Origin: an uncultured virus (IMG/VR IMGVR_UViG_3300021960_000053)
Lineage: Duplodnaviria; Heunggongvirae; Uroviricota; Caudoviricetes
IMG/VR virus record: IMGVR_UViG_3300021960_000053
Coordinates: 52,968 to 72,967 of that record
DNA length: 20,000 nucleotides
Reading direction: 5' to 3' (one strand)
Positions 1-20,000 of this stretch are shown piece after piece. Each line of letters begins with the position of its first letter. Position 1 is the first letter of the stretch. A program made the position numbers and the translations under genes. The notes below the pieces were generated by a model. That model ran no database searches. It saw nothing but the letters and a program-made list of their open reading frames with translations, and was not told the origin of the DNA.

Positions 1-355
1 TCTTACCGTTACCAGACAGACCAGTGATAAAAGCAGGATAGAAAATGCCGCTCTGAATGATCTTTTTAATATCAGCAAAATTACCAAACTTGACGAAGGT
101 ATCATCTTTTTGGGGAACAAGGTTTTGCTCTACAGCAGGCAAAGCAGCTGGTGCATGGAAACTCTGCTCAAGTTTTTCTTGCACAGTTAGATTCCAAACA
201 CCACGCTTAACTTTATACTGATCAAGTTTCTTAGTTGCGGTTGGATAAGAAATGCCCTGAGCAGCGCAATACCCACGGACATCAGCAGCAGTGATGTGAT
301 CTCCGAAGGCATCACGGAGAGAGTTAGCAAGTTGTTCGGAGGACAAGCGAGGCAT
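1..355 (-). CDS. cobS: MoxR-type AAA+ ATPase (cyanophage 'CobS'), 5' part; runs off the window
   Basis: Not in ORF track. Manual translation from ATG at 355: MPRLSSEQLANSLRDAFG...VKRGVWNL...NLVPQKDDTFVKFGNFADIKKIIQSGIFYPAFITGLSGNGK, ending in a Walker A motif; AAGGA RBS upstream; follows a vWA gene. Confidence 0.9.
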   Translation of the reverse strand, partial: MPRLSSEQLANSLRDAFGDHITAADVRGYCAAQGISYPTATKKLDQYKVKRGVWNLTVQEKLEQSFHAPAALPAVEQNLVPQKDDTFVKFGNFADIKKIIQSGIFYPAFITGLSGNGK

Positions 356-379
356 TGTGATTTCCTTTGGTATGTATAC

Positions 380-424
380 ATTATAACCCAGAGTAATCGG
401 TCAGGAGACCTCTGGTGGACAGTT
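380..424 (-). promoter_or_regulatory. Putative early/middle promoter of cobS (AACTGTCCAC-N29-TATAAT)
   Basis: Minus strand reads AACTGTCCAC CAGAGGTCTCCTGACCGATTACTCTGGGT TATAAT GTATACA; perfect -10 in an intergenic gap, no canonical -35 at 17 nt. Confidence 0.6.
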
Positions 425-426
425 CA

Positions 427-2532
427 TCAAGCGACCAGTTGAATGAATTCGTTTAAGACACGCTTGTTCATTTTTTTGTTCGCTAGAGACTTCTTAAATG
501 CGCTCTTAATTTGAGACTTAGATGCATCATCCGATACTTCAAATTCAGAACTTTGAGAAAGAACTTGGTTACCAAGAACAAAGTATGAGTGATACCCACC
601 GTTCTTAATCACAAATGATTTGTCTTTCTTCCATTGATTACGCATCTTTTGCTGCTCATCATATTCGTTTTCATACTGGAAGATCATGTTGTTGTAACTA
701 GATCCACCACCAATGATACGGAATCCGATGAAGTTTACTTCTGGGAAAGTTGACTTCAAATCATTGAGCATAGATTTGGTGAATTGATGATAGATGCAGG
801 AAAGACGAGTCAGTTCTCCAGTTTTAAGATTACGAAGGAAAGTACTGTCACTAACCCTACGATTACGAATCTGTGGATTACCTTCCCAGTCACGCTGGAG
901 CATAATAGTACGAGAAGGAATAGATGCCTCTCCGTCAGTAAGAACAACACAGTTTACTTTCTCCACTCCAGTCTTCTTTTTAAACTGAGGAAGAATGTAA
1001 TGAAGGGTGATCAATGCTTCATTCAAAGGAGTTCCTGACAGATACATCTGGGGAGGACAGAAACCATAGTGACTGGTAAATGAATGAGCGATTGCCCAAA
1101 TGTTTTGCATTTGCTTCTCTGCAACAGAATTCTTTACCTTGCTGGTAAGGATATTAAGCATGGAGAATTCATCGGAGACATAGAGTTTGTCTTCTTCCTT
1201 TGGATTATTTGGCACACGACCAGATTTATAATTCCACTCGTTAGTGAAAGCATAAACATCGTAAGGAATACCAACTTTCCTGCAGAACCAAATCAAGTTA
1301 TAAAGTTGCTTAAGAGTGGGGACAAGAATGTCTGCCATGGATCCAGACCAATCAAGCACAAATACAAGTCCGTGATTTTTTCCGTCTGGCAGAATGGTTA
1401 CTTTCTTGAACAGATCTTCATTGTACTTATAGGTATGAAGTTTGCTGCAATCAAGCACACCAGTTCTACTCACACTAGCACGAGCATAAGCAGTGGCAGA
1501 TTTCTTACACTCAAACTCCTTCACAAGATAACTGACTTCTTTTGCAGCTTCTTTCTTAAAGGATTGATAAGATTCTTTATGGGTAACATCATAATCCATA
1601 TGGATGAACCTTTCTTTAAAATCGCCAAAGCAGCAATCAATATACTCATGAATCATGTCGGAAGAGACGATAACATGATCAAGATCGAGTTTAGGAATAG
1701 TCACATAAGAGATGAAACTATCACTCATGTTTGCAAGTTGACGCAACTTATCTTCTAAAGAAGTCACGGTCTTTGCTTCAGTCTCATCTACGGGACTATC
1801 GCCAAGTTCTTCATCTTCGTTGGCATTGTTTTCTTCGTTGGCATTATCGTTGTCATTCTCCTCATCAGAATCGCCTGATTGCTGCCCAGACTGTTGCTGC
1901 TGAGGTTGGGGTTCTTGCTCTTCTTCGGCACCTTCCTCGCCCTCCTGAGGGGGAGGAGAAGTGATATTTGCCTCAGGGGTCATTTCCTTGGCATACTCAT
2001 TCATCAAACGAGCTGCTTCCAGAGCATCATCAAACGACTCAGCATCTGCAATAGCATTGATGATTTCCATCTCTTTCCCACGGTTAATGGGAATGTTGAT
2101 ATAGTTGCCGATCTTGAACCAGAGGTTTGCACGATCAGCAAACGACATTTTAGAGAAGTCTACACCTTCTAGTTCAAAGAAGTCTTGATCTTGAAGTTGA
2201 CTATATCCACGAGAAAAAGTTTTGTTCAGACCAGCATAACGACGCTTCATCAACTTTTCGATGCGAGCGTCTTCAGTGATATTGACAAAACTGTGGGGGA
2301 CATTTTTCCACTTATCTTCCTTCTGCCAATCACGGGAGTCTGTGAACAGTGCATGACCAACCTCGTGCGAGACGAGAAGATCATAAACAGACTCGGACGA
2401 GATATTCCATACTGGCAAAGTCAAGACGCGACGCACAACATCGAACTGAGCGGTCTCCACATTGCGATGCTCGATGAGAAGGTTCTCGGTAGCGAGCAGT
2501 TTAGCAAGTTTGCCTTTGACTTCGTGCAGCAT
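427..2532 (-). CDS. Zincin-motif putative metallopeptidase fused to C-terminal vWA domain (CobT-like partner of the AAA+ ATPase)
   Basis: HEVGH (HExxH) followed by NITEDARIE; acidic linker; vWA MIDAS motifs VLDWSGSM, SGTPL, VLTDGE; strong RBS AGGAGG. Confidence 0.85.
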   Translation of the reverse strand: MLHEVKGKLAKLLATENLLIEHRNVETAQFDVVRRVLTLPVWNISSESVYDLLVSHEVGHALFTDSRDWQKEDKWKNVPHSFVNITEDARIEKLMKRRYAGLNKTFSRGYSQLQDQDFFELEGVDFSKMSFADRANLWFKIGNYINIPINRGKEMEIINAIADAESFDDALEAARLMNEYAKEMTPEANITSPPPQEGEEGAEEEQEPQPQQQQSGQQSGDSDEENDNDNANEENNANEDEELGDSPVDETEAKTVTSLEDKLRQLANMSDSFISYVTIPKLDLDHVIVSSDMIHEYIDCCFGDFKERFIHMDYDVTHKESYQSFKKEAAKEVSYLVKEFECKKSATAYARASVSRTGVLDCSKLHTYKYNEDLFKKVTILPDGKNHGLVFVLDWSGSMADILVPTLKQLYNLIWFCRKVGIPYDVYAFTNEWNYKSGRVPNNPKEEDKLYVSDEFSMLNILTSKVKNSVAEKQMQNIWAIAHSFTSHYGFCPPQMYLSGTPLNEALITLHYILPQFKKKTGVEKVNCVVLTDGEASIPSRTIMLQRDWEGNPQIRNRRVSDSTFLRNLKTGELTRLSCIYHQFTKSMLNDLKSTFPEVNFIGFRIIGGGSSYNNMIFQYENEYDEQQKMRNQWKKDKSFVIKNGGYHSYFVLGNQVLSQSSEFEVSDDASKSQIKSAFKKSLANKKMNKRVLNEFIQLVA

Positions 2533-2701
2533 GGATCTCCTCCTGTATGCACCTATTATAAGACCCCCGACGCTGGTCGGAGGTCTTGGTGTGACGCTTT
2601 TTAAATTGTCTTAGCCTTGCTTTTGCTTGCCTCAATGCTTGAGGTTTTAAGTGGCGCTTTTGTTCTTTTTTAGAATGGTGCTGCCAGTTTGGCGTGTTCA
2701 T
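2501..2701 (-). CDS. Small basic hypothetical protein (MNTPNWQHHSKK...)
   Basis: 66-aa Lys/Arg-rich ORF starting just after the g46 stop; N-terminus resembles a small cyanomyovirus protein I recall at this locus. Confidence 0.65.
   Translation of the reverse strand: MNTPNWQHHSKKEQKRHLKPQALRQAKARLRQFKKRHTKTSDQRRGSYNRCIQEEIHAARSQRQTC
2555..2599 (-). promoter_or_regulatory. Putative early/middle promoter of the peptidase-vWA gene, with 12-bp inverted repeat
   Basis: Minus strand AAGCGTCACA-N29-TATAAT; spacer holds AAGACCTCCGAC-CAGC-GTCGGGGGTCTT (2560-2587). Confidence 0.6.
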
Positions 2702-2723
2702 TGCCCTATGGCGATGGATTGAC

Positions 2724-4454
2724 CTAGGATTCTACCACATTCTTTTCGTTCTTAAAAGAGAATCCGCCTTTTTTAGTGAACTCAATCACATTATTAAACT
2801 TATCGAGCATGTCTCCTTTGTGAGAGATGACAAAGGTGTTAGCGTCTTGAATGACATACCTAATAATCTTAGTAAATTCGTCTGTACCAACAGTATCAAG
2901 AGAACTGTCAAAGACTTCATCTAGGATGAGGAGGTTTGTGTTTGCTGAGTTTTTGAACCTGGCAACTTCCCTCCATGCGAAAAGAAGTGCCAGGTCGATT
3001 CTCATCTTCTCCCCCTCAGAGAATGAGGAATAAGTGAAGTTGTCGTGAACAGGACTTTGAATGGTCTCATTAAACTCTTCATCAAGATGGAAGTTAATAT
3101 AAAAGTCCATCATCTGAAGATAACGATTAACTTGTTTGTTGATAAGAGGCAAGTACTTTTTGATAATCTTTGCCTTGACTCCACCATCTTTAAGCAGTGA
3201 ATAAGCAAAGTCGTTATACTTTACTTCCTCGTTTTTATCAGCAAGTTTACCGTAAATTACCTGAAGATCATTCTTGAATCCTTCTAACTTCTCATGCTCA
3301 GAATTTCTGTTTTGTAGCTGACTGGTAAGAGTTTGAATTTCTGATTGTAGATCTCCGACCTGTCGCTGATACCCAGCAATCCGAACATTGTTTTGAGAAA
3401 TGTCATGCGTTAGATTCGTAACCTCCGAGGACAGTTTAGTGAAAAGACGCTCTCTGTTTTCCTCTTCCTTTATCGACTCCTCCAGTTTTGTAAAACCTTC
3501 TCTGAGTTCCTTTGCTTTATTTTGAGCGTCTGTAATTTTATTTAGACGGAATTCTTCCTCAATCGATTGGGTGCAAGTGGGGCATACCGTATTCTCTGTG
3601 AAGAACTGATGTTCTTTAGTAATCGTTGTAACTTTCTGTGAAATTTTGCCTCTAAGATTTCCCAACTTACGAAGTTGTTGTGTGGAATTTTTGACAGACT
3701 CCATCTCTTCAGTTAAGGATTCAATCTTTTTAGAGATATCCTCATTCTTTGTATTAAGAACTCCAGAGTCAAAGCAGAGTTTTTCAATCTTTAGTTTATC
3801 TTCTTCAATTCTAGTTTTGTGACGATTTTCAAGGTCCTCAATAAAACCTTCTTGCATCTTAATCTTATCCTTGACATTTTCTTTCTTCAAGGTCAGACTC
3901 TTAATAACCTCCTTAGACTGCCGTATTTCCTCCTTGAGGATGTTGTTCATGGCAGAGAAGATACGAATATCCAAAAGGTCCTCAATGACCTCTCTACGGT
4001 GCGCCTGGGCGAGTTGCATGAACGGCACAAAGTTACTGCTACCCAGGATAACAATCTGAGTGAAAGACTTATAATTTAGTTTGAGGATTTGATCTTCCAG
4101 AATCTTCTGATTGGCACGATCATCTGCCTCTTTATTTTTCATTTCACCATTTACCAGGATATCAAACACATTTGGTTTGATACCACGACGAACGACATAT
4201 TGCTTGGGACCGACTGAGAACTCAACTTCTACCAAACATCCTTTTTCGTTGGTACTGTTCACCAACTGAGGTTTGTTAATCTTACGATACGGTTTGTTGA
4301 ACAAAGCAAAACACAACGCATCAAGCATTGTCGATTTACCAGCACCATTAGTTCCAACAACTAAAGTAGTTGAGGATTTGTTCAGAGCGATTTCAGTCCA
4401 CTGGTCTCCAGTAGAGAGAAAGTTTTTCCATCTAAGTTTTTCAAATGTTATCAT
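2724..4454 (-). CDS. g46: gp46 recombination endonuclease subunit (Rad50/SbcC-like ATPase)
   Basis: KNFLSTG, Walker A GTNGAGKST, CPTC zinc hook in coiled coil, signature FSEGE, Walker B LILDEVFD, H-loop VISH. Confidence 0.96.
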   Translation of the reverse strand: MITFEKLRWKNFLSTGDQWTEIALNKSSTTLVVGTNGAGKSTMLDALCFALFNKPYRKINKPQLVNSTNEKGCLVEVEFSVGPKQYVVRRGIKPNVFDILVNGEMKNKEADDRANQKILEDQILKLNYKSFTQIVILGSSNFVPFMQLAQAHRREVIEDLLDIRIFSAMNNILKEEIRQSKEVIKSLTLKKENVKDKIKMQEGFIEDLENRHKTRIEEDKLKIEKLCFDSGVLNTKNEDISKKIESLTEEMESVKNSTQQLRKLGNLRGKISQKVTTITKEHQFFTENTVCPTCTQSIEEEFRLNKITDAQNKAKELREGFTKLEESIKEEENRERLFTKLSSEVTNLTHDISQNNVRIAGYQRQVGDLQSEIQTLTSQLQNRNSEHEKLEGFKNDLQVIYGKLADKNEEVKYNDFAYSLLKDGGVKAKIIKKYLPLINKQVNRYLQMMDFYINFHLDEEFNETIQSPVHDNFTYSSFSEGEKMRIDLALLFAWREVARFKNSANTNLLILDEVFDSSLDTVGTDEFTKIIRYVIQDANTFVISHKGDMLDKFNNVIEFTKKGGFSFKNEKNVVES

Positions 4455-4710
4455 CTTGAAATGGCGGGATCACAATGTCCTCAGAGGTAATAATAGTGTA
4501 CTTGTAATTATACATCTCACACGCTTTTATTGCAACCTCTTCGTCAACTTCAACAGTCATCATCTCTACGCCATGATCTTCTTCTAGTTGCATGGCATAT
4601 CTTTCAGCGTCGTCCTCTTCTTCAAACATGAAAAGAACTTTATCACCACTCTTATCTTTTACAGCGTAAGCACCTTCGTCTTTTTTATTTTTTTCCGACA
4701 GCAGAAACAT
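4441..4710 (-). CDS. Acidic hypothetical protein, possibly DUF3110-like
   Basis: 89 aa overlapping both g47 stop and g46 start; GAYAV...VLFMFEEEDDAERYAMQL motif. Confidence 0.8.
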   Translation of the reverse strand: MFLLSEKNKKDEGAYAVKDKSGDKVLFMFEEEDDAERYAMQLEEDHGVEMMTVEVDEEVAIKACEMYNYKYTIITSEDIVIPPFQDDNI

Positions 4711-5762
4711 TACTCAACTTCACACGCTTTAGTGTATAGGGAACCAAAAAGTGTTTTGACTTTAGACTTGTCAATCTCCACTTCTGCTTCTTCAATATAT
4801 CTATTCAAAATAGAAATAGTGTTTTCTTCTTCGCTGATTTCGGATTCTTCTCCATGCAACCAACCTTGGTTGTAATCAAAGTTCTCGATGATCTTTAATT
4901 CTTCAACACCAACGGTGTAAAGTTTATCAATAAATTTCTCAAAATCTTTGGGTTTAGTTTTCTTACGAACGATTACCTTTACAATTTTACCAGCATATTC
5001 TGCTGCATTGAACATCTGATGGGGAGTATCCTCATAGTAGATGTTATAGAACATGTGGTTAGGATTATCAACTGGGGTCAACTCATATGACTCAGTATCA
5101 AAGATATGAAATCCTCTGGGATCGTTGACATCATTCCAATACAGTTCGTAAGGATTTCCGAGATAGAAGATCTGACCATCACTACTACGAGTGTGATAGT
5201 GTCCAGAAAAGACACGATCAAACTTTCTCAAGTAATCTGCTTCATATCCACGATCTTGAGTGAAGCCACGATAAGCAGCAAACCCGTTCAATTCAAGGTG
5301 ACCAACCGCAACCTTTGCCTTACTCTTCTTAATGGCATTCATTGTCTGCTGTTCATTTTCCTTGTTAATCCAAGCAATGAAAGCAAACTTAGTTCCACCA
5401 ATTACATGTTCGGCATAGTCAGTGATAGGGACGATATTATCATACTCTCGTAAAAGTAAATCAACTGTGTTAACTGAGTTATTGTTTTTGTAGTAGGCAG
5501 TGTGATTACCCACAACAGTGTACACAGTAATTCCCATATCGCGGAGACGGTTGTAGTAATTCTCTTTAGCCCATTTAAGAGACCAGAGATCAATGCTTCT
5601 CCTATTGTCGAAAGTATCGCCCATATCGATAACAGTTGTGATACCTTCTCGATCAAGCGTAGGAAAAAAAGTCCCATCGTAGAATTTTGCAAAGTAGTCA
5701 TGAAAGAGTTTGCTACCCTTTCTTGCTCCAAAATGTTGATCAGTGATGATTGCGATTTTCAT
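4710..5762 (-). CDS. g47: gp47 recombination endonuclease subunit (Mre11/SbcD-like)
   Basis: Phosphoesterase motifs TDQHFG, GDTFD, GNH, GHL, SGHYH; next to g46. Confidence 0.96.
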   Translation of the reverse strand: MKIAIITDQHFGARKGSKLFHDYFAKFYDGTFFPTLDREGITTVIDMGDTFDNRRSIDLWSLKWAKENYYNRLRDMGITVYTVVGNHTAYYKNNNSVNTVDLLLREYDNIVPITDYAEHVIGGTKFAFIAWINKENEQQTMNAIKKSKAKVAVGHLELNGFAAYRGFTQDRGYEADYLRKFDRVFSGHYHTRSSDGQIFYLGNPYELYWNDVNDPRGFHIFDTESYELTPVDNPNHMFYNIYYEDTPHQMFNAAEYAGKIVKVIVRKKTKPKDFEKFIDKLYTVGVEELKIIENFDYNQGWLHGEESEISEEENTISILNRYIEEAEVEIDKSKVKTLFGSLYTKACEVE

Positions 5763-5874
5763 CTTCAGTACCTTTTTCTAAATCACGAAGTCTTTTACGC
5801 CAGTATTCATTTTCATTATCAGTCTCACGCTCTTCTGCTTCATCAAACATGTAGTCTGGATAAGGTTGGGTCAT
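5740..5874 (-). CDS. Small charged hypothetical protein (44 aa)
   Basis: Manual translation MTQPYPDYMFDEAEERETDNENEYWRKRLRDLEKGTEDENRNHH*; ATGA overlap with g55 stop; fills the g55-g47 gap. Confidence 0.7.
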   Translation of the reverse strand: MTQPYPDYMFDEAEERETDNENEYWRKRLRDLEKGTEDENRNHH

Positions 5875-6344
5875 CGACTTGTCCTGTACTGAATGTTGTC
5901 TTTGATCGTATTATAGTCACTTGCCATGCCGTTTGCACCATCTTCAACAACCATTACTTGATCATAACCAGTTCTCTCAATAATTTTGGTTTTGATTTCT
6001 AACTGCTTCTTCTCCTTTTGGATTCTACGAAGGAAAGCATAGTAAATGATCTGAGTAAAATATGCAAACGGGTTATTAGATTTCTCAGGATCAAAATTAT
6101 GTATGTACTGAACGCAGTTCTCAATTCCATCACCGATCATATCCTCTCTGAACATGTAGTTCACGAAGTTGGGTTTGTATGAAAGGTGTGTTGCGATCTT
6201 CAAAAAACAATCGCCCAAATAGTTACTGATCGGAGGTGGTGGAGTACCCTTTTCCTTTGCTTTCCTGCACTTGATGCGATACTCCACCATTGCGTCTAGC
6301 AAGTCTTTGTTATTTACATAGTGCTCCGATCTCTTTTTGGGCAT
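5871..6344 (-). CDS. g55: gp55 late-transcription sigma factor
   Basis: HYVNNK, YKPNFVNYMFREDMIGDGIENC, NFDPEKSNNPFAYFTQIIYYAFLRRIQKEKKQ. Confidence 0.96.
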   Translation of the reverse strand: MPKKRSEHYVNNKDLLDAMVEYRIKCRKAKEKGTPPPPISNYLGDCFLKIATHLSYKPNFVNYMFREDMIGDGIENCVQYIHNFDPEKSNNPFAYFTQIIYYAFLRRIQKEKKQLEIKTKIIERTGYDQVMVVEDGANGMASDYNTIKDNIQYRTSR

Positions 6345-6367
6345 ATTGTGTGTTAATTCGTGTATAC

Positions 6368-6396
6368 ATTATAGCACAGCTTGACAAAGGTGTCAC
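6368..6396 (-). promoter_or_regulatory. sigma70-type promoter of g55
   Basis: GTGACA-N17-TATAAT with extended -10 (TGcTATAAT). Confidence 0.75.
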
Positions 6397-6409
6397 TCAT
6401 GAGTAGAAT
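6381..6409 (+). promoter_or_regulatory. Divergent/antisense sigma70-type promoter
   Basis: TTGACA(6381-6386)-N17-TAGAAT(6404-6409), 11/12 match to consensus. Confidence 0.6.
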
Positions 6410-6458
6410 AACTTTGTCGAAGTTCAGAGAAACTATAGCTTAGCTTTAATCTTTAAGA

Positions 6459-6896
6459 TTATACATGAGTAGCAATCCCTGCTTTCGGGTCTTGCTCCAG
6501 TTTAAATAGAGATTCTAATTTTTCTTTTGCTTTTGTTACATTACCTAAGTAACCCATCTTTTCGGAGGGTCTTACTCTTTTACCACCTACGGATCTGATT
6601 CCACCACTTGTTCTATCTTCAGCTTGATCAATAAGATAGTTAATGTAGTAGTCAACCATATCATTGTCTTCATCAACTTCTGTCATTGTGATGACTTTAT
6701 CTTTATCGATGAAGAAAAACTGATCGTTTGGAACATGCATCCATGGTTCCACTCTAATATAAGAACCCCTAGGTCCATGAACAGGTTGAATACAAACTGG
6801 ATCTTGCAGGATCAGGGTATGTTCTTCTGCAGAAGTAATTGCAAATAACTCTTCTCCAGAGACCAACTTTATACTTGCGTAAAACTCTTCAGTCAT
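6459..6896 (-). CDS. Conserved hypothetical protein between uvsW and g55 (possible Sm-like beta fold)
   Basis: 145 aa; IKLVSGEELF, LILQDP, PWM motifs; ATGA overlap with uvsW stop. Confidence 0.8.
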   Translation of the reverse strand: MTEEFYASIKLVSGEELFAITSAEEHTLILQDPVCIQPVHGPRGSYIRVEPWMHVPNDQFFFIDKDKVITMTEVDEDNDMVDYYINYLIDQAEDRTSGGIRSVGGKRVRPSEKMGYLGNVTKAKEKLESLFKLEQDPKAGIATHV

Positions 6897-8362
6897 TCTT
6901 TTTTCCTCAGATTGATGGTTACCATGTCATAATGAAATTTCTCTTCGTTGTAAATTTTTATGCGTTCGATGAGATGATTCAATGTGTAATTTCTTTTTGA
7001 TCTGTAGGTGCAGTCATCTGCAATGTCGTATAAAGTTGCACTAAACTTATTTGCACCTTTTCTTAGCACTCTCCCAATTGATTGGAGATTTCTTATCCTT
7101 GATTTTGAAGGAGAGGCAAAGATTACATTGTGTAAATTCTTGATGTTGATGCCTGTGGAAAATGTTCCGTAAGAGGCAACAATGATGGAGTTTTTTTCGT
7201 TTTCGATAATGGAACGGGCTAGTTCTCTGTCCTCAACATCGACCCCTCCATGAATAAAGAAGACCTTTCGATTGGTCTCAATATTTGTATTTATTAAATC
7301 GAAAAGTACCCTACCATGATCTTCGACTCTGTTAAACAAAACGAGAGTATTACCTGGGAGATCAATAGCAAGATTTTTAATGAAGTTGTTTCTTTGTTCA
7401 TGCTTAATCAAGTATTCGATTTCATCTAGATAGGAATCAAAAACTCTCTCATCATGCTTAAGTAAAAGGATCTTTGCATTGAGTTTTGCAAGGTATCCCT
7501 TATTCATTAATTCTTCTGTACGAATCAATTTATAAGATGGACCAAACAGTCCTTCTAACACCCATTTATGAGTTTGAGTTCCATCAAGAGTTCCAGTAAA
7601 ACCAAAACGATATTTTGCTTGATGTAACTTTGTCATGATCTGTGTCAAAGACTTTGCTTTGAACAGGTGTGCTTCATCACCAATGACTACATTAAATCTT
7701 TCAAAGTAACTCTTTTCTAACTTATAGATAGATTGCCAAGTAGTAATAACGACAGGTGCTTTTGCCTCTCGTTCACGACCAGCATAAATCTTATGGCAAT
7801 ACGATGAAGCGTCCCATCCATACTCCTCAAAGTCCTTATACATCTGCTCTACCAGAGATGTCGTTGGAACAACTAGGAGGATATTTTGTTTGCGCTCTGT
7901 ATAGTACCTCACGATTGAGTAAATCATCAAAGATTTGCCAGAGGCTGTTGGGCTTATCACTAACCTTCTATTGTGTCTTAGAGCACCGTATACTCCCTCT
8001 ATTTGATAGTCTCTCGGAGGATGCTTAGCAATAGACTTCATGTAGTCTTTGACTCCTTCCTTAGAGATAAATTCATTCTCTTCATAAGGAGTTCCGTAGA
8101 ACTTACTATCAACAAACTCATATTCATATCCATGCCTCTGACAGAAAGAGACAAGTTTATCTAACAGACCAACATATAATTCTCTGGTGTGAGTAGAGAA
8201 CAATCTAATCTTTCCATCCCAATATCTTTTACGATACTGGTTCATGTACTTTGCTCCTTCGATATCAAAGGAGAAGTGATCTGCTAGTTCCTGATAGACA
8301 TGAGGTTCTGATTCAATCTTCAGATAAACCTCATTCTTTTTGGATATGACAAGTTTGCTCAT
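6893..8362 (-). CDS. uvsW: UvsW SF2 helicase
   Basis: Q motif RDYQ, Walker A SPTASGKS, DEAH, TGT, QSIGRVLR; start moved to ATG at 8362 (MSKLVISKKNE) just after uvsY stop. Confidence 0.95.
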   Translation of the reverse strand: MSKLVISKKNEVYLKIESEPHVYQELADHFSFDIEGAKYMNQYRKRYWDGKIRLFSTHTRELYVGLLDKLVSFCQRHGYEYEFVDSKFYGTPYEENEFISKEGVKDYMKSIAKHPPRDYQIEGVYGALRHNRRLVISPTASGKSLMIYSIVRYYTERKQNILLVVPTTSLVEQMYKDFEEYGWDASSYCHKIYAGREREAKAPVVITTWQSIYKLEKSYFERFNVVIGDEAHLFKAKSLTQIMTKLHQAKYRFGFTGTLDGTQTHKWVLEGLFGPSYKLIRTEELMNKGYLAKLNAKILLLKHDERVFDSYLDEIEYLIKHEQRNNFIKNLAIDLPGNTLVLFNRVEDHGRVLFDLINTNIETNRKVFFIHGGVDVEDRELARSIIENEKNSIIVASYGTFSTGINIKNLHNVIFASPSKSRIRNLQSIGRVLRKGANKFSATLYDIADDCTYRSKRNYTLNHLIERIKIYNEEKFHYDMVTINLRKKE

Positions 8363-8364
8363 AC

Positions 8365-8790
8365 TTACCCCGCACGGAAATTGTGCCAATCAATGATGTT
8401 CTTGATCAAATATCCTCTGTTGCTAACCTGTTTGATAATATCTTCCAGGTATGTCAACATGACATCGTAGTATTTGATTTTTAGAGTAGCAGCTTGCACC
8501 TTCTCGTCTGCTGCCATATACCGCTGAACAGCATCTTTCTCCCTTACTTTATAGGGAAACGGATCGTCCACATATACTTCTGGATTTGCTTTACCTGTGT
8601 AGTAAAGGTGACGCTCTAACTTAATTTTATTTTCTACTGTCGTTGCTCTTTCTCGCAGTAGTTTTATGTTATTATAGAGGTCGAAATACTTTGCGTGTAA
8701 GGATGGTATCTTTGCAGATTCTTCATGTAAATTATCTTGATCAATCTGTGAGTCTTTCTCCCACATACTTTGTATAGTTTCAAGATTCAT
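8365..8790 (-). CDS. uvsY: UvsY recombination mediator
   Basis: 141 aa helical protein, WEKDSQID, IPSLHAKY, RGYLIKNIIDW; synteny g3-uvsY-uvsW. Confidence 0.88.
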   Translation of the reverse strand: MNLETIQSMWEKDSQIDQDNLHEESAKIPSLHAKYFDLYNNIKLLRERATTVENKIKLERHLYYTGKANPEVYVDDPFPYKVREKDAVQRYMAADEKVQAATLKIKYYDVMLTYLEDIIKQVSNRGYLIKNIIDWHNFRAG

Positions 8791-8793
8791 AAA

Positions 8794-9324
8794 TTAAGTT
8801 TCCACTTCAATGGTATAGAACAGATACTTAAAAGTAACGGTTGCTGTAAAGTATGTATAATCCTGATCAGTGGCAGTAAATTCAAGAGCACTCAAAGAAA
8901 TAGGAAACAAGTCTCTGAACTTTACGCGAGCACTAACATTAAAATTACTGTTTAGGATAGCGAGTGTTCCGTCACTAAATTGCTCTTTAACATCCTTTTG
9001 TCCCTGAGCATTGGTAATTAATTCTTGAAACTCAGAAACACTCTCTGGATATCCAAGACCATAAATCCAGTTATGAATCTCTAAGTAATTTTCCAAGTCT
9101 TCATCAACAATAAACTGGAGAGTCAGATCTTCAAACTGAATATTATCCCCAGGCAAATCAATTGCTTTGAGATAATTTCCTACCTTAATATTTCCAAGTT
9201 GGATACCAGGAATCTTTGCACTGTTGGAAAAGAAATCAACCTTTGGTGTCTTTACAATGTTAAATTTAAATCCAACTGGCGACAAGTAATTCTTGTTCGC
9301 AATTTGTTTACCTAAAAATGACAT
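8794..9324 (-). CDS. g3: gp3 tail tube terminator / tail completion protein
   Basis: NYLSPVGFKF, IPGI, PGD, FIVDEDLENYLEIHNW, FPISLS, ATVTFKY; position downstream of g23. Confidence 0.88.
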   Translation of the reverse strand: MSFLGKQIANKNYLSPVGFKFNIVKTPKVDFFSNSAKIPGIQLGNIKVGNYLKAIDLPGDNIQFEDLTLQFIVDEDLENYLEIHNWIYGLGYPESVSEFQELITNAQGQKDVKEQFSDGTLAILNSNFNVSARVKFRDLFPISLSALEFTATDQDYTYFTATVTFKYLFYTIEVET

Positions 9325-9326
9325 GA

Positions 9327-9971
9327 TTACCTCGCTGTTCTAACATATACTTTTCTCTTACCATATTGTGTAGGTGTGAGATTTGGATCACCAGTGACCT
9401 GTCTTGCAGTAGCTCTCATTAAATCATAACTAGTGCTTTTGTTAACTTCACCTGCAGGACCAAAATTACCAGTATCCCTCACAGTTGCATTTGTAACTCT
9501 GGTATTTGCACCAGTTGGTTTTTGTGTGAACTGTAACTTGGTTCCAAAATCTTGAGACGGAGTTCCTGCCCATGTACCTGCAGGAACTTCATTTGCTTTA
9601 TATCTGTAAGGAACTGCAACGCCAGTTGTTGCACCTGTAAATGGAGTTCCGTCAGCAGTTCTTTGGACTTTATCTGCGCCAGTGTTATATCCTTGTGAAG
9701 TTGTATCTTTTGGACCGTAAGAACTGGTACTGACAGGTTTCCATCCATATCTTTCTGCTTCTGCGGGAGTATGTGCCCTTGGAGTAAACTTATTAGTGCT
9801 CTTATCTAATACTCCAGGTTTATAATTTTTATATGCTAAAACATTTGTATTAGCAGGTTTTGGTTTTGTTGCAGCAGATCTGTCAGCACCAGATATTTTA
9901 TTCCATGCCCAAGTAAATGGGTTTCCTTCTACCAGAGCAGCATCTTCTCTGAATTGACGAAAGGTTTTCAT
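9327..9971 (-). CDS. Putative virion internal protein: capsid-targeting-like leader plus RlpA-like double-psi beta-barrel domain
   Basis: N-terminal MKTFRQFRE; C-terminal SSYGP..TADGTPF..VAVP..FGTKL..VRDTGNF..SYDL..GKRKVYV; own late promoter. Confidence 0.7.
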   Translation of the reverse strand: MKTFRQFREDAALVEGNPFTWAWNKISGADRSAATKPKPANTNVLAYKNYKPGVLDKSTNKFTPRAHTPAEAERYGWKPVSTSSYGPKDTTSQGYNTGADKVQRTADGTPFTGATTGVAVPYRYKANEVPAGTWAGTPSQDFGTKLQFTQKPTGANTRVTNATVRDTGNFGPAGEVNKSTSYDLMRATARQVTGDPNLTPTQYGKRKVYVRTAR

Positions 9972-9992
9972 CTACACTAGGCGTCTTAATTA

Positions 9993-10000
9993 TATTTAGA
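9993..10000 (-). promoter_or_regulatory. T4-type late promoter (TCTAAATA) for the 214-aa gene and g3
   Basis: Immediately after g23 terminator, 21 nt upstream of the ATG. Confidence 0.7.
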
Positions 10001-10001
10001 T

Positions 10002-10028
10002 AAAAAAAGAGGGTCCTTTCGGACCCTC
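10002..10028 (-). terminator. Rho-independent terminator downstream of g23
   Basis: GAGGGTCC-GAAA-GGACCCTC followed by T7. Confidence 0.93.
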
Positions 10029-10049
10029 GGAGACTTCCTTCACACGGAT
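10002..10049 (-). ncRNA. Candidate ~47-nt small RNA
   Basis: Bounded by a sigma70-like promoter (10054-10082) and the terminator; contains GUGUGAAGGAAGU. Confidence 0.4.
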
Positions 10050-10053
10050 GTCT

Positions 10054-10082
10054 ATTATAACATCACATGAGGTTCTTAACAA
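10054..10082 (-). promoter_or_regulatory. sigma70-type promoter straddling the g23 stop codon
   Basis: TTGTTA-N17-TATAAT with extended -10 (TGtTATAAT). Confidence 0.55.
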
Positions 10083-11502
10083 CAGTACGCTGGTAGTAGC
10101 GGTTGCTGTTGGAGGTGATACGACCAAGACCCTGGTTAGAAACATTACCCTCAGCGAAGGGGTTGGAGACAAGACCATAACGGGTCTTGAAGCCAATCTT
10201 GGGCTGGAAGCTGTTCTCACCGACGGCACGAACCATCTGGAGGGGAACATAGGGGCAGTAGAAGAGACCAGCGTCATAGGGGCTGGAACCCTTGTAACCG
10301 ACAACATAGTACTGGTTAGCAGCACTGTTGGCAGAGAAGGGATCGATATAGACTCTGTACTTACCGTTGATAGTACCAGCGAAGGTATTACCAGTGTCGT
10401 CAACCTGCAGGTTGGCGTTCAGAGCGGGGGTGTAATCGAGTACACCAGCCATGGTCAGAGCAGAGGCGACATCAGCGGAGGTCATGATGATGTTGCCCTT
10501 TCCTCTACGAGTTCTTTGGGCGATTCTGTTAGCATCTCTCTCGATGTTGAACAGCAGACCCTTGAACTTCTCAACAGACCAACGACCGTTGGAGTCAACA
10601 TCCAGGTCGAAGAATCCTTGGTTAGCAACATTGACCTGAGAACCAGCTTCAGCGGTCTTATAGATGGTTCTGATGACTTCGCGGTTGATCTCAGCCAGGA
10701 TCTCGCTGGACAGGATGTTAGCGAGTTCGGCTTCAGCGTTCAGACCGTGGATAGCACGGAGGTCCTGAGCCAGCTCCATGCTGTACTCAGCTTTCAGAGC
10801 ACGAGACTTAGCGGTAACGGTGACCTTCTCGATCGAGAATGCCATCTCGTTGAAGTTGGTGCCGTTGCCGTCACCCAGAGCTTCAGAGTCGCCAGTTGCG
10901 AAACCTTGACCAACGCTGTACTGAGCTTGAACAGCATCAGAAGCGGTGCCTTCCAGGATACCAGGGTTGGTGCCACGCTGAGTAGCGGTAGAACCGAAAC
11001 CAACAGCCAGACCGTCATCGGTAGCAGCGGTGTAGTCACCTTGGGTAGCAGTGCCACCAGCGACATTGGCAGAGAAGGCAGAATCGGGCTCGTCGAAGAA
11101 GGCTTCGGTGCCAGACTGGTTGGTGTAGCGGGAGCGCATTGCGAAGATCAGTCCAGTAGGACCGTTCATCGGTTGAACACCAGCGAGTTCATAAGCAACC
11201 AGATTCGGCATAGAGCGACGAATCAGGGAGATCAGAACGGGGTCGAAACCAGCGGTAGGACCAGCAGCAGCAGAACCAGAACCGAAAGCACCAGAAGCAC
11301 CAGCAGCGTTACCAGAGTTGGTGGGGGCTTCGGTCAGCATGCCATTGCCATTCTCAAAAGCATGCTGCTCACGCAGGAAACGCTCTTGGTTCTCAAGCAG
11401 GATAGCGGTGGTAGCACGACGGTGAGAATCCCTAATCGGATCTACACCCTCGGCATCGAGAAGGGGAGACCACTTCTCAATTAATTGTTGTGCGTTGTAC
11501 AT
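10063..11502 (-). CDS. g23: gp23 major capsid protein
   Basis: KWSPLL, LLENQE, GFDPVLISLIRRSMP, GVQPMNGPTGLIFAMRSRY, AKSRALKAEYS, FYCPYVPL, FQPKIGFKTRYG; likely gp21 cleavage at LTE|A. Confidence 0.99.
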   Translation of the reverse strand: MYNAQQLIEKWSPLLDAEGVDPIRDSHRRATTAILLENQERFLREQHAFENGNGMLTEAPTNSGNAAGASGAFGSGSAAAGPTAGFDPVLISLIRRSMPNLVAYELAGVQPMNGPTGLIFAMRSRYTNQSGTEAFFDEPDSAFSANVAGGTATQGDYTAATDDGLAVGFGSTATQRGTNPGILEGTASDAVQAQYSVGQGFATGDSEALGDGNGTNFNEMAFSIEKVTVTAKSRALKAEYSMELAQDLRAIHGLNAEAELANILSSEILAEINREVIRTIYKTAEAGSQVNVANQGFFDLDVDSNGRWSVEKFKGLLFNIERDANRIAQRTRRGKGNIIMTSADVASALTMAGVLDYTPALNANLQVDDTGNTFAGTINGKYRVYIDPFSANSAANQYYVVGYKGSSPYDAGLFYCPYVPLQMVRAVGENSFQPKIGFKTRYGLVSNPFAEGNVSNQGLGRITSNSNRYYQRTVVKNLM

Positions 11503-11536
11503 TGTTTTGGGAAATTGTGTTAAATTTGGGACTTGT

Positions 11537-12571
11537 TTACTTCATTCCAAGGGCTTTCAAATACTGAGCCATCGAAGCAGATGCTTCAACGCCAGTTTCT
11601 GAGGTTACGCCCTCAGACAGTGTTTCCACTTTATTAGAAGACTGCTTTTGCTCGCTGGGGAAATAAGATTCTCTCAGCGTAACCAGCTTCTCACGATAAG
11701 ACTCTTCACCCTCAAACTCAACACCCTCAGACAGAGCGTACAGTTTCTCTCTTTGTGTTACAGCAAGTCCTTCGGTTACTTCGCGGAAAATTCCATCAGC
11801 TGTAGTTTCACCGAGTCTCTTGTTGAGAGAGATGTTAGCTTCAATCTGTTCGTTAAGTCTGGTTTCCATTTCATCAAGTTTGGAGACCATGCTCTCCAGG
11901 ACATCATATTTATCTTCAGGGATAGAAACATAATGATCTTCAAAAAGACCTCTCATTCCTTGCAGGAAGGATTCGGTCATCTCGGTCTTCAGACCGTGCT
12001 CAACCTCGATCTTGTTCTCGGAGAGCCACTCAGTAGATACATACTCAAGGTATGCATCAACACGCTCTACGAGTTCCGACTTAACGGACTCAAGATGCTC
12101 GGTCAGTGTTGCTTCGTACTCAGCAGCCATTGCTTCTTGTACTTCAGTTACCTTAGCGGTAACTACAGCTTCGAAGATGGTGCGAGCTTTTTCTTGGAAT
12201 TCTTCGGAGAGTTCTTCGCCGCCAAACAGAGCAGCAAGATCTTCTTCGATGTCAACCGTAGAGGTTTCTTGCTCTTCCTCGGCAACGACTTCCTGCTCGT
12301 CCTCAAGTTCTACTTGATCGCCAGCAGAAAGAGATTGCATAGGCTCAGCAGCTTTAGCGCCACGAGTTACGACATCTCTAACGGTTTTGACTTTGGGTTC
12401 TGCGAGTTTCGCGGAATTGTCGTCGGGCTTATAGTTCTCGGGGGTAGGACCACCGAGATCTTGTACAGCCGCCAGACCAGTTCCAGGATCAGCTAACTTA
12501 GGCATACCTTCGCCAGCTTTCGCACCCCTTGTTACAGGATTTTCCATTTCTTGTAATTCCTTAGCGGACAT
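11537..12571 (-). CDS. g22: gp22 prohead core scaffold protein
   Basis: Very acidic helical protein; LSEEFQEKARTIFEA, VDAYLEYV, LRESYF; between g21 and g23; GGAG RBS. Confidence 0.93.
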   Translation of the reverse strand: MSAKELQEMENPVTRGAKAGEGMPKLADPGTGLAAVQDLGGPTPENYKPDDNSAKLAEPKVKTVRDVVTRGAKAAEPMQSLSAGDQVELEDEQEVVAEEEQETSTVDIEEDLAALFGGEELSEEFQEKARTIFEAVVTAKVTEVQEAMAAEYEATLTEHLESVKSELVERVDAYLEYVSTEWLSENKIEVEHGLKTEMTESFLQGMRGLFEDHYVSIPEDKYDVLESMVSKLDEMETRLNEQIEANISLNKRLGETTADGIFREVTEGLAVTQREKLYALSEGVEFEGEESYREKLVTLRESYFPSEQKQSSNKVETLSEGVTSETGVEASASMAQYLKALGMK

Positions 12572-12611
12572 TAGTGAACTCTCCGATTAAATCGTTGATA
12601 TAAACTATATT

Positions 12612-12619
12612 TATTTATA
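12612..12619 (-). promoter_or_regulatory. T4 late promoter TATAAATA upstream of g22
   Basis: Exact T4 consensus in g21-g22 intergenic gap. Confidence 0.85.
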
Positions 12620-12621
12620 AA

Positions 12622-13272
12622 TTAGAGACTTGATAAGAACTTATTGAACAAAGCAAGCTTCTGTTCCTGTAAAGCTCTTTGGTCTACCAAAGTGTTAATT
12701 TGCTTGTAGGTCTTCTCTACAAGTCTTTCGCGGACGATGCCGCCATCCATAACCCACTCTTTTCCTTCCATGATTCCTTCTACAAAGGCATCAGGTGCGG
12801 AAGGATCTGCTACAATATCAGCAGCAGTTGCGAGCATGAAATCGTCGGAGACAATTTTAATGCCCTCGTTATTCATGGTCAATGTACCAAGACCACGAGA
12901 AGAAACACCTAACTTAACACCTTCATCAATCAGACTCTGAGCAATCTTGCCCATAGGTGTATTGAGAAGTTTTGCCTTACCAATAAAATTAGTTCCCTCT
13001 TCTCTGAGAGAAACAATTTTATGGGAGACTCTATCTAAGTTAAGAGTAGGTCCATCAGGGTGACCGAGCTCACCAAGAGCACGACCCTTGTTTACAAAAC
13101 TTTCGTTGTAGCGACAGACTTCTCTACGAAGAGTTTCCATCGGGTACATGCGACCGTTACGGTTCTTAATGTCCCCTTGCAGGAATACTCCTTCGATAAA
13201 CATAGACTTCTTACCATCGCGTTCTTCGATGATAAGTTCTACCTGTTCGATTTCTTCCGTGATCAGTTTCAT
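12622..13272 (-). CDS. g21: gp21 prohead protease
   Basis: IEGVFLQ, NRNGRMYP, ALGELGHP, GVSSRGLG, DIVADPSAPDAFV. Confidence 0.96.
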   Translation of the reverse strand: MKLITEEIEQVELIIEERDGKKSMFIEGVFLQGDIKNRNGRMYPMETLRREVCRYNESFVNKGRALGELGHPDGPTLNLDRVSHKIVSLREEGTNFIGKAKLLNTPMGKIAQSLIDEGVKLGVSSRGLGTLTMNNEGIKIVSDDFMLATAADIVADPSAPDAFVEGIMEGKEWVMDGGIVRERLVEKTYKQINTLVDQRALQEQKLALFNKFLSSL

Positions 13273-13276
13273 TTGA

Positions 13277-13543
13277 TTACCCTGTGAATCCTACTTTAGC
13301 TACTTTAAGTGCTCCTCCAATGCCATAGATAAGATCAGAGGCTTTCTTCTCAACCAACTCAGATGTATTATTGAGCATGGTAATGGATCCAATACCTGTA
13401 AAGGAAGAATCCTGAACATGAAGAACAACAGTACTGCCAGAATCATTTAGGACTCTAACAACAGTAGCATTGCCTACGGAAGTACTATTACCAATACCAG
13501 CTGCCAGCGGAGTCTCCGCCGCAAGAATTAAAGTTCTTGCCAT
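13277..13543 (-). CDS. Small hypothetical protein in prohead cluster
   Basis: 88 aa, GAGGGAG RBS, TAATG coupling to upstream ORF, ends 4 nt before g21. Confidence 0.8.
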   Translation of the reverse strand: MARTLILAAETPLAAGIGNSTSVGNATVVRVLNDSGSTVVLHVQDSSFTGIGSITMLNNTSELVEKKASDLIYGIGGALKVAKVGFTG

Positions 13544-13707
13544 TATTCTCCCTCAGGTGAATCTTGTGTACCAAAAAGACTTGCCGCAGCACCAGGACGC
13601 AATGCATCTACTTTTGCAGCAGCTCTTGTATAAAGAAGGTCTTTGATTTGATCGCTGATATCAACTGCAGACGAATCCGTTGCAATCATATTAATTAGTT
13701 CTTCCAT
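13543..13707 (-). CDS. 54-aa hypothetical protein (positional analogue of T4 gp67/gp68 core proteins)
   Basis: Not in ORF track: MEELINMIATDSSAVDISDQIKDLLYTRAAAKVDALRPGAAASLFGTQDSPEGE*; follows a late promoter. Confidence 0.8.
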   Translation of the reverse strand: MEELINMIATDSSAVDISDQIKDLLYTRAAAKVDALRPGAAASLFGTQDSPEGE

Positions 13708-13731
13708 TGATATAAATCAGAGGTATAAACT

Positions 13732-13739
13732 TATTTATT
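13732..13739 (-). promoter_or_regulatory. Late promoter AATAAATA overlapping the g20 stop
   Basis: NATAAATA box upstream of the 54-aa ORF. Confidence 0.7.
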
Positions 13740-15411
13740 AGATCTCCCCTTCTGATGCCTTTGGTTGCTTCGGTTGTTGAGGCGCAGGCGCTGGAGTTTC
13801 CGCAACTGCATTAGGATCTTGTCCCTGCATCATAGGATCTGCAGCAGACATTGCTTCCATCTCAAGCATTTGTTGGTTGGGATCGGGAATGACTCCTCTT
13901 GCAATTTCATCCTCGATCTGCGCATCAATTTCGACGATTTCTTGATCTCTCTGACGCAGAACTTGGCGTCTTACATACTCCGTAGAGTAGTAACGACCAA
14001 CATAAGGTTCGACTTGCATCAGGAGAGCTAAGCGACCCTCCATCAGTTCCTTATCCTTCAGTTCTGCAAAGTGGTTGTCATATAAGAAGTCGAACTGAAT
14101 ATGCTCAGACATTACTTCCCAATCCTGGGGAGTAACAATATTCTTCAGAAGAAGTTGTGTCTTAAGCATATCCAGGAACATTGCACTGAAACGCTTACGG
14201 AGACGACCAACAAACTTACTAAATTTGAGTTCGTCTCTTAAGATTTCAGAAGATCTACCTAGGTTGAATCCATCGCCAGAACCAGCGATTCTAGATTCGG
14301 GCACTGCTAGGGATCTATAGAGTTTCTTCTGGAAATATTCAATATCCGAAAGTTCTCCGAGGTTTTGCCCGCCAGGGAGGGTAGAGATTTCTGTACCGCG
14401 CCCTCCCTCGCGGCGAGGAAGCCAGAAGTCTTCCAACATACTCATCATCTTTTTGTCGTCACGAATCTCACCGCTGTTGGAATCATAGACCAACTTATTA
14501 CGGTAACGCATCATGACTTCACGAAGGTACTGTTCCGCTTTTACCTTCGGAAGATTGCCAACATCAATATAGAAAATACGACGCTCAGGTGCGCGAGACA
14601 ATCTGTAAATAACCAGAGAGTCCTCAATCATACGAAGTTGATTGAGTGCCTTAATTGCTTTATGCAGATAAGAAAGACCTGTTCCTTTATTTCTATCTAC
14701 AAGTCCAGAGGTGCAATAAGTAATCGAATCTTTAGCGATCTTTACACCCTTCATGGCAGCACCTGCTCCAGGCGCATTCATGTTTGTAGGATATTGAGGT
14801 TTCGGAGTATACAAGAAATATTCTTCGATTTCAGGGAAATATACTCTCTGCTCCTCGTGAACATTCCTGTTGTTAAACAAGTCTGATCTATCATCTTTCT
14901 TCTTTTCTTTGCGGATGTACCGCATTTTAAGAGGATCAATATATCTCAGTTCTTGTAATCCTGCTGTAGGATTTTGGATATCAATTACTTTGTTGTAGTA
15001 TAGTTTACCATCAACATACCAATTTCTAAAGATTTCATGAGACTTTGTATCAAAGTCCAGAAGATCCTTAATGTGCTTAAACTCTTTACGGATGATGTTC
15101 TTGATACCATCACTGGCATTAAGATTTTCCAGATCGATTTCTACAGGAGAATCATTCTGGTCTGAAACAATTGCTTCGTTAACAACATCTTCAATGGCAT
15201 TATCCACTTCTGGGTGGAGTGCCATCTCTCTGTATTTTCTAATAAGTTCATGCTCTGTTTTGTAGATACCTTCAATATCTACAACTTGACTAGAAAATCC
15301 ACCCTGAATATAATAGTCAACCCCATCCTCGCCAGAAACGGGGATGGGGGAAACTACACCCTTGGGGTTCTTTTCATTATCTTCAATAGAAAATCCGAAG
15401 AGTTTCGACAT
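13738..15411 (-). CDS. g20: gp20 portal protein
   Basis: WYVDG, SYLHKAIKALNQLRMIEDSLVIYRLSRAPERRIFYIDVGNLPK, EDFWLPRREGGRGTEI. Confidence 0.98.
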   Translation of the reverse strand: MSKLFGFSIEDNEKNPKGVVSPIPVSGEDGVDYYIQGGFSSQVVDIEGIYKTEHELIRKYREMALHPEVDNAIEDVVNEAIVSDQNDSPVEIDLENLNASDGIKNIIRKEFKHIKDLLDFDTKSHEIFRNWYVDGKLYYNKVIDIQNPTAGLQELRYIDPLKMRYIRKEKKKDDRSDLFNNRNVHEEQRVYFPEIEEYFLYTPKPQYPTNMNAPGAGAAMKGVKIAKDSITYCTSGLVDRNKGTGLSYLHKAIKALNQLRMIEDSLVIYRLSRAPERRIFYIDVGNLPKVKAEQYLREVMMRYRNKLVYDSNSGEIRDDKKMMSMLEDFWLPRREGGRGTEISTLPGGQNLGELSDIEYFQKKLYRSLAVPESRIAGSGDGFNLGRSSEILRDELKFSKFVGRLRKRFSAMFLDMLKTQLLLKNIVTPQDWEVMSEHIQFDFLYDNHFAELKDKELMEGRLALLMQVEPYVGRYYSTEYVRRQVLRQRDQEIVEIDAQIEDEIARGVIPDPNQQMLEMEAMSAADPMMQGQDPNAVAETPAPAPQQPKQPKASEGEI

Positions 15412-15422
15412 TTTAATAGGGT

Positions 15423-15440
15423 GTCTTTGATATCAAAGAC
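15423..15440. repeat. Perfect 18-bp palindrome in the g20 leader
   Basis: GTCTTTGATATCAAAGAC equals its own reverse complement. Confidence 0.9.
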
Positions 15441-15448
15441 TATTTATC
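15441..15448 (-). promoter_or_regulatory. Late promoter GATAAATA overlapping the g19 stop
   Basis: NATAAATA box upstream of g20. Confidence 0.7.
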
Positions 15449-16067
15449 AAGCGACATCTCCACCGTTTCCAGCAGCTTCCCACCACTGAACTTGAAGGGT
15501 TACGGTAAACTCTTCAATTGCGTCTGCAGAATCATAAGAAAGATCCAGTGCAGAAATGTTTGTGGGGAATACGCTGTAGAACTTGTAGGTTCTCAGGATG
15601 GGAAGATTAGCGTCAGACTCTTGAGAGTTAGGAGCAACAGCAGATCTGCCAAGTTGATAGACATAGGCGTCTCTGGTGTAATCTTCAGGGTTAGTATTAC
15701 CAGCACCATCAGATACTTTAACAATAGAGTTCATCCATCTTTCGAAGGAAGAACGAATTGCAAAGTCAGTATCGTTGATAACTGTGATGGTCCACTCATC
15801 GAATGTTCTGTCACCAGCAATCTTCAGGGTACGACCTCTGAAAGGAACACTGATAGGAGCAATGTTCGATGCGGGAAGTGCAGCTGCTTTGACAAGGAAT
15901 CTTGCCTTAGCGTCAATATCATTAACGCTAGCATCTACCACACCTTCGGGCCAAGCAAGAACAACTTCAAAAAGGTTGGGTCTTGCAATACCGCCAGACA
16001 GTCTCGACTTAAATTTGTCGATTGTTCTATCTGCGGTCTTTGGGGGATTTTGTGAATTGATAGCCAT
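15447..16067 (-). CDS. g19: gp19 tail tube protein
   Basis: GGIARPNLFEV, LPAS, VPFRGRTLKIAGDRTFDEWTITVIND, IEEFTVTL; GAGG RBS. Confidence 0.96.
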   Translation of the reverse strand: MAINSQNPPKTADRTIDKFKSRLSGGIARPNLFEVVLAWPEGVVDASVNDIDAKARFLVKAAALPASNIAPISVPFRGRTLKIAGDRTFDEWTITVINDTDFAIRSSFERWMNSIVKVSDGAGNTNPEDYTRDAYVYQLGRSAVAPNSQESDANLPILRTYKFYSVFPTNISALDLSYDSADAIEEFTVTLQVQWWEAAGNGGDVA

Positions 16068-16101
16068 TAGTTTTTACCTCGTTGAGTTTATTATAAGGCG
16101 A

Positions 16102-18468
16102 TCAAACTCGACCAATAACTTCTTCAAAGCTGACACCCGTGCGGGTGGCAACGAAGGTCAGACCGATGAAGTTGATCGATCTATTCGGTTTGATGTAGAT
16201 GTCAGCAACGAATTCATTGTTATCAATGACCGCAGCAGTGTTGTTTGTCTCATCGCAAACAACGATGAAATCGGTAACACCTCTCTTCGATTGAACATCG
16301 CGGAGGAAGGGCTCAACGATGTTGATGAAGTTCAGTCTTGTAATCTCGTCGTTGAATTCAAACAGTTGATCTCTGGCAGCAGCAGCGATTGCTTTTTCCA
16401 GATAGATGAAGAGACGACGAACATTGATTCTGTCGAAAGCAGATGCTTTTCCAAGACCAGTCTTATCACCGAAGAGGATAATACCAGCACCAGGAGAGAA
16501 GATGACAGGATTGACTCTTGCAGAGTACAGTCTGTCTCTCTCGGTTTGAGAGGGATTGTATGCCAGTTTAACGGCATTCAGGATAGCACCTCTATTTGTT
16601 CCACCAGGAGAGAACCAGGGGAAGTTATTGATATCGTTTCTAGCACAGACACCAGCGATGTCTCCGTTCAGAGGAACATAGCGGAAGTTTCTGCTGAAAC
16701 GATCATACATGTACTTATAACCACTATCAAAGATGGCATAAGAAGAAGATGTGATCGAAGAGTAGAACGAGGTTACTGCAGAGGTAACAGCATCGGAACT
16801 CAGGGTCAGGTCTTCGCCATCTCCAGAGGTTGCCAGGAAAGCACCTCTCCAGGGAGAAATACAAGCAACACAATCTTTTCTGAGTTCAGCGATGGAAACC
16901 AGTTTGTTTGCGAGTGCTTGAGTAGCTTCTCTACCATGAGCACCAGATCCCATGATCAGGAAGTCCAGCTCATAAGCATCTTTGTTAGAAAGCAGATCGT
17001 AACCTGTAGAAAGGTCACCTACGCTAACCTTAAGGGCGTCTGCAGTCTCGATGCTTGTCTTGCCGCCGTAATCTTTACCACCAGCAAGAGATGCCTGATA
17101 GTTACCAATAGCAGCGAAAGAAACATCTTCTGCTTCTTGATCCCATGCAACATCAGACTTAGGATTGAAAGATCCATCCAGGTCTACTGTTACTACTCCA
17201 GAAGGAGCTCCACCACCAAATACATACTCACTGGCAACTTCCAGAAGTTTTCTCCAGTAAGATGCTGTACCTGTAGAGAGGATTGCATCCTTTGCTTTGG
17301 ATCCTGCAACGAACTTCTCAAGGAGAGTTCCAGCGTTTCCAGTAATCTTACCAGTGTCGTCAAGCAGAGCGATGTGAACTTCATCGTTCTTAGCGTTTCT
17401 TGCTGCAGCGTAGGAAGAAGTTCCAGGTCTATCTGCAAGAGAATTCCAAGCGATTGTATCGCCATTGTTCAGGGTGATGGTTTGTTGATCAAACCAGTCC
17501 TTCGAACCAGAGTAATCTACCTCGCCATCATATGCCTGAGCAGCGATATAGCGAGGATCAAGTGCAGTAATACCAGCGCCAGTGAGAGCAGTCAGGAAGT
17601 CAGAAGTTGCGAAACTAGAACCGTAGGAAACAGTGCTTGCTACCCAACCAAGTTGACCAGCACCTACACCAGACTGAACATGGACCTTGAAAGAACCACT
17701 GTTCTGGAATTCGTAGACACCACCAGGAGTGTACTCAACGGCAGTTTCTGTACCAGCAGCACTTACATGCGAGACCAGTTTGACGGAGACTTGACCATTT
17801 CCTACTTCAGTGATGACACCCTTCAGGTAACCATCGAGCAGAGATGTAGCACCAACACCAGCAACAACTGTTCCAGAAGGAACTGCTTGGGTTACGCCAA
17901 GACCAACCGTCAGGTTGAGATCGCTAATTCCGTTCTCGTATCCAGCAACAGCAGCAAGACCGCCATTAGCGGTGGAAGAGAATCCAAGAACAGCAGTTGT
18001 GTCAATACCCGTGATGATTTGATCGGCAAGACCATCCAGGATTGCAACCTTAATGCCGTTAGACCAAGTTCCAGGGTTCTTACCAGCAACGACTACGCCA
18101 GAGATTGTATTCTCGCCGTATCCTTTGTTTACATAGTCGTCATCACTCTTGATGGTGACGCTGCTTGCAGAACCAACGAAACCGTTCTTGAGTCCAGATT
18201 CGTTAGATCTTACTACGCGGAGTACACCGCCATAAGCAAGATAAGAAGAGGCAGTAAGCCAATATTCGTAGTGATTGTTGTCCTTATAAGGAGCGCCGAA
18301 GGTCTCAAGCAGATCCGCTTCGGTTTCGATAAGGGTGGGTTTCTCGACTGGTCCTTTAGCGAAGGGGGCAACTAGACCACCCGCTTTGGTAGATGTGGGA
18401 TCCACTCTACCTTGGGTCAGGTCAACTTCCCTTACGACAATTCCAGGAGATGCTAAATTGAGCGGCAT
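16102..18468 (-). CDS. g18: gp18 tail sheath protein
   Basis: SPGIVVREVDLT, FAKGPV, PWFSPGG, RINVRRLF, FEFNDEITR, YIKPNRSINFIGLTFVA; GGGAG RBS. Confidence 0.97.
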   Translation of the reverse strand: MPLNLASPGIVVREVDLTQGRVDPTSTKAGGLVAPFAKGPVEKPTLIETEADLLETFGAPYKDNNHYEYWLTASSYLAYGGVLRVVRSNESGLKNGFVGSASSVTIKSDDDYVNKGYGENTISGVVVAGKNPGTWSNGIKVAILDGLADQIITGIDTTAVLGFSSTANGGLAAVAGYENGISDLNLTVGLGVTQAVPSGTVVAGVGATSLLDGYLKGVITEVGNGQVSVKLVSHVSAAGTETAVEYTPGGVYEFQNSGSFKVHVQSGVGAGQLGWVASTVSYGSSFATSDFLTALTGAGITALDPRYIAAQAYDGEVDYSGSKDWFDQQTITLNNGDTIAWNSLADRPGTSSYAAARNAKNDEVHIALLDDTGKITGNAGTLLEKFVAGSKAKDAILSTGTASYWRKLLEVASEYVFGGGAPSGVVTVDLDGSFNPKSDVAWDQEAEDVSFAAIGNYQASLAGGKDYGGKTSIETADALKVSVGDLSTGYDLLSNKDAYELDFLIMGSGAHGREATQALANKLVSIAELRKDCVACISPWRGAFLATSGDGEDLTLSSDAVTSAVTSFYSSITSSSYAIFDSGYKYMYDRFSRNFRYVPLNGDIAGVCARNDINNFPWFSPGGTNRGAILNAVKLAYNPSQTERDRLYSARVNPVIFSPGAGIILFGDKTGLGKASAFDRINVRRLFIYLEKAIAAAARDQLFEFNDEITRLNFINIVEPFLRDVQSKRGVTDFIVVCDETNNTAAVIDNNEFVADIYIKPNRSINFIGLTFVATRTGVSFEEVIGRV

Positions 18469-18503
18469 CTTTAACTCCCAATAGAATCCAATTTGTCTAC
18501 AAG

Positions 18504-18511
18504 TATTTAGA
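18504..18511 (-). promoter_or_regulatory. Late promoter TCTAAATA upstream of g18
   Basis: Same variant box as at 9993-10000; intergenic. Confidence 0.7.
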
Positions 18512-18549
18512 GTTTATGCCTTTTTCAGTGGGGAAACAGTCCATGAACA

Positions 18550-18780
18550 CTACCAGTCTGGATACTCCCACTTACCAAATACTGCATTGGTCATTCTACT
18601 TACAACTACTCTCTTTTTTGTGCAATCTTTGCACTCATAGGAGTATGCCGATGGAGTATCTCCACGGTCTTTATGAGTTCGATAAAAGTCGTTCATAAGG
18701 TCTTTGACTACGCCACATGTTCTGCATTTTCTCTCCTTCATGAACAGGTGACTAAACTCAAATTCCTCTTCGAAGTCCAT
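18550..18780 (-). CDS. Small CxxC-CxxC zinc-binding protein
   Basis: CRTC...FY...SYECKDC...WEYPDW; probable start MDFEEE at 18780 in TGATG overlap with g17 stop. Confidence 0.8.
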   Translation of the reverse strand: MDFEEEFEFSHLFMKERKCRTCGVVKDLMNDFYRTHKDRGDTPSAYSYECKDCTKKRVVVSRMTNAVFGKWEYPDW

Positions 18781-20000
18781 CAGTTGTATTCCCACATGTA
18801 TGACATGTCTCCATAAGTAGAGGACATTTCTTTATCAACTGTCCATCTATCACCACCTTCCATAAAAGATTCGTCATCAGATAAACCATCGCTGATGAAT
18901 CCAAATGGTGCCATGTCCTGCTCAATCTGATCTTTTTGTTCTTCGTAGATTCTCTTACGGACATCATTGTCCGTCATCTCTCGGAAGTAATCCTGAGCAA
19001 CTAACCAGGCGAAGATGACGAGACACATGGCAAGGTCATCATGACATCCATCTTCTGCTTCCCACGACTGCTTCTTCTGAACAAATGTTGTTAACTCGGC
19101 AATAATATCGTAGTCGCTAGTTATTAGTTTGTCTTCTTCAATAAGTGCTTTTAGGTTAGAGCATCCAGTCTTTTTGACTGCTTGTGTCATTCTGACACCC
19201 ATTTGAGTCTTCTTACCAGAAAAACCAGAACCTACAAGCTGACCTGCTCTACCACGCATAGAACACATCAGCATATTTTCATATTCTAAATCGTATTGTA
19301 AAATTGTTGCAACTTGTTCGCCAATATCGTTGACCTCAACTAATACATAGGCATGATTATATGCCTTTGCCATGTCCAAGATAATACTTGGAAATAGCAT
19401 TGGTTTGATCTCATTGTTTTTATATCTTGCTACAGTCTTATATGGAAACTCTGAGATATCAAAAATTACAAAGGCAGAGTAGTCATGGTCAATCCCTCTG
19501 GCAGTATCAACCGTAATAATATAATTTCTTTCTTTCTTTGGTTCTTCATATACAACGAGACCCTTTCCGTTGTTTTGTATTGGATCTTCGAAGACAAGAT
19601 TTCTTAACTTGGACACACTAATCAGTGTGTCAACAGATCCAAGGAATTCGCACTCGAACTCGACCTTGAACTGCTGTTCTGAAGTGTTCTTAATGGTCTG
19701 CTCTTTCCATGCTGCATCCCTACCTGGGACCTCAGACCAGTGAACTTCTGTTGGTGTATATTCGTTCTTTCCCCTTTGAGCATCGTGCCAGTATCTGTAA
19801 AAATGGTTCATACCGTGAGGGGTAGAAACCATAATTACTTTTGTTGTTTTACCAGAAGTAATAGTAGGATAAACAGAACTAAAGAATTGCTCTGCAATAT
19901 GGTTTGGAACGAACGCAAACTCATCGAGGAAGATGATGTTAAACGACATACCTCGGACAGCAGACGCAGATGTAGAAGCTGCCAATATCTTACTGCCATT
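18780..20000 (-). CDS. g17: gp17 terminase large subunit, 3' part (start outside the window)
   Basis: Frame open to the window edge (NGSKILAASTS); Walker B IIFLDEFAF, STPHG, nuclease motifs VDTARG, DYSA, HDDLAM. Confidence 0.97.
   Translation of the reverse strand, partial: NGSKILAASTSASAVRGMSFNIIFLDEFAFVPNHIAEQFFSSVYPTITSGKTTKVIMVSTPHGMNHFYRYWHDAQRGKNEYTPTEVHWSEVPGRDAAWKEQTIKNTSEQQFKVEFECEFLGSVDTLISVSKLRNLVFEDPIQNNGKGLVVYEEPKKERNYIITVDTARGIDHDYSAFVIFDISEFPYKTVARYKNNEIKPMLFPSIILDMAKAYNHAYVLVEVNDIGEQVATILQYDLEYENMLMCSMRGRAGQLVGSGFSGKKTQMGVRMTQAVKKTGCSNLKALIEEDKLITSDYDIIAELTTFVQKKQSWEAEDGCHDDLAMCLVIFAWLVAQDYFREMTDNDVRKRIYEEQKDQIEQDMAPFGFISDGLSDDESFMEGGDRWTVDKEMSSTYGDMSYMWEYN

What the first reader, a model, noticed from the sequence alone, without database searches (positions are those of the whole stretch)
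10002..10082. Candidate phage small RNA behind g23, near-complementary to the cyanobacterial Yfr1 sRNA motif
Seen: a host-type promoter (TTGTTA-N17-TATAAT, extended TG) sits across the g23 stop, only ~25 nt before the g23 terminator stem, so it could only make a ~47-nt non-coding RNA: (A)UCCGUGUGAAGGAAGUCUCCGAGGGUCCGAAAGGACCCUCUUUUUUU. Its core GUGUGAAGGAAGU (10033-10045) is the reverse complement of ACUUCCUUCACAC. Knowledge: the conserved cyanobacterial sRNA Yfr1 carries the single-stranded motif ACUCCUCACAC, and host Yfr2 RNAs pair with it; the phage core would pair with that motif with two bulged As. Seen: in the long g23 mRNA the core folds into AGACAUCC-GUGUGAA-GGAAGUCU, while the short transcript loses the AGAC arm. 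Inference: a phage-encoded sponge or mimic for a Yfr1-family host sRNA, or an anti-sRNA site on the capsid mRNA.
Basis: partly seen in the sequence, partly recalled or inferred. Interest (0 to 1): 0.75.

Follow-up and report, generated by a model that had tools for sequence, protein, structure and literature searches.

The report
Cyanophage small RNA antisense to tRNA-Val
Behind the capsid gene of this marine cyanophage sits a tiny promoter-to-terminator RNA gene whose conserved front end is the exact mirror of the anticodon arm of the host's GUG-reading valine tRNA, which suggests that these viruses act directly on one host tRNA.

Summary
TTGTTA-N17-TGtTATAAT (10082-10054), the core (10045-10033) and the best terminator in the window (10028-10002) all lie on the minus strand behind g23.

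The unit is not chance. The 15-mer TCCGTGTGAAGGAAG has at least 120 exact hits in IMG/VR. About 100 of them lie 3-8 nt after a -10 box, directly after a phage tRNA 3' end, or in a tRNA leader, and are followed by a hairpin of variable sequence.

The Yfr1 reading is not the best one. The seed is the exact reverse complement of positions 25-41 of host tRNA-Val(CAC). That 17-mer is present in 86 of 151 genomes of the host family.

- A rarer tRNA allele is matched exactly by a variant phage seed.
- Five of 9 Synechococcus myophages carry the motif, against 0 of 5 Prochlorococcus myophages.
- All five carriers encode their own tRNA-Val(UAC).
- GUG is the fourth most used host codon but rank 49 of 61 in the phage.

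Expression and mechanism are untested. An anti-tRNA small RNA is the best reading. No description was found in print.

The parts
10063..11502 (-). g23 major capsid protein gene. Its last codons and its TGA stop supply the -35 box and the TG of the extended -10 box.
   Evidence: Pfam Gp23 E 9e-146; sequence read.
10077..10082 (-). -35-like hexamer TTGTTA (4 of 6), inside the g23 coding sequence.
10054..10062 (-). Extended -10 box TGtTATAAT. The TG comes from the g23 stop codon.
   Evidence: Of 120 IMG/VR loci holding the 15-mer, 63 have a -10 box matching 5-6 of 6 positions 3-8 nt upstream of the seed.
10033..10048 (-). Seed UCCGUGUGAAGGAAGU at the predicted 5' end of the RNA. It is antisense to host tRNA-Val(CAC) positions 26-41. 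Most relatives continue with G, which gives 17 nt (positions 25-41); this window has C at 10032.
   Evidence: Exact 17-mer in a host tRNA-Val(CAC). The 15-mer was the search term. The next base is T in 73 of 80 unique modules and the next two are TG in 55 of 80.
10029..10032 (-). Short spacer (CUCC) between the seed and the hairpin.
   Evidence: In relatives the hairpin starts 0-5 nt after the 15-mer in 67 of 80 cases.
10002..10028 (-). Intrinsic terminator and 3' hairpin of the small RNA: an 8-bp stem (6 GC pairs), a GAAA loop and U7. It also ends the g23 mRNA.
   Evidence: top terminator-like site. Hairpins after the seed in 80 unique relatives have a mean MFE of -14.6 and a mean z of -4.1, with sequences that differ.
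9993..9999 (-). CTAAATA, a late-promoter-like box for the next gene (ATG at 9971). It is not part of the small RNA but bounds it.
   Evidence: The same box follows the terminator in most relatives. The T4 late consensus is recalled, not tested.

Best explanation
This is a small RNA gene of about 45-47 nt that is spread among T4-like phages of Synechococcus. The RNA has two parts. The first is an invariant single-stranded 5' seed, (A)UCCGUGUGAAGGAAGU(G). The second is a GC-rich 3' hairpin of free sequence, which here doubles as the g23 terminator.

The seed is the exact antisense of positions 25/26-41 of the host's tRNA-Val(CAC). That stretch covers the 5' strand of the anticodon stem, the whole anticodon loop UUCACAC, and three bases of the 3' strand.

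Inferred mechanism: the seed's central GUGUGAA meets the anticodon loop as a 7-bp loop-loop contact. Pairing then spreads into the stem, and the GUG-specific tRNA is taken out of translation. This could be by sequestration or by making the duplex a nuclease substrate.

This would hit the host, for which GUG is one of its commonest codons. It would largely spare the phage, whose genes avoid GUG and which carries its own tRNA-Val(UAC) with a different anticodon arm.

Shown: the anatomy, the conservation, the exact complementarity, the matching variant alleles, the codon and tRNA context.

Inferred: that the RNA is made, that it binds the tRNA in the cell, and what binding does.
For: 1. Conservation and position.
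- The 120 hits sort as follows: 63 lie 3-8 nt after a -10 box matching 5-6 of 6 positions. 14 lie in leaders before tRNA-Gly(UCC) or tRNA-Leu(UAG); 11 of these have a promoter. 17 start at the base after a phage tRNA (16 Thr-UGU, 1 Asn-GUU). 6 lie after TAAATA. 5 are inside tRNA-Val(CAC) genes on the other strand. 15 are other, random or truncated.
- So three routes (promoter, tRNA 3' trailer, tRNA 5' leader) put the seed at or near an RNA 5' end.
- Two unrelated control 17-mers gave 9 and 13 hits, which sets the background.

2. A hairpin follows in 80 unique modules. The mean z is -4.1, and 65 of 80 have z < -2. Stems differ and loops are often GAAA or TTCG.

3. The element is single-copy, with at most 1 mismatch, in Syn9, S-SM1, S-SSM4, S-PRM1 and Syn33. 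It sits at different loci and is unannotated. 43 phage records cover at least 80% of the 48-nt query.

4. Target.
- The only exact match in a complete marine Synechococcus genome is in tRNA-Val(CAC); the next best has 2 mismatches.
- The exact 17-mer is in 86 of 151 genomes of that family (my tally of the table).
- All 10 exact loci examined are tRNA-Val(CAC).

5. Covariation in trans.
- A second tRNA-Val(CAC) allele differs at positions 26 and 28; 3 of 3 such loci are confirmed as tRNA-Val(CAC).
- Three of the 9 IMG/VR hits to its reverse complement are full modules: TTGACC-N17-TATAAT-N7-seed-hairpin-tRNA-Gly.
- One contig (L375) has a seed that matches a third allele type, with the 29:41 pair flipped; it is followed by a hairpin and tRNA-Leu.

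6. Host range.
- The motif is absent, allowing up to 3 mismatches, from 5 of 5 Prochlorococcus myophages.
- A 1.67-Mb AT-rich genome of the family has tRNA-Val GAC and UAC but no CAC.

7. Codons.
- GTG is used 35.0 times per 1000 codons in the host sample (rank 4 of 61). In the phage record it is used 7.2 times per 1000 (rank 49).
- g23 has 0 GTG among its 28 Val codons, and six structural genes have 5 of 191.
- The codons that are more host-biased (GCC, GGC, CGC) share their tRNAs with the U-ending codons the phage prefers (wobble rule from general knowledge, not tested).

8. All 5 motif-bearing named phages encode tRNA-Val(UAC). These differ from the target at 2-11 of the 17 positions.

9. 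Energetics. The cofold ddG is -17.3 kcal/mol against -1.4 +/- 2.0 for shuffled seeds (0 of 300 reach it). This is as strong as the validated host pair Yfr2-Yfr1, at -16.5.
Against: - There is no direct evidence that the short RNA exists. Metatranscriptome data were contigs only. They show the g23 3' end running into the seed and say nothing about ends, strand or a separate small RNA.
- The Syn9 TSS study (Doron 2016) is not held in the library.
- Mature tRNAs are folded and modified, and ViennaRNA ignores both. Cofold energies did not separate the two alleles: B-seed with tRNA-A gave -18.5, and with tRNA-B -16.3.
- The element is not universal. 4 of 9 Synechococcus-isolated myophages lack it (S-PM2, S-RSM4, Syn1, S-SSM7). 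Only 5 of 76 unbiased g23-downstream regions hold it within 400 nt.
- The host-range contrast, 5 of 9 against 0 of 5, is weak (Fisher P about 0.06, worked out by hand).
- tRNA-Val(UAC) also occurs in Syn1, which has no motif.
- The covariation rests on one lineage of 3 similar contigs plus one single contig.
- No seeds were found for two further tRNA alleles.
- Codon bias of GC-rich hosts against AT-rich phages holds for many codons, so that argument is circumstantial.
- The window's own seed has C, not G, at 10032, so its complementarity is 16 nt.
Confidence: 0.5

Rival explanations
1. One reading: the RNA is a sponge or mimic for the host sRNA Yfr1 (or Yfr10). It would act like a phage copy of Yfr2, whose 5' motif pairs with Yfr1.
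For: - The seed core resembles the Cyano-1/Yfr2 5' consensus UGUGUGAGGAGU, with two extra As, and like it lies at an sRNA 5' end.
- Predicted pairing with a real host Yfr1 gives ddG -10.3, better than 292 of 300 shuffled seeds.
- Yfr2-Yfr1 sponging is experimentally shown in Prochlorococcus (PMC6778093, abstract and passages).
Against: - Pairing needs two bulges, although a perfect complement would be easy to evolve.
- The invariant As, the flanking UCC and the G after the core are unexplained by Yfr1 and fully explained by tRNA-Val(CAC).
- Variant seeds follow tRNA alleles although the Yfr1 motif is invariant.
- There is no Cyano-1 hit in the phage record and no Rfam hit on the module.
- The motif is absent from 5 of 5 Prochlorococcus myophages.
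Confidence: 0.1
2. The RNA does bind tRNA-Val(CAC), but not to inactivate it. For example, it could sense tRNA level or charging to tune termination and read-through at the adjacent hairpin. It could shield the tRNA from a host anticodon nuclease, or use it as a handle for some other reaction.
For: - The same complementarity evidence as the main reading.
- The seed sits 0-5 nt before the hairpin in most modules.
- In this window it also lies in the 3'UTR of every g23 mRNA.
- tRNA-cleaving defences and phage counter-tRNAs are known (PMC11555353 and PMC11464382, seen in a search listing only).
Against: - No alternative (antiterminator) structure is evident.
- In tRNA-leader contexts the hairpin has no U-run, so it is not a terminator there.
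- 17 bp of pairing must open the anticodon stem, which blocks decoding whatever else it does.
- No candidate Val-specific nuclease is known to me.
Confidence: 0.15
3. The identity matters at the DNA level. The 17 bp shared with the host tRNA-Val gene would be a recombination or attachment site, or a protein-binding site, and not an RNA seed.
For: - tRNA genes, including their anticodon-loop region, are classical integration sites (general knowledge, recalled).
- Sequence alone cannot tell DNA identity from RNA complementarity.
- Some IMG/VR hits lie in what looks like truncated tRNA sequence.
Against: - The site always has the same orientation and a fixed distance to a -10 box or to a tRNA 3' end.
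- A hairpin always follows it.
- Identity stops at 17 bp and covers the 5' side of the anticodon arm. It does not cover the 3' part that an attP would need to restore the tRNA.
- No PF00589 integrase is found in 0 of 8 module-bearing phage records, while the control rings in 14 of 14 genomes. Serine recombinases were not tested.
Confidence: 0.07
4. There is nothing special here: an ordinary g23 terminator with a chance promoter-like match in AT-rich 3'UTR sequence.
For: - Promoter-like sites are not enriched in the window (45 against 37.9 +/- 6.2).
- 71 of 76 related g23-downstream regions have only a spacer, a terminator and a late promoter.
Against: - The seed is invariant across phages whose g23 DNA is only about 71-78% identical.
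- It recurs at other loci and in tRNA operons.
- It matches a host tRNA exactly. A chance 17-mer hit in 2.6 Mb has odds of about 3 in 10,000 (own arithmetic).
Confidence: 0.02

Closest known systems
Yfr2 / Cyano-1 sRNA family of cyanobacteria (Rfam RF01701), which sponges Yfr1 and Yfr10
   Same: A short, abundant-type sRNA with a conserved single-stranded motif at its very 5' end and a terminator hairpin. The motif (UGUGUGAGGAGU) looks like the phage seed core. It acts by pairing with another small stable RNA rather than with an mRNA (PMC6778093).
   Different: - There is no covariance-model hit.
- The phage seed has two extra As and different flanks.
- Its perfect partner is a tRNA, not Yfr1.
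- The phage RNA lacks the central GGAAACA stem-loop of the Cyano-1 model.
Phage- or prophage-encoded base-pairing small RNAs, including the anti-sRNA sponges AgvB/AsxR of EHEC (recalled from memory, not read here)
   Same: A mobile-element sRNA that base-pairs with a host non-coding RNA to disable it.
   Different: Their targets are Hfq-bound regulatory sRNAs. Here the target would be a tRNA of the translation machinery, in hosts that largely lack Hfq (the latter per the abstract of PMC2518516).
3'ETS-leuZ of E. coli, a sponge RNA released from a tRNA precursor (recalled, not read here)
   Same: In 17 of 120 loci the seed begins at the first base after a phage tRNA. In 14 it lies in a tRNA leader. 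tRNA processing would therefore release the same small RNA.
   Different: 3'ETS-leuZ sponges sRNAs (RyhB, RybB), and its sequence is a by-product of a host tRNA operon. Here the module also has promoters of its own and is antisense to a tRNA.
Herpesvirus saimiri HSUR1, which pairs with and destroys host miR-27 (recalled, not read here)
   Same: A viral small RNA whose conserved seed is antisense to one abundant host small RNA.
   Different: It is a eukaryotic virus with an Sm-class RNA, and its target is a microRNA.
Phage manipulation of the tRNA pool by encoded tRNAs (Syn9's six tRNAs, PMC11726456, passages read; phage tRNAs against tRNA-cleaving defences, search listing)
   Same: It acts on decoding and sits in or next to phage tRNA clusters. 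It co-occurs with a phage tRNA-Val(UAC).
   Different: Those systems add tRNAs. This one would subtract a host tRNA, and through RNA-RNA pairing.

Membership tests
Yfr2 / Cyano-1 (RF01701) | A match to the family covariance model at the gathering score. | tested here: not met
   No hit in the whole phage record. No hit at E <= 10 in window 9000-11000. No hit on 8 further module loci. The model does find a host copy (42.7 bits).
Yfr2 / Cyano-1 (RF01701) | A 5' motif that is perfectly complementary to ACUCCUCACAC of Yfr1. | tested here: not met
   The phage core GUGUGAAGGAAGU needs two bulged As. The ddG is -10.3, against -16.5 for host Yfr2-Yfr1.
Trans-acting antisense small RNA (seed plus terminator hairpin) | Its own promoter or a processing site that places the seed at the RNA 5' end. 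| tested here: met
   In silico only. Of 120 loci, 63 have a -10 box 3-8 nt upstream, 6 have TAAATA, 17 start directly after a tRNA 3' end and 14 are tRNA leaders. The window has TGtTATAAT 5 nt before the seed.
Trans-acting antisense small RNA (seed plus terminator hairpin) | A conserved seed with extended complementarity to a defined target, and changes that follow the target. | tested here: met
   An exact 17-nt complement of tRNA-Val(CAC). A variant seed matches a variant allele, and L375 matches a third allele type.
Trans-acting antisense small RNA (seed plus terminator hairpin) | The RNA is made, and it binds its target in the cell. | not testable with these tools
   Only assembled contigs of metatranscriptomes were available. 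Doron 2016 is not held in the library.
Intrinsic (Rho-independent) terminator | A GC-rich stem-loop followed by a U-run. | tested here: met
   8 bp with 6 GC pairs, a GAAA loop and T7; it is the top site of the scan.
tRNA-gene attachment site of an integrating element | A recombinase is encoded, and the identity runs to the 3' end of the tRNA so that the gene is restored. | tested here: not met
   PF00589 is found in 0 of 8 module-bearing records. The identity is limited to tRNA positions 25-41. Serine recombinases were not tested.
T-box-type tRNA-sensing leader | A specifier codon in a large structured leader, with a terminator/antiterminator switch that reads the tRNA acceptor end. | tested here: not met
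   The unit is about 47 nt long and no alternative structure is predicted. There is no Rfam hit. Pairing covers 17 nt, not just a codon.

The most novel reading that the evidence does not exclude
Cyanophages of Synechococcus run a codon-selective host shut-off by RNA. A 45-nt phage sRNA, made from its own promoter or cut out of phage tRNA precursors, base-pairs with the anticodon arm of the host's GUG-only tRNA-Val(CAC) and removes it from translation. The phage reads its few GUG codons, and its GUA codons, with its own seed-resistant tRNA-Val(UAC). This would be the first known sRNA that targets a mature tRNA as a weapon. It would also be a new layer of the phage-host contest over the tRNA pool.
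Probability: 0.35. Interest if true: 0.9.

Novelty: new variant of a known kind. Interest (0 to 1): 0.8.

Why it matters
Phages are known to add tRNAs, and hosts are known to cut tRNAs in defence. An RNA that a virus uses to take one host tRNA out of play by base-pairing has not been described in the papers I could search. The element is small and unannotated in every record seen. It is common in phages of one of the ocean's main primary producers. It comes with a precise, testable prediction: which tRNA, which 17 bases, which codon. If true, it links three known facts in one mechanism: the AT-rich codon usage of these phages, their tRNA genes and host shut-off. It would also give a simple design rule for RNA tools that silence a single tRNA. 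If the tRNA is bound for another purpose, the exact and co-varying complementarity still needs an explanation.

Tried and rejected
- **Rfam.** Nothing was found on the module in the window or in 8 related loci. Only chance-level hits and the flanking tRNAs appeared.
- **Literature.** The 12-mers occur only as unrelated primers or siRNAs in 17 papers. Searches for a phage sRNA against a host tRNA, and for cyanophage, sRNA and tRNA-Val together, found nothing relevant. Doron 2016 (Syn9 transcription start sites) is not held under its DOI or PMC id, and its supplements may bear on the Syn9 copy at 119,421.
- **Expression.** 14 RNA runs hold 13-33% of the sampled words of window 9900-10300. Laying 4 of them gave contigs only. 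These are deep over the g23 coding sequence. One contig spans 9986-10207, and three contigs from three runs stop at 10035-10038 inside the seed. That is most simply where assembly graphs branch, because the hairpins differ between strains. It says nothing about RNA ends or strand.
- **Other seeds.** Seeds for further tRNA-Val(CAC) alleles were sought. The 3 hits for allele C are all tRNA-like reverse strands. Of the 27 hits for alleles D/E, only L375 is module-like. A 2-mismatch 'variant' seen in small genomes is not a tRNA, and its reverse complement gave 13 hits, none in a module.
- **Analogous module in Prochlorococcus phages.** Behind g23 of P-SSM2, P-SSM4, P-HM1, P-HM2 and P-RSM4 there is only a spacer and a terminator.
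- **Phage Sm-like ORF (6459-6896) as a dedicated chaperone.** It is present in 14 of 14 myophages, with or without the motif, so there is no specific link.
- **Energy as a test of allele specificity.** Cofold did not discriminate between the alleles.
- **Earlier notes of this scan.** There are none for this genome. One note from another genome gives the same reading. It is not independent evidence.
Full report
**What is in the window**

The window is part of a 72,967-base record of a T4-like cyanomyovirus. The minus strand carries, in order:
- terminase, sheath, tube, portal, prohead protease and scaffold genes;
- g23, the major capsid gene (10063-11502);
- two ORFs without a Pfam family;
- uvsY and uvsW;
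- a weakly Sm-like ORF and a gp55-like sigma factor;
- gp47- and gp46-type nuclease subunits.

The nearest named phage over 9700-10400 is S-PRM1, at 71.5% DNA identity.

**The observation**

- TTGTTA at 10082-10077, then 17 nt;
- TG-t-TATAAT at 10062-10054, where the TG belongs to the g23 stop codon;
- five bases, then TCCGTGTGAAGGAAGT at 10048-10033;
- CUCC, then the stem-loop GAGGGTCC-GAAA-GGACCCTC at 10028-10009;
- seven Ts at 10008-10002;
- CTAAATA at 9999-9993, 21 nt before the ATG of the next gene.

The pattern scan lists the promoter (10 of 12, with TG) and ranks the hairpin first among terminator-like sites. The same scan shows that promoter-like matches are no more frequent in the window than in shuffles (45 against 37.9 +/- 6.2). 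The promoter match alone therefore proves nothing.

In the 60-nt 3'UTR context the core sits in the loop of AGAC-A-UCC/GGA-A-GUCU. In a transcript starting at 10049 or 10047 the seven bases GUGUGAA are unpaired with probability at least 0.96. With 13 further coding bases a different pairing is preferred.

**The unit is a conserved module**

I oriented all 120 on the motif and classified them with ARAGORN and simple rules.

| Context of the 15-mer | Loci (of 120) |
|---|---|
| -10 hexamer matching TATAAT at 5-6 of 6 positions, 3-8 nt upstream (many with a perfect TTGACA 17 nt further up) | 63 |
| Leader of a phage tRNA (12 Gly-UCC, 2 Leu-UAG); 11 have such a promoter | 14 |
| Starts at the first base after a phage tRNA (16 Thr-UGU, 1 Asn-GUU) | 17 |
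| Lies 4-6 nt after TAAATA | 6 |
| Inside a tRNA-Val(CAC) gene, on the opposite strand | 5 |
| Random GC-rich sequence, truncated pieces or weak -10 boxes | 15 |

Two unrelated 17-mers searched in the same way gave 9 and 13 hits. That is the background of this collection, and the module hits lie far above it.

After the 15-mer the next base is T in 73 of 80 unique sequences, and the next two bases are TG in 55 of 80. A hairpin then follows whose sequence differs from phage to phage. Its mean MFE is -14.6 kcal/mol and its mean z against shuffles is -4.1, with 65 of 80 below -2. The commonest loops are GAAA (18) and TTCG (12). Before that count I dropped the 15 non-module loci, duplicates and truncated pieces.

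Where a tRNA follows, the hairpin has no U-run. It is therefore part of the RNA and not only a terminator.

Three different routes put the same 16-17 bases at or within a base or two of an RNA 5' end:
- the unit's own promoter;
- the 3' trailer of a tRNA;
- the 5' leader of a tRNA.

That is the signature of a small RNA with a 5' seed.

**Named phages**

- The 48-nt unit finds 43 phage records covering at least 80% of it. All are Synechococcus phages or 'cyanophage' records, and none has an annotation at the site.
- Whole-record pattern searches show exactly one copy, with at most one mismatch, in each of five phages. In Syn9 it is at 119,421-119,437, between gp134 and gp135, after CATAAATAATAA. 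In S-SM1 it is at 115,071. In S-SSM4 it is at 156,033, behind a photosystem II gene, after TTGACA-N17-TATAAT. In S-PRM1 it is behind g23, after CTAAATA. Syn33 also has one.
- It is missing, allowing up to 3 mismatches, from S-RSM4 and S-SSM7. S-PM2 has only one 3-mismatch hit, at the level of the reversed-pattern controls. Syn1 has only a 2-mismatch hit, which is its own tRNA-Val(UAC).
- It is missing from all five Prochlorococcus myophages tested: P-SSM2, P-SSM4, P-HM1, P-HM2 and P-RSM4. Behind g23 those phages have only a spacer and a terminator.
- An unbiased sample was drawn by g23 protein similarity: 80 IMG/VR loci, of which 76 had enough downstream sequence. Only 5 hold the seed within 400 nt of the stop.

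The module is therefore a widespread but accessory, movable unit. It is not a fixed part of the g23 3' end.

**What the seed matches**

I obtained a handle on a complete marine Synechococcus genome through the phage's own psbA and searched it for the 17-mer with up to three mismatches. There is one exact match. It lies on the opposite strand of a 72-nt tRNA-Val with anticodon CAC (Rfam tRNA 65.6 bits; ARAGORN).

The seed is the reverse complement of CACUUCCUUCACACGGA. This covers positions 25-26, the 5' strand of the anticodon stem (27-31), the whole loop UUCACAC (32-38) and G39-A41. The next best hit has two mismatches, and by its sequence it lies in the anticodon arm of another tRNA.

In 151 genomes of that GTDB family, the exact 17-mer occurs in 86 (my tally of the table; the tool's own tally is 96 of 151 within two mismatches).

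| Genome size | Genomes with the exact 17-mer |
|---|---|
| 2.0 Mb or more | 79 of 86 |
| Under 2.0 Mb | 7 of 65 |

All ten exact loci I looked at are tRNA-Val(CAC). One 1.67-Mb single-contig genome, with about 30% G+C in the one 601-nt locus I measured, has tRNA-Val GAC and UAC but no CAC. I read 28 regions covering 31 of its 40 tRNA matches; the 9 left out were 82-89 nt long and so not valine tRNAs.

In a 61-genome sample of the phylum, the same allele also occurs in large cyanobacterial genomes. Four other alleles exist.

**Covariation in trans**

Three genomes of the family carry a second allele, CGCAUCCUUCACACGGA, confirmed as tRNA-Val(CAC) in 3 of 3. It differs from the common allele at positions 26 and 28. 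Its reverse complement has 9 IMG/VR hits:
- Three are complete modules of the tRNA-leader type: tRNA-Thr, TTGACC-N17-TATAAT, seven bases, variant seed, hairpin, tRNA-Gly(UCC).
- Three read like the reverse strand of tRNA sequence, though ARAGORN called no gene in those 317-nt pieces.
- Three look random.

A further contig, L375, has a seed in which the first base and one inner base are both changed. These changes correspond to a flipped 29:41 stem pair seen in two other alleles. The seed is followed by a 10-bp hairpin and tRNA-Leu(UAA).

The Yfr1 motif, by contrast, is described as perfectly conserved in the 31 cyanobacterial Yfr1 candidates aligned by Voss et al. (PMC2190773, abstract and passages).

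The weaknesses are these:
- The three variant modules are close relatives, so they count as one event.
- L375 is a single contig without a clear -10 box.
- No module-like seeds were found for allele C.

**Yfr1 compared with the tRNA**

I took real host RNAs from the same genome: Yfr1 (RF01116, 67.8 bits) and a Yfr2/Cyano-1 copy (42.7 bits).

| Pair | Cofold ddG (kcal/mol) | Shuffled seeds |
|---|---|---|
| Window RNA with tRNA-Val(CAC) | -17.3 | -1.4 +/- 2.0; 0 of 300 reach it |
| Window RNA with Yfr1 | -10.3 | -4.6 +/- 2.6; 8 of 300 reach it |
| Host Yfr2 with Yfr1 (experimentally supported) | -16.5 | not run |

The Yfr1 pairing is thus better than chance, but it is not what the sequence is tuned for. 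The likeness is still worth noting. The Cyano-1 consensus begins uugUGUGUGAGGAGu, and the Yfr1 motif is the tRNA arm minus two Us.

The energies ignore tRNA tertiary structure and modifications. They also did not separate the two alleles.

**Why this tRNA**

I compared a crude ORF sample of the host (109 ORFs, 40,067 codons, from eight 20-kb pieces) with the phage record (72 ORFs, 21,070 codons).
- GTG is used 35.0 times per 1000 codons in the host. That is rank 4 of 61 and half of all Val codons.
- GTG is used 7.2 times per 1000 in the phage. That is rank 49 and 12% of Val codons.
- g23 has none among its 28 Val codons, and six structural genes together have 5 of 191.
- GTG is third of all codons both by host/phage ratio (4.9) and by difference.
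- The codons that beat it (GCC, GGC, CGC, and CGA, which is rare in both) end in C or A. By the wobble rules (general knowledge) the abundant C-ending ones share their tRNAs with the U-ending codons the phage prefers.
- CTG, the other abundant G-ending codon, is still used 14.2 times per 1000 by the phage.

All five named phages with the motif encode a tRNA-Val(UAC). In S-SSM4 it is one of only three tRNAs. These tRNAs differ from the target stretch at 2-11 of the 17 positions. Syn1, which has no motif, also has one, so the link is not exclusive.

The six Syn9 tRNAs agree with those listed by Zborowsky et al. 2025 (PMC11726456, passages). That paper also shows that tRNA supply can decide the outcome of Syn9 infection. 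It does not mention this RNA in the passages I searched.

**How it most likely works**

This part is inference. The RNA is made early from host-type promoters, late from TAAATA promoters, or by processing of phage tRNA precursors. Its 5' seed is the complement of a hairpin, so it can itself present GUGUGAA in a small loop. That loop meets the anticodon loop, and pairing then extends to 16-17 bp and opens the anticodon stem.

A tRNA held in this way cannot decode. The duplex may also be cut. A 5'-monophosphate seed, such as tRNA processing would leave, is known in enterobacteria to activate RNase E on the paired target (recalled). Host RNase E is induced in cyanophage infection (abstract of PMC9692554 in the listing; passage of PMC2518516).

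The result would be slower translation of GUG-rich host messages, while phage messages, poor in GUG and served by the phage tRNA-Val(UAC), go on.

**Rivals**

- The tRNA could be bound for another purpose. That cannot be excluded.
- A DNA-level role for the shared 17 bp is unlikely. The orientation is fixed, the distance to promoters and tRNA ends is fixed, the identity does not reach the 3' part of the tRNA, and there is no tyrosine integrase in 0 of 8 module-bearing records.

**What is missing**

There is no direct evidence of the small RNA. Metatranscriptome runs hold parts of the stretch, but only as assembled contigs, which cannot show ends or strand. The Syn9 TSS paper could not be read.

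The module matches no Rfam family. I found no paper describing it in three searches. It is a lead of the same kind, not independent support.

**Verdict**

- The idea of a phage small RNA is strongly supported by comparative evidence.
- The proposed partner, Yfr1, is replaced by tRNA-Val(CAC).
- The function is a reasoned guess.

Noticed in passing
L383-L462 (g23-downstream regions of relatives); compare window 10049-10062: In 30 of 71 relatives that lack the seed, the spacer between the g23 stop and its terminator holds TTCACA within 35 nt of the stop; shuffling predicts 0.7. This hexamer is the sense form of the tRNA-Val anticodon-loop core and the complement of the seed's UGUGAA. In several modules (L011, L043, L081, L086, L106) it directly precedes the seed, where it could mask the seed in the long g23 mRNA.
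   Followed up: partly
window 6459-6896 (-): A 145-aa ORF between uvsW and the gp55-like sigma factor has a weak Pfam Sm_like match (PF16243, E 1e-5, 26 bits, below the cut-off of 29.4). Homologues are present in 14 of 14 named cyanomyophages, with or without the small RNA. It could be a phage RNA chaperone, but it is not specifically tied to this RNA.
   Followed up: partly
L254 (P-RSM4) and L257 (P-HM1), about 60-260 nt after the g23 stop: Directly after the g23 terminator, both Prochlorococcus phages share a roughly 200-nt non-coding stretch that starts after a TATAGT/TATAAT box and looks structured. It was not scanned against Rfam.
   Followed up: no
L237:1497-1565 and L239:1481-1537 (host) compared with L215:1478-1549: The ultraconserved Yfr1 motif ACUCCUCACAC equals the tRNA-Val(CAC) arm ACUUCCUUCACAC minus two Us. 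The Yfr2 5' motif is correspondingly close to the phage seed. Whether host Yfr2 touches tRNA-Val, or whether the likeness is chance, was not examined. Cofold of Yfr2 with the tRNA gave only -6.9.
   Followed up: partly
window 6368-6409: Two of the three best promoter-like sites of the window overlap back to back. TTGACA-17-TAGAAT is on the plus strand. GTGACA-17-TATAAT, with TG, is on the minus strand, just upstream of the gp55-like ORF 5871-6344.
   Followed up: no
L013:978-1034 (-): A glutamine-riboswitch (glnA RNA) match just under the gathering score (34.4 against 35 bits) lies about 400 nt from the module in one IMG/VR contig.
   Followed up: no
L296, L301 (IMG/VR): The variant 17-mer lies in sequence that reads like a tRNA-Val reverse strand, including its 3' half and D-arm. 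ARAGORN calls no gene in these pieces, and in L296 a second copy of the arm sequence follows. These may be tRNA fragments at integration junctions of other viruses.
   Followed up: no
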